DNA of 64,000 bases, from the IMG/VR virus record IMGVR_UViG_3300032007_000028. One strand, given 5' to 3'. The notes below the pieces were generated by a model. The model did no database searches and was not told the origin of the DNA. It worked only from the letters and a program-made list of their open reading frames with translations. The position numbers were made by a program, and so were the translations under genes. Source of the DNA: a virus. Its lineage: Duplodnaviria > Caudoviricetes. The stretch's first letter is position 1. Each line of letters begins with the position of its first letter. Below are positions 1 to 64,000 of this stretch, piece after piece.

Positions 1-80
1 CGACGAATACGTCGACCAATGTACGTCACCTACTACGAAAATCTTCATACGAGAATATTATACAATGCACATAAGAAAAA

Positions 81-560
81 TCACTTTCTTACGAAAGTGT
101 ATTCCTTGTTCGTGTTTTCGAGCCAATTGACCCATTTATAGCCGTATTTCGACGCAGTGTATTCGAATATCGCCTGGTCATACGGTTCGTTCGGCAATCC
201 CTTTGACATTCTGATTCGCTGATACCAGTATCTTATCGCCGAAGGTATCGACACGAGAAATAGTTGAAACGGTCCGAGAATGAGTTGCTGTATCGCATGA
301 CCGAACTCGTGTCTTCTCGTATGTTCGAACCAATCTGGACTCGTTTCGGAATAGTTTCCGCAGAGGGCGACCGCACCGATGCTGAGACCTCCCCAATTAC
401 CGCCAATCTCGACGATTATCGAGCACCCGTTTCGATGCGCTTTATAACCGTTTACAGCCAATGCGAGCACGATGATTAGACCAGGGATTGTGAACAGGCA
501 TCCCCACGTGAGTGAGACGAGCCAGAACATGATTGAAAATAGAATCTTTTTTGCTTTCAT
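81..560 (-). CDS. membrane protein with HExxH zinc-peptidase-like motif
   Basis: Hydrophobic N-terminal helices; RRHEFGH motif with a downstream FE; GAGG SD. Confidence 0.55.
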   Translation of the reverse strand: MKAKKILFSIMFWLVSLTWGCLFTIPGLIIVLALAVNGYKAHRNGCSIIVEIGGNWGGLSIGAVALCGNYSETSPDWFEHTRRHEFGHAIQQLILGPFQLFLVSIPSAIRYWYQRIRMSKGLPNEPYDQAIFEYTASKYGYKWVNWLENTNKEYTFVRK

Positions 561-567
561 AACTACC

Positions 568-1470
568 TCATGACATAATTTTGCATACGACGTAATCTAT
601 TTGACGCTCTCTCGACAAGTCCAATCTGCCTGTTTTCAACTGCCAGTCGAACGACGACAGATACTCAATCGCGTCTATCAGTTTATCGTTGCTGAACTTG
701 TTGCAGGAATAACGAATCGCTGAGAATTTCTTAGGGTTCATACCAAGTTTCTCAGATGTCGCTGAACTGTCCATCTGCACGGAACACACGTCTTTGAAGT
801 TATTGCGAAGAATGGATACGAGGGCATACGCCTCAGACTGTGTGTTGAGATACGCATTCAGGAGTGCGCCAACGCTTGCTTTGTCGTTCTTGACTATTGC
901 ATTCACCAAAGGGAACGGCGAGTCGTCTAACCCATATGCACCAGACTCGAACATTTTGTCGAACGCTTCCGACTGTGCTTCGTTTGAGAATACAGAGAGT
1001 TTCAAGGCTTCGTTTTCAGAAGCGAAGGGGTCGCTTTTGCAGAGTTTTACGAGAGTCTTCGCTCGGTCTTTGGTGAGACCTTGACAAATCGTCGTAACGT
1101 AATCCTCTATCTGCCAATCAACGAGTTTCGGGAACTTGACTTCGAGTTCATTTAGTTCATATGTGCATTTTTTGCACATTACTATGAAGTTGCTTTTCTT
1201 GGACATATACTCTATGTCTTCTTTCGACACTTCGAGTTTATCGCAGATGAACACATGCAACACATCGTCGCTTGCTGAGAATGAGTCGTCGATTGACGTG
1301 ATGAACTCTTCCAGCGTTTCGTGATAGACAATCTCAAGTTCGTTTTTGCTCGCTATCGCTTTGAGATATTGCAGAGGTAAGAACTTCGAATCCTCCCACA
1401 CGAATACGTAGGCGATGTTGTCGATACGACCTTCAGATAATATTTTGTTCTTCAGTTCCTCTACGGTCAT
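568..1470 (-). CDS. holA: DNA polymerase III delta-like clamp-loader subunit
   Basis: HolA-like size and C-terminal pattern (LGMNP..F..I, LSSFDWQLKTGRLD); adjacent to holB/dnaX-like genes; start moved to MTVEEL (ATGA overlap). Confidence 0.7.
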   Translation of the reverse strand: MTVEELKNKILSEGRIDNIAYVFVWEDSKFLPLQYLKAIASKNELEIVYHETLEEFITSIDDSFSASDDVLHVFICDKLEVSKEDIEYMSKKSNFIVMCKKCTYELNELEVKFPKLVDWQIEDYVTTICQGLTKDRAKTLVKLCKSDPFASENEALKLSVFSNEAQSEAFDKMFESGAYGLDDSPFPLVNAIVKNDKASVGALLNAYLNTQSEAYALVSILRNNFKDVCSVQMDSSATSEKLGMNPKKFSAIRYSCNKFSNDKLIDAIEYLSSFDWQLKTGRLDLSRERQIDYVVCKIMS

Positions 1471-2255
1471 TTTGACTTCGCCACCTTCCACAGTTTCACG
1501 ATTAAATGCTCGACGAACATCTCTTTGTTCGGAGAGTACGTCGACAGTTTGGAAATCTCTTCGTCTATTGTTTCGTACATCGTTTTATATGAAGGGTCTT
1601 CGAGTGCTCTGTCATACGACATCCTCAACAGAACGTCGAGGAACAAGTCATATGATATTTTGTCGTACTCGTCTTTGTAGTTTATCTTATTCACGATTGT
1701 CAGCGCATTCGGAAATCTAGCTTTTCCTATGTTCGACATAATGGACTCGGAAAGGGCAATCGTGTCGTCGATGGTCTTCTCGTTTATCTTCAACAACTTT
1801 CCAGGCGTGCGACAGTATTTAATTAGTCTATCAGCGTTGTCTTTGTTCTTGCAGAACGACAGAAGTTCATCGTCAGCGTAGACGTCGAACGTAAACGACA
1901 CGCATCTATTGACTATCGTCTCCAATACGGAATTCTTCGACTCACATAGGATTATGATATACGAATTGTCGAGTGGCTCTTCCAAGAATTTGAGAATGAC
2001 GTTCTGCTCACGCTCGGTCGCATTCGACAAGTCGATGAGATAGATACCTTCGAGCGTCTTTTCGTATATGCCAGAAATCGTTTCGAAGTCGATGTTTTCG
2101 GAGATATCGTACAGAGATAGACCATAATACGACGAAATCTCGTTGGCTAGAACGTGTTTACCACACCCGTCTTCCCCAATAAACATCATAGAATGGGGCA
2201 ACGAGTAGAGGTCGAATGATTTGAGTTCTTTCAGTAATCTATCTTGACCAATCAT
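1467..2255 (-). CDS. holB: DNA polymerase III delta'-like clamp-loader subunit
   Basis: MIGQ start, degenerate Walker A GEDGCGKH, QNVILKFLEEP, LETIVNRC. Confidence 0.8.
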   Translation of the reverse strand: MIGQDRLLKELKSFDLYSLPHSMMFIGEDGCGKHVLANEISSYYGLSLYDISENIDFETISGIYEKTLEGIYLIDLSNATEREQNVILKFLEEPLDNSYIIILCESKNSVLETIVNRCVSFTFDVYADDELLSFCKNKDNADRLIKYCRTPGKLLKINEKTIDDTIALSESIMSNIGKARFPNALTIVNKINYKDEYDKISYDLFLDVLLRMSYDRALEDPSYKTMYETIDEEISKLSTYSPNKEMFVEHLIVKLWKVAKSK

Positions 2256-3295
2256 AATTGCGCGTCGCACAGACTAGCGATTTCAATCGTCGCCGTCATG
2301 TGCTGATTAGAATCGTTTTTCATTTTGTATTTGATGTCGTTGACCTTCGTCACCAGAGACGAGAACACCTTGCATGAATTCTCAATGCCTGTTGCGTACT
2401 TGACGCATCGCGAATCGTTTTCGTGTTTTGGGTTGAGTACGGTCGTAGGTAGTTTCGTATAGGAAATATCCCCAAACAGACAATACTTATTCAAGTCTAG
2501 AAGAAAGCCAATATACTGGTCGATGAACGTCTTCGTTTCGATTCCGTCCATGTGCAGTCTTTCCATAGTCGCTATGACAGAACGTCTATCACCGTCGATG
2601 ATTGCGTTGGTCACGTCGAACATCGCGTCGTATGACACGTTGCCCAACACCTTGAGAACGTTGTTCATAGACAGGTCGACGCTGAAACTGGCGCACTTCT
2701 CTAGCATGGATATCGCGTCTCTGACACCACCATTGGCAAGCTTTGCAATATAGTCGCAAGCGTCTTCGCAATTTAAGAAGCCTTCGCACTTCGAGATGTA
2801 AATCAATCTGTCCCTTACCTGCTCAAACGGAACGCGAGTCAGCGTGAATTTCATCAAACGATTCATAATCGTCGCGGGAATCTTCTGAGGGTCCGTGGTG
2901 CAGAAAATGAATATCGTATACTTGGGTGGCTCCTCTAGGCACTTCAGAAACGCGTTCCATGCGGCCGTTGTGAGCATATGGGCTTCGTCTACGATAATCG
3001 TCTTGTATTCAGAGTCGAGACTTCTTGAGCTTGCTTCGAATATGAGAGAACGCACGTTGTCAACACCGTTGTTCGACGCACCGTCTACTTCGATTGGACT
3101 GCCTTTGCCTTTGTTTATGCAAGATGAGAAGATTCTCGCAAGAGTGGTTTTGCCATCGCCTGAGGGACCACAAAACAAATATGCGTTCTTAAACGTGTTC
3201 GTTTCAAGTTGATGCTTGAGAATCCGAATCGTGTACTCCTGAGAGAGAACGCTTTCGAAATTCTGCGGTCGATATTTTACTGCTAGTGATGGCAT
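2252..3295 (-). CDS. dnaX: DNA polymerase III gamma/tau clamp-loader ATPase
   Basis: LAVKYRPQ, GPSGDGKTT, EVDGASNNGVD, DEAHML, NAFLKCLEEPP, GGVRDAIS. Confidence 0.93.
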   Translation of the reverse strand: MPSLAVKYRPQNFESVLSQEYTIRILKHQLETNTFKNAYLFCGPSGDGKTTLARIFSSCINKGKGSPIEVDGASNNGVDNVRSLIFEASSRSLDSEYKTIIVDEAHMLTTAAWNAFLKCLEEPPKYTIFIFCTTDPQKIPATIMNRLMKFTLTRVPFEQVRDRLIYISKCEGFLNCEDACDYIAKLANGGVRDAISMLEKCASFSVDLSMNNVLKVLGNVSYDAMFDVTNAIIDGDRRSVIATMERLHMDGIETKTFIDQYIGFLLDLNKYCLFGDISYTKLPTTVLNPKHENDSRCVKYATGIENSCKVFSSLVTKVNDIKYKMKNDSNQHMTATIEIASLCDAQL

Positions 3296-3305
3296 CTGTT
3301 GTCTC

Positions 3306-3656
3306 CTACAATTCTTTTTCTACGCTGACCATGTTTTCTGGCAGCCAGCCTTCCCACATTGCTTTCGTCTCGTCTTCAGCGACGCTTACGACGTGAATCA
3401 TCGTACCAAGCTTACGGTCGACTTCGACTCGCATTCTGTCGCACTTTGGGACCGTACCATGATTCCAGTTTCTGTACAGAACGTCATTCGACTTCGGGTC
3501 GAGCAACGAGCGGTCTATATTTATTATATAATAGCGACCTATCGAAATCGACAGATTCGTCTTCTTTGGTATGAAATACGTTTGCGTATCCGCGTCATAA
3601 TTCGCGAGAGAGGCCACGCTTACCTTGAGAAGTTGCTTTTCCGCTTGCTTACTCAT
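3306..3656 (-). CDS. hypothetical protein
   Basis: 116-aa ORF coupled to neighbours. Confidence 0.7.
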   Translation of the reverse strand: MSKQAEKQLLKVSVASLANYDADTQTYFIPKKTNLSISIGRYYIINIDRSLLDPKSNDVLYRNWNHGTVPKCDRMRVEVDRKLGTMIHVVSVAEDETKAMWEGWLPENMVSVEKEL

Positions 3657-4533
3657 CTCTTTCGTCCACGACGTAGGTGGCTATGATGTCTGCCGCATGC
3701 AATAGCGAAACAAGACCATACTTGCTCATAATCGCTGTAATCTCCTCTACCCCATATTTATCTGAATACGAGTACTGATTGACGAGTGCTACAGTTTCTT
3801 CTTTCGTAAGAGGGATATACGCGCTGATTGCATAGTAAGCGGAGAAGCCCTTCGAGCCAATGACGTCCCTTGTGGACGAGTCTACGACTTTATACACTTT
3901 CTTGGACACCCAATCGAAGTTGCCCAACTCGTCGTGCTTCTTCCCAGCGTCGCTGTAGACCTTCTCGTTTTTGATTCCCTCTTCGTAAATCTGCGCTCTG
4001 CACACATCGTGTAACAATGCGACGATTGCGATTGACACATCATCGTATTTGTGTTGAGATGGAACGGGCAGATTGGCGATGAATCTGCGACATGCGATTC
4101 TATATGCGGCCGCTTCTGCGTCCGTATGGATTCCGATGACGCTCATCAACTCGTCCTCAAGTTCTTCTTCGTTCATGCCAACGACGGAGATGCAGTGTTG
4201 CATAACGGCATTGAATCCCATACGCCCTTCATTCACGTCGTCGAGGAGAACGCTTTGATATCGAGAGACGTTCTCCAACTGAGCGTCGTCTTTGAACACG
4301 TTGGTCATCACGTAACCATCACCGAAGTTTTTGTTGAGGTTGAGCATGACGTCGTATACGTTGAGCGAGTGCTGTAATAAGCCACCTTCGAACGAGCAGT
4401 GATACTGCGTAGATGCTGGTGCTTTGAAGAAGCCGATAGTCTCTAAGTAGTTCAATAATCCATCGATGTCGCAATCGTTTCTTTTGTCTGCGATTCCATA
4501 AAGAAGTTCTTTGAATCTGTCTTTGTTGCTCAT
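3649..4533 (-). CDS. HD-domain phosphohydrolase with internal insertion
   Basis: FFKAPASTQYH..FEGGLLQHSLNVY, ALLHDVC, LHAAD; start MSNKD after AAGGAG SD. Confidence 0.8.
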   Translation of the reverse strand: MSNKDRFKELLYGIADKRNDCDIDGLLNYLETIGFFKAPASTQYHCSFEGGLLQHSLNVYDVMLNLNKNFGDGYVMTNVFKDDAQLENVSRYQSVLLDDVNEGRMGFNAVMQHCISVVGMNEEELEDELMSVIGIHTDAEAAAYRIACRRFIANLPVPSQHKYDDVSIAIVALLHDVCRAQIYEEGIKNEKVYSDAGKKHDELGNFDWVSKKVYKVVDSSTRDVIGSKGFSAYYAISAYIPLTKEETVALVNQYSYSDKYGVEEITAIMSKYGLVSLLHAADIIATYVVDERDE

Positions 4534-4623
4534 GTAGTCTCCTTTTCTATAAAAGAATAGCTCCATGATTACCGAGGAGCGACGGCACATGTTCAAGTGC
4601 ATGTGACACTTTAAATTATACAA

Positions 4624-4700
4624 TGGCACCCCCGTGCCGACTCGAACGGCAGACCCACAGCTTAGAAGGCTGTTGCTCTATCCAACTGAGCTACGGGGGT
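4624..4700 (-). tRNA. tRNA-Arg(UCU)
   Basis: Acceptor ACCCCCG/CGGGGGT, anticodon arm ACAGC-CT TCT AA-GCTGT, GTTCGAG T-loop, encoded CCA. Confidence 0.95.
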
Positions 4701-4746
4701 ATATATGAGAATATGCAAGTAGTCAAATTCTCATCATTTTATCGAA

Positions 4747-4823
4747 TGGTCCGCCCTCGGCGACTTGAACGCCGAACCTTGCGATTATAAGTCGCACGCT
4801 CTGACCAATTGAGCTAAGGGCGG
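4747..4823 (-). tRNA. tRNA-Ile(UAU)
   Basis: Acceptor CCGCCCT/AGGGCGG, anticodon arm TGCGA-CT TAT AA-TCGCA, GTTCAAG T-loop, encoded CCA. Confidence 0.9.
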
Positions 4824-4895
4824 ATGTCTGAGATGATGTCGTTCATCTCAGAAGACGCGTCTTTTCTCGTGGCTTAGACGTAACCACATAACCAA

Positions 4896-4951
4896 TGAGC
4901 CGACCAACTAAGGAGATAATTTACAGGAGGCAACCATGAATCGTCGGCTCA
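4896..4951 (-). ncRNA. candidate small RNA hairpin exposing anti-Shine-Dalgarno sequences
   Basis: 9-bp stem TGAGCCGAC/GTCGGCTCA enclosing CAT-N5-CCTCCT and CTCCTT; begins just downstream of TATAAT at 4957-4962. Confidence 0.5.
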
Positions 4952-4967
4952 GATGTATTATACAACG

Positions 4968-5438
4968 TTATGCGTCTTTCTGCTGACTTTCGAGAATATG
5001 TTGCTTCATCTTTTCGGTATTCTCTTCGGTGGTGATGACGACGTACGGAGTCTTCTTCGCTACCACGAATTGGGAAATCGCTTCGTTGAGTTGCTGATTG
5101 CTCTTAAGTTCTTTCTTGAGGGCGTTCTTATTCAACTCTTCTTTAACTCTGAGAAGGGTGTCGTAGTGAAGGCTCTTGATGAGAGCGATGACGTCTGCAT
5201 CGGAAGTATACGATACGGAATCGCGCTCGAATTTGGTCGCGACCATGCCACCGTAAGAGATTGCGTCGGAACCGTCTTCGACGATGTACTCAAGGGCGTT
5301 CGCTTCGATTTCGTCCATCTGGGCCTGAAGCTCTTTGATTTGTTCGTCGAGTTTCTTCTTCTGTTCTTCGAGAGAAGTCTTTTCTTCTTTAAGGGATTTG
5401 TAGGCGAGTAGTGATTGGTTGAATTCTTGATTTGTCAT
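4968..5438 (-). CDS. Gam/Gp157-like coiled-coil protein (putative host-nuclease inhibitor)
   Basis: N-terminal coiled coil plus LLRVKEELNKNALKKELK pattern typical of Mu-Gam-like proteins. Confidence 0.5.
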   Translation of the reverse strand: MTNQEFNQSLLAYKSLKEEKTSLEEQKKKLDEQIKELQAQMDEIEANALEYIVEDGSDAISYGGMVATKFERDSVSYTSDADVIALIKSLHYDTLLRVKEELNKNALKKELKSNQQLNEAISQFVVAKKTPYVVITTEENTEKMKQHILESQQKDA

Positions 5439-5461
5439 AAGTTTTAATCTCCACACTAAAC

Positions 5462-5489
5462 ATTATAGTGGCTATAGACGATATGTCAA
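5462..5489 (-). promoter_or_regulatory. sigma70/sigmaA-type promoter
   Basis: TTGACA-N16-TATAAT on - strand. Confidence 0.75.
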
Positions 5490-5842
5490 GCGTTTTCTTC
5501 AATTAATTTTTCACAGAGGAACCTGAATAGTTTCTCATCGATTACGAAATAGTTCTTCTGGTCTGGACCAAACTCAAACGCAATCGCTGTATTGGACATT
5601 CGCACGGAGAACGCGTCTTCTTTGTTCTTTTCTATCCACGCTTTCTTGATTGAGAACGAATTCTTCTCCGTCATCGGCGTCTTGCATTCGACCAACATGG
5701 ACGCTGATTCTAGAACGACGTCGCCAGCAGAGAAGTCGGCCGCGCCAGAATTCGCCATTCTACGTCCGCCAATCAGTCTCGCAACGTAACTTTCCTGTGC
5801 GGTAGAGAACGTTCTTGTGGCTTCAGGGTTCTTCTTAGGCAT
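5486..5842 (-). CDS. PD-(D/E)XK nuclease, Holliday junction resolvase-like
   Basis: QE..VA...GG....NSGA....GDV.....LVECKT. Confidence 0.75.
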   Translation of the reverse strand: MPKKNPEATRTFSTAQESYVARLIGGRRMANSGAADFSAGDVVLESASMLVECKTPMTEKNSFSIKKAWIEKNKEDAFSVRMSNTAIAFEFGPDQKNYFVIDEKLFRFLCEKLIEENA

Positions 5843-6179
5843 CCGGACCACCGTCCTTCTTCGGCTTGATTAGATTCTTCAGTTCATCTTCAAGACCGTC
5901 TTTGACAGAAGCCTCCTGCTTTGCGATGAGTTCTCTGTTCGCGACGATACCCAACGCTTCGTTGGGAGTGACCCAAACTGGAATCAACTCACTCAGTTGA
6001 GGGTCCGCTGACGCAAACTCCATCACGAATAGGTTTTTGTCGACGATGGAACGATACGACGTGACCATATAATTGTTTCTGAGAAAGAATGCAGTCTGAT
6101 TGGCAATCTCGACCAACATGTCTTCGAATGTTTCGTAATCACCTCTTTTGAAGATGATTTTGCTAGTCTCTTCTTGCAT
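5835..6179 (-). CDS. hypothetical protein
   Basis: MQEETS start after AGGAG SD. Confidence 0.7.
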   Translation of the reverse strand: MQEETSKIIFKRGDYETFEDMLVEIANQTAFFLRNNYMVTSYRSIVDKNLFVMEFASADPQLSELIPVWVTPNEALGIVANRELIAKQEASVKDGLEDELKNLIKPKKDGGPDA

Positions 6180-6180
6180 G

Positions 6181-7353
6181 TTATTTCTCCTCTTCTGCGA
6201 AATCGACTTCGAACGTTTCGGCAACGTTCACATTTAGCATCTTTTCGAACGACACGACGTTCGGGTCGTCTTTCTTGGACAAAGTTTCGTATACTTTATC
6301 ATATAGTTTATGCCACACGTCCAGATGCGTCTCGAAGTACGGCTTCAGATTCTTCTTTCCGCGAATCTTCACGGGAGCGCCATCTGCGTCAAGCATCGGT
6401 TCTCCCGTCTCGGGATTGAGCACGATATACGAACCTGCGGCGGGGTTGTCGATGTAGCCGAAGTACGTCGCGACGTCGATGGTGTCTTGCAGAATGTCGA
6501 CGCCCTTCGTGAAGGAGATGCAAGTTCTGCCCAACTTTCTGTCCCATTTGCACACTTTCGTTTTGAGAACGGCAACTTCCATGATGTAGCCTGCGGGAGA
6601 CTCAGCGTTAGACGACAATTCGTTACCATCTTCGTCGAAGAACTTGCCCTTCTTGACTTTGAGACGAACAGAGCATCCATGCTTCCACCCACGACCACCT
6701 GATGTGACTTCGGCCGGGCCATACGGGTTTAAACCATCGCGCAACTGCTGAATGCCGATTAGAGTGCAATCGTATTTGATGAGAAGACTTGTGATGCGCT
6801 TGACGAAGTCGCCCAACGTATACGCGATACCGCCCATGGACTTCTTGTCGAGGCTCTCGTCATGGACCTGCTGACTGACGAGCATGTTGAGGGAGTCGAT
6901 TACGACCAGACCGACCTCACCAGTTTTGACGATATTGATTACGTCAGTGAGAATGTCTTCAGCAGACTGGTCTTCTGGACGATAGCACAATGTCTTCACA
7001 CGCTCATCGTTCATGTCATAGCCAGCTTTTAAAGCCCAAGAAGGTTCGACACTGCATTCGAGGTCTACGTAAAGAATGCTTCGAGGATTATCTGGGTTCT
7101 TCTTCACTTCCTTCTTCTGATAGGATGCGCAGATAAGAAACGCGAGCGTCGTTTTGCCTGAGCCTTCTGCACCACTCAACTCAATGATTTTGCGTTCTGG
7201 CAGAGAGTTGTACAGACAAAAGTCAAGTCCGGGTGAACCCATCGACAAAGTACCGTATGCCGTTAAATCGTCGACACCGACCGTAATCGCGTTTTTCGTT
7301 TGTTTCTTTTGAATGTTCTTAAGTATTTCAGTAAGCGTAAGTTCGTTAGCCAT
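6181..7353 (-). CDS. recA: RecA/UvsX recombinase
   Basis: GAEGSGKTT Walker A, LVVIDSL Walker B, IQQLRD, TSGGRGWKH. Confidence 0.93.
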   Translation of the reverse strand: MANELTLTEILKNIQKKQTKNAITVGVDDLTAYGTLSMGSPGLDFCLYNSLPERKIIELSGAEGSGKTTLAFLICASYQKKEVKKNPDNPRSILYVDLECSVEPSWALKAGYDMNDERVKTLCYRPEDQSAEDILTDVINIVKTGEVGLVVIDSLNMLVSQQVHDESLDKKSMGGIAYTLGDFVKRITSLLIKYDCTLIGIQQLRDGLNPYGPAEVTSGGRGWKHGCSVRLKVKKGKFFDEDGNELSSNAESPAGYIMEVAVLKTKVCKWDRKLGRTCISFTKGVDILQDTIDVATYFGYIDNPAAGSYIVLNPETGEPMLDADGAPVKIRGKKNLKPYFETHLDVWHKLYDKVYETLSKKDDPNVVSFEKMLNVNVAETFEVDFAEEEK

Positions 7354-7354
7354 G

Positions 7355-7780
7355 TCAATCCCCCATTTCGCACACGCATTCACCGACAATGTTCATCTCG
7401 TCGTTTTGCACCGTATAATGCACTTCATTCAGATAACTGCGTATCGTCTGCTCGCCAATCGCGCTCATCGCGGCCAGTATCTCATCCCGTCTGGTTCGCT
7501 TCAGAACCTCGTCGAGACGTTCGTGGTCGGACAGCACTACGTTCCAATCGAGCACGCCACTTTCGTAAGCGATACGCGTATCTTTCATCACATTCATAAC
7601 GTCCTCGTCCAGCCAATATGCCGTCGGTCTGAACTCTTTGCCAAGACGTTTGTACACTTCGTAATCTATCAAGTCGTTCAAACCGAGTTCAAGCTCGACG
7701 TCGATATCGAACGGCTCATCGAGATTCAGCCCACAGTCAAGACAATGTACGGACATTCCCATAGATAGATAGTACGTCAT
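7355..7780 (-). CDS. hypothetical protein
   Basis: 141-aa ORF with CxxC, translationally coupled. Confidence 0.7.
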   Translation of the reverse strand: MTYYLSMGMSVHCLDCGLNLDEPFDIDVELELGLNDLIDYEVYKRLGKEFRPTAYWLDEDVMNVMKDTRIAYESGVLDWNVVLSDHERLDEVLKRTRRDEILAAMSAIGEQTIRSYLNEVHYTVQNDEMNIVGECVCEMGD

Positions 7781-8331
7781 TGAGATGTAACCCCCATAGA
7801 GATTCTGATTTCTTCCGTTCTGCTGGAAATGATTCGGCGTAAACAGTTCATCATGTCCTGAGCCGAAGCGACTTTGCCTTTCAGCACTTTATACGCGTGG
7901 TCGTAAATCGAAGCGACGACGTTCTCGTACTGAGATTCTATCGCGGCCTTCGCTTGAAGCTCTGATACGGTAATCTTGCTTTTGCCCTTATCGTCTTTGT
8001 CTTTGCTTTCACGTATCGTGCTACGTGCGTATACTTCTTTATACGCAGACGTGGCCATATCCGATTTGATGCCGAGAGTTTCAAGTTTCTCATTCATGAA
8101 GTAAATCATGTTCGACAGTTCAAGATAATATGACTGCAACGTCTCCATTGATGCGTCGTTGTTCTTCACACAAGTAACGAAGATGTCGCTCATCAAGCCG
8201 TCCAATGCTTCGCTATACTCGTGAACGATTTCAGAACACATCTCGTTAAAGTATTTCGTGTTCGACTCAGTCTGCGAAACCACTTCGGAAACGCGGTCTG
8301 TGTCCAGATTGTTAAGAAACGATTCGTTCAT
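7777..8331 (-). CDS. helical protein, possibly UvsY-like recombination mediator
   Basis: All-helical, position between RecU and RecA; function is inference. Confidence 0.4.
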   Translation of the reverse strand: MNESFLNNLDTDRVSEVVSQTESNTKYFNEMCSEIVHEYSEALDGLMSDIFVTCVKNNDASMETLQSYYLELSNMIYFMNEKLETLGIKSDMATSAYKEVYARSTIRESKDKDDKGKSKITVSELQAKAAIESQYENVVASIYDHAYKVLKGKVASAQDMMNCLRRIISSRTEEIRISMGVTSQ

Positions 8332-8801
8332 TTGTCTTCCTCTATGAAATCTATTATATCACGATAGTCCGTATTCATGAACACCCTCTTCTTCGTAGAC
8401 GGCAAATCGAGATATCTGTATCCGTCGAGTTTTCTGACGTTTATGGACTTGCATCCGTCCTTCATCATGTTCGTTATCGTGTCGACGGGGAAATACATCA
8501 CCTTGTCGTGGTCTTGCATCCACAAAACGACACCTGGGTATACGCCCTTCAGAGGCTCATATTGCTTGAGGTCGTCGTACTGTCTCAGCGAAGAGAACGG
8601 AAACGTATTGCCAAGATGCGTCTTCACTTCTACGAGAAACAGTTTTCCAGACACGTATGCGATGTAGTCCGCGGGGTTTCTGGACGAGCCGTAATACCCG
8701 CTTGTGTCATCCTTCAATCTCAGCAAAAAAGAATTAGGGAACGATGTCCCCCAATCCTTTTCGAACTGCTTCTCGAATTTTTTGCCTTTGTTGTCAGCCA
8801 T
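8328..8801 (-). CDS. recU: RecU-like Holliday junction resolvase
   Basis: NKGKKFE, PADYI, LVEVKT, FPFSSLRQ. Confidence 0.8.
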   Translation of the reverse strand: MADNKGKKFEKQFEKDWGTSFPNSFLLRLKDDTSGYYGSSRNPADYIAYVSGKLFLVEVKTHLGNTFPFSSLRQYDDLKQYEPLKGVYPGVVLWMQDHDKVMYFPVDTITNMMKDGCKSINVRKLDGYRYLDLPSTKKRVFMNTDYRDIIDFIEEDK

Positions 8802-8802
8802 A

Positions 8803-9933
8803 TTACGAAATGACCCTGTTGGATACGACGTTCTTGATTGCGCCATTCGCGACTACCACGACTTGGTCGTCGCCGAAGTTGATGGTCACGAATTGCTCGT
8901 CGCTGTTGTCGAGGATGTTCTTGATGCCAACGACGTTGAGGTTGATTGTGAAGCGAACGTCACCTTCGAGTTCTTTATCGTAATACTGCAACGTCTCGAC
9001 GTTTTCTTTTCGAGCATCATAGATATTGAGTCTGTCGTTGAGGAATTCGAACACGCAGACGCCTTTCGCGATGATGTTCGACGTGGAGAACAGCAACAGA
9101 CGGTCGATTGCGTCGGAGAGTTCTTTCGCACGAATCGGTGCGCTGTACGGGAACGTTTTCGTAGCTTTGCCACGCACTGCGGCCTTAGGCACGGAATTGA
9201 CGATTGCTTCGTCGCTCGTGACGATTGAGTAGATTACGACGCCTTCGTCTTCGAAGCGAACGCGAGTCTGAACCATGCCATTGACCTCAACGTGTCCCAA
9301 CGAGAACTTGATGTCTTCCCCCTTAAGCAATTTGAACAGTTTGACGACTTTCTGATTGAGCAAGACGGTAACTGGAACGGGAAGACTGAACGAGTTGACG
9401 CAAGCGGAAGAGTTTGTCCAAGTGATGCAACCTTCTTGGTCTAAGAAGTACAGCTTTTGAACTGGACGGGAAATGGTGCCGTTGTTGAACTCAGGCCCGT
9501 TGAAGTTGAGCATACTGACAAGTTTGTCACGCTGAATGGTCATATCGACCGTACTTTCATCAAAGTCGAGTTTGGGCAAGACGACCATTTCCGATTCGAG
9601 ATACTTCATCGGGAACTTGTACACACCGTTGGCTTGCACTTCGAGAGACGTTCCGTTGATACGCAATTCCATTTCGGCTGTGGTGATTTTGCTGACCAGC
9701 GTCAAGAACACCTTGGCGTCGACGACAGCGCGGAAACTTTCGTCTTCGGGTGCGTCGAGAACGACGCTCACATAATACTCTCCGTTCGTGACGTTGAGAT
9801 GAATCTTGCCTTCGTGGGCATCGACTTCGAGGGTATCGTAGCCGTAAATCACGTTCTTGATTGCGGAGTCGGTATCGACAGCACCAAGAATCTTCTTACA
9901 AGCTTCCTGAAATTCTTCTGTTTTGATAATCAT
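8803..9933 (-). CDS. dnaN: DNA sliding clamp (beta-clamp-like)
   Basis: 376 aa, three-domain beta-clamp periodicity (AVVDAKVFLTLVSKI, ELSDAIDRL), replication cluster. Confidence 0.8.
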   Translation of the reverse strand: MIIKTEEFQEACKKILGAVDTDSAIKNVIYGYDTLEVDAHEGKIHLNVTNGEYYVSVVLDAPEDESFRAVVDAKVFLTLVSKITTAEMELRINGTSLEVQANGVYKFPMKYLESEMVVLPKLDFDESTVDMTIQRDKLVSMLNFNGPEFNNGTISRPVQKLYFLDQEGCITWTNSSACVNSFSLPVPVTVLLNQKVVKLFKLLKGEDIKFSLGHVEVNGMVQTRVRFEDEGVVIYSIVTSDEAIVNSVPKAAVRGKATKTFPYSAPIRAKELSDAIDRLLLFSTSNIIAKGVCVFEFLNDRLNIYDARKENVETLQYYDKELEGDVRFTINLNVVGIKNILDNSDEQFVTINFGDDQVVVVANGAIKNVVSNRVIS

Positions 9934-9959
9934 AACATTTCTCCTGTGATTTAATGATT

Positions 9960-10178
9960 TTATTTTTGTTCTTCGAATTCCAACGGCGTCGTCAAATCGA
10001 CCAAATCGTTTGTTTCCTTGACGATTTTACCCAAATAGAAATTCGTACCGTCTGTATGCTCGACGTATAGTTTACCGTCATTCACGTAATAGCACTCCAC
10101 GTGTGGCAACAACAACGTCGTATCGATTACCTTACCATTGAGGACCTCGATGTATCTCTTAAGCGAATATCTCAACAT
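9960..10178 (-). CDS. hypothetical protein
   Basis: 72-aa ORF in operon. Confidence 0.6.
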   Translation of the reverse strand: MLRYSLKRYIEVLNGKVIDTTLLLPHVECYYVNDGKLYVEHTDGTNFYLGKIVKETNDLVDLTTPLEFEEQK

Positions 10179-10180
10179 GT

Positions 10181-10615
10181 TTACTTACCCCCATCTTCGT
10201 GAATCTCGCCACGAATCCTTTCTTTAAGATACGAACTGCTGTATTTGTGATTTCTCGATAGATACACGATTTCCTTTCCCATGTTGAGGAGAAGTTGTTT
10301 GTTCTCGAAATCCTGACCTTTGTGGTCCTCTCCGAGAAAGTAAACATCGAAATACGTGCTCTGCAACATATCGCCAGCGTCAGCGCAATCCTCGTACGGG
10401 ATTACTTCGTCGACGCCCTTGATGTTCTTTAATTGAATGAATCTCTCGTAAATCGTCTGTATTGGGTTTTTGTAATTCGGGCAACAATGGAGCGCAACGA
10501 TTAGATAATCGCATTTCGATTTCGCTTCCTGTATCGCCAGTATGTGACCAGCGTGTATGACATCGGCCACCATCGGGTATATGCCTATCTTCTTTTTTCG
10601 TGTTTTGTCTGTCAT
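10181..10615 (-). CDS. cytidylyltransferase (TagD/glycerol-3-phosphate CTase-like)
   Basis: DVIHAGH (HxGH), ER...L..IKGVDEVIPYE, LGEDHKG, R.H.YSSS. Confidence 0.88.
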   Translation of the reverse strand: MTDKTRKKKIGIYPMVADVIHAGHILAIQEAKSKCDYLIVALHCCPNYKNPIQTIYERFIQLKNIKGVDEVIPYEDCADAGDMLQSTYFDVYFLGEDHKGQDFENKQLLLNMGKEIVYLSRNHKYSSSYLKERIRGEIHEDGGK

Positions 10616-10659
10616 CGCATCATTCACCTCGTCGCGTATGTCTTATACATATTATATAA

Positions 10660-11511
10660 TCAACGTCTGAATCTGTCGCTGATTATTTTCGGTACGGCGG
10701 TTTCCCAATCGATGAGGTGGTGTATTCTCTTATGCGTCGACCCCATTTCTGAAATTTTGACGCAACTTGGACATAGCATTACGCTATAGAACGATTTGAC
10801 GTATGTGCCATATTGCAGATAAGCGGCCGTTATACCGCCCTCGTTCGCCTGTGTCTGAGGCTGGTCGAGACACATATCCCTCGTCGTGAAGAACAAATAC
10901 CCTCTCTTACCATAATCGATGTATGCGTTCACGTCGTCGTTGAATCTACCGAGGAATTGAAAGGGTCTGTCGACTCTGCAGAAAAACGAATTCATCGCCT
11001 TTCTCGTTATCTGTTGTCTCCAAACTGTACTTCCCAAACCACCGAGAAAATCGCCAGTCTGGGCGAATGCGACGCACATCGCGCCACTGGAATCGAGAAA
11101 TTCAAGATAAGGCCCAATCAATTCATCGAATTGCGTGACATATCTCGTCTTCATGGAGCTGTTTTCCTCGAATCTTTGTCTAAAACACATATAGTCGTCT
11201 TCCAATTCAAGAAAATACTGAAGACCAAGTTTACTAGCTATACGATGAAATACGTTTCTCGCAAAAGTTGGCACACCACGACCGTCGAAATTGTCCATGA
11301 TATCGAACGTCTTCCCAGCTTCGACTTTATCGAATACGATAATATGCTCTGCACCGAAATTCTCGACGTATTTAGGGGCCTGTTCGTCTTCGTTGTCTAT
11401 CACTATATACCATTTACCCGAATAATTTACTTTCTTCAACGTGTCAACGGTACGTACATTGTCTGCGCGACCATGTGACAGAATCAATATAGCGAAATCG
11501 TCTCTTACCAT
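10660..11511 (-). CDS. GT-A fold glycosyltransferase (GREB1/TET-associated phage type)
   Basis: ILSHGRA, ARN, LELEDDY, GRFNDDV, Q..GG.T..Y...GTYVKSFY, RIHH.I.W..AVPKII. Confidence 0.8.
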   Translation of the reverse strand: MVRDDFAILILSHGRADNVRTVDTLKKVNYSGKWYIVIDNEDEQAPKYVENFGAEHIIVFDKVEAGKTFDIMDNFDGRGVPTFARNVFHRIASKLGLQYFLELEDDYMCFRQRFEENSSMKTRYVTQFDELIGPYLEFLDSSGAMCVAFAQTGDFLGGLGSTVWRQQITRKAMNSFFCRVDRPFQFLGRFNDDVNAYIDYGKRGYLFFTTRDMCLDQPQTQANEGGITAAYLQYGTYVKSFYSVMLCPSCVKISEMGSTHKRIHHLIDWETAVPKIISDRFRR

Positions 11512-11513
11512 GA

Positions 11514-12374
11514 TTATCTCCTGAATTTATCGCTTACTATCTTTTGAAATTGGTTGTCCAGTTTCATTGATGGCCACCAATTACCGACGCGTTTGCCGAC
11601 TTGCTTTGTGGAACACGACGATGGGAACAGCATCGTCGAATAGAAACTTCTCGTGAATTGTTTCGTCATCGCATACGCCTCTCCCATACCATTCGATTTC
11701 GTAGTGCTTGATTGCGAGCCCTGTGGTTCTGCGTGAATCTGTATATAGGGTATCGTGAACACCAATCTACCAATTTGACCATTCGACAGACAGGTGTTGA
11801 AGTCGTCATAGAATATCGTTTTCCACCTCAGTCTTCTTTCGCTGTTGAGAAGAAATATATTCGAACCGACCCTCTTATCTATCACCTTGTCGAACGATTG
11901 GACACCTCCGATGAACATTCCCGGATGGGCAAACGATAGCCCGTATATGTCGTTTTCGTTCATGAATTCGAATAAATACGACAGTACATCATTGAATCGT
12001 CTCATGCTCATGGACCTCAATGAGCCATTATCTGGCATCCTAACCCTGAGGTCGATTATGTCGTCGTCGAGTACGATATAATCTCCAATTGCGAATCTAC
12101 TTGCGTATTCGTCGACCACGACTCTCGCGTAAAACGGGGACGCCTTGATTAAGCCATCTTTTGACATGGCCGTATCCTCGACGAACAACCACTGATTTTT
12201 ATCGAATACCAATAAATTTTCAGCACCGTACTTCGCAACGTAGTCGTCAAGGCATACGTCGTCGACGTCTATCACGATTTTGTACTCACCGTCGTAGCCA
12301 AGTCGTTTCAGCATATCCAACGTCGGGCACTCGTTTGGTCTATTATGAGACAGTATAAACGAAATCATCGTCAA
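11514..12374 (-). CDS. second GT-A glycosyltransferase paralogue
   Basis: ILSHNRP, VLDDDI, YDDF, GMGEAY..TRSFY; aligns by eye with 10660-11511. Confidence 0.75.
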   Translation of the reverse strand: MTMISFILSHNRPNECPTLDMLKRLGYDGEYKIVIDVDDVCLDDYVAKYGAENLLVFDKNQWLFVEDTAMSKDGLIKASPFYARVVVDEYASRFAIGDYIVLDDDIIDLRVRMPDNGSLRSMSMRRFNDVLSYLFEFMNENDIYGLSFAHPGMFIGGVQSFDKVIDKRVGSNIFLLNSERRLRWKTIFYDDFNTCLSNGQIGRLVFTIPYIQIHAEPQGSQSSTTKSNGMGEAYAMTKQFTRSFYSTMLFPSSCSTKQVGKRVGNWWPSMKLDNQFQKIVSDKFRR

Positions 12375-12778
12375 TCGTTAGCGGCCTCGACGCCGGTGTC
12401 TTCCATTATCTTCTTTATGTTCTTGCTTAATTTGACATACCCATTTGCGATTGCGTCGTCGATGTCGATGATGACGAGTGCGCTTTTCTCCATGAGTCTC
12501 TGCATCTCACTGCTTGCATGTGCGTAATAGTCTGCGATGAGTGAATAGGTGAACACCAAGTGCCTCGTTGCGGCCAATCTGAGAAATGCCTTCTCATCGT
12601 CGGAAACTGAAGACGCGTTGATATCGGCCAACAACTCCTGATATTTACCGACATTGACAAGAGAGTCCAATCTAGGACACTCGGCCTTTGGCAAATACTG
12701 AGGTACTCCGACCTTCGTCGTGTATTTCTTATCTTCTTCAGTCTCTTCGATTCCAAATAAATTTATTTCAGTTCTCAT
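12371..12778 (-). CDS. helical accessory protein of phage glycosyltransferase DNA-modification clusters
   Basis: KYT.K...PQY.P, FL..AA.RH..F.Y..IADYYAHA..EMQ.LME.SALVIID.DDAI..GYV.L pattern. Confidence 0.65.
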   Translation of the reverse strand: MRTEINLFGIEETEEDKKYTTKVGVPQYLPKAECPRLDSLVNVGKYQELLADINASSVSDDEKAFLRLAATRHLVFTYSLIADYYAHASSEMQRLMEKSALVIIDIDDAIANGYVKLSKNIKKIMEDTGVEAAND

Positions 12779-12824
12779 GGTGTTCCTTTCACTCCAATAT
12801 TTATGATATGATTCTATTATACAC

Positions 12825-13922
12825 TCAGTTATTAAGACATTGCAATATGAACTCCCTCGTCGACTCGATGTGCTCTTCGCAAATCTTATCGATGGCCTGT
12901 TCTTCAGTCATGCCTTTGCCCATGAACGCTTTCTTGTCCGTCTGCAATTCGTTACAGTATACATTGTAGTACCAACGTTCGGATACATCGGCGTCGCATT
13001 TGAACGGAACGACGCAGTGTTCAGCAATACAAGTGGACATTACGTAAGACAATCTCTTTGCGACCTCGTCTGCGTTCTCTTTTGGGCATTCGCCAATCAA
13101 TTCGTCGTGAACACCTATCAACATTCTGAATCCAAGACGATTCAGTTCTTCGTCGTTGTGAATCTTAATCATGGCGACTTTCGTCATCGTGGCCGCACCG
13201 CCTTGAATGCGAGCGTTTACGCACTGACGTTCGGAACGAGATATGAGATTGCTGTTCGAATGAATGGAGATGCCATCTTCCTTCGCGTCGTTTATCACAT
13301 TGACGACAGACCTTCTGTCCTTCGCTTTATGCAACTTTTCAAGAAGCGCACTCTCGACTTTCGGGTCTATCGAACGATAAGAGCATCCGATGATTGGATT
13401 AAACGTCGATGCGTTGTCGTTCATATACTTTATAGAGTATTCGGGAAGAAGCAAATCAGGCAATCTACGACGACGACCATACCAGTCTTCGACGTAGCCA
13501 GTTTTACGAGCACTGGACATCGTATCGTCCGTCCACTTTCTCACCTTGGGAAATCCGTTATAGAATCCGTCGATGATGCTTTGTGCTTCCTTCTGGTCGC
13601 ATTCCAGTCTCTGAGCGATGCCTTGAACCGACATCCCATAGATAATTCCAAGTAGAAGACCCTTTACGGAAGACCTTCTCTTTGCGCCAGCTTCGCTTCG
13701 TTTCCCTGTCTTGGGATTGAACTCAAGATTATCCTCGTAATTATTGTGATATACACGAGACGCAATCGTTGCATAAAGGTCTTTTCCCTGTTTGTATGCA
13801 TCAATCATCGCCTCGTCTTTCGCGTAATTGGCTAATAGTCTAGGTTCCTGTTGCGGCTTCTCTTACGAGAAGTCGCTACCGACAAGAACGTAAGGCGTTC
13901 TTACAGTAATCGACTTCTTCAT
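12825..13922 (-). CDS. polA: family A DNA polymerase, C-terminal piece (motifs A, B, C), with in-frame TAA and 12-nt gap at 13854-13865
   Basis: AAGGAGG SD then MKKSITVRTPYVLVGSDFS* EKP QQEPRLLA..MIDAYKQGKDLY; motif B RSSVKGLLLGIIYG; NARIQG; motif C VHDELI. Confidence 0.88.
13853..13876 (-). promoter_or_regulatory. RNA hairpin with GUAA tetraloop containing the in-frame stop of polA motif A
   Basis: GCG-A-CTTCTC [GTAA] GAGAAG-C-CGC on - strand: 9 bp with one A.C mismatch. Confidence 0.8.
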
Positions 13923-14000
13923 AAATCTGCCCTCCTTTCTTTGCGATGCGAACATGTGCATCGTCTTGTAGAAGTATACATTATTATACTACTTGTTGCA

Positions 14001-15671
14001 CTACATTGCATCTTGCGCACACTTAAGAATATATTTTTTGGAACCTGCTCCATAAATGCACGCAAACGAATTTTCCTTCAACTCTGCGTATTTGCTAGGC
14101 TGTCTGTTTACCACGCTTCTGTCCTTCAGCACCCACCATTTATTGGGGCCGGTGTATCCTATGAACTTCATGCCAGACGCCTCGTACCCTTTTCCATCGA
14201 ATTTGTTGAAATCGCAATAGCTGAATATCTCTTCGGGTCTGTTATTCTTTATAAAATGATGCAGTAGTTTCGAAACGCCGCCAACGACAATGTTGTTGGA
14301 ACCGGGACAACCTCTTATTATTTCCCAGCAAGAGTCGTTCTTCAGATTGCGATTGTATTTCGTTTTGCTGAACGACATCAACTGAACCAGATTCCCCTCG
14401 TGAAACAGACCATACGTTATCTGAGCGTTTCTGTGCCCTTGAAGATGGTTCGATTCGTTGAATATCTTCGCTTCCGCATTCGAAATCTCGCGTATTTCGC
14501 ACTGTCTGGCGTAGATTTTATTCTCATATTTGCCAACTGCGATGGAGAGCATCGATTTTATGACCTTGCACTTCGTCTCGTCTTCCCATTCGTGTTGATA
14601 TATCTGAATCAGACGAATTCCGTTCTTCTCGGCCATCTTAGCCTTGTTCAGATGATAGTTTTTATTCGCGATGCATAGACTCGAATGCCAATACGTTCCG
14701 TTTACCTCGATGCCTATCTTCTTTTCTGGCAAATACGCGTCCATTTCGTAGTAGTTGCCATCGTCGTCTCGAAGAATGCTCTTGCAGTTCGTTATTATCT
14801 GCCCATCGTAGATGCTTTTCAGAAATCCGATTACGTTCTGTTCCAGTATGGACGTTCCCTTCGAGTGATTCGTTCTCGCATACTCGTCGAACAACGGAAT
14901 ATATTTCTTACTGACATATGTATAAGTGTCCGATTTTCTAATCACGTCATCTATAATGGGTGTTTCGTTTCGATAATAACAATACGCGGTAAGTTGTTTC
15001 CTCGTCAGATTCTTTACGGCTATATAACCAATCGAATCGTAATAATCATCTCGTGCTTTTATTCGTTCCGCAAAGGACAGCTTCTTCGCTTTTCCCGGCA
15101 CAAAACCTTCCGGCACCTTATCATCCATCTTCAGTCTTATGTCGTTGACACCGTCAGTATACCAGAACAGTTTTCTCTTCATCGCGCATATCTTATACAC
15201 ATCTTTGTACAAGGTGCCTTTTACGAACCCGTCTGGTATCTCTTCATTCGGCCCAAAGTACTTATTGACTTTACCATTGTTGTACAGCGTCAATCCTGCC
15301 GTCGTCGATATGCCCATTCCAATTGAGTACCCGTTCTCGATTGCGTCGCCGGGCTTTATGAGTGTCTTCTTTTTCCCGTTGTTTACCCATACGTACCCTG
15401 ATGTACCGCTTCCGTAGTTGGTTCTGCCAGGATGATAATCTGCTGGTGCGCAACAGTCTTCAGACAACTGCAAATCGTCTTTTCCGTTTGTATACCAATG
15501 CTTCTCTAATTTAGGCGACCGCACGTCGAACAGCTTCAATGCGATAGCTCGCTCCTTCTTTGTGACACCATATTTCGAACATATATATTCGATACTGTGA
15601 ATCGCCAAGTCTTTCTTGAAGTCTTCTCCGTTTTCCGACTGCACGATGCCAAGAATTTTCTTCTTACCCAT
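14001..15671 (-). mobile_element. free-standing homing endonuclease (Hef-like, PD-(D/E)XK/Vsr-type) with N-terminal W.TNG repeats
   Basis: Repeats WYTNG/WVNNG/LYNNG/WYTDG..P.GF..G; EMDAYLPEKKIGIEVNGTYWHS; IYARQC..NHLQG..GGVSKLL..SYCD. Confidence 0.8.
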
Positions 15672-15819
15672 TTATGCCATAATATGTCTCTAATATAAGA
15701 CGAACGACGTCGGACATCGTAACGTCTTTTTTGAATGCGTCTTCGCGAATGCGTTCTCTCAATTCCGACGATATTCTCATATTGAACTGCACTTCGTTTT
15801 TGTTCTGCTGTTTGGACAT
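15664..15819 (-). CDS. ribbon-helix-helix DNA-binding protein (51 aa, absent from ORF track)
   Basis: MSKQQNKNEVQFNMRISSELRERIREDAFKKDVTMSDVVRLILETYYGING; AAGGAG SD; overlaps the endonuclease start. Confidence 0.8.
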   Translation of the reverse strand: MSKQQNKNEVQFNMRISSELRERIREDAFKKDVTMSDVVRLILETYYGING

Positions 15820-15847
15820 ATTTCTCCTTTCATATTACTTTAGCACA

Positions 15848-17449
15848 TTATTTTTGTAATACCGTATTACACTTAGTATACAATAGTACGTAGTCGTCGA
15901 ACTCTTTCGTGTCGATAATCGTAAGAATATCGCCGTCATCCGTTTTAATCGTATCTCCTACTTTTACGAGTTTTGACGAAACCCATTCGTCATTTACGCA
16001 AATTTCGTCGATTTTTGATACCTTGAAGCAATCATCATCTTCTTCTACTTGATGATAATTAGTCGAAGCTTTGAACATCATTCGTATTTCGTGATTCTTT
16101 GAAGGAATTTGTTGTAGATTCGGATTCGAACACGAGAAACGACCCGTAGCGGCCCCAACTTGATTGAACGAGCAGTGAACTCTCCCGTCCTTCTTGTTGA
16201 CGTAGTCTGGAATCTTGTCGATGAAGTTGTTTACGAGAGTCTTGAACGTCTTTCTTTCGAGAAGAATGCGTAAAATCGGAACGTCTCGCTCCTCTAGAAT
16301 CTGAGGAATCGTATTCTTATCAGTGCTTCTTGGTTTCTTTCTGTTGATTGGCGGAATCTTGAGGATGTCATAAATAAGAATCGCAAGTTGTGTCGGGGAT
16401 TCCAGATTGATTGGGTCTTCCAACTGCTCGGACTTCGTTTTGTTACCTATCAACGTCTGTGCGTCTTTCGTTTTTCGCCAATTTTCGATTAACGGCCTTA
16501 ATTTTGACATTTCGTCCATTATCGGCTTATCGTAATCGTCTAGAATCTTATGATACTTCACGCCAAGTCTGCTCGCGTAGTCTAAGTCCACTTCGATTCC
16601 GCAGTCTTCCATTTCCATGACGACTCTGAGACACGGAAACTCGACGTTCATCAGCAAATTGTAGATTCGTTCATTTTCCTTCTTCTCGAATTCGTGAAGT
16701 TGATACGAATAGAGCTGATAGGTCATCAACGCGTCGGTAGCAGAGTACAACGCGAACAGTTCTGGGTCGAAAATCGCATAACTTTCCTTCTCAAACAGAT
16801 GTTCAATGTCGTATTTGCCGTGGTCTTTGTCGATGTGAAGAATGTATTGTTCCTTAAGACTCGCAGGCTCGTTTTCGTTGAGAATCTGAGACGCAATCAT
16901 CGTATCCCAATGATACGGCACGTCGATTCCGCAAGTATGTCTGATGACGCGAATGTCGAATGATGCGTTGTGATAGATGACTTTGACTTTTGCTTCTACG
17001 ACACGGGAAAATTCCTCTTTGAGGTCGTTTTCCGTAAGTTGATTTGGCAAACGCTCGTTCGTCACACGATTGACGTGATGAATGGGAACGTACGCCTGCT
17101 TTTCATTGGGTGTATAAAGACATGCACCCATAATCAAACAGGTCAAAGGGTCCAACGAGTTGTTGGTTTCCGTGTCGAGCGCAAGAACGCCGTTTTCGAT
17201 GCACTTAGAAATGTATCTGTGCAGTTCGTCTCTGTCACGAATGACCTCTGTGTCGTCTTTGTGTTTACCTAAAATGGCCATGACGTTTGATTCAATCACG
17301 GCCATTTTATCTTCCAATGACAACTTCGATGAAATCTTCTTCGTGCTAGAGACTTTTTTGGGGGAATTGATTTTGTCGAGAAGTTTCTCTGTGTCGTTGA
17401 CTGGCAACGAGAACTCCTCGCCCCACAATAAACTCTCTTTAGCTGTCAT
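15848..17449 (-). CDS. polA: family A DNA polymerase, N-terminal piece (3'-5' exonuclease, thumb, palm start) with Hint-like tail
   Basis: ALDTET, HNASFD, YSATDA exonuclease motifs; ATGRFSCSNPNLQQIP; ends after RMMFKAS with an extra ~70 aa. Confidence 0.9.
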   Translation of the reverse strand: MTAKESLLWGEEFSLPVNDTEKLLDKINSPKKVSSTKKISSKLSLEDKMAVIESNVMAILGKHKDDTEVIRDRDELHRYISKCIENGVLALDTETNNSLDPLTCLIMGACLYTPNEKQAYVPIHHVNRVTNERLPNQLTENDLKEEFSRVVEAKVKVIYHNASFDIRVIRHTCGIDVPYHWDTMIASQILNENEPASLKEQYILHIDKDHGKYDIEHLFEKESYAIFDPELFALYSATDALMTYQLYSYQLHEFEKKENERIYNLLMNVEFPCLRVVMEMEDCGIEVDLDYASRLGVKYHKILDDYDKPIMDEMSKLRPLIENWRKTKDAQTLIGNKTKSEQLEDPINLESPTQLAILIYDILKIPPINRKKPRSTDKNTIPQILEERDVPILRILLERKTFKTLVNNFIDKIPDYVNKKDGRVHCSFNQVGAATGRFSCSNPNLQQIPSKNHEIRMMFKASTNYHQVEEDDDCFKVSKIDEICVNDEWVSSKLVKVGDTIKTDDGDILTIIDTKEFDDYVLLYTKCNTVLQK

Positions 17450-17488
17450 ATCATATATTATATAACGGGTTACGGTATAAGTCTACGA

Positions 17489-18352
17489 TTATTTATAGTC
17501 GTAGGTACGACGGGGTCTTGCGACTGTCGGGTCGTTTGCACCACCAACTGCGGTGTCGAAGCGACGTTGGGGAATCTCTTCCTGAACGGGCTGGCGAGCC
17601 ATGGTCGCGTCGCCCATCACGCTCACGTCTACCTTCGGTTTCTGCTCGGTATATTCGTACTTCGCAGTTTGCTGAGGATAAGTCTGTGTTTGCGTGACTT
17701 TGATTTCCTCGTTGTTGGCTTGAGGCGCATGCTTTGTAAACGTACCCGTTTCTAGAATCTCGTTCATCTCATCGAAGGTACGTTCCATGTACGAATGATG
17801 ATTGAGTTCGAAGCCATCGAAACCAGAGAAGTCTTTCACAAAACCAGCTTCTTCGCTGTACATGGCGGGATTCTTGAACATGATGTCATAAGACACCTTC
17901 ATGTCGCCTTTCGCCCCACGACGAACGACTTTGAAGACGACGTCGCGTAAATCGCCATATTCGCGAAGATAGGATTCGAGCGTCTTTGCGAAGAACGCGG
18001 GACGTTCCCACACCTTGGGGGTGACTGTGACTTTGCCTTGTTCGTCGGTGGCGTATTCGAGCAAGCGAACGAACATTTTGGCAGAGCGTTTTTCACCAGC
18101 TTCGCAAAGAGGGCATTTGCTTAATGGTTCCTTTGCGGTGCGTAAACACGCGATGGTGCGGAACTTATCATCGACTTTGACGCGATGAACGTCGACGAAT
18201 TCGAATTCGTTGGTTGAAGAATAGGCGAATCGAACGATGGCGCTGGATTCGTTGTCAGGAAGAGAGAAGTACCCGACCTTGCGTTCATTGCGATTGCTGG
18301 ATGCACGATTCTCTTCCATGGTTTTGTAGGTTTCGTAAGTGTAGATTCCCAT
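17489..18352 (-). CDS. single-stranded DNA-binding protein (gp32-like)
   Basis: AIVRF, H..C...CPLC Zn site, KVWER, R.GAKGD...Y; start MGIYTY. Confidence 0.75.
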   Translation of the reverse strand: MGIYTYETYKTMEENRASSNRNERKVGYFSLPDNESSAIVRFAYSSTNEFEFVDVHRVKVDDKFRTIACLRTAKEPLSKCPLCEAGEKRSAKMFVRLLEYATDEQGKVTVTPKVWERPAFFAKTLESYLREYGDLRDVVFKVVRRGAKGDMKVSYDIMFKNPAMYSEEAGFVKDFSGFDGFELNHHSYMERTFDEMNEILETGTFTKHAPQANNEEIKVTQTQTYPQQTAKYEYTEQKPKVDVSVMGDATMARQPVQEEIPQRRFDTAVGGANDPTVARPRRTYDYK

Positions 18353-18397
18353 GATTATCCTCTTTTCTGCTTTGTTGCGCTTTATATTATACAAGGC

Positions 18398-18838
18398 TCA
18401 TCGCATACCCGTCGAGCCCATTCTTCCCTCGCCACGTTCTGTCGTGTACAATTCGTCTGTAGTGAACAGCGAGAAGTTTGGTATGCTGAGAAATACGAGT
18501 TGGCTTATTTTATCGCCCTTTCGCACGATGTAATCGTCGTCAGAATTGTTATACAGTTTGATGATAATCGGCCCCGTATAGCCAGCGTCGATTACGCCTT
18601 CGTTCACTATCGAATATTTGCAGTTCATTCCGCTTTTCGATTTAAGAAACCCGACATAACCACTCGGTATCTGAATGTGAACTCCAGTATCGAACACACA
18701 ACTTGAGTGCGCTTTTACGACCTCGTCAGTTCTGCTGTACATGTCGAATCCCGCGTCGTCTTCGTGCGCTTTCGTTGGGGCTTTCGCCCCGTCGTCCAGT
18801 TTCATCCTCACGAAGATTGTAGGTCTAATGTTTTCCAT
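18398..18838 (-). CDS. dut: trimeric dUTPase
   Basis: DAGFD, KSG, GVIDAGYTG, KISQL, RGEGRMGSTG. Confidence 0.95.
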   Translation of the reverse strand: MENIRPTIFVRMKLDDGAKAPTKAHEDDAGFDMYSRTDEVVKAHSSCVFDTGVHIQIPSGYVGFLKSKSGMNCKYSIVNEGVIDAGYTGPIIIKLYNNSDDDYIVRKGDKISQLVFLSIPNFSLFTTDELYTTERGEGRMGSTGMR

Positions 18839-19799
18839 ATATCTTCTTCCATTCGTCAGACCCGATTATCGGCAAAGCGTCGAATTCGCTTTCCGTCAAG
18901 TCGTTGACGTCCTTTCCCTCTTTCATCAATATAATGTCTACGAACACGTCTTTGCGTATGTTCTTAAGGAATCTGTCGATTCCCTTTCTGCCAGCGTCGT
19001 CGCCATCGAAGCACAGATAATAATGTCTTATTTGACTTTTATTCAGTAAGTCGTATTGATACGACGTACCAGTCCCGAACAGCGCGATTGATGGGATGCC
19101 CCATCCCCATGCCGTCAGACAGTTCATCTGAGACTCTACGACCGTGACTTCTTTGATTCCGTTCCTCTTCACGACGTTGAGCAGATATACGGGCTTCTCT
19201 TTGTTGGAGTCAATCATGAACGCCTTCGATTCCACGCTTCGTCTCGTGAACATGTACAGATTGTCGTCTTCGTCCCATACGGGGAATACTATGCTTTTCG
19301 TCTTTGGGTCGTACTTGACGCCGAATCGTTCGCAGACTGCTCTCGACAGCTTTCTCTTTTCCATATAAGGATGCCAAGACTGCATCGAGTTCAATACGGA
19401 CGAGTCGATGAATTCTTTTTTGGTTTCGCCCAACTCTATCGCTTCCAACTCAAGGGGTCTGTCTACGAGCGTGTTTCCGAATCTGCTCAACAGCCATCTT
19501 TTTCCGAACTCGTCGTCAGCATCGAAGCACTCACCGACGAAATGATACAACGGTCCACGCTCTCCGCACGTGAAGCAATACATCGTACCGTATTCGACGT
19601 CTTTCGATGAACCACAGTAGACATGACACGACGGATGATTCTCTCTGCCGTCTTTGTGATGCGGGCAAGTCACGAAATAGTTGTCACCATTTCGTTCATA
19701 CGCACGAAGTTTGCCATTCGTCAGTTCTGACTTAATCGTTCTGAGAATGTTCTCGATTGGTTCGTCAATCAAACGACCATCTATAATCAAATCTGACAT
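18825..19799 (-). CDS. DNA primase (CHC2 Zn finger + TOPRIM)
   Basis: CPHH..HPSC..CFTC; VVES; FDGDDAG; KDVND. Confidence 0.9.
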   Translation of the reverse strand: MSDLIIDGRLIDEPIENILRTIKSELTNGKLRAYERNGDNYFVTCPHHKDGRENHPSCHVYCGSSKDVEYGTMYCFTCGERGPLYHFVGECFDADDEFGKRWLLSRFGNTLVDRPLELEAIELGETKKEFIDSSVLNSMQSWHPYMEKRKLSRAVCERFGVKYDPKTKSIVFPVWDEDDNLYMFTRRSVESKAFMIDSNKEKPVYLLNVVKRNGIKEVTVVESQMNCLTAWGWGIPSIALFGTGTSYQYDLLNKSQIRHYYLCFDGDDAGRKGIDRFLKNIRKDVFVDIILMKEGKDVNDLTESEFDALPIIGSDEWKKIYGKH

Positions 19800-21064
19800 C
19801 AGAAGCAATCCTCGCCTTCGACCCCGTATCTGCTTTCGAGTTGTTCGGGCTGCACGCTTACTCCGTCGTCTTCGTTCGGAATGAACACGAATTCGCCCTT
19901 GTTCAAATCGACTTTATACGTCAGCACGTTGCCGTTTGCCGTGTCGCGGGATTTCACGAGCGTCAATTTCATGATATCGTTGTCCTTTTCGATGAACACG
20001 ATGAGCGTACTGTCTTGACCGATTCTATCGGACTGCGCGATTTGGGTGGTGTCTACGTTGCCACTTTCGGTGGTCGTTCTGTTCTGCTGAGATACGCTGA
20101 TAATCGGAATGCGTTTCATCACTTGCAACAACTTAAGGTCTTTGGAGATGTTGCTCATCTTCTCAACGGGAGTTTTGCCCCTACGAGCGTCCTCCAACAA
20201 TGACAACTGGTCGATGAACAGAATGTCCAAATGCTCTTTCTCTATGAATGCACGTAACGCATTGACGTCGGCTGGACCCGCAATCGTGTTCGGCGTGATT
20301 ACCTTAATGGAGCCCTTGAACATCGTGGGTAACGCTTCGATATACGCACGATACTCATTCATCACACTTTCGTTGCCATGAACGAGCGCGCCATTGCTGA
20401 TGTGACCAATCAACGTATCGAGACGATAGCCAACCTTGCGCTCGCTCATTTCACCGCTGTAGATACCGACGTTGAGACCTTGAGCGCAGGCTGCGCTTGC
20501 GCACTTCAACAGAATCCACGACTTACCATAGTTCGTGCGAGCGACAATTGTAGCTAGTTCTTCTTCCCTGTCGAAGCCGCCGATGATAGCGTCAAGTTCG
20601 CGAAAACCAGTAGAAACATAGTACTTATCAAGTTGCTTGGTCCTATCTACGTAGGCATCGTATCTGCTGACGTCTTTCAGCAAGTCCACGCTTGTGATTG
20701 CGGAGCCCGATTTCAAAGTCTCTTGAGACGTTCTGTAAAGACTCATCGCTTCATCCACTTTATCGGAAAGAAGAAGCGTTTTGATTCGATTGAATATCTC
20801 GGCCAGCCTACGTGTGTTGTAATCGTCTTCCAAAGTGGCGAGAAGATACGAATCGCTCTCATTCACCTCGATGACGTCGAAGTTCTTGAATTTATCGACG
20901 AAGGTGGCCAAATCGCATACGTTGCCATATTTCTGATAGTGCTCTAAGATGAATCTGAACTCATTCTTATAATCGGAAAAATAGTCCTCGTTGAGGTTAT
21001 TGAGAGTGACCATCGACAGGTCACCACTTCTGAGAATCCTATTCAATACTTGAAGTTGTATCAT
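19799..21064 (-). CDS. dnaB: replicative DnaB-like helicase
   Basis: TGFRELD, ARTNYGKS, SGEM, IDQL, SQQNR, IGQDST. Confidence 0.92.
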   Translation of the reverse strand: MIQLQVLNRILRSGDLSMVTLNNLNEDYFSDYKNEFRFILEHYQKYGNVCDLATFVDKFKNFDVIEVNESDSYLLATLEDDYNTRRLAEIFNRIKTLLLSDKVDEAMSLYRTSQETLKSGSAITSVDLLKDVSRYDAYVDRTKQLDKYYVSTGFRELDAIIGGFDREEELATIVARTNYGKSWILLKCASAACAQGLNVGIYSGEMSERKVGYRLDTLIGHISNGALVHGNESVMNEYRAYIEALPTMFKGSIKVITPNTIAGPADVNALRAFIEKEHLDILFIDQLSLLEDARRGKTPVEKMSNISKDLKLLQVMKRIPIISVSQQNRTTTESGNVDTTQIAQSDRIGQDSTLIVFIEKDNDIMKLTLVKSRDTANGNVLTYKVDLNKGEFVFIPNEDDGVSVQPEQLESRYGVEGEDCF

Positions 21065-21074
21065 CCTTTACGCC

Positions 21075-21758
21075 TCACAGTCTCAATGCGCGTTTATCCG
21101 CGCCAAACAATTCCACGTCGTCGGAGTTGAGAACGATTCTGGAGTAGAGTCTGTCCCCAACGGCCGAGTGAAGTTCTTCGTTCGTCAGATTGGACGTGAA
21201 TATGTTCGCTTTACCACAATCCAATCGAGTGTTCAGAAAGTTCAATACGTTCTCGTGTTCGAACTGCGTCAGACCTTTCGTGCCGACTTCGTCCCATACG
21301 ACGAGATGAGCGTTCGCTATGTTCGACTTTATTCTCGTAACATAGTCGCTCTTGCTGTCGATATTGTTCTTCAACTCAACGAGCAGTCTAGGTACGTGCA
21401 CGAACAACACGATACAATCGTCTACGCGCGCCTTTGCCCACATCTTATTCACGTAAGCTTGCAACATACGCAAAGCCCACGAAGTCTTACCGTTTCCAGT
21501 GGTCGTGGAATGAATGTAAAGATTACCACCAGACTCGACGAAGTTCACGATGTGCTTCTCGATTCCAGCGAGATACTCGAACGAATCGGCATCTCGTTCG
21601 TCTGCGTCGAGAACGAGCGAAGTCCTTCGTCTCTGCTTTTCCGATAGCATGCCGTTATCGTATAGTCTTTCCGTTTTGTATCGCCTAAGACAAAAGCAAT
21701 CACAGTCGATGTGATTGCATCTGTCGATTAGCGTGCAGTTCTTGTTTTCGTCAATCAT
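21075..21758 (-). CDS. DnaC/IstB-like helicase loader ATPase
   Basis: N-terminal Cys cluster, TGNGKTS, VWDEVG, FTSN, DRLYSRI. Confidence 0.85.
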   Translation of the reverse strand: MIDENKNCTLIDRCNHIDCDCFCLRRYKTERLYDNGMLSEKQRRRTSLVLDADERDADSFEYLAGIEKHIVNFVESGGNLYIHSTTTGNGKTSWALRMLQAYVNKMWAKARVDDCIVLFVHVPRLLVELKNNIDSKSDYVTRIKSNIANAHLVVWDEVGTKGLTQFEHENVLNFLNTRLDCGKANIFTSNLTNEELHSAVGDRLYSRIVLNSDDVELFGADKRALRL

Positions 21759-21771
21759 GTCTTATATTATA

Positions 21772-22239
21772 TCAGCGTTGGCATTCAAACCAGCGTTCTT
21801 TGTCGCAATATCTCGAACCATCGAGCGTGAAGTGGGCGTCTGAGCGACTGTTGAGCCACGCGGTCTTGATGAACGCGGTGCCATCGTATTTGCCAAGTCC
21901 CTTGTTCCATTTCGGCGCAATCACGACGACGAGGTCCTGATTTGCCCCATATGGGATGCGAACGCAGTATTTCGTGACGAGCCAGCCAGCGACGCCGAAG
22001 TCGTAATAGCCTTTGGAGTACTCGATTTCGAACGCTTCGAAGGTTTCGGTCTTGAGTCGTTCAAGACAGTTGATGACCGCCTGACCAAGATAGTCGTGGC
22101 TTCTGTCTTCGCGATTCGACACGTGCTCTTGAAGATGTCGAGAAAGTTCGTAGTCTTTGAACGAGCTTTCAGCGAGTTTTAGTTTCTCGTCGATGCCATT
22201 TGGGTAGAACACGTCTTTGTGGAACAGTAATGAGAACAT
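21772..22239 (-). CDS. hypothetical protein
   Basis: Own promoter TTGACG-N17-TATACT (22269-22297) and SD. Confidence 0.75.
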   Translation of the reverse strand: MFSLLFHKDVFYPNGIDEKLKLAESSFKDYELSRHLQEHVSNREDRSHDYLGQAVINCLERLKTETFEAFEIEYSKGYYDFGVAGWLVTKYCVRIPYGANQDLVVVIAPKWNKGLGKYDGTAFIKTAWLNSRSDAHFTLDGSRYCDKERWFECQR

Positions 22240-22297
22240 TTTGATTACCTCTTGTTTATCTACTAATAAGTATATAGAGACAACTCGACTTCGTCAA

Positions 22298-23014
22298 CTA
22301 AAACCTTTTCGAGCTTATGCTTTCTCGCGAAGCCACGTTCAACTCGCTCTTACGCGTGGGACCAAGATTCAACGCGCTCTGCTTCTCGAACGCGTCAATC
22401 GCCCACAGGCAGTTGGAATACTGATTTGCGATTGCCAAGTCGATGATTGCGTCAATCTTCTTCTGGTCGTCTTTGGCGTACGTCAGAAGCGTCTTCTGAA
22501 ACATCTCGACCGTATCCTTCGTTATCTTCCTCGACGAAGACAGAGAGTCAACCCATTTGCACAGCGACTGCTTGATGGCTTCATCGTCGACGGTTATGTG
22601 ATTCTTCAGTGCGTTGTTGATGCGTACTTTCTTCGAACGTTTTGCGTCTCCGTTCAATTTCTTCAAAGAAGTTTTTATTTCGTTGACGAATTTGCTATCG
22701 TTTCTCGTAAGCAACTCCGCCTCCCGCTTTACGTCAATCGAACACCAAGCGACGTCGTTTTCAATCACACACTCAACCCAATTGACCGCAGACAGCACAT
22801 TCAGCGCGTTTTTGACTTCGGTCGAAGACAGCGACGTATCGTTCGACAGGTCTGAAATCATGACGCCGAATTTTCCCTTCATGTCGTCCCGTCTCAATGC
22901 GCTGGAACTTTTCGCATAGACATTGAGAATCGTTGCGCACACAGTCGCGTTAAGACCGATTCGCTTCGCGACTTTCATGCTTACTCTGATGAACTCGTAA
23001 TCATCAAGCGACAT
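22298..23014 (-). CDS. putative replication initiator (winged-helix N-terminus)
   Basis: VAKRIGLNA..wHTH-like LSNDTSLS..EVKNALNVL; lies upstream of the loader and helicase genes. Confidence 0.5.
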   Translation of the reverse strand: MSLDDYEFIRVSMKVAKRIGLNATVCATILNVYAKSSSALRRDDMKGKFGVMISDLSNDTSLSSTEVKNALNVLSAVNWVECVIENDVAWCSIDVKREAELLTRNDSKFVNEIKTSLKKLNGDAKRSKKVRINNALKNHITVDDEAIKQSLCKWVDSLSSSRKITKDTVEMFQKTLLTYAKDDQKKIDAIIDLAIANQYSNCLWAIDAFEKQSALNLGPTRKSELNVASRESISSKRF

Positions 23015-23927
23015 ATGAACTCAACTCCTCGCTTTGACGAAGACTGCGCATGCCGTCGTTGATGGTCGCACACAACTTGCGATGATTCATGCGAGCGAGA
23101 CTATTCACGACGTTTTTCACGTCTTCGTAACTGCATCCGTATTTGTATGCGAATCTGGCGATGAACGAGTCGTCGAGATTCTCCACGTGGTCGATGAGCT
23201 GTTGCTTGGAGAACGTCCAGTACGAACGATACATACCAGTATCGACTTCGTTTCCCTCTTCATCGTGAAGAACGATTGTACCAGACTTGTCCTTCCGCTG
23301 ATTGAACACGTCGTAATTCAAGATTGAATCGACGATAATCGCTTCGAGGTATTCGCGTTTGATGAGAAGTTTTTCGACGATGTCGGAACAAGACACGTCA
23401 CCGATGAAGTCTTCAGTTTCGCCAATCGTATCTTCGAGGGTCCTCGACTCATCGACTGCATCGTTGAGGATGGACAGCCCCTGCATCATTTCATTCTTCT
23501 TGAAGTTGGAGAATTGATAGAATCTGGCACGGGCCGACGAAATAGCCTGATTGATGCATTTCTCGGCGCCACGCTTGTCTTTGCTGATGGACTTATTATC
23601 GTCTTCCCAAGATTGATAATGACACGCCTTCTCGATGCCGTCATACACCCACGAGATGACGTCGTAGATTGATACGTTCTTGCTGTTCGAGCTTTTCTGA
23701 TATAGATAGGGTACGACGTGCCAATAACGCACCATAAGGGCGGACAGATATTGGGACTTCGCGATTTCGTCTTTGCGCTTTCTGGCGTCGCAATATCCAT
23801 TAGCCAATTCCGTGATATCATACGGAACGTCTTCTTTTTGACCCACGATGAACCCGTCGATTGACGAGGCCGACGATACGAATTGTGAGTACATCGTCGA
23901 GAACGTGTATTTGTCTTCTTTTGTCAT
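23004..23927 (-). CDS. putative phage sigma-like transcription factor
   Basis: Sigma region-2-like helices (ALMVRYWH..YDVISWVYDGIEKA..INQAI..R..Y) and a C-terminal HTH-like segment ending I..GMRSLR; strong sigmaA promoter. Confidence 0.45.
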   Translation of the reverse strand: MTKEDKYTFSTMYSQFVSSASSIDGFIVGQKEDVPYDITELANGYCDARKRKDEIAKSQYLSALMVRYWHVVPYLYQKSSNSKNVSIYDVISWVYDGIEKACHYQSWEDDNKSISKDKRGAEKCINQAISSARARFYQFSNFKKNEMMQGLSILNDAVDESRTLEDTIGETEDFIGDVSCSDIVEKLLIKREYLEAIIVDSILNYDVFNQRKDKSGTIVLHDEEGNEVDTGMYRSYWTFSKQQLIDHVENLDDSFIARFAYKYGCSYEDVKNVVNSLARMNHRKLCATINDGMRSLRQSEELSSYVA

Positions 23928-23960
23928 GATTGATTCCTCCAAAGATGTCTACGACTACAC

Positions 23961-23988
23961 ATTATAGTCGTTTTTCGTCGATTGTCAA
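23961..23988 (-). promoter_or_regulatory. sigma70/sigmaA-type promoter
   Basis: TTGACA-N16-TATAAT. Confidence 0.8.
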
Positions 23989-24000
23989 CTAGAGAAAATC

Positions 24001-24027
24001 AAAAAGACAAGCGATTACTTGTCTTTT
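24001..24027. terminator. intrinsic (bidirectional-type) terminator
   Basis: AAAAGACAAG-cgatta-CTTGTCTTTT. Confidence 0.75.
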
Positions 24028-24040
24028 CGAGAACACGTTA

Positions 24041-24520
24041 TTACTTGGGCCTCTTTATGAGGTCCCTATGATTCCACAGATAATCGACGAATTGCTTCCA
24101 GTTCATTCGCAACTGCGTGTACACATCAAGTTTCTCGCCACAACTGAGATTCACGGAAGCAGAGTAGAAATGACCCCACTCATTGAGACACCCTTTTCGC
24201 TCTTCTACGAGTCTGTCGATTTCCTCCGAGTCGATGCGAGGTGTCCACGACGTGGCCACGAACTCCCATTCGTATTTCGCCCAGAAATAGTATCGCATAA
24301 TCGACACCAGTCCATCTTCGAACTTCCCGAAATCGTCCTTGCATTCTTTCTTGAGTTCGTAAAGTTCGTGTTTCAGCGAACCATGGTCGAACACATTATA
24401 GACGATGATGGCGTCTTGCTCTCTGACGATTACGTTCCAAATGAGCTTTTTATCGCATTCGTCGATGTCGTTACTGCCGTAGGTGTAGTATGAGAATGTT
24501 TCCTTTTCGTTTTTGACCAT
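24041..24520 (-). CDS. hypothetical protein
   Basis: 159 aa with AAAGG SD; YNVFDH..YYFWAKYEWE..KLDVY.Q. Confidence 0.75.
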   Translation of the reverse strand: MVKNEKETFSYYTYGSNDIDECDKKLIWNVIVREQDAIIVYNVFDHGSLKHELYELKKECKDDFGKFEDGLVSIMRYYFWAKYEWEFVATSWTPRIDSEEIDRLVEERKGCLNEWGHFYSASVNLSCGEKLDVYTQLRMNWKQFVDYLWNHRDLIKRPK

Positions 24521-24532
24521 TTCGTTTTCCTT

Positions 24533-25150
24533 TCATTTTCCCATGAGCAGATATGAGTACGCAAGATAGTACCAGTCGTAGTCGGTAGGCAGTTCGTGAG
24601 GCTCATGGTCTTTAACGAACATCATTGCACGCCACGGCTCGCTGGTCATCACGACAATCGCATCCTCCAACTCGATTGCGCTGGAATATTCGTCGATGCC
24701 CTCTTTCAATACGACGTCAAGATTGTTTTCGCGCAATTTCTTCAGTCTTCGTTTCCCAAGTCTCTTGTTCCAAGACATGTATTTTTCGTACAGACCCTCA
24801 TTGACGCGATACTCATGATGAATGTCGTACCACGTGGAGAATATCACAGTAGACGCGACCGAATACCTCGATTCGTCCTTGGCGTAGATATCGAAGAATT
24901 CCCTCTTGACCCATCTATATGCTTTTCGACTGGTCGTCAATCGCTTTGCGTTCTCGAAGAACGAGACGAAGAATCTATGCAACTCCCTTTCTGCTACCGA
25001 CCACAGATGCAACTCTTCTTTTGAGTCTATCGACCTGATTGTTCGGCGCGTCCAGGCGATTTTTTGGGCGAATATGTTAAAGACATCTTCGTAATTTATT
25101 TTCGTACGCTTTTTACCACTTGTTTTCTTGTTTTTGATTCGCATAAACAT
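24533..25150 (-). CDS. hypothetical protein
   Basis: 205-aa ORF. Confidence 0.7.
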   Translation of the reverse strand: MFMRIKNKKTSGKKRTKINYEDVFNIFAQKIAWTRRTIRSIDSKEELHLWSVAERELHRFFVSFFENAKRLTTSRKAYRWVKREFFDIYAKDESRYSVASTVIFSTWYDIHHEYRVNEGLYEKYMSWNKRLGKRRLKKLRENNLDVVLKEGIDEYSSAIELEDAIVVMTSEPWRAMMFVKDHEPHELPTDYDWYYLAYSYLLMGK

Positions 25151-25208
25151 TTCTCGATTATATTATACAAAGAAGACGCGCTGTCGAGCACGTCTTTTTC
25201 GACACTAT

Positions 25209-25481
25209 CTATGCGTCGAAGTCTATCTCTTTCTTGTCGAGCATCTTGTTGAACTTGTCGAGAACGTTTCTGCTGTTCGGACTACCGAACACATAGCCAT
25301 CTTCCCCGACTGTTTCTTTGTCACGAGAGATGATGGTGGTGCGCTTGCATCTCATATAGCACTTTTTGCTTTGAAGGACGTGAATCAGCTTCTTCTCGCA
25401 CTCTTCAATCGATTTCCCTGGCCAGAGATGGATTGTACCGTCATTCGAGTAGAATACGGCGTAGTAGACTTTGTCTTCCAT
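25209..25481 (-). CDS. hypothetical early protein
   Basis: AAGGAGG SD, consensus promoter upstream. Confidence 0.75.
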   Translation of the reverse strand: MEDKVYYAVFYSNDGTIHLWPGKSIEECEKKLIHVLQSKKCYMRCKRTTIISRDKETVGEDGYVFGSPNSRNVLDKFNKMLDKKEIDFDA

Positions 25482-25510
25482 GATGATGCCTCCTTGAGTT
25501 TCCTCGACTT

Positions 25511-25539
25511 ATTATAGCATCGCGAAAGTAACTTGTCAA
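25511..25539 (-). promoter_or_regulatory. consensus sigmaA promoter with extended -10
   Basis: TTGACA-N17-TATAAT with TG at -15/-14. Confidence 0.85.
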
Positions 25540-25586
25540 GCGAACAAAAAACGAACGACGGTTAAGTCAGCTCGTTTTCTATCGCG

Positions 25587-26171
25587 TTATTGTTCTTTGC
25601 TAGGGTCGATGATGTAACGTTCTGGATTACCTAAAGGCGCTTGTCTGAACTTGTATGTGATGTTTTCCCACACTTCGTTTCCAAACATGTCTTTGGTTTT
25701 CTCGAACATCAACTGGTTGCTCCAAGGGAACTGGAGGACGCCACAATTCTTCTTATGCCATTCCTCGACGGGCCCCTCGGGAAGAATCCAACGACCAATC
25801 TTGTACAAGTCTAGACAATTCAGAAGTTTTGTGTTTAGAAACTCTCGACCGCTGTAGATACCTACTTTTAGGTCTTTATATTTTTCGTGGATGTAATTCG
25901 CGATTCTGACGACGTCGTCGTGATTGCTGTCCCCACCCATCAAGCCGAAGCATGTAATCCCTGGATGTTCTTCAATCAGCTTATCGACTTCTTCATTCGT
26001 CAATTCGGTCCCAACATAGGGCATAAGCCACGGCTCAGAACAGTGCGAGCACATTCCGGGGCACCCCGATATGTTTACGCAAAGCGTTGTTTCCTCCGGA
26101 AATTCCGAGAACGTGACCGCTACGTCATAATATTTCAACGGCTTATTATAGCCAACGGTGTTTTCGCTCAT
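25587..26171 (-). CDS. nrdG: anaerobic ribonucleotide reductase activase (radical SAM)
   Basis: CPGMCSHC (CxxxCxxC), MGGD, NQ. Confidence 0.9.
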   Translation of the reverse strand: MSENTVGYNKPLKYYDVAVTFSEFPEETTLCVNISGCPGMCSHCSEPWLMPYVGTELTNEEVDKLIEEHPGITCFGLMGGDSNHDDVVRIANYIHEKYKDLKVGIYSGREFLNTKLLNCLDLYKIGRWILPEGPVEEWHKKNCGVLQFPWSNQLMFEKTKDMFGNEVWENITYKFRQAPLGNPERYIIDPSKEQ

Positions 26172-26203
26172 CTATGCATAAATCCTTTCTCTTATATTAT
26201 ACA

Positions 26204-28087
26204 TCAGTCGCTCAGATGATTGTATGCCCTCTTCGCGGCTTCTTTCTGGCGCACTTCGCTGAAATTGCTGACTCTCTTGAGATATCCGATGATTCTCGTC
26301 GCGTAGTCAATGTCTTTAGAACCGCATTCAGGACACTCTGTAAGCATTCGCTTGTCTATGTGACCACAGTGATTGCATACCGTTGAAGGGATATTGTATG
26401 TAAAGTAGCTACAGCCTGCGTTTATTGCGACATTCATCAAGTGTCTATACTGTTTTTTCGAAAGTATTTCGTGAAGATTACAGTGATATGCAGAACCGCC
26501 ATCTAAGCAACCTATAAAGTCTTTTCCTTGAAGATACATTTTTGTAATTGGGTCATACGTATCGTCTTCGACTGGATAGAAGTATGAATTATAGCATTCT
26601 CTGCAAGACGGTACCCAATACCCATCCTCTTTATCCCATTTGTAGTGTTTGGGCCCAACCGATTCCCCAGGAATCATCTCGGTATTGAACTTACAGCGTT
26701 CAGTACGATGCTCTTTATTCAATTCTTTTATTGTTTCGAGAACGTCCTTTGCGAACTGCTTATATTGCTCGTTATTCGGCAATATCTTGATTCCATTATA
26801 TTTCGTATCAGACTTCATCCCCAAGAATTCTGCCGCCTCGATGAATCCGTTAAAGCCAACAGTAAGATATTGTCTGTTCAAATCGATAAAGCCTGCGCTG
26901 TATACAGTCAGCAGACCGGCATCAAAGTCGTCCCACAACTTATTATTCCAACTTTCGAGATATTTATGAACTCTGCAAACAATTGGCGTTATGTATTCTT
27001 TAAGTGTACACTCTTCTTTTATTTTATACCAATCCTGAACTATTCTATTTACGTTCAGAGTTATAACTCTCTTCGAACCAGTTTCTATACCACCGGCGCC
27101 AAGAGTATAAGAGAATGCGTTGTCTTCTATTGAGTTTTTTAATCGACAGCAGGAACTCAACGCATCTACGGAATCGGAGTTGTATAAGAAGAACGAGTGA
27201 CCTTCTGCCCACATCTCTGCTGTGAAATCTGCCATCTCCTCGTCAAGATATTTCTTACCGTCATGCAATAAATTCATTGTCTCAACAGGAAAAGTGAGTA
27301 TTTCGTGAGTGCGCTCTTTATTGAACCACTTCATGAACATCTTCTGAAGTTCCTTTGTGGTTTCCCAACAAGGCTCGTCGCCGTCAGGGAAGAAGAAATC
27401 TTTGAATAGAGACTTAAAATAGAACTCGTCGTAATATGCAATGTTCGTAAATGGACTTTGATAGTTTCTACTGCCAGCAGGCTGATTCACTGAATAAACG
27501 AACTGCTGAAACCAGTCTTCAATCTTACCTCTAAGAGTCTGCTTTCTATTGCCAAAAACTTCAACAACGTCATCGAGGTGTTTTATGTACTCTTCGCCGT
27601 AGTCTATACGAAGAAAATGGTCCATGTACGGAAGAAATTCTACAATAGCTACAGCGCCGGCAAATTGACCAGCAATCAAGAACACAAGATTTATTAGACC
27701 GCCTATGTAACTGTTCGTATGTTTTGGCGCGTCACTACTGCCACCAAGTTGTTTCAAACCATTCAAAATAAAAGGATACAAAGAAATTGAGCAACAGTAC
27801 GGATAGCCGCCAAGAGTAGACTCGTCATTTGTATAGATTATATGATTTTTTAGGTCGTTTTGATATGCATCAGCCAAATCTTCACCAAAATCTCTAATCA
27901 AATATCTTCTAGCAATCTCTCTTTGAACGTCTATACCTAATTTTTTGATAGACTCAGACGTCATTGTGGCGATATTTCGACTTGTCACATTTGCGTTTTG
28001 GTCATACGTAGATAGAGTTGCTGGATTCTTATTAGAATCATGATATTTGTCAAAGAAATTCATTATTTCTTGAATGCGCTTTTCCAT
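26204..28087 (-). CDS. nrdD: anaerobic ribonucleoside-triphosphate reductase
   Basis: PYCCS, SCCRL, CNHC..CPEC Zn site, glycyl-radical motif RIIGYL. Confidence 0.95.
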   Translation of the reverse strand: MEKRIQEIMNFFDKYHDSNKNPATLSTYDQNANVTSRNIATMTSESIKKLGIDVQREIARRYLIRDFGEDLADAYQNDLKNHIIYTNDESTLGGYPYCCSISLYPFILNGLKQLGGSSDAPKHTNSYIGGLINLVFLIAGQFAGAVAIVEFLPYMDHFLRIDYGEEYIKHLDDVVEVFGNRKQTLRGKIEDWFQQFVYSVNQPAGSRNYQSPFTNIAYYDEFYFKSLFKDFFFPDGDEPCWETTKELQKMFMKWFNKERTHEILTFPVETMNLLHDGKKYLDEEMADFTAEMWAEGHSFFLYNSDSVDALSSCCRLKNSIEDNAFSYTLGAGGIETGSKRVITLNVNRIVQDWYKIKEECTLKEYITPIVCRVHKYLESWNNKLWDDFDAGLLTVYSAGFIDLNRQYLTVGFNGFIEAAEFLGMKSDTKYNGIKILPNNEQYKQFAKDVLETIKELNKEHRTERCKFNTEMIPGESVGPKHYKWDKEDGYWVPSCRECYNSYFYPVEDDTYDPITKMYLQGKDFIGCLDGGSAYHCNLHEILSKKQYRHLMNVAINAGCSYFTYNIPSTVCNHCGHIDKRMLTECPECGSKDIDYATRIIGYLKRVSNFSEVRQKEAAKRAYNHLSD

Positions 28088-28105
28088 AAACAACCTCTTT
28101 TAATA

Positions 28106-28315
28106 TTATTTTCTTTCCTTAATCCAGCGAATTATCGCAGGCCCCTCTATTCTGTTACCGTCGACTTCAAGCGTCGGCGTATGCGTTATGCCAATAGATT
28201 TCATGTGTTCTATGTCTTTGCAGGACTCATGTTCAATTGCATTTTTATTCAGCAACATCTCAACCGTTCTGCACATACCGCACGAATCTTGATGATATAA
28301 TACAACTTTACTCAT
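28106..28315 (-). CDS. glutaredoxin-like protein
   Basis: CGMC, TPTLEVDG. Confidence 0.85.
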   Translation of the reverse strand: MSKVVLYHQDSCGMCRTVEMLLNKNAIEHESCKDIEHMKSIGITHTPTLEVDGNRIEGPAIIRWIKERK

Positions 28316-28433
28316 CGTAACCTTCTTCCTCCGCTAATCTGATACATTCGCTCAACGCTTTCAATTCCTCGTAATCCAAGTCGTCGAAAACATTGTCGTC
28401 TTTCAAATAACTTTCGTCACCGAAGACATCCAT
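28308..28433 (-). CDS. small acidic protein (41 aa, absent from ORF track)
   Basis: MDVFGDESYLKDDNVFDDLDYEELKALSECIRLAEEEGYDE; AAAGGAG SD; GCTAAATT motif upstream. Confidence 0.65.
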   Translation of the reverse strand: MDVFGDESYLKDDNVFDDLDYEELKALSECIRLAEEEGYDE

Positions 28434-28468
28434 ACTCTATGGTCTCCTTTCGTCTGTGTGCTCTGAAT

Positions 28469-30202
28469 TTAGCACTCTTCGATGCCCGCGATATAATCCT
28501 GCAGAATCTCAAGAGTCTCTTTATCCGACTTGTCGTCGATGATGTAATCACTCATCGCTCGTTTTCTCTCAATCGTCTTGGAGATACGCGAATCTATCGT
28601 TCTGTCGCATATCAAATTATACACGAACACGGGCTTTTTCGCACCTATTCTGTGAATTCTGTCGCACGCCTGAAGATAGTCTGATGCGGTCCACGGCTGG
28701 TCTATGAATATCATATAGGACGCACTCGTCAACGTCACACCAGTGCCCATCTTCGAGATTGTGCCTATGAATACTTTTTTGCTTGGGTCCATTTGAAACT
28801 CGTCGATGTTGTCGGAAACTTCCGCGTCGCTCATATCGCCAGTGCCTATCAAGGGCGAATATTGTATCAACGCGTCTCGCAGTCTGTATACGGGTTCCTT
28901 GAATGTCGAGAAGATTACGACCTTCTCTCCGTTGCCGACGATTTCATCGACAAGCTCGACAGCACGTTCCAACTTGCATGACGTAACATCCGAAGAAGTG
29001 AGCACGCTTGGACACGTCGTCGCCTGTTTGAGACGCACAATCAGCGAAAGCATATTGGACGCCTTAATGCTGACTTTGTCGCACATCTCGTCGATGGTCT
29101 CTTTATTGAACCACTTAGACGCGTCGTTCGAATTCCCTCGTATCAACGACAGCAGTGCGAAATACATCGAAGACTGCTCTTTGTCCATCGTCAGATATTC
29201 GTCAATGAACGTTCTCTCTGGTAAGTCAAGCATGTCCTTCGTTCTGCGAAGGGAGCAGGAATCTATCTCGTCCTTCAACGCGTCTATGTTCTTGTAGCCG
29301 ATTATTCTGCCCCTCGTCATCTGGTCGAATACACAGTACATGCTCTTGAACTTCGTGACGCTGTTCTTGGGCTCTTTTCCGATGAACACGAGTGGAACAT
29401 ACGCGTCTACTGGATTGTTCGTCAGAAGTGTGCCTGTAGCGGCTACCACATTGTTCGCGGTCAACTTCAGAAGATTCTTTCCTTGAGCCGAGGCCCATCC
29501 TTTGGCACAATGTGCCTCATCCAGGGCAATCATCCCAATCTTATTTGGGCCCTTTTGCAAAGCATCGATTATCCTGTCGTCTCTGAGCGATTCTATGTTG
29601 ACGATGATGAAGAACTCGTCTATTTTGTTCATCAGTCTCTCAGCGCGTTTCTGCACGGAATCCCATGTGATGTTGCCCGTCTTCGTCTCGTGAGCGCCAA
29701 GAATCATGCAAGACAGTTTTGAGTGTCTGTTTATCTCTTTGCGCCAATTCGCTCTAAGCGTTGCGACACCACAGATGATAAGACAGTGCTCTATCCCCTT
29801 AGATGCTTTCAGCTCCTCTGCAAGATAGATTATCTGAAGACTTTTGCCAAGACCTGGTGCGTCGAGAAGAAGAAATTTATCGTTGTTCAGACCGAACTCG
29901 ATTCCCTCTAATTGATAATCGAATGGCTTCGTTCGATATTCGTCGACGAGTTTTGGCTTAATGATGTCTTTGTCGTTTGCTTCAGGCATCAGTTTCAACT
30001 CTATGTCGTCGAAAAAAGTCAAGTTGTCTAGAATATAAGAAAGAGACGAAACTGGTACTTCCCATTCTTTCGTGTTCTTATCAAAGGAATACGTACCACA
30101 CGACTTGACGACGTTGATTAGGTTCTTGTCGTAGTCAAACGATATGAAAAGAGAGGTGAGACCACTCAGTCCTCTCTTCCTGTCTTCTCTTATTTTAATC
30201 AT
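28469..30202 (-). CDS. SNF2-family helicase (HARP-like N-terminus)
   Basis: DAPGLGKS, DEAH, TGT, GTGVTLT.A, QACDRIHRIG. Confidence 0.9.
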   Translation of the reverse strand: MIKIREDRKRGLSGLTSLFISFDYDKNLINVVKSCGTYSFDKNTKEWEVPVSSLSYILDNLTFFDDIELKLMPEANDKDIIKPKLVDEYRTKPFDYQLEGIEFGLNNDKFLLLDAPGLGKSLQIIYLAEELKASKGIEHCLIICGVATLRANWRKEINRHSKLSCMILGAHETKTGNITWDSVQKRAERLMNKIDEFFIIVNIESLRDDRIIDALQKGPNKIGMIALDEAHCAKGWASAQGKNLLKLTANNVVAATGTLLTNNPVDAYVPLVFIGKEPKNSVTKFKSMYCVFDQMTRGRIIGYKNIDALKDEIDSCSLRRTKDMLDLPERTFIDEYLTMDKEQSSMYFALLSLIRGNSNDASKWFNKETIDEMCDKVSIKASNMLSLIVRLKQATTCPSVLTSSDVTSCKLERAVELVDEIVGNGEKVVIFSTFKEPVYRLRDALIQYSPLIGTGDMSDAEVSDNIDEFQMDPSKKVFIGTISKMGTGVTLTSASYMIFIDQPWTASDYLQACDRIHRIGAKKPVFVYNLICDRTIDSRISKTIERKRAMSDYIIDDKSDKETLEILQDYIAGIEEC

Positions 30203-30498
30203 CGCCAGATACCGACGTCGTCGAATTTGATTTCATAATCGTCTTCGCATTCGTCGACCAACTTGGAAGAGAACGAAAATTCGATTGTGGAAACAAACTT
30301 TTTCGAGCAATAGTCACAGATATACTCTTCGCTTACGATGGAGTCGTCTCTGTCCGTATACTCGATTATCCCGTTTTTGTCTTTCATGACTTTGGGATGA
30401 CCGAAAAGTTCCGATGCGACGAAAATCTCTTCGGGTAAATACTCGGCACCGCAATGCGGGCACTTGATTAGATTTTTTGTGGTTTCGTTTGGTTTCAT
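30199..30498 (-). CDS. zinc-ribbon protein
   Basis: CPHC..CDYC. Confidence 0.75.
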   Translation of the reverse strand: MKPNETTKNLIKCPHCGAEYLPEEIFVASELFGHPKVMKDKNGIIEYTDRDDSIVSEEYICDYCSKKFVSTIEFSFSSKLVDECEDDYEIKFDDVGIWR

Positions 30499-30547
30499 CG
30501 TAACATATTATACACTCAATATGATACAATGAGCGTAAATTATAAGA

Positions 30548-32026
30548 CTAATAAAATATCTCTATCCAGTTGCTTCCACCAGCGTGGGCACCGATAGCGT
30601 ATGAACCAGAGTCGTAGTAACCTCCACCACCGGTTCCCTTTGAGCCGTCTAAACCAGAGCCGTCTGCGTATGCAGATGCGCCACCACGTATGGCGTTTCC
30701 AGTTCGAGCTTCAAATTCCTTTTTCATATACGATACGTTTCTGTCTGATTCGTAATCTGTCAAAGTGCAATAGGTATAGTTGAATCCGGCAGAACCATTA
30801 CTGCCTTTTTCGCTCTTTCTGTCCCATATCAATCCTGATGAAGACGGATTATCGACGAATTTTGGATTCTCTAATTCTTCGTACGAACCTATATTGTAGC
30901 TCTCGAATTCGTCTATGTTTAGTTGGTCTCTCATGTCGTATATATCGTCGGAGTCTGTAAGTATGAACGGATACGCGCCAGACAAATCGTTGCTGTTCGC
31001 ATCATAGTTTATTACTTCGTATTCACGTTCATCTTCGTCGTTATACGCAGTAACTTTAAGTCGCTCTTCGTGACTTGACGAGTCACATTCAAACACTATT
31101 CTATTGACAGGATAGAATGTCGACGAATATGAATATGAAGACGTAACGTACATATTGCTTAGAGAAATCGTTCTCGTACCTGGCCATGAACCATATGCGC
31201 AGAAATTCTGATAGTGGTCTTTTAACAGTTGCAAATCAAGACTGCTCTTGTAGAATTCCCACACACCCAACGTTTCTTGCTTCTCCAGCCACGTTCTCAG
31301 GTCAGCATCGCCGACCTCGCCACCCTTACCATTAGTCGCTGACGACGATGAAAGAACGCCAGACTTTCCACCGCCTATGGAACGATATTTAGTATCTCGA
31401 ATTTTCAGGTACGTATCCGAACCGTCTTTACCTTTCATTGACGCACCTGATTGAGTATATGTATTGTCTGCGCCACTGCCCCCTGAGAAAACGACGTTTC
31501 CCGCGGTCAAAGTGACTATGCCAGCCCATAACGCGCCTGCCCCTCCAGTCGCATATCCCCAAGATGAGTAGTACACGCCTGCACCACCTGCTCCTTGCAC
31601 GACGGCGAAAAGTTTCGTCGGAACCACCCCTCCATGGAAATAGCTAGCAGGATAATCGAACACAGTAGTGCCGTTACCGAAATTATGCCTCAGTCTCAGT
31701 TTATCTTGATATCTTTCTATCGTCAAATCGTTACCATTCGCTGTACCGCCCTCGAAAAGCTTGCTTTTCAATGTTGGTTTTGTACCGAACGCGATAGAGG
31801 AAATCGAATAGCCGTTGTTCTTATACTGAGGCACTGTCATTGAGTCATTCCACTCGTCGTGAGATGTCCAAACCTGAAGATACTCAGAAATGTTGTTTTC
31901 CGTGAATTTATAGTTGGAATACGAAGTGAAAGCGCAGCCGTCGTAATTCGGCAACGCCTCAGATAACGGTACAGATGTACCATTTATGTTTATCTTATAG
32001 TAACTGTTGGCTCTCGAAATTGCCAT
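30548..32026 (-). CDS. glycine-rich tail fibre / receptor-binding protein
   Basis: VVQGAGGAG, GGAG, GTGGGG..AGGS glycine-rich domain with a large central insertion; follows the fibre gene. Confidence 0.6.
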   Translation of the reverse strand: MAISRANSYYKININGTSVPLSEALPNYDGCAFTSYSNYKFTENNISEYLQVWTSHDEWNDSMTVPQYKNNGYSISSIAFGTKPTLKSKLFEGGTANGNDLTIERYQDKLRLRHNFGNGTTVFDYPASYFHGGVVPTKLFAVVQGAGGAGVYYSSWGYATGGAGALWAGIVTLTAGNVVFSGGSGADNTYTQSGASMKGKDGSDTYLKIRDTKYRSIGGGKSGVLSSSSATNGKGGEVGDADLRTWLEKQETLGVWEFYKSSLDLQLLKDHYQNFCAYGSWPGTRTISLSNMYVTSSYSYSSTFYPVNRIVFECDSSSHEERLKVTAYNDEDEREYEVINYDANSNDLSGAYPFILTDSDDIYDMRDQLNIDEFESYNIGSYEELENPKFVDNPSSSGLIWDRKSEKGSNGSAGFNYTYCTLTDYESDRNVSYMKKEFEARTGNAIRGGASAYADGSGLDGSKGTGGGGYYDSGSYAIGAHAGGSNWIEIFY

Positions 32027-32027
32027 G

Positions 32028-33578
32028 TTACTTACCTCTCTTTAGTTCTTCGACTTCTTCTTTTAACTTCTTGACTTCGTTGAGAAGAAGATACACTATC
32101 TTTGATTCCTCTATGGACAGATATCCGTCTTCGTTTTCGTGAACGATTTCTGGGCAAATTCTCTGCAAATCCTGGGCAATGCATCCGATATGGTGAGAGC
32201 TGTCGTTCTCATAATCGAATTCCTTGACTTCGAGACCTAGTATGTCCCCTTTGCACTCGAAGTCTTTTACGTTCTTCTTCAATCTGACGTCTGACATCGC
32301 GTTGAAAGAATTGGCTTGTATCTGACCCGATGCTGTAACAGACGATGCTGAAATCGCACCGCTTGCAGTCAAAGAAGTTACGGACGGAGTCAACGTATAA
32401 GTTATCGCTGAGCCGTTCCATGTAAGCAATTGATTTTCCGTCGTGCCTGCTGAAGTTGGGGCGTAGAAGACTGCAACGTCTGCACCTTTAGGAGTACCAT
32501 TGAGAGTGACTGAAGTACCGCCAGCAAATCTACTGCATGCCTTCAATACACCGCCGTCTTGATAAATAGGTATGTTTGTGTTTCCGATGTCGCTAGCCGC
32601 CCATACTGGTCTGTTGTTCGGCGAAGATTCGCTGTATGCCCACATCAAATACTGACCGGACTGGCCAGAACTTTCAGGCGAATACACGGTCGCATCGGCG
32701 GCACCCTTATTGACACCATTCAGCGTTACTTTCGTGCCCCCTGCGTATGTGCTTCCCGCTGTGATGACGCCGTCTTTCATGTACACGGATTGCGTCGCGG
32801 AGCCTACTGTCGAACTTATCCAAGACGGCGTAGGAGTACCTGAACCTAAAAGCTGATTGACTCTGTCGCCTGCAGACGTCGGTGCAAACACGTTGCCTAA
32901 AGAGACGTTGGCTGAGCCGTCGAAAGACTTACTGCTGCCATTGAGATTGACTGCCAAGGTATGATTGACTTTGTCTGCACTTGTCGCGTTGCCAGAAACA
33001 TCTGCTGTAATCGTCTTGCCAGTTTCCGCGACGACATTGCTGGACAATGTTATCGTGTTCCCAGAGTTCGCTGAAATCTTATCAGTTTTGAATTCAGAAG
33101 CGATGTTTTTACCAGTCGTTGAAGAAACTGATTTAGCGTCAATCTTCAATTTGCTTCCTTCAGGAACCGAACCGTCTGTGCCGAACACCTCTATCGAATA
33201 CGTCGCGTCTCCGTCTGCAGTTGTGCCAAAATACAGACCAACGAAATTACCGCCAACGTCAAGCGTTGTATCGTCATTGAACGACGAAAGATTTCCCGTA
33301 TTGCTTATCTTTATGTTCGCGAAAAGCGAATTGTTCTCTGGTCTTATCGCTGAAAGAGCATTACTGACGACGACGAATCTGTATCCGCCAAGAACGATGA
33401 CCACAGTATCGCCAGCATCTTCTACATATGAATCGTAGTCCAAGGACGACGAGTTGAGATTGCCGAGATTTCTTTCGGTAAGAAGATAGGAGTCTTTATG
33501 ACTGTCGTCGCTTCTTCTGAAAGCCGAAGGAAACACGCTTACATTTTGACTGGATACGTAATTTGGTGTATAAGACAT
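32028..33578 (-). CDS. tail fibre with C-terminal intramolecular chaperone (peptidase S74-like)
   Basis: Internal repeats (V.LNG..K....YAPTSAG, three copies); SDVRLKKNV..GCIAQDLQ..PEIV; coiled-coil end. Confidence 0.85.
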   Translation of the reverse strand: MSYTPNYVSSQNVSVFPSAFRRSDDSHKDSYLLTERNLGNLNSSSLDYDSYVEDAGDTVVIVLGGYRFVVVSNALSAIRPENNSLFANIKISNTGNLSSFNDDTTLDVGGNFVGLYFGTTADGDATYSIEVFGTDGSVPEGSKLKIDAKSVSSTTGKNIASEFKTDKISANSGNTITLSSNVVAETGKTITADVSGNATSADKVNHTLAVNLNGSSKSFDGSANVSLGNVFAPTSAGDRVNQLLGSGTPTPSWISSTVGSATQSVYMKDGVITAGSTYAGGTKVTLNGVNKGAADATVYSPESSGQSGQYLMWAYSESSPNNRPVWAASDIGNTNIPIYQDGGVLKACSRFAGGTSVTLNGTPKGADVAVFYAPTSAGTTENQLLTWNGSAITYTLTPSVTSLTASGAISASSVTASGQIQANSFNAMSDVRLKKNVKDFECKGDILGLEVKEFDYENDSSHHIGCIAQDLQRICPEIVHENEDGYLSIEESKIVYLLLNEVKKLKEEVEELKRGK

Positions 33579-33597
33579 ATTGTTCTCCTATTCGTTC

Positions 33598-34113
33598 TTA
33601 TTGTTTATTGGAAATGGTCATTTTCCACAGAATGACCGCGTTCGTTCCAGCATCTACTTCACCGATGCTCTCTGAAAGCATTGCATATGCAGACCATTTT
33701 GATTTATCGTTTATGTTCTCAAGACTGTACATGGCTATCGCGTTCGCGCTTGCTTCTTGAACGAGATAGGTGCCAGGTACGATGAACGTATGTTCGACGT
33801 ACGCATACTCGCCATCTTCGTCTGCACCTGAGCCTACGGTCGTGGACGCGACTGGCAAATAAGTCGTCGTCACTTCTGTCGCCGTAGATGGGTCCAATGG
33901 CTCACCAGATTGACCTTCGACGCTGTACAGTCTTATATACCACGGCTTTTTGTCTTGCTGAAACGAACCTTTCAGACAGTTTGCGATGTACTGAAAAAGA
34001 TAGACGGAGCCCTCGTTGTGAGTTTTTCTGGTTTTCTTTACTTTACCGTTTTTGACGAGTTTTACTGTGACTTCGCCTTTATATGAGATATTCTCTCCAG
34101 TTTTATTCTTCAT
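33598..34113 (-). CDS. tail/baseplate-associated protein
   Basis: YKGEV.V...HNEG..W.MTI beta-rich; structural gene cluster. Confidence 0.55.
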   Translation of the reverse strand: MKNKTGENISYKGEVTVKLVKNGKVKKTRKTHNEGSVYLFQYIANCLKGSFQQDKKPWYIRLYSVEGQSGEPLDPSTATEVTTTYLPVASTTVGSGADEDGEYAYVEHTFIVPGTYLVQEASANAIAMYSLENINDKSKWSAYAMLSESIGEVDAGTNAVILWKMTISNKQ

Positions 34114-34192
34114 CAGTCGACCTCTGTGTTTATTTAACTGTTCTGTATATCATTGAATTTAGCAATTTTAGCGTATTTTATGTCAAGTCGAT

Positions 34193-34499
34193 TCACATTT
34201 GCACCGCGTTCGCTTCAAGCCACGCGATTAGGGTTGCGTTGGTCGCGTCCGTGCCACCTGTGATTGTAATAGTTTTATAAGCATTATTAGACCAAGTATC
34301 ATTTCTTGAATTATAAACTCTATCACTACTCAATTCATCATAATAATAGTCAAGTCCTTGATTGTCTGGTCCGTCACCCATATCTGAGCCAATATCATAT
34401 ACTATGCCAAATTGAACAAACGAAGTATTATTTGATGTGAAGCTTAAATCGTAGGTATAGTTTTGCATATCAACATCTACAACGCTATTCAATAGCCAC
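34193..34499 (-). pseudogene. out-of-frame C-terminal domain of the 34500-35222 baseplate protein (+1 shift)
   Basis: Frame reads GTKWLLN..WSNNAYKTITITGGTDATNATLIAWLEANA; no SD; removing 1 nt from ACCTGG fuses it to PVTGLT. Confidence 0.55.
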
Positions 34500-35222
34500 T
34501 TAGTTCCAGGTCAGGCCCGTAACGGGCTCAGGAGTCGGGCCTTCGCTCGTAGTCCCATCGCTGACTACGCTTATATACGCAACAGACGATTCGTCTATTT
34601 CCAACAGGTTCTTATACGTAGGTACAGTCGTATTCTTATCGGGCGTATCCGTATCGTTGGATACAACGCTGAGTTTACCACTTGAAAATGTCTTATTGAC
34701 CTCTGCTTCAGTGGACACGACGATTTTCGCATCATCGACTTTTCCAGCGATGTCAGCATAAAGAAACGTATATTCCTGCCCTGCTGGCATTATGTAGTCG
34801 AACACGTCTTCGAGAAGCGTCGTCGACGACACATTCACAGGCAATACTATGGTCAAAGACCTGACATTGTCGCCAGCGTAGACTATTTGATATCTGCCCC
34901 TTATTCCCTGAGCGGCCAAAAACGTTTCTATCGTCAACTCGATTCCCCTAATCGAGCCTTTGTTGTGCATAATCTCGACGAAAGACGAGCATATTGCGCG
35001 AAATTCGGATTCGTTGTATTTGTGTTTGTTGTCGAATCCAATCGTCTTTGCGAGAAGGGAAAGAAGTCTTATGTCGACGTTCTTGCTGAACGGGCATTCG
35101 CGAATCAAGTCTATTTCGGTCTTGCTCTCGTTGGAAAGAATCTCCAAAACGCGTGCTATCGTCTGAAAGTCACGCGAATCGTCGTAGTATACCTGAGGCG
35201 TCTTATGATATAGATTTATCAT
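34500..35222 (-). CDS. baseplate protein (gpI/wedge-like)
   Basis: P.VYY..SRDFQ, LL.LLA..IGF, KGS..GIE, YIMPAG. Confidence 0.7.
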   Translation of the reverse strand: MINLYHKTPQVYYDDSRDFQTIARVLEILSNESKTEIDLIRECPFSKNVDIRLLSLLAKTIGFDNKHKYNESEFRAICSSFVEIMHNKGSIRGIELTIETFLAAQGIRGRYQIVYAGDNVRSLTIVLPVNVSSTTLLEDVFDYIMPAGQEYTFLYADIAGKVDDAKIVVSTEAEVNKTFSSGKLSVVSNDTDTPDKNTTVPTYKNLLEIDESSVAYISVVSDGTTSEGPTPEPVTGLTWN

Positions 35223-38200
35223 AGTCTGGAACTCCTCATTATCTCAATCGAACTTCCGCCTTCGTCGAGACTCAGCACGAGTTGCGTAATCGTGAATCTG
35301 CTGGCGACGTTGTTCACGTCGTAGAACGCATAGGGCGAATCAAGTTTTTTCGTTTCTATCGCACTCTCATTATTTATGTCCAGCGTATAGCAGAATTGAC
35401 CTTTCGATATGGATTTTATATCATTGAGAAGAGCAGTTTCTTCCGCCTGATTTAGAAGACCGAATCTGGAATTGATTCCAGAGTAGTATCTCAACTTACC
35501 AATCGTCAATTTACCACTTACGTTCTCGCCTGCGGCGAACGTAATACTTGTCGTTCCTTCTGGAATCTTGACTACGGTCATTCCTGCGGCTAAAGATGAT
35601 ATATTGTCACCTGATTCGAATTCCTTCAACTGCTTACTTGCTGATATCGTCATATCGTCACTTTCGTCTGCTGGAGCCCAATACAACATTACGACGGCGT
35701 CTTCATTCAGGCCAGGTATGCTAAACGTTTTGCTTTCTGAACTGTCTATATCAATCTCAGCGAATCCCTTGTCACCTCTCGGCGGCAAAGACGTTGCGTC
35801 TTGAGTATATGCATATAAAGACACTTCGTAAACCTCCGACATATTGCCGTCAACGTCTGCTTTCCACGAAGCGAGGTTTATCTCAGGTCCAGACGCTTGA
35901 CTGACCGCATTCAGCTTGAACGTAACGTTTGACGACAGAGATGCTGTCTTATCGTCGGATAGAGTTATCGTGACGCTTTGGTCTGCGTTCAACGTCTGTC
36001 CCAAATTCGGTCCAACGTTCAAATCGAGTCTGCCCAAAATGTAAGAAGAGATTCCAACGTTCACATCGGAAACGCTATGCACTTCTGTTTCTCCCTTGAA
36101 CACATAAGAGATTTTGGATGCATTGTCTTGCAAATCGATGAGTTCGTTTTTGTTGTTTGGGGCCAAATTTATACTGACTTTGTTGTCGGTTGAATAAATC
36201 TTATCGCCCTCAAGTAACGTCGTAATGGACGTCTCAACGATGGTGATGTAATCAGAGACATTGTCGAACGGCATGCGTCTCATCTTACTAACGAAAGCTG
36301 ATAGACCGTCCTTGGCTATGTCGCTATACGAAACGGGTGCGCCCAAAGTCCAAAGGCTCTGAGAAGTCAATCCCGTTCTGCGAATGATGGTTCCACTACC
36401 TACGGATACGAATTCTGTTCTCGCATCGTTTGCATAGAAGAAGTATTCGCCGTCACCCAATATGATTTCAGTGTCATCGCCTTCGAAAAGCGTGTTTCCT
36501 TGTGTGTTTCTAATCCAGTAGCACCATGTCTGGGACTTAAGCTCGACAGAATTTACCTGCTTTTCGTCGATGCTTTGAGAAGACATCAGCATTGGATAGT
36601 CATCACCAGTAGGAATCAAATTGAAGCCATTGGGCTGAATAATCTTCCCTTTTTCGAATAATACGTCCTTTGTATCTCCGTCTGGATTGGTGTACTTCAA
36701 CTGAAGTTTTTCACCTGCACCCAACTTATACACTTTGCCATCGTTTACTGGATTGCCTATGTATTTATACTTTACACCATAAGTATAATGAGTCTTAGTC
36801 AATATATTCGGCTCGATGACTTGAATTGCTTCGTTCTGCTTTAGTTCATATTGAGCAGAGGTTATCGTTTTCTTAAGAAGAGTAGTCAACTTTTTGATAT
36901 TATCGCACACAGATTTAATTTCAGCATCTTCTTCTGTTTCTTCTCTTATTGTATAGGAGCCTTCACCAAATTCGTAGAAGAATCTTTGGTCGTATTCGAA
37001 AAGAGACACTTTTCCTTCGACGATGTTGTGAGCGAGAGTAAGAATATAGTATTGTCTACCTCGCGTAGTATTCATTGAGAATTCTCTGACTTCGTCTATC
37101 GCAGAACGACTCATGAACACTGTGTTGAGTTCGGGCTCCATCAAAGATACGGAGTTTATCCTCTTGTCAGCTTCCTCTATCGCCTTCAGTATGCTTTCAT
37201 AAGGAATTTCCTGCCCGTAATCGACGTTTCTCGCATTGAACTTGTTCATCAAATTCGTTATGACGTTTTTGATTATCTCCGCGCGTTCGTATTCGTCGAC
37301 TTTCTTCGTAGTCGCTATTCTTGCGTCAAGCGTTGCATAGTTCTTTATCGCATACAGGTCGTTTGCGCCTAGTTCTTTGTAGTCATGGGAAACCGTCTTG
37401 ATGTCCTCAATCTTTACGCCATTGAACTCAGCGCGTTCCGTTATGTCTACAGGCACCCCACGGTCGTTGTAAGGCAAAAACGATGAGTAGTAACCAGCCA
37501 ATGACGCAGTAGTGTACGGCTTCAGCGGGTATAGACACAGGTCATTCGCCGCTATTTCGTCGGAAGGAACGTTTATCGCATGTATACCATTCTGCGAGAA
37601 TGTCATGACTTTTGTACCATAGTTGATGTCGTTTCTTCTATCGGACACCTGAACGTTGGATACCCACGGGATGTCGTAGTCATCCGTCATATTGTAGATG
37701 AAGTTCGCATAGTCTCTGCAAGACACGAGCGTATCGAACGTACCGACGGTCTTCTTAAACGAATTGTACGCGTCGTCTATCGACTGAGGATTCGCACCAC
37801 CAAAAGACGACGACACATTCGTCACGGTCACCGAATCGTTCCCAATTACTCTTTTTATGTATCTTGACTTGACGTTTCCGTTTTCCCCGTCCGTCTTTAT
37901 GTAGTTGACCGTTATGCCTGAACCTATGATGCTGATGATGTCTTCCGGGAATTCGACGTATGGTAATCTACGAGACGAATCGTATCCGAACTTATACACT
38001 CTCTTTCCAGGCGTAACGATGTTGAGATTGTGCACCCTTTCCCATCTGAAACCGTCATCGACTGACTCGATGAACACACCGTTCTGAGCGACGTTCTCTA
38101 TCGGGAAATACAGTCTGTTGTTGTCGTCTATGTTGTCCAGAGTTATCGTCGTATTCTCACTGGACAATATGTATAGAGGCATCAGTTCGCCCTGCAAAGC

Positions 38201-38659
38201 CGGTATGAGAGGCGCGTACTCAACGTTTTTGTTTACTTCAGCGTCTTTGACGAGAACGAAGGAAACGCCGTCGTCTTCGTTCGACGACACTCTGGTTTTA
38301 AACGCTGGAAGACTTATGGTCTCTTCGCTGTCAGTGTAGAACTGAACTTGGACCGTCGAGGCCACATAATAATTCATCTCGCATCCCATCATCTCCACCA
38401 ATTTGCGCATCGACGATTCCTGCGTCGCGGAGGGCATGAAGCATTCCAATACGTTCTTATCTATATTGTAGTTCAGTTTGTCGCCAATGAACGCCATCAA
38501 CTTCAAAAGAACGACGCCAGGGTCGCTTTCGTTTGAGGTCTCAGGGTCCCATTTGTCTGTCAACTTCTTCACCAAATCGAGAAGTTCAGGATAAATGGAT
38601 GCGAAGTCCTTGTTGATGTATGATTTATTTGAAATCTGAAGTTCGTTTTCGTTAATCAT
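35219..38659 (-). CDS. baseplate wedge protein (gp6/J-like)
   Basis: SYINKDF.SI, W..SNESDPGVVLL, LNYNIDK...E, LVS.RDY. Confidence 0.88.
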   Translation of the reverse strand: MINENELQISNKSYINKDFASIYPELLDLVKKLTDKWDPETSNESDPGVVLLKLMAFIGDKLNYNIDKNVLECFMPSATQESSMRKLVEMMGCEMNYYVASTVQVQFYTDSEETISLPAFKTRVSSNEDDGVSFVLVKDAEVNKNVEYAPLIPALQGELMPLYILSSENTTITLDNIDDNNRLYFPIENVAQNGVFIESVDDGFRWERVHNLNIVTPGKRVYKFGYDSSRRLPYVEFPEDIISIIGSGITVNYIKTDGENGNVKSRYIKRVIGNDSVTVTNVSSSFGGANPQSIDDAYNSFKKTVGTFDTLVSCRDYANFIYNMTDDYDIPWVSNVQVSDRRNDINYGTKVMTFSQNGIHAINVPSDEIAANDLCLYPLKPYTTASLAGYYSSFLPYNDRGVPVDITERAEFNGVKIEDIKTVSHDYKELGANDLYAIKNYATLDARIATTKKVDEYERAEIIKNVITNLMNKFNARNVDYGQEIPYESILKAIEEADKRINSVSLMEPELNTVFMSRSAIDEVREFSMNTTRGRQYYILTLAHNIVEGKVSLFEYDQRFFYEFGEGSYTIREETEEDAEIKSVCDNIKKLTTLLKKTITSAQYELKQNEAIQVIEPNILTKTHYTYGVKYKYIGNPVNDGKVYKLGAGEKLQLKYTNPDGDTKDVLFEKGKIIQPNGFNLIPTGDDYPMLMSSQSIDEKQVNSVELKSQTWCYWIRNTQGNTLFEGDDTEIILGDGEYFFYANDARTEFVSVGSGTIIRRTGLTSQSLWTLGAPVSYSDIAKDGLSAFVSKMRRMPFDNVSDYITIVETSITTLLEGDKIYSTDNKVSINLAPNNKNELIDLQDNASKISYVFKGETEVHSVSDVNVGISSYILGRLDLNVGPNLGQTLNADQSVTITLSDDKTASLSSNVTFKLNAVSQASGPEINLASWKADVDGNMSEVYEVSLYAYTQDATSLPPRGDKGFAEIDIDSSESKTFSIPGLNEDAVVMLYWAPADESDDMTISASKQLKEFESGDNISSLAAGMTVVKIPEGTTSITFAAGENVSGKLTIGKLRYYSGINSRFGLLNQAEETALLNDIKSISKGQFCYTLDINNESAIETKKLDSPYAFYDVNNVASRFTITQLVLSLDEGGSSIEIMRSSRL

Positions 38660-38662
38660 GCT

Positions 38663-39034
38663 TTATCTCCCCTCGTCGTCGAGTAAGTCCAATTGATACA
38701 TATTCGTGGTGAAGTCGACCTGATTCACCGCCCTTATCTGCGCTATGAGCTTCTTTCCTTTGCTCAGTATCTTTATGTCTTTTCTAGTCACTGACAGTTG
38801 TGGCGTGAACACCTTCATCTGAGTCAATATCTCGTCGACAATCAAGTCGCGCAATACGACGTTGTTCTGCTCGAAATAGTATCTTCTCAAGCGTATTCCA
38901 AAAAACGGGTCGCCCAGCAACTCGCCCTTCTCTGATGACAGAAGCAGAAGCAGGTCTTGCATTGACGCGGCTTTATCTTTCACGACGTTCGTGGACGTCG
39001 ATGTGAACATATCCGGATACTTTATCGAATTCAT
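38663..39034 (-). CDS. baseplate wedge gp25-like (sheath initiator)
   Basis: LL.SEKGEL.GDP.FG..L..Y.FEQN. Confidence 0.9.
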   Translation of the reverse strand: MNSIKYPDMFTSTSTNVVKDKAASMQDLLLLLSSEKGELLGDPFFGIRLRRYYFEQNNVVLRDLIVDEILTQMKVFTPQLSVTRKDIKILSKGKKLIAQIRAVNQVDFTTNMYQLDLLDDEGR

Positions 39035-39096
39035 AATTATACTCAATCAATTTAGCGTTGTGCTACGCTCTTTGTCTTTATAATTTTATATTGTTT

Positions 39097-40617
39097 TCAT
39101 ACCTGCATGAACTGCGAATCTATTGGATAAATCGTTGTCGTAGGACCGTTTCTACTTGTTATGGTTACGCTTTTTCTGTTCGAGGACGACGTTCCCGCTA
39201 TACCAGGATATACGATTACGTCTCTAAGAAAATGCCTGTCGTCTGCGACGCTATCCGACGTATCGATGTAGAGATTCGAGCATCCAGTCGCTATTGATAT
39301 GTTATTAACGTAGTTTATCGTCGCTGAAGAATCGCCGAATTTGACGTACGAGCATTTGTTGCCGAAAACACACGAATAGGTGTAGTCGCCGAATTCGATA
39401 TTCTCGCAATTGTCTCCGAATCTATTGTTATACGCGTACGTGCCCAAATTGTTGTATCTAAACAGATAACCGAAGTCGTTGAGTCCACAATGCTCCCCAA
39501 ACACGTTTCCCATCGCGTTTTCGTCGAATCTATTCAACTCGCAATTTCCCGCTAATCGATTATAACTGCAACCGAACGAGAATTGATTCATACTGCACGA
39601 ATAACTGAGCGTATTGTGGTTGCAGTTTTTACCAAATATGTTGTTATTGCTGTCCAAAAACGACGCAGTGGAATAAAACACGTTGAATGGTAGATTTAGT
39701 TTTCCACCGTTGAATCGATAGCATTCAATTACGTTGCCTTGCGCTGATTTATTTAGAGATGCGTCAACGTTATTCCCGCTGTTTTTGTAAGTAAACGTAT
39801 ACGCGTTTACATAGCCGTGAGAAGAGTACGTGAACAGACAGTTCTTGAAATCGTATGGACAATCGTTGCCGAACTCATCCACCATACGATAGATTACGCC
39901 TTTACCATTCGTCGTATCGGCCCAGGCGAATCTCGAAGTATCGTTGTCTACGCAGTATTCGAGACGCCACGACCTCAAATCGCTATCTGCGAAATACGTA
40001 TCTCCTTCGTGCTTTATCGCACGAGCGTTTTCGTTTAACGTGCTCTCGTCGTCTGCCACCACTATCACGTCGAACGAATGATTGGCCGAAGACGTGTTGC
40101 TTGTGGTCGTCGTGAACTCATAGTCAGTGATTCTGTATTGCATGCCTGGAATCAATTTCCCTTCGTTTCTTGCTGTGACCAGTTGCGAGTACGTAATCTC
40201 CAACATCAAATCGGAAACAGCGGGTGTGGGAGGAGTCGGTCCCACCGAGCCGCCAGACGTCACCGCCATGTACAGAGACGAAAGCTGTTCCGCAGTCACA
40301 TTGCCCAATTTCGTATTCGACGGCAACGTGGCCGAGTCGCTTACGTTCAGCGATTGCACGTTCGCATAACCCACCTCATTGGACGAATCGTTTGTGAGAA
40401 ACAGTTTGCCCACGATTGTCGGCTTGTCTTTGTAGTGGTCTTCGAACGCGACGAAAACGACGTCCCCCTCATTCAGAGAATTGACGATGCCGGGATTATA
40501 TGAAAGAGTCGCTTCCGCGATGAATTGTGAGCCACCCGCTTCCTCGAAATACGGAATGCGTACGGAGTACTTATTGCTCTCTACGGGTCTAGATACGATT
40601 ATACCTTTTGTAATCAT
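39097..40617 (-). CDS. baseplate spike (OB-fold N-terminus) fused to a beta-helix domain
   Basis: Start corrected to MITKG (ATGA overlap); VRIP..GDVVFVAFE...PTI.G; PTPPTP linker; N.FG.NC beta-helix repeats. Confidence 0.75.
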   Translation of the reverse strand: MITKGIIVSRPVESNKYSVRIPYFEEAGGSQFIAEATLSYNPGIVNSLNEGDVVFVAFEDHYKDKPTIVGKLFLTNDSSNEVGYANVQSLNVSDSATLPSNTKLGNVTAEQLSSLYMAVTSGGSVGPTPPTPAVSDLMLEITYSQLVTARNEGKLIPGMQYRITDYEFTTTTSNTSSANHSFDVIVVADDESTLNENARAIKHEGDTYFADSDLRSWRLEYCVDNDTSRFAWADTTNGKGVIYRMVDEFGNDCPYDFKNCLFTYSSHGYVNAYTFTYKNSGNNVDASLNKSAQGNVIECYRFNGGKLNLPFNVFYSTASFLDSNNNIFGKNCNHNTLSYSCSMNQFSFGCSYNRLAGNCELNRFDENAMGNVFGEHCGLNDFGYLFRYNNLGTYAYNNRFGDNCENIEFGDYTYSCVFGNKCSYVKFGDSSATINYVNNISIATGCSNLYIDTSDSVADDRHFLRDVIVYPGIAGTSSSNRKSVTITSRNGPTTTIYPIDSQFMQV

Positions 40618-41876
40618 GCAATCGCCTCCGTCACGCCCGTGTCTCCGACTCTGAGCAACGTCAGCGTCGTTCTGAACCCTTGGGTGTCTATGTGGTCGCT
40701 TTCGCCTGTCACCACGTAAAGACCACTCGACAGATGCTTGCGTCCGTAGAAATACACATTCAGTTTCACATTCGTCATCAGAATCGCAGGTCTCAACAGA
40801 CCACGTATCGTCAACGAAGCCTTTATCGGGAACGACGTGACGTTTGTCCACCAAGTTCTGTCTGCTTCCGTCGTCGTTCTCGTCGCAGTGCCACTGCTCA
40901 AGACGGGCGCATACTCATATATTATATTACCTTCGTCGTCCACGCGAGCGACGTATTTCGAGTCGTTGAGTTTATTCTGAAAGTCGTAGTATATGGAATA
41001 ACTGTTATCGGTCAGAATCTTAAAGTCGGTAACGATGTTCTGAGAAGGATAGCCTATGTCGAGTTCATACGCGAACGACGTGTCCTCAACTATGTCGGAA
41101 CGCTGTACTTTGAAATACGCACCACCGAATTCGCCAGAAGTGTCGTCCATGACGACTATCGAAAACATCGAACCCTTCAACAGTGACGAATCGTTCGCGG
41201 TCTTCATCATCTTCACGAGATACGTTATGTAATCGAGAACGGACATGTTCGTCTGCATCAGAAGATTGACGGGCATGTCGTCGGAGAAAATCAAACCCTT
41301 TTGCTCGACCTTCGTTCTGTTCGTCATGCCCTCGAAAACGTTCAATAGACCATAATCGTTGGGACCGTAAAGCAACTCTTTTATGACGTTGCTAGGTCTG
41401 TCGTATCTCGCTGGAAACGTGTGCGAGCCTTGCGACAGAAGATTGCCAGAGCTTATCGCTTTCACTATATAACTTATCGTAGACGAAGATGCGGATACTT
41501 GAGTCGTCGCACTGAGGAACAAGGCTTCCTCGCGTCTATAGCAGAATGAGGGGGCAGACAAGTCACCGTATTCGAATACTATCTTTCTCGTCTTGCTTAT
41601 CGACCCAAAAACCTTCTCGAAGAAGTTAGGGTCATCGTTTTCGGTGACTGAGTATACGAAGTTCAGATTGTACTTATTAACGACGCCGTTGATTTTCGTT
41701 ATGTCAAGGGACTGAATGTAGTTCGGATACGTTATGCCCTTTATTATCTGGTTTTCGTCTATCACTATGTTCGTCTTCTGAACGACGCCGAAAACGTAGT
41801 CTCCGAAAATGACCTTGATGAAGGGCGTCTCCACCCTGGATAAAGAAGAAAGCAGTTTGAGATTAGCGTTTGCCAT
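40614..41876 (-). CDS. baseplate hub protein
   Basis: C-terminal ASLTIRG..SGLY.VT...D.I...GF.TTL.L.R hub signature. Confidence 0.75.
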   Translation of the reverse strand: MANANLKLLSSLSRVETPFIKVIFGDYVFGVVQKTNIVIDENQIIKGITYPNYIQSLDITKINGVVNKYNLNFVYSVTENDDPNFFEKVFGSISKTRKIVFEYGDLSAPSFCYRREEALFLSATTQVSASSSTISYIVKAISSGNLLSQGSHTFPARYDRPSNVIKELLYGPNDYGLLNVFEGMTNRTKVEQKGLIFSDDMPVNLLMQTNMSVLDYITYLVKMMKTANDSSLLKGSMFSIVVMDDTSGEFGGAYFKVQRSDIVEDTSFAYELDIGYPSQNIVTDFKILTDNSYSIYYDFQNKLNDSKYVARVDDEGNIIYEYAPVLSSGTATRTTTEADRTWWTNVTSFPIKASLTIRGLLRPAILMTNVKLNVYFYGRKHLSSGLYVVTGESDHIDTQGFRTTLTLLRVGDTGVTEAIA

Positions 41877-41877
41877 A

Positions 41878-42201
41878 TCAGTTTTCGAATTCTATATTGC
41901 TGATGTTCGGTATCTTGAGAGAATCGTATTTGCCAAACAATTCCTCAAGAGGGTCCTGTATTCTGTTGAAGTCGGCTATAACCCAATACAAATCGGGTCT
42001 GCCATAATATTTGAGCGAGAGCGAGTCCAGAGTGTCCTCCTGAATGATTCTGTGTGCTACGTAAGCGATTCCGTCGTCGTTCAATTGACTCGTTATACCA
42101 TATACGTACTTATCGTCAAGTTCGTTATAATAGTATGGAAAAGACGCATATCTGGATATGTAGTTATACGTTCTGTATGCTTTGTTCTTCAAATTATCCA
42201 T
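41878..42201 (-). CDS. LysM-like baseplate wedge protein (gp53/tail-X-like)
   Basis: DTLDSLS.KYYG.P.LYWVIADFN.I.DP. Confidence 0.85.
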   Translation of the reverse strand: MDNLKNKAYRTYNYISRYASFPYYYNELDDKYVYGITSQLNDDGIAYVAHRIIQEDTLDSLSLKYYGRPDLYWVIADFNRIQDPLEELFGKYDSLKIPNISNIEFEN

Positions 42202-42211
42202 GTGCTTTCCC

Positions 42212-42799
42212 TCACTTGAATACGCCGTTCTTGAACGCGCTTGTTATCCCTCTGAACGAACCGAGGGCCGCGACGCTCTTCGCGTCGAATGGTTCGACCT
42301 CGTATATGTCGAACGACACGTCGGCTTGTGCGTATTTATTGCCTTTCAATATGGGCTTTTCGTACGTGACGGACACACCGCCATTGACGATTCCCTTTAC
42401 GAACAATTCGTTTCCGAATCTCAGCGCGACCATAGGCGGTACGACGCTCTTATTCGCCGTGTCGTATACGGGTAACGCTATCGACTGTATCTTGCGAAGG
42501 AACGCGTCCATATAGTCTTCTCCGTCTTCTAGCGTCATATTGCTCTTACCGTAGTTGACGTTGTCTAACATGTCTCTGTGAAAATGCAGTCTCACGTTGA
42601 CAGAACGAGGCCCGGAATTGCTGTACGTGAATACGGGAGCCGTACGCGAAAGGGCGTTGTTCGATGCGAAAGTCGAACTCATCTTGTCGGAAATCGTGTC
42701 GGGGTATTCCGGTATTATCAGCCACTCGTCGATGTGATACAGATAGATGTAATTGTCGACGAGTCTGGAAGAGTTAGTCGAGTATGTGTCCGTTGCCAT
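42212..42799 (-). CDS. tail tube initiator / baseplate protein
   Basis: P..ISD..R.AP.FTYS.SGPR; P.Y...PP.V..RFG..KG. Confidence 0.7.
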   Translation of the reverse strand: MATDTYSTNSSRLVDNYIYLYHIDEWLIIPEYPDTISDKMSSTFASNNALSRTAPVFTYSNSGPRSVNVRLHFHRDMLDNVNYGKSNMTLEDGEDYMDAFLRKIQSIALPVYDTANKSVVPPMVALRFGNELFVKGIVNGGVSVTYEKPILKGNKYAQADVSFDIYEVEPFDAKSVAALGSFRGITSAFKNGVFK

Positions 42800-44144
42800 C
42801 TGCGTAAATCTCCTTTAGATAACCCATCGCGTTTTCAACGTCTTTGTCGCAATACGATATGACGTCGAAATTGTCGTCGTTTATCGCGGTTTCGACCACG
42901 AATCTGTAGATTGACCTGCGAATACCGTCGTCCCACATCCCATAATAATTTTCTATGGAATAGTGATACTTTTCGTTGCTTAACAAAGTCTTCTGCAGTC
43001 TCTTTATGTTCTTGACGATTTCGTCGTTTGGCGTTATCGCTTGATTGGAAAGATATTCGACCAATCTATCCGCGAGAAGTTGATTGTCGTTTAGATTCAA
43101 GTCGAGAAGCTGGTGCTTATTCAAATAGTCATACTGCGATAACGTATAATCTACGTCACTGCTCTTCCATCTCACGTTTACGAAAGTTATCGTATTCGTA
43201 GTTTCGTCATACCCATATCCGTATCTTTGCATAACGAAGCCTGGATATTTAGACTCAACGTATTTGGTCGCATCAGTAGGTGCGATAACGCCAGGACCAA
43301 CTGGTATATGATTGTCGATTATCTCCTGAGACGTTATTACGACAATATTCGGCAAATCAGAAGCGGATATCTTCAGAAATACGGGTTTTGTAAGAACCTC
43401 TTTATACCCATCCACAAGAAGTTGAAGATAATCGTATTCGCCTTCGAGGACGACTATAGATGACTCACAAGCTTTCGGCACCTTCACGAACATACGAAGA
43501 CCACTCTCTCTTTTGAAGTACTCTTCTTTTTTCGACTGCTCCATGCTTTCGGACAATGCGACCTCCAATTCCCTGGGCTGTTCGAACGTCATCCCTCTGA
43601 GATGGATGCAAGACTGCGAAACGACATCCACTTTCCCGTCGGTTGACGCTATCCCATAGAAAGCGCAAATTTCACCATGGAAAGTCAACGCGATGCTATA
43701 TTTTTGACCGAACTTGACGGGAAACGAGAATAATGTGTAATTACCATCGTTGGATTTGAATTCCACTCCATCAATCTCGACGTCGACGTTTTTCGTCGTT
43801 TCGTACGAGAAGCAGTTGTACATGCCCATCAAGTTGACTCCTGTGTAGTCACGCAGAAATCTGAGATACTCGCCAAGATATTCGTGGGTGTGATAGTCGT
43901 ATACGGTCGTATTCGTAGACAGATTGGTCGTTATATTCGCTATGAAGTTTCCCTTCTGATAGGAATCGAGTCTTCTCGTTCCAGAAGACGTTTTCTGAAC
44001 GATGTCGTTTCCGACAATCGCAATCTCACCATTGAATCTCAAGTCTTCCGCACTTGCGTATACTCTGCACTTTGGCAAATTGAAAGACTTCAGCAACTGC
44101 TTTATTTCGCCTACGAATATGTTGTCGTCGTTCAGCTTAATCAT
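42774..44144 (-). CDS. putative virion structural protein
   Basis: 456 aa within tail operon. Confidence 0.55.
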   Translation of the reverse strand: MIKLNDDNIFVGEIKQLLKSFNLPKCRVYASAEDLRFNGEIAIVGNDIVQKTSSGTRRLDSYQKGNFIANITTNLSTNTTVYDYHTHEYLGEYLRFLRDYTGVNLMGMYNCFSYETTKNVDVEIDGVEFKSNDGNYTLFSFPVKFGQKYSIALTFHGEICAFYGIASTDGKVDVVSQSCIHLRGMTFEQPRELEVALSESMEQSKKEEYFKRESGLRMFVKVPKACESSIVVLEGEYDYLQLLVDGYKEVLTKPVFLKISASDLPNIVVITSQEIIDNHIPVGPGVIAPTDATKYVESKYPGFVMQRYGYGYDETTNTITFVNVRWKSSDVDYTLSQYDYLNKHQLLDLNLNDNQLLADRLVEYLSNQAITPNDEIVKNIKRLQKTLLSNEKYHYSIENYYGMWDDGIRRSIYRFVVETAINDDNFDVISYCDKDVENAMGYLKEIYADGNGHILD

Positions 44145-46291
44145 ATGACACCTCCAGAACGCAATGCCTGTCTGAAGTCCTCAGCCTGAGTCTGATTGAG
44201 ATTGACGTTTATCTCGTCAGTAATCTTGCTTTCAATCGAAACCATCTTTTCCGACATCGCGTTCACGTTGCCTTCGAGTGAGACCATTCTCGCGTCCAAA
44301 GTTTCTGTCAGATACTTCAGTATATTGGGAATCACGTTATCGGCTTCCGAGCCCGTCGTGACAGTCTGCTGAGACACGCTCTCGTTTGCGGCCTGCAACG
44401 TTTGTTGATACAAATCGCTCGAAGAACTGCTTCCTATGAACGAAGACTCAGACAGAGACGTACCCCTTTGTCTCGTCGACACGCCTGTACCTCTCGTGAT
44501 GGTCTGATTTCCCTCCATGATTTTTAGAGCACTGAGCATGCCAACGGGAGACGCCATGTTGCCTACGCCAGTTATCAGGTCGCCTATCATTTCAAGTGTA
44601 CCGTACCCAACGAGCCCAAGTTTCATCAGCTGATTGACCGTGGACTTGAGGTCGACGCCAGTACCGAATGCGAATGCGGCTGGTATGGGTATGCCGCCTG
44701 TCGCTTGTTCAATCATCGAGTTGACTTTCCATAAAGCCGCCGCCGCTGGATTGCTTGCTATGTTCGCACCTAAGCCAAACTGCAGATTCTCGAAATAAGT
44801 CGCAAGTCTCGATTGAATCGGCACTCTCTCAGACATCACGCCCATCTGATAGCCAAGTTCTTTGTACATATCGTCGACCGACATCATGTCTCTGGTAATC
44901 GTATCGAGAGACGACGCGAGTTGAGATGCGGCTGTCAAATCGGAAATGCCGATTCCAAACGTATTCGCCAACTGTGACTTCACGACGTTGGAACCACTTG
45001 AGCCCATTTCGACCATATAGTCGACCAAAGAGCGCATCAAAGCATTCGTGTTTTTCGCGGTCAACCCACCTTGAAGCAAATCCGAATATGAAAGATTTGC
45101 GCGACTCGCAGCCGTTATCAGAAGATTCTGCATATTGGAACCCGACAAGGCTTCTACGTTACCACTGCCCAACTGGCCCAATGCTGTCGCTATATTCGTT
45201 GCCGTACTTTCTGAAAGACCGACGCCAGTCAACGCGCCCAGCCACTTCTGAACCACGTACTCCATTTCCGTAGCCATGGACGAAGTCATCTGCGAAGACG
45301 CATCAATCAAGGCGGTTTCAACACTATCGAACGTCTGCTTTAAGTAGGAAGTATCGCTTACGAGTTCGTTGAGGAATCTCGTCAAATAGGCTTCCATGCC
45401 CAAACGAGATGCTGTAGAGTCCGACTGTTGCAAACGAATCAATCTTAGTAAAGTGCCGTTGGCTGCATCGAAAGTCGTCGCGATATCGTCCTTCAACGTG
45501 TTGAGAAATGCACGCTGGTCAAGATTCGTGGCGACGCCTTCCTCAACGAGTTTCTGAAGGTTGTCCATCATTGTCTCGGTTTTGAAAAACCCAGTCACAC
45601 CAACGCTTTTCTGAAGACTCTGCTCAAGAACCGAGAAATAGTTTCTGCTGTTCGTGAACGTCGCGCCCTGCAGTCTTGCGTTTATACCGACTGCATAACT
45701 TGTGTATTTTGCTATCGCGTTATCGACGCCAGAAGTCAACTTGACGAGAGACTGAATCGCGTTATCGATACCTTTGACAACATTCGCTTTGCGAAGCGCC
45801 TTCATCTCAGCCTGCTCTGCAGATTGGAGCATCTTCATCTCAGACTGCGCTTGCTTGAACGCGTCCTTTAATTCTCCTGTTACGTTCTCACCGCGCTTAA
45901 AAAGTTCTTTATAGACTTCGATTATCTGCTCGTTCTCTTCTTTGTTTCTCTTGGCCCTCTCCAAGTCAAGCTTCTGACGCTCTTTGTTAAGACTCTTTAT
46001 ATTTTTCAGTTCCTGTGCGTATATTTCTAACTGATATTTTATATTATCGCGCTTTGTTTTAGCGAGCTTTTCGTCGTCTAGCTTTTTCTCGTACTCCTTC
46101 TTTTTATCCTCGATTTCCTTCGCGCTTTTTAACTGCGCGGTCATAACCGATTTAAGAGCGGCCAACTTCGCCTCTTTCTCTACTGCGGCAAGCCTTTTTG
46201 CCTGCTCTACCAAAATTTCTTCGAAAGTCTTTTCAGACGAATCCAATTTGTTAGAGTTTTCGTTTCTGTTGTCGAAGTTACCTTTGGCCAT
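44141..46291 (-). CDS. tape measure-like protein
   Basis: Long helical/coiled-coil protein between the chaperone and baseplate genes. Confidence 0.65.
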   Translation of the reverse strand: MAKGNFDNRNENSNKLDSSEKTFEEILVEQAKRLAAVEKEAKLAALKSVMTAQLKSAKEIEDKKKEYEKKLDDEKLAKTKRDNIKYQLEIYAQELKNIKSLNKERQKLDLERAKRNKEENEQIIEVYKELFKRGENVTGELKDAFKQAQSEMKMLQSAEQAEMKALRKANVVKGIDNAIQSLVKLTSGVDNAIAKYTSYAVGINARLQGATFTNSRNYFSVLEQSLQKSVGVTGFFKTETMMDNLQKLVEEGVATNLDQRAFLNTLKDDIATTFDAANGTLLRLIRLQQSDSTASRLGMEAYLTRFLNELVSDTSYLKQTFDSVETALIDASSQMTSSMATEMEYVVQKWLGALTGVGLSESTATNIATALGQLGSGNVEALSGSNMQNLLITAASRANLSYSDLLQGGLTAKNTNALMRSLVDYMVEMGSSGSNVVKSQLANTFGIGISDLTAASQLASSLDTITRDMMSVDDMYKELGYQMGVMSERVPIQSRLATYFENLQFGLGANIASNPAAAALWKVNSMIEQATGGIPIPAAFAFGTGVDLKSTVNQLMKLGLVGYGTLEMIGDLITGVGNMASPVGMLSALKIMEGNQTITRGTGVSTRQRGTSLSESSFIGSSSSSDLYQQTLQAANESVSQQTVTTGSEADNVIPNILKYLTETLDARMVSLEGNVNAMSEKMVSIESKITDEINVNLNQTQAEDFRQALRSGGVI

Positions 46292-46312
46292 TTAAGCGTC
46301 TCTCCTTGTTGT

Positions 46313-46546
46313 CTAACGAGCTTTCCTTTCTTCGGACTTCTTCTTGAGTTTGTCCATCTCCTCTTGCTGTTTCTTGTCTTCGAGGTCAATCATGTCGAGC
46401 ATGTATTTCCTCTCAAGTGGCGTCACCTTCATCAAATCCGTATACGAAGTGTTTATTCGATGCGATATCCGATAGCATTCCACCACTATTTGCTTATATC
46501 TCGCTGGTCCGTAGGGACTTCCATCAGAGAGATATTGTGGGTCCAT
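46313..46546 (-). CDS. tail assembly chaperone second frame (gp51/GT-like)
   Basis: Y.IS....TSY.DLM.VTPLER; overlaps upstream gene in the +1 frame; no SD. Confidence 0.6.
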   Translation of the reverse strand: MDPQYLSDGSPYGPARYKQIVVECYRISHRINTSYTDLMKVTPLERKYMLDMIDLEDKKQQEEMDKLKKKSEERKAR

Positions 46547-47276
46547 AAAATTCAGACTGGACACGAAACGGTACGACGCTTTCGGCGCCACACTCTTTGC
46601 ATTCTGCGGTCACCTCTGCGTCCATTCCCACCTTTCTGTTCAACGCATCACCTTTTTGGATGATTGCATACACGTCTTTCATCGGAAGTCTTCTGACGAA
46701 CGTCTCCAACTGAATCTCGTCCAGTCTTTTGCCGTCGACTTTCGCGATAAACGCCATCGTTCCGTACAATACCTCGAAATTGAGATATTCGTCCTTCGTC
46801 TTGCGTCTTGCTTCTTTGGCCTGCTCTTTCACTTTGTCAAGCATTCTCGGCGTCTGCAAAGTCAGAGTTATCGTCTTCTTCGACACAGGCAATTCGAGTT
46901 CCATGCTACCAAACGTTTCCTCGTCGAACTCATGAACCTCAAGGTCGTCGAGGTCTACTGTGGTGGAGACTATTTCGCCACACACCGGACACTGCATCGT
47001 CATGTTGTATTCCGTACCATATGTGACAACTCTCAACTTATGAAGCAAGAACTGATAGTCACCGAGACAGAGGTCGTATACTGATATCGGCAACGGTTTT
47101 TCGAGACAATCCTCGATTATCGTAGCCATCGTTCTGTACTCGGAATCGCCATGCGATAGACGTTTCATCTCCTCAAGAGTAGTCATGCTTCTGAGCGTGA
47201 CGTGAGGGTCGAACGGCTCTCCGTAGACCTTGCCTTTAGACGGCAATACGAATGTTTCCCTAATGGTCGTTTCCAT
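46524..47276 (-). CDS. baseplate hub / tail assembly chaperone (T4 gp26-like)
   Basis: LPSKG..Y, RSMTT.EE, L..GD..FLL..LR..TYG, CPVC..CKEC. Confidence 0.8.
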   Translation of the reverse strand: METTIRETFVLPSKGKVYGEPFDPHVTLRSMTTLEEMKRLSHGDSEYRTMATIIEDCLEKPLPISVYDLCLGDYQFLLHKLRVVTYGTEYNMTMQCPVCGEIVSTTVDLDDLEVHEFDEETFGSMELELPVSKKTITLTLQTPRMLDKVKEQAKEARRKTKDEYLNFEVLYGTMAFIAKVDGKRLDEIQLETFVRRLPMKDVYAIIQKGDALNRKVGMDAEVTAECKECGAESVVPFRVQSEFYGPTISL

Positions 47277-47305
47277 GTCTTTTATATCCCTTCAATCAAA
47301 TAAAT

Positions 47306-47500
47306 TTAGCAATCTGCGTCTGAATCGCGATTCTTTTCCGAGAAGTACTTTTCGAGTATATAGCGTATCGTGGCAGAGAACGAAAACTCCTTTTCGTACG
47401 CTTCCTCTCGCACCATTTGACGCAGTCTCTCCGACATTGCCAAAGCCACTATCTTGGGCTTGCTTTCTTCGTTTGTCTTCTCAACGGTCTCCAAATTCAT
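47306..47500 (-). CDS. ribbon-helix-helix DNA-binding protein
   Basis: IVALAMSERLRQMVREEAYEKEFSFSATIRYILEKYF; paralogue of 15664-15819. Confidence 0.75.
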   Translation of the reverse strand: MNLETVEKTNEESKPKIVALAMSERLRQMVREEAYEKEFSFSATIRYILEKYFSEKNRDSDADC

Positions 47501-47564
47501 AACACATAAAACCTTTCTATTGAATTTAGCAGATTTTTATAAATTTATAAACGTCTTTAGAAAA

Positions 47565-47589
47565 GAAAAAGATGGCCAATGCCATCTTA
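47565..47589 (-). terminator. intrinsic terminator after tail tube gene
   Basis: AAGATGGC-attg-GCCATCTT followed by a U-tract on - strand. Confidence 0.75.
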
Positions 47590-47605
47590 ATCAGTTTGGA
47601 TTCGT

Positions 47606-48217
47606 TTACGCGCCTTCGTCTTCGAGGTTCGTGTATTCGGAAGAGTCGAGAAGATACGCCCTGTCGAACACAATCGTCGCGGTGACGGTTCTCTTTCCTT
47701 CTTCTTCGTTGGAGAACGCGCCTTCCTGAACTTCGCTGACCCATGCGCCTTCGATTACCCATTCACGAAGGATTTCCTTATAATCGGGAGTGAACTCGAT
47801 GAGTCTGCATTCCTTCTTGTAGTTCGTCGCGCGATTCACGTGACCATTACGCACATTGTAAGCAAGGGCCTGCCACGCCATGATTGCGTCTTTGGTTCTC
47901 GCGCCCATGTAGTCGTTGACGACGAGAGGAAGGTCGTTGAATCTGGGAGTGCCAGCGAACTTGATTGTGTCGTTGCCACGCTTCACTTCAATCTGACCCA
48001 CGGAATAGTGAGGGACCGAAGAACTGACGACGGAAACGCGAATCGTTTCCTGAGCGTTCGTTATGTAATCGTTGGAACCATGTTCGACCGCATCATCGAG
48101 ACCAGATTTCAGAAGGTCTCCGATGCCGGTTGCTACGAATTCGAAGTTGTTGCTACGTGCGGGCTCATACAGCTGAGGGTTATCGGCTAAATGCCATGCA
48201 CCGTGTTGTTTTGCCAT
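47606..48217 (-). CDS. tail tube protein (gp19-like)
   Basis: EP.RSNNF, P...V..I.V.RGN...KFAG.P, W, YKK...L.E..PD, W...G.W, FDRA. Confidence 0.88.
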   Translation of the reverse strand: MAKQHGAWHLADNPQLYEPARSNNFEFVATGIGDLLKSGLDDAVEHGSNDYITNAQETIRVSVVSSSVPHYSVGQIEVKRGNDTIKFAGTPRFNDLPLVVNDYMGARTKDAIMAWQALAYNVRNGHVNRATNYKKECRLIEFTPDYKEILREWVIEGAWVSEVQEGAFSNEEEGKRTVTATIVFDRAYLLDSSEYTNLEDEGA

Positions 48218-48236
48218 ATCGTGTCTGTCCTCCAGG

Positions 48237-49457
48237 TTATTCGACTATGTCAAGCGAATCGGAAAGGTAGATTTCAAGTTCGAAGTCTTCGACGGCCTCA
48301 ATGGCTGAAATGATGAGTCTGCCATGAACTCTGCCCTTCTTGTCAGTGCCAAGTCTGACGAGTTTGTAGAAGTTGATTCCTTCATTGCTCTTCATGCGTT
48401 CGAGCAGAGGGATTATCTGAGATGTGAAGTTGACCCAGAGAACGTAGTCGTTCTGCTCATATCTGTAAAGATTGGCCGCTTCGTACATCGTCTTGTTTAT
48501 TTCAGAAACGAGATTTCTAACGTTGAGGAACGAGGAAGCGATAATGCCTCTTGTTGCATCATTTTCACGCATCGTTCTGTTGCCGTTTATGATGTAACCG
48601 GTGGGTCTGACATACGAAATGGGGTTGATTGCGATACCTACGTTATCGCCCGTTTCGTCCAAATCGACTGCACCATCAGAAGCACGCGCTTGAAGTTGTT
48701 CGACGTCTGCCGTAGTATACTTGTATTTGACTGCGCCAAGTTCGGGTATTATACCACGGAACGAACCGGCAATCGCGAACCAAGACGGATTGGTCTTGAT
48801 GCTTCTTGCATAAGCCAGCAAATAACCTGCGGAAGCCGGTAATTCGCACGACGCGCCGTCGATGTTCGCATCGAACCAGGGAGTGAATGCGGCCGCGAAG
48901 GAGTTTGGGTCCGTCGTGGTCTTGATTCCGTAAGTTGCTATATCTGCCGTCTCTAACTTCAACCCTTCGAAGACTGCTCGAATAGCTTCCACCTGAGTCT
49001 TTCCGCTTGCCGGAGTAACAGATTTCGCGTGGTCGAGAAGAGCTATGCAATCGCCTCTTTTCGCGGCGCAAGCAATCATGTCCTTTGACGGGCAAGCAAA
49101 AGCGCCTGTCGTCAGGAATCTTATGTCATAGAGGTTTCTGTCCTCAAGTCTTTTCCAGTCGTTTGCTGATATGCTTATAGAATAATCGCCGTCTACCACT
49201 GGCTGACTGGCAACGAATCCCTGAAACAGAACCTTGAGTCCCAATCTAATCAACCTCTTGGCCAATATGTAAGAATAACTCTGATTCTTTGCGCCTGCCT
49301 TAACGATGCCAGGCACTGCGTCAAGCTGAGCGACCGTCTCACAAAGAGTCGGCTCCACTGCGGAAGTCGTTGCGCCAGGAACGTAAACCACGTTAGACGC
49401 AAGCACAAACGGGGCTAGACCTGTAGAATCTATTTCCTTTATTTGGGTCTTAGGCAT
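48237..49457 (-). CDS. tail sheath protein
   Basis: W.A.AG..RG, INPI, GNRT, LNVR.L, YEQND..W. Confidence 0.9.
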   Translation of the reverse strand: MPKTQIKEIDSTGLAPFVLASNVVYVPGATTSAVEPTLCETVAQLDAVPGIVKAGAKNQSYSYILAKRLIRLGLKVLFQGFVASQPVVDGDYSISISANDWKRLEDRNLYDIRFLTTGAFACPSKDMIACAAKRGDCIALLDHAKSVTPASGKTQVEAIRAVFEGLKLETADIATYGIKTTTDPNSFAAAFTPWFDANIDGASCELPASAGYLLAYARSIKTNPSWFAIAGSFRGIIPELGAVKYKYTTADVEQLQARASDGAVDLDETGDNVGIAINPISYVRPTGYIINGNRTMRENDATRGIIASSFLNVRNLVSEINKTMYEAANLYRYEQNDYVLWVNFTSQIIPLLERMKSNEGINFYKLVRLGTDKKGRVHGRLIISAIEAVEDFELEIYLSDSLDIVE

Positions 49458-49526
49458 CTCTAATTCTCCTTATCTTGTTGAATAAAACAATTGTACTGCT
49501 TATCAATCATCTAATTTAGCAGAACG

Positions 49527-58318: not shown

Positions 58319-60061
58319 TTAATTTAGCGTGGGGTTTCCTTCTATTGTGAGAAAATCGTCGATTGGCATATGCGACAGTTTTTCATTGCCGACACTGCAG
58401 TATTCTTGCTTTTTGCCAACTATAGGCCCATCTTTGACGACTGTCACATAGTCGATTGACGGAGCGTTTTCGGCAACCGTTTTCCAAATTGAATCGAACC
58501 AATTAACTTTGCTGTCGACGGGTATTCTGAAGTATATCTCGCCATTGTCGCCACCGTACGCATATTTTATATTAGACGTACGCACGCGACAGAACTCTTC
58601 GTTCGTCTTTCTAGAAAGTTCTTCGAACAGGGACTTCGCTTCTTCGTTGGTCTTGTCTTCTAGGCTTTCGAATTTGCTTACGAGAGAAGCGATATCTTCC
58701 CTTTTCGTATTCTCTCTGAACCATTCGAGAAAGCCAGAATGTCTGTTCAACAACTCATTCAGATTCTTCTCATAAGACGCTTCTTTGAACATCTCTATAT
58801 AAGGATGGACGGAACCACATTCCAGAAGCTTGCCATCGTTGCGCAACATATATGGGGTATTCGATTTCAACATAGGTTCTTTCTTATTCTCGGTCAACGA
58901 CTTGAATCTCTCGTCCTCGTCATTGCCGTACAGACCGAACGAGAATGCGACGCCATTGGGCAACAAAGTGTATCCATCGCACGACTTCGCCAACGCATCG
59001 AATATAACGTTCGATGTGGTATATGTTTCGGAATATCTGTCGTCTTTTTCGTCTTTCTTATCGTGACTCGTAGTCTTCAGCTTTTTGCCCTTTGAGAACG
59101 AGAACGTGATGAAACTGTCCTGCGCAAGGGCGTTGGCAAGTTCCTCTGACGTCGTTTCATTCGGTCTTTCGATGATATACGTATCTGGATTTGCATCGCC
59201 AAGATAATAACCGGATACGCGAAGGCCATTGTTCTCCACATACGACACAGCGTTGTCATACGCGTCTTTGTTGTCGTCTCTTTTCTTTTCGTTGTGCTCG
59301 TCGACGTTCGTGGCAAGAATGACGTACTCTTCGCCAAATTTGACGTCTATGTGTTTGGACAATTCGTAGAAAAAACGTTTTGCGTTGTCGATGACCATCT
59401 GCTCTGAAAGACGCTCCAACGAAAGCTGACGAGACTTCAGCTTCTTCGATAAATCCTTCAATTCGTCCAAATAACCGAGATTGCGCATCTCCTTGAACAC
59501 GAGATTGCCGATGCCGAATTCTCCGTCTTTGGCGATTGATTCCTTACGCAAATCGTATAGGTCTTCGATGAAGTCGTAAATCTCTTCGTAAAGGTCATCT
59601 TCTTGCGTCGACTGCTTCGATTCATATAAAGACAACGGTATATTTCGTTCTTTGACGAAGTCGATGATTTTTTTCTTCATATCGTCTGGGATGACACCCA
59701 ATGACTTAAACTCGGAATTGTGTATGATGTCGTAAGCGGACCAATTCTTGCTTTCGTTTTTCTTAAGTCTGCGGTCTGAAATGAAGAAACCAGTAGGCTT
59801 TGCGAGATTCGTGCCTTTCAACTCTCCCAAAGAAAACGACAAAAAATCATCTATGTCTTTATACTTTTCGACTTGGGAAGTACCATGAATGAAAATCGGA
59901 TACACGTCTTTCAGAGAAAAGTCTTTGTCTTCGAAGTCTTCCGCATCATACGCGGGGTCGAGTATGATTACTGGACGACGCTTCGCAGGCGGGTCGTATT
60001 TATGGTCGTTCGGTACCTTGCAAATCAATAATTCGAAGGGCTTTAATACATAGTCTTTCAT
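58319..60061 (-). CDS. polyprotein: PemK/MazF-like domain, nucleotidyltransferase C-terminal helices and two unknown domains
   Basis: KRRPVIIL..GTSQ..LAKPT; IEDLY.LRK.S.A.DGEFG.GNLVFKE.RN.GYL..LKD; junctions LYE, LSE, LTE. Confidence 0.55.
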   Translation of the reverse strand: MKDYVLKPFELLICKVPNDHKYDPPAKRRPVIILDPAYDAEDFEDKDFSLKDVYPIFIHGTSQVEKYKDIDDFLSFSLGELKGTNLAKPTGFFISDRRLKKNESKNWSAYDIIHNSEFKSLGVIPDDMKKKIIDFVKERNIPLSLYESKQSTQEDDLYEEIYDFIEDLYDLRKESIAKDGEFGIGNLVFKEMRNLGYLDELKDLSKKLKSRQLSLERLSEQMVIDNAKRFFYELSKHIDVKFGEEYVILATNVDEHNEKKRDDNKDAYDNAVSYVENNGLRVSGYYLGDANPDTYIIERPNETTSEELANALAQDSFITFSFSKGKKLKTTSHDKKDEKDDRYSETYTTSNVIFDALAKSCDGYTLLPNGVAFSFGLYGNDEDERFKSLTENKKEPMLKSNTPYMLRNDGKLLECGSVHPYIEMFKEASYEKNLNELLNRHSGFLEWFRENTKREDIASLVSKFESLEDKTNEEAKSLFEELSRKTNEEFCRVRTSNIKYAYGGDNGEIYFRIPVDSKVNWFDSIWKTVAENAPSIDYVTVVKDGPIVGKKQEYCSVGNEKLSHMPIDDFLTIEGNPTLN

Positions 60062-60078
60062 CTGTTCACCCCACTTAG

Positions 60079-60318
60079 TTACCAGTCGGCCTCGTCCTCT
60101 ACGCTCGCGAACGAATCGTCATCTGGTTCTTCGATTGAATCGTTTCTGCGAAGCGATTCCATATATGCGATGTTCAATTGACGACGATATGACTCTTCGT
60201 CAGAATACGACTCTTTGAGCGACTTCAAAGATTCGACGAATTTAATCAACTCGTCGTCGGTCATCGATTTAACCTTCTCGACAATCTTCGAATATCTCTT
60301 TTCGTTTTTATCAATCAT
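60079..60318 (-). CDS. small helical protein, candidate antitoxin
   Basis: 79 aa with acidic tail; own TTGACA-N17-TATAAT promoter (60343-60371); directly upstream of a PemK-like domain. Confidence 0.5.
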   Translation of the reverse strand: MIDKNEKRYSKIVEKVKSMTDDELIKFVESLKSLKESYSDEESYRRQLNIAYMESLRRNDSIEEPDDDSFASVEDEADW

Positions 60319-60367
60319 AACGTCACCTCTACTCTAGCATAAATTATATAAGCACGTTTCTTGCGTG

Positions 60368-63322
60368 TCAAGCGACTTCGATGATTTTTGGCGTATAGTC
60401 GTCAATCCACCCGTCTTGGACATAGTGATGTTGATATTTGCCCAAGGCCTTACCTAACGGGCTTGACTTATATTTGTCGTCGCTTCTCGTCGTCACCACA
60501 CCGAAGTCATAGACATACTTACCTTCGTAACCGTCTTCGTTGATGTCTGAACCGTAAGTATCTGCTACTTTATCGAGAGGTGCATAGATATAGTATATCA
60601 CGTGTCCACCGTAGTCGTCAAGATAACTGTCCAATTCCCATTTACCTCTGAGCACACCGCTTTGCGCGAGCTGTGCATAGTAACCACGCTCCCAGGCCGC
60701 ATCGACCATCTCACGATGAATCAACTCATCTGCATCACACACGAAGAATCTCTTCAGTTTTCTGTCATACAATATACGTAAAGCTTTTTCTGATGAGCGT
60801 AGCATATTCGCCACTTCGTAAGGACTTTCCGTCGTGAATATCTCTTTATCATCATCCACGTACTCTTCTTTCAAAGACTCATGGGCGTCTCTGACATACT
60901 TTATACCGTTTTTCTCACAATACTGTATGGCATATTCGTTGTTTGTGTGCACAGTAAGTCTTACGCAACCAGCGAAAGCACGCATGCCAATCGAAGTTAC
61001 ACTATTTGGAATTGTAATAGATGTTAAGGAGTCGCAACGAGAGAAAGCATCATCACCGATTGAAGTTACACTATTAGGTATCGTAATCGACGTTAAGGAT
61101 TTGCAACCAGCGAAAGCACCTATGCCAATTTCCGTTACACTATCAGAAATCGTTATGGAAGTTAAGGATTCACAGTCATAAAAAGCGGCCCCGCCAATTT
61201 CCGTTACACTTTTTGGAATTGTTATTGACGTTAAGGAGGCACACCCAAAAAAAGCACTTTCGCCAATTCTCGTTATGCCACTAGGTATCATAATTGACTT
61301 TAAGGATGTGCAACCAGCGAAAACGGCTCTGCCAATTTCCGTTACACTGTCTGATACTGTAATTGACTCTAAAGACCTACAGGCAAAGAAAGCATCTTCG
61401 CCAATCGAAGTGACACTATTTGGAATCGTGATTGACTTTAAGGCCCCGCAGTCACGAAAAGCATTTTTGCCAATTCTCGTTATGTCGTCTGGTATTGCTA
61501 CTGACTTTAAGTAGGCACACCCAAAAAAAGCAAGGTCGCCGATTTTCGTGACACTGTTAGGAATCGTTACCGACTTTAATGATGTTGATGCTTTGACAAT
61601 CTCGGTACCATCGTCGCTTAAAGCAAGTCCATTTACGACTTTGGGTCTTTTTATAACCAACTTTGCATTAATTAAGTCAATCGGCAACGAGTTGAGTTCA
61701 GAATAATCTCGATAGTCTTTTTGATTGAACAACTCGAAATTTGTCTCTTTCAAGTATTCATTATCGTTCAAGAATTCATTGACATTAATCGTTCTTGGAT
61801 ATAACGCCAAGGCGTATTCTCCGTAAAACGTAGACGGGTCTAGAAAGTAGAAGAATCTCACCCCCTTTTTCGTATAATTGTTCCAGTGCTTCTTAGCATC
61901 TTTCGCGCTTGGATTATATTCAGGATGCCCTGCATGACCATATCTTCCAGTAGTGCACCAACCCGTGTTTATACCCAAATCCATCGAGGCTACGTAATCC
62001 AAAGGCTCGTATACTAAGTATCCATTCTTTTCGCCCAAAAAGTTATATTTGCCACGAACCTCGCGGGTCTTGCCCGACATCACGCGTTTTTTCTGAGCGT
62101 CTTTTTTGTCATCGTATAACGACAACAGCAAATCGTCCAATTGCTTTTTGTCGTACTTTAAGTATTGACCATAATCGACGGAAAGACCTTTGTTGAGCAG
62201 ACGTTGTTTGGCCTTCTCGAAGTTTTTCGCAGTATCTTCGCCGAACTTGGCGATGAAATCCGTCTTCGCAGATTCGTCCAATGCGCTTTCCCTAATCAAA
62301 GACTCGTCCAAAGGGTGCTCTGTCGACGCAAGAGCGTACTCTATTCTGTCGCGAAGTTCGAAGTACTTGTCTTCCCATTTTGAAAGTTCGTCGTCCAACT
62401 TCTCTCTGTCTATGTCTGGGATATCCGTCTGAACGGGCTTCTTAACCCAACCGTTTTCGATTGAATAGATGCCATTGCTTACGCCTTGGGGCTCGTCCAT
62501 TTCCACGTAAATCTCCGCAGGAATGCCTTTTATCTTTATTTCGTAGTTCTTGTTGAAGATAGAACGATACGCGGAATAAAGCAGAGGATACAACTCGTCT
62601 GGACACTCTAGACCTTCGCTGTCCGCTATTAAGTGAATGTCCAAGTCGCTGTCTTTCGTATAGTTGTAGTTGACGTTTGAGCCGATGAGAACGATGTCCT
62701 TGAGATTGAACTTGATTCCGTCCGCCTTCAACTCATCGACGAACGCATTTGCGATTTCAACAACTTTGTCTTTTACGTCTTGTCTCAATTCGTCGCCGTC
62801 GAATAACTTCTGATTCAGTTCGTCATGCTTCTCGATGTCCTCTTCGATATCGACGGCCAAAGCGTCGTGCAGTTTTGTGAAGTTGCCGACTCTGTTATTC
62901 AATTCCTTCTTTATATACGCCTTGTCCTCTTTCGAGATATCCGCAACGTATTCACCGTAATCGATGAAATCCTGTATCGACAAATCGTATGTGAATTTAC
63001 CTTCCGCTTTGCCGAATCTAAAAATGGTGGGCTTCTTCAATTTATATCTCTTTAGTTGTTCGGCGTCATCGAAGATTACCGTATCAGGCTCGGCTTCATA
63101 ACGCTTTACGTTCGTCGTGCCTACAGCGAAAAGAGGGAAGAACTGAGTTAAGTCCTCCTCGTCTTTCTCTTCTTCGTCGACAAACGTCTCCACAAGAATG
63201 ACCGGTCTGCCGAATTTTGCTTCTTCTGGGTCATTTAGATGCTCGTTTGGGACTTGTATTTTCCACATTTGCCATTCCTTGGGGAACGGCTTCTCTTTCA
63301 ATATGTTCTCTTCGTCAGGCAT
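60368..63322 (-). CDS. polyprotein: PemK-like, nucleotidyltransferase core, WCT-motif domain, BspA-type LRR and unknown C-terminal domain
   Basis: GRPVILV..GTT..LKKPT; GSNVNYNYTKDSDLDIH..EIYVE (GS..DxD..E); GWCTTG; nine 23-aa TpLRR repeats; junctions LDES, HESLKEE. Confidence 0.7.
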   Translation of the reverse strand: MPDEENILKEKPFPKEWQMWKIQVPNEHLNDPEEAKFGRPVILVETFVDEEEKDEEDLTQFFPLFAVGTTNVKRYEAEPDTVIFDDAEQLKRYKLKKPTIFRFGKAEGKFTYDLSIQDFIDYGEYVADISKEDKAYIKKELNNRVGNFTKLHDALAVDIEEDIEKHDELNQKLFDGDELRQDVKDKVVEIANAFVDELKADGIKFNLKDIVLIGSNVNYNYTKDSDLDIHLIADSEGLECPDELYPLLYSAYRSIFNKNYEIKIKGIPAEIYVEMDEPQGVSNGIYSIENGWVKKPVQTDIPDIDREKLDDELSKWEDKYFELRDRIEYALASTEHPLDESLIRESALDESAKTDFIAKFGEDTAKNFEKAKQRLLNKGLSVDYGQYLKYDKKQLDDLLLSLYDDKKDAQKKRVMSGKTREVRGKYNFLGEKNGYLVYEPLDYVASMDLGINTGWCTTGRYGHAGHPEYNPSAKDAKKHWNNYTKKGVRFFYFLDPSTFYGEYALALYPRTINVNEFLNDNEYLKETNFELFNQKDYRDYSELNSLPIDLINAKLVIKRPKVVNGLALSDDGTEIVKASTSLKSVTIPNSVTKIGDLAFFGCAYLKSVAIPDDITRIGKNAFRDCGALKSITIPNSVTSIGEDAFFACRSLESITVSDSVTEIGRAVFAGCTSLKSIMIPSGITRIGESAFFGCASLTSITIPKSVTEIGGAAFYDCESLTSITISDSVTEIGIGAFAGCKSLTSITIPNSVTSIGDDAFSRCDSLTSITIPNSVTSIGMRAFAGCVRLTVHTNNEYAIQYCEKNGIKYVRDAHESLKEEYVDDDKEIFTTESPYEVANMLRSSEKALRILYDRKLKRFFVCDADELIHREMVDAAWERGYYAQLAQSGVLRGKWELDSYLDDYGGHVIYYIYAPLDKVADTYGSDINEDGYEGKYVYDFGVVTTRSDDKYKSSPLGKALGKYQHHYVQDGWIDDYTPKIIEVA
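60959..61579 (-). repeat. nine tandem 69-nt BspA/TpLRR repeats
   Basis: LxSIxIPxSVTxIGxxAFxxC, nine copies; more AT-rich codon style than the flanks. Confidence 0.9.
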
Positions 63323-63998
63323 ATATCCAACTCCCGTCCTTCAAGGAATCTCTTGCGTAATCGCGAGCCTTTATCATTTTCGCGTAACTGAGAAGGAACG
63401 CATCGTCCGAATTGGGTTCACTTTTGGACTCGAACATCTTCTTTGCTTCCGACTCCAACTGAGCGATTCTTTCGTCAAGTTCGCTCTCGCTCAACGCGTC
63501 GATTTGCTTTCTCAATTCCTTTTTGCTCATTTTCATGTCCACCTTCTCGCTTATTATAGCACGCATACACGAAGAATGCATCAACGATTTCGCACAGCGA
63601 TGCTTTTCGAGAAGATTATAAGACGCGTTATGCGCTTTGTCAAGAGACAGAGATTCGTACATCTGCTTAAGATTGTCTTTCGTGTCCTCACTCAAATCGA
63701 ACGCATTGAAAACGTCGTTGACGGTTACTGAACCGCGTTCGAGGTCTGTGAATATTCTTTGCGTGATTTCGTTCAATATATCTGGAGAATAGCGAGAGAA
63801 TTCCAGCAACGCGTCTGGGAAGTCTTTGTGATAAGACCAAAGTTCTTCGCCATCGTCTTCGTTCGCTATGAGATAGAACCCAGAATCGAAATTCGACTTA
63901 TCGAGAGCGGCTGCTTTGCCCTTCTCCCAGTTTTTCAGTTCGTCCCAATTCGATATCTGAGGAACATCGCCTGCCCACTCCTCTTCATAGTCATAACC
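63315..63998 (-). CDS. 5'-truncated protein (frame open to window edge)
   Basis: No stop upstream of 63809 in this frame; C-terminal helical domain after ISE. Confidence 0.7.
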   Translation of the reverse strand, partial: GYDYEEEWAGDVPQISNWDELKNWEKGKAAALDKSNFDSGFYLIANEDDGEELWSYHKDFPDALLEFSRYSPDILNEITQRIFTDLERGSVTVNDVFNAFDLSEDTKDNLKQMYESLSLDKAHNASYNLLEKHRCAKSLMHSSCMRAIISEKVDMKMSKKELRKQIDALSESELDERIAQLESEAKKMFESKSEPNSDDAFLLSYAKMIKARDYARDSLKDGSWIYA

Positions 63999-64000
63999 GG

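Follow-up and report, generated by a model that had tools for sequence, protein, structure and literature searches.

A probable short translational bypass within a homing-endonuclease cassette that splits the DNA polymerase gene of an uncultured phage

Organization of the split polymerase locus

The window analysed here is a 64,000-nucleotide stretch of DNA from a virus of the Caudoviricetes (IMG/VR record IMGVR_UViG_3300032007_000028), an uncultured phage whose genome record comprises 148,987 bp and is 99% complete. PolA is its sole polymerase gene, since no PolB or DnaE was found in the whole 148,987-bp record, window included; a first-pass annotation of the DNA had called it the only polymerase in the window, and this extends to the entire record, which holds no second intact polymerase. 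Megablast and blastn against GenBank phages returned no match, and tblastn returned distant intact polymerases only.

The gene lies on the minus strand in two pieces. The N piece (15848..17449, 533 amino acids), matched by Pfam DNA_pol_A_exo1 and by positions 23-152 of the DNA_pol_A profile, consists of the 3'-5' exonuclease, the polymerase domain up to IRMMFKAS (residue 462) and an extra tail, and shares 69% identity with the intact relative P0012 as far as ...MF.A. The C-terminal tail (residues 463-533; 15851..16063, minus strand) is missing from intact polymerases: the split genes of L005, L015, L023, L025 and L026 carry homologous tails, and the tail is not present in the intact PolA of L001-L003, L006-L012, CS32, Flasso and P0012.

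The C piece is preceded by the Shine-Dalgarno sequence AAGGAGG (13931..13937, minus strand), and nearly all related C pieces follow a strong extended Shine-Dalgarno sequence as well (GGAGGTGAT-like). It opens with a leader of 19 codons (13866..13922, minus strand), MKKSITVRTPYVLVGSDFS, running from ATG 13922-13920 to Ser19 and ending ...VGSDFS, in which a basic N-terminal extension, MKKSITVRT (13922-13896), precedes PYVLVGSDFS, which supplies the catalytic Asp and the first half of motif A. After the TAA and the gap described below, CAA CAG GAA CCT AGA (QQEPR) resumes at 13853 in the same frame as the leader, and the remainder of the C piece, which carries motifs B and C, continues to the stop at 12825 (12825..13853, minus strand; DNA_pol_A profile 161-380, E 8.5e-54), so that the motif-A strand alone lies between the profile segments of the two pieces. 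The Shine-Dalgarno sequence, ATG, 19 codons, TAA and QQEPR frame given in the first-pass annotation all hold on the minus strand, as does its remark that starting at ATG 13808, where the ORF caller begins the C piece, loses motif A.

Between the two pieces, on the same strand, lies a free-standing homing endonuclease of 556 amino acids (14001..15671; phrog_3339 'homing endonuclease', E 3e-66), present as a single copy in the genome, whose match to PDB 3R3P (I-Bth0305I) is weak (E 0.021; PMC3239194) and which, judged from its sequence, is probably of the Vsr-like EDxHD type. Its start is overlapped by a 51-amino-acid ribbon-helix-helix (RHH)-like ORF at the head of the cassette (15664..15819, minus strand; NCBIfam NF041793, the ORF56 copy-control family, E 1e-5, under the curated cut-off), which was called in L022 too. 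The cassette as a whole thus comprises the tail, the RHH-like gene, the endonuclease, a new Shine-Dalgarno sequence and ATG with a basic leader, a copy of the first half of motif A, and a 12-nt insert. The split site holds three endonuclease families, phrog_3339 (Vsr-like) here, HNH in L005 and LAGLIDADG in L028, and the layout of tail, endonuclease and leader is the same in the latter two.

Other classes of interrupting element were considered for this locus. Split inteins were rejected: the tail Cys is not conserved in L005, L015 and L025 (aligned by inspection), and no His-Asn is present in the 9-residue leaders, after which comes Pro, Ile, Asp or a similar residue. A group I intron is less likely for the large interruption, where the strong Shine-Dalgarno sequence and ATG before nearly all C pieces argue for separate translation, and a ribozyme is ruled out for the 12-nt gap by size alone. 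An Rfam search of 12500-17600 at E <= 1 gave no match, a result of little weight because the same search missed a probable intron in L023.

The 12-nt gap in motif A

The last sense codon of the leader is the take-off codon TCG (Ser19; 13866..13868, minus strand), which is followed by the 12-nt coding gap TAA GAG AAG CCG (13854..13865, minus strand), with the stop at 13865-13863 and the proposed landing triplet CCG, the first NCG triplet downstream of take-off, at 13856-13854. When the gap is skipped, the window encodes DFSQQEPR, as in intact relatives that include the 61-69% identical P0012. The closest of these, P0012 on L073, reads GAC TTC AGT CAG CAG GAA CCG without the 12 nt, in line with the earlier expectation that the native motif is contiguous.

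On sequence grounds the insert is not an assembly error, since L022, an independent Logan assembly (SRR27608080) of a related strain, carries an identical 24-nt hairpin and gap despite differing at 64 of the 1098 positions of the C piece. Codon differences between the two C pieces are 56 synonymous against 7 non-synonymous, a sign of strong purifying selection across the gap; over the 15 codons from the gap to the first ATG, a stretch beyond the reach of normal initiation, they are 5 synonymous against 2 non-synonymous.

Related junctions in other phages

Related phage sequences were scanned with a stop required directly after D[FY]S and the landing triplet left free. About 35 distinct junctions were recovered with a stop and an insert at the same codon, the shifts being 5, 6, 7, 9, 12 or 15 nt and all three stop codons being used; skipping restores D[FY]S(Q/A)QEPR in every one of them, and intact relatives read the motif contiguously. 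Take-off occurs at TCT, TCC or TCG, 17-21 codons from the start, and the commonest relative junction is TCT TAG G TCA. The triplet before the resumption point is a TCN Ser codon in 29/35 junctions against about 1/16 by chance, a count that overstates the statistical weight because the junctions share phylogeny and are not independent. The frame is changed in 15/35, so readthrough is excluded in those and cannot be the general mechanism.

The stop after take-off, found in 35/35 scanned junctions, follows from how the scan was built. A leader-based search that did not require a stop found one in 5 of 6 distinct junctions, L029 having a sense codon instead. This off-pattern junction (GCC TC GCA, without a stop) and that of L023 (CAA TGA CGA, two codons further on) both fit the same rule. 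Gaps are confined to split genes that have both tail and leader. A scan of IMG/VR for further 12-nt-shift junctions found none, and L037, L039, L051, L067, L068 and L069 were set aside as false hits lacking a Shine-Dalgarno sequence, leader and polymerase context.

RNA structure of the leader and of the take-off site

Codons 2-18 of the leader form a two-tier 5' stem-loop (13868..13918, minus strand; -27 kcal/mol, z -6.36), the 3' end of which adjoins the take-off codon. A 14-sequence RNAalifold analysis was uninformative, L038 being out of register, and a 12-sequence ungapped alignment was used instead. In that alignment 86.8% of cells are paired in the leader structure compared with 36-53% in slid controls, the covariation score is reached by 0/500 shuffles, and pairs 9:57, 15:51 and 24:42 change on both sides. 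Among the junction leaders tested, z falls below -2 in 31/35, and the outer stem is found in 34/34 true ones; in the gap-free split gene of L015 the leader structure is missing (z -0.46).

The encoded peptide is conserved as well, a leader family K[KR]S[VIL]x.R recurring in about 35 junctions at 10-17 residues upstream of take-off, and a basic leader is also found in the gap-free L015. The nascent-peptide stretch RRSIK of T4 gene 60 resembles the leader KKSI..R, a likeness too short to count as evidence. Neither the homing-endonuclease cassette nor the conserved stem-loop over the whole 19-codon leader appears in the first-pass annotation.

The take-off hairpin, GCG-A-CUUCUC[GUAA]GAGAAG-C-CGC (13853..13876, minus strand), holds the stop codon inside its GUAA loop, as the first reading of the sequence had it, and folds at -14.3 kcal/mol (z -4.07), a stability equalled by 0/200 dinucleotide shuffles. 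Analogous hairpins of different sequence occur in L025 (-8.8) and L038 (-10.2), whose gap arms differ in sequence and are complementary to their own D-F-S codons, so that the 3' arm changes along with those codons in 3/4 long-gap lineages (window, L025, L038). The GNRA loop is found in this phage only. Gaps of 5-9 nt offer no room for a hairpin, and short-gap relatives lack one. The take-off hairpin and the 5' stem-loop cannot both form because one arm is common to the two.

A proposed mechanism and its alternatives

The arrangement is likely, in our judgement, to be a short, programmed translational bypass, located in a homing-endonuclease cassette by which the phage's only DNA polymerase gene is split. 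The bypass reading of the first-pass annotation is supported by the related junctions, by their Ser landing triplets and frame changes, and by the covariation of the hairpin arms. Ribosomes would start at ATG 13922 and translate 19 codons until they pause, the P site being occupied by UCG with its peptidyl-tRNA-Ser and the A site by UAA; the tRNA would then release the mRNA, which would slide 12 nt forward, and re-pair with CCG by two G:C pairs, decoding restarting at CAA to yield ...VGSDFSQQEPR... with a normal motif A. Likely stimulators are the slowly decoded stop codon and the leader-spanning 5' stem-loop, which may refold behind the ribosome; because its 3' arm reaches as far as the take-off codon, its zipping up would draw the mRNA forward. 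In this phage the take-off hairpin would probably also contribute by compacting the gap, and the basic nascent leader peptide is a possible further stimulator.

The landing triplet CCG matches the take-off codon UCG at two of three positions, with a C:A mismatch at the first; the match at positions 2-3 had been correctly identified and is weaker than the family norm. The genome encodes a tRNA-Ser(UGA). Bypass efficiency may be low in this phage, given the near-match CCG where 29/35 relatives have a true Ser codon, and in known laboratory E. coli constructs the simple hopping of a stop codon is inefficient. P-site re-pairing is reported to tolerate mismatches (bioRxiv 10.1101/2022.08.31.505936).

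The likely purpose of the insert would be to disrupt the endonuclease target, which would lie in the conserved motif-A DNA, while the enzyme gains no residues, and by analogy with gene 60 it probably protects the cassette-bearing genome from its own endonuclease. The idea in the first-pass annotation of a recoding switch that gates the polymerase is less in keeping with that precedent, which suggests protection of the cassette from its own nuclease.

An unlikely alternative is that the stop is simply read through where the insert is in frame, with +1 or -1 frameshifting elsewhere, so that motif A gains one to five residues. The 12-nt insert of the window is in frame, and readthrough of TAA would keep that frame; the common TCT TAG G TCA is superficially like stop-stimulated +1 sites, and the genome has an odd tRNA with an 8-nt anticodon loop. 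Such a product would nevertheless carry variable inserts between the catalytic Asp and the conserved Glu/Arg of a motif that is contiguous in every intact relative examined, and neither process predicts Ser landing triplets in 29/35 junctions; all three stops are in use. No stop codon is matched by the anticodon of any of the 10 tRNAs that the genome encodes, and we know of no reassignment of TAA in phages, which likewise counts against readthrough. For the 5-nt relatives a hop was preferred to -1 frameshifting, since the latter would leave extra residues in motif A. Less probable again is a damaged or decaying polymerase gene whose insert is an endonuclease scar or a hairpin-templated duplication, with replication relying on something else. 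The 3' arm of the insert does repeat the neighbouring codons in inverted form, as would follow from a snap-back copying error, the landing match is imperfect and the phage is known from metagenomes only; decay is hard to reconcile with the purifying selection downstream of the stop, with the retention of the stop and insert at the same codon and of intact downstream frames in about 35 lineages, with an RNA structure conserved through compensatory changes, and with a 99%-complete genome that has no other polymerase.

Removal of the 12 nt from the mRNA, by a micro-intron or other RNA processing, or their omission during transcription, is very improbable. The insert does sit in a stable hairpin, yet a self-splicing element needs far more than 5-15 nt, and relatives with short gaps form no hairpin there. 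A stop right after the last decoded codon and matched Ser triplets are hallmarks of bypassing with no role in splicing. The micro-intron offered earlier as an alternative, for which the Rfam search, itself of little weight, gave no ribozyme and which leaves the codon matching unexplained, is not supported. The least probable account is a three-piece enzyme, in which termination at the TAA frees a 19-residue peptide and re-initiation a short way downstream yields the rest. The stop is real and the polymerase is already made in separately translated pieces with added tails, but no ATG, GTG or TTG lies between the gap and ATG 13808, which comes after QQEPR, and none is conserved in relatives; a free 19-residue strand bearing the catalytic Asp is structurally implausible, and the matched landing codons would be left unexplained.

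Comparison with known systems

The closest parallel to the proposed bypass is that of T4 gene 60, which lies in a MobA homing-endonuclease element (Manning and Atkins, bioRxiv 10.1101/2022.08.31.505936; Bonocora et al. 2011, as cited there). In both cases a free-standing homing endonuclease gene interrupts an essential replication gene, the two pieces bear extra C- and N-terminal extensions, and the second piece has its own leader and a cassette-borne copy of a conserved segment. Both have a take-off codon, a stop, an untranslated gap and a matched landing codon (near-cognate in this phage), a stem-loop that holds the stop, a gap placed in a highly conserved active-site motif, and an endonuclease exchangeable for other families, VSR-like ones included. 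There are also differences: motif A of PolA is interrupted here and the topoisomerase Toprim in gene 60, gaps are 5-15 nt rather than 20-50 nt, take-off is at Ser instead of Gly or Asp and lies 17-21 codons from the start rather than at codon 46, and the gap has no clear Shine-Dalgarno-like element, unlike that of gene 60. No RNA feature here is conserved as well as the 5' stem-loop, which shows no such conservation among gene 60 clades, and the cassette and the MobA element are not homologous in sequence. Because the host gene is PolA and the endonuclease is phrog_3339/Vsr-like rather than a MobA-type HNH enzyme, the cassette is, on sequence grounds, an analogue of the MobA/gene 60 element and not a member of it. 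The gene 60 cassette is described in the most recent survey as unique and exclusive to topoisomerase genes (bioRxiv 10.1101/2022.08.31.505936).

Short hops are familiar from the laboratory, where tRNAs in E. coli hop over a stop or slow codon (Weiss et al. 1987; O'Connor et al. 1989). There, as proposed here, peptidyl-tRNA crosses a slow A-site codon to reach a matching codon a few nucleotides further on, and relatives with TCT TAG TCT are formally identical to those constructs; the laboratory hops are non-programmed, of low efficiency and confined to synthetic or overexpressed genes, whereas the present site belongs to an essential natural gene, where it is conserved and equipped with a dedicated leader and RNA structure. 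The byps of yeast mitochondria, which are 27-55 nt long, are another natural case. They resemble the present gaps in being natural and short to medium in length, in having take-off and landing triplets that tolerate imperfect matches, and in carrying a stem-loop in the gap. They differ in being mitochondrial, in numbering dozens per genome, in using an unassigned sense codon instead of a stop and in having no tie to a homing-endonuclease cassette. The MobE-split nrdA of phage Aeh1 and the fractured genes (PMC2677866; PMC3239194) likewise have a free-standing homing endonuclease flanked by the two halves of a gene for replication or nucleotide metabolism, tails whose addition helps the halves cooperate, and a Vsr-like EDxHD endonuclease. 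Neither has a coding gap or bypass, and the fractured genes depend on protein splicing by split inteins, the residues needed for this not being conserved in the present locus.

No published description of such a PolA bypass was found, and natural programmed bypassing in phages and bacteria is essentially known from one family, T4 gene 60 and its homologues. For a broader proposal the arguments seem to us evenly balanced: motif A of PolA in many uncultured phages may house a second, independently evolved bypass family, built as a self-contained module of about 90 nt (extended Shine-Dalgarno sequence, basic 17-21-codon leader in a covarying stem-loop, Ser take-off, stop and 5-15-nt gap), driven mainly by refolding of the stem-loop and moving with interchangeable homing endonucleases as target-site protection, with near-cognate UCG-to-CCG landing and the take-off hairpin sufficing for an essential gene in the present phage. 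If true, a second family in another essential gene would make hop cassettes a general route by which homing endonucleases break their own target in an invariant active-site motif and leave the enzyme unharmed. The very short gaps, minimal leader and conserved 5' stem-loop would in that case provide a small, natural and highly varied test bed, bearing directly on what drives forward mRNA movement in bypassing. Gene callers truncate these polymerases, and phage annotation pipelines consequently misreport an essential enzyme as broken.

Architecture of the Interrupted Gene

The C piece of the split DNA polymerase gene (PolA) begins on the minus strand with its own Shine-Dalgarno (SD) site, AAGGAGG (13937-13931), and an ATG at 13922 that opens the leader frame MKKSITVRTPYVLVGSDFS. 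A TAA stop (13865-13863) followed by GAG AAG CCG interrupts catalytic motif A, and the polymerase resumes in the same frame as QQEPRLLANY..., running from 13853 to a stop at 12825. The sequence and positions given in the first-pass annotation, the hairpin around the stop among them, are correct. From QQEPR onward the product matches positions 161-380 of the Pfam DNA_pol_A profile, the upstream 533-aa ORF (17449-15848, minus strand) matches positions 23-152, and only the strand with the catalytic Asp falls between the two matches.

A 71-residue tail, not present in intact polymerases, extends the N piece beyond IRMMFKAS (residue 462). The cassette that follows is headed by a 51-aa ribbon-helix-helix-like ORF (15664-15819, minus strand; weakly similar to the ORF56 copy-control family), which overlaps the endonuclease start by 8 nt and may regulate that gene. 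The 556-aa ORF (14001-15671, minus strand) is a predicted homing endonuclease (PHROG 'homing endonuclease' families, phrog_3339, E 3e-66), with a weak match (E 0.021) to the nuclease domain of I-Bth0305I (PDB 3R3P), a Vsr-like nuclease (PMC3239194). Downstream of it lies the C piece with its basic leader.

The same layout recurs in related phage contigs with an HNH nuclease (L005:5011-5943) or a LAGLIDADG nuclease (L028:7775-8728, minus strand). With the Vsr-like enzyme of the window, the PolA split point is home, in one phage or another, to homing endonucleases of three unrelated families, and the architecture of tail, leader and gap does not vary between them. L023 and L025 have both PolA pieces with no nuclease between them, and L015, a more distant split gene, has tail and leader with a motif A free of any insert. 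L023 has a second interruption between LLLG and IMYGM (motif B region; 2880-4065), in which a 278-aa HNH-like ORF lies. Neither an SD nor an ATG precedes the exon that follows, so this interruption is probably a group I intron; an Rfam search of it returned no match. Another relative's PolA is interrupted about 70 residues after motif A (L013:5100-6000), and no reading frame is open ahead of the match.

A Family of Short Inserts

Pattern scans that searched IMG/VR and JGI metagenomes for the leader, combined with a second type of scan for D[FY]S, a stop, 2 to 12 free bases and QQEP that left the landing triplet (the triplet before resumption) free, yielded 35 distinct true junctions. In 35/35, D[FY]SQQEP is recovered when the insert is left out. 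The landing triplet is GCG at the single 5-nt shift, TCN at nine and TTG at two of the 11 6-nt shifts, TCN at all 14 7-nt shifts, TCN at three and GCT at one of the four 9-nt shifts, CCG at both 12-nt shifts (the window and the related contig L022) and TCN at all three 15-nt shifts. A Ser codon (TCN) directly precedes resumption in 29/35 junctions, where chance predicts about 1 in 16. The six other triplets (TTG twice, GCT, GCG, CCG twice) all share, except GCT, two positions with their own take-off codon, the last one decoded before the gap. TAG, TAA and TGA are all used as stops, and the frame is changed in 15/35 junctions, so readthrough is ruled out as a general mechanism.

Two variants conform to this rule at other places in motif A: CAA TGA CGA before GAG in L023 (6-nt insert), and GCC TC GCA before CAA in L029, which has no stop. 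At the L029 junction, GAT TAC TCA GCC TC GCA CAA GAA (7440-7511, minus strand), the shift is 5 nt between two Ala codons, GCC and GCA, and UCG occupies the A site; the leader stem-loop is weak (z -0.48). This junction may be either a -1 frameshift site or a 'hungry codon' form. The N piece of L025 (5001-6755) contains in-frame TGA codons and is translatable only with TGA=W, which points to a code-4-like genetic code in this phage; the motif A insert begins with TAA, a true stop even in such a code.

Conservation and Selection

The window derives from a 148,987-bp IMG/VR virus record with an estimated completeness of 99%. In L022, assembled independently from another sample (Logan), gene order is the same and the hairpin and insert are identical, which speaks against the assembly error that the first-pass annotation had considered as a source of the TAA. 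Its C piece differs at 64/1098 positions, with 56 synonymous and 7 non-synonymous codon differences. The 15 codons from the gap to the first in-frame ATG (13808), reachable by no start codon, contain 5 synonymous and 2 non-synonymous differences, and this stretch is therefore translated in the QQEPR frame. The closest intact relative, P0012, on a syntenic 150.6-kb contig, shares 69% identity with the N piece and 61% with the C piece; its motif A reads GGC TAC GTC CTT TGT GGC GCC GAC TTC AGT CAG CAG GAA CCG, without tail, leader or insert. The second intact polymerase also allowed for in that annotation did not appear, as no PolB or DnaE gene was found in the phage genome.

RNA Structure

A two-tier stem-loop of 54 nt extends from codon 2 to the take-off codon, which its 3' end adjoins, and in the window it reaches -27 kcal/mol (z -6.36). 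In an ungapped alignment of 12 sequences with a consensus of 12 pairs, 86.8% of cells are paired versus 36-53% when partners are slid, and the covariation score was reached by 0/500 shuffles; at pairs 9:57, 15:51 and 24:42 both sides change, at synonymous or leader positions. The outer stem occurs in every true case, with z < -2 in 31 of 35 junction leaders (a set that includes one false hit), and the gap-free L015 lacks the stem-loop (z -0.46).

The 24-nt take-off hairpin (13876-13853, minus strand), with the stop inside its GUAA loop, has a stability (-14.3 kcal/mol, z -4.07) matched by 0/200 dinucleotide shuffles. Of the three lineages with a 15-nt shift, two have counterparts (L025, -8.8; L038, -10.2 kcal/mol), whose gap arms differ in sequence yet are complementary to their own D-F-S codons. 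The compensatory changes that the first-pass annotation proposed to look for are thus seen in the gap arms of the window, L025 and L038; the GNRA loop is not conserved. Because the arm CUUCUC is common to both, the hairpin and the 5' stem-loop of the window are mutually exclusive.

Nearly all related C pieces are preceded by unusually extended SD sites (GGAGGTGAT), which complement the 16S rRNA 3' end in full; examples are at L028:7753-7775 (minus strand) and L033:3920-3944. These sites may offset, at initiation, the leader stem-loop that begins at codons 2-3. No ATG, GTG or TTG is available to the L005 C piece; the leader starts at an ATT overlapping the TAA of the HNH gene (ATTAA, 5930-5950), an arrangement suggestive of non-canonical initiation coupled to termination.

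Proposed Ribosomal Bypassing and Its Alternatives

A stop in the A site combined with a matching triplet for the P-site tRNA is the signature of ribosomal bypassing. Ser landing triplets, the restored motif, covariation and purifying selection all support this reading of the 12-nt insert, first put forward in the first-pass annotation, and make it the probable one on sequence grounds, with the landing codon CCG of the window phage only a near match to the take-off UCG. The insert might also serve, as that annotation proposed, as a regulatory switch on the polymerase. Readthrough or frameshifting that leaves extra residues in the polymerase is unlikely and does not explain the Ser landing triplets. 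These are equally unexplained by decay or a scar, which is slightly less likely still and has no use for an A-site stop with a matching triplet. Removal of the insert at the RNA level is very unlikely for the same reasons, since neither splicing nor transcription errors would need such a pair; the micro-intron originally offered as an alternative is likewise not supported. Least likely is a three-piece enzyme made by re-initiation, which again leaves the Ser triplets unaccounted for. Each of the four is also opposed by at least one of the frame-changing inserts, purifying selection and absent start codons.

The closest known system is the T4 MobA/gene 60 element, which splits a gene, adds C- and N-terminal extensions and carries its own copy of a conserved segment followed by a bypass cassette, which breaks up the nuclease's site; VSR or GIY-YIG nucleases sometimes take the place of MobA, and the cassette has been called unique and exclusive to topoisomerase (bioRxiv 10.1101/2022.08.31.505936). 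The PolA element would operate in a similar way, yet it does not belong to that family: it sits in another gene (PolA motif A), shares no sequence homology, has gaps of 5-15 nt rather than 20-50 nt, uses Ser for take-off and has a conserved 5' stem-loop, unlike the gene 60 family, in which that stem-loop is not conserved. Full-text literature searches found no description of a PolA bypass.

Anatomy, conservation, codon matching, covariation and purifying selection are direct observations, from which we infer the ribosome hop and its driver. The ribosome would pause with peptidyl-tRNA-Ser on UCG (Ser19) while UAA occupies the A site; next, the tRNA would unpair, the mRNA would move forward by 12 nt, and re-pairing on CCG, the first NCG triplet downstream, would let decoding restart at CAA. 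With codon 19 in the P site, the inner hairpin of the leader would be just out of the ribosome, and as the outer stem zips up, its 3' arm would be drawn forward together with the mRNA, in agreement with gene 60, where pairing of exiting mRNA has been discussed as a driver of forward movement. Possible helpers include the basic leader, which may act as a nascent-peptide signal, and a phage-encoded tRNA-Ser(UGA). Outside the window, the phage tRNA cluster also contains an ARAGORN-predicted tRNA whose anticodon loop has 8 nt (UGCAAAAA, 'caaa', Leu/Phe?; G000:C1:105613-105688). An expanded anticodon loop is a hallmark of frameshift-suppressor tRNAs, and this prediction may be a miscall or may be relevant to recoding elsewhere in the phage genome.
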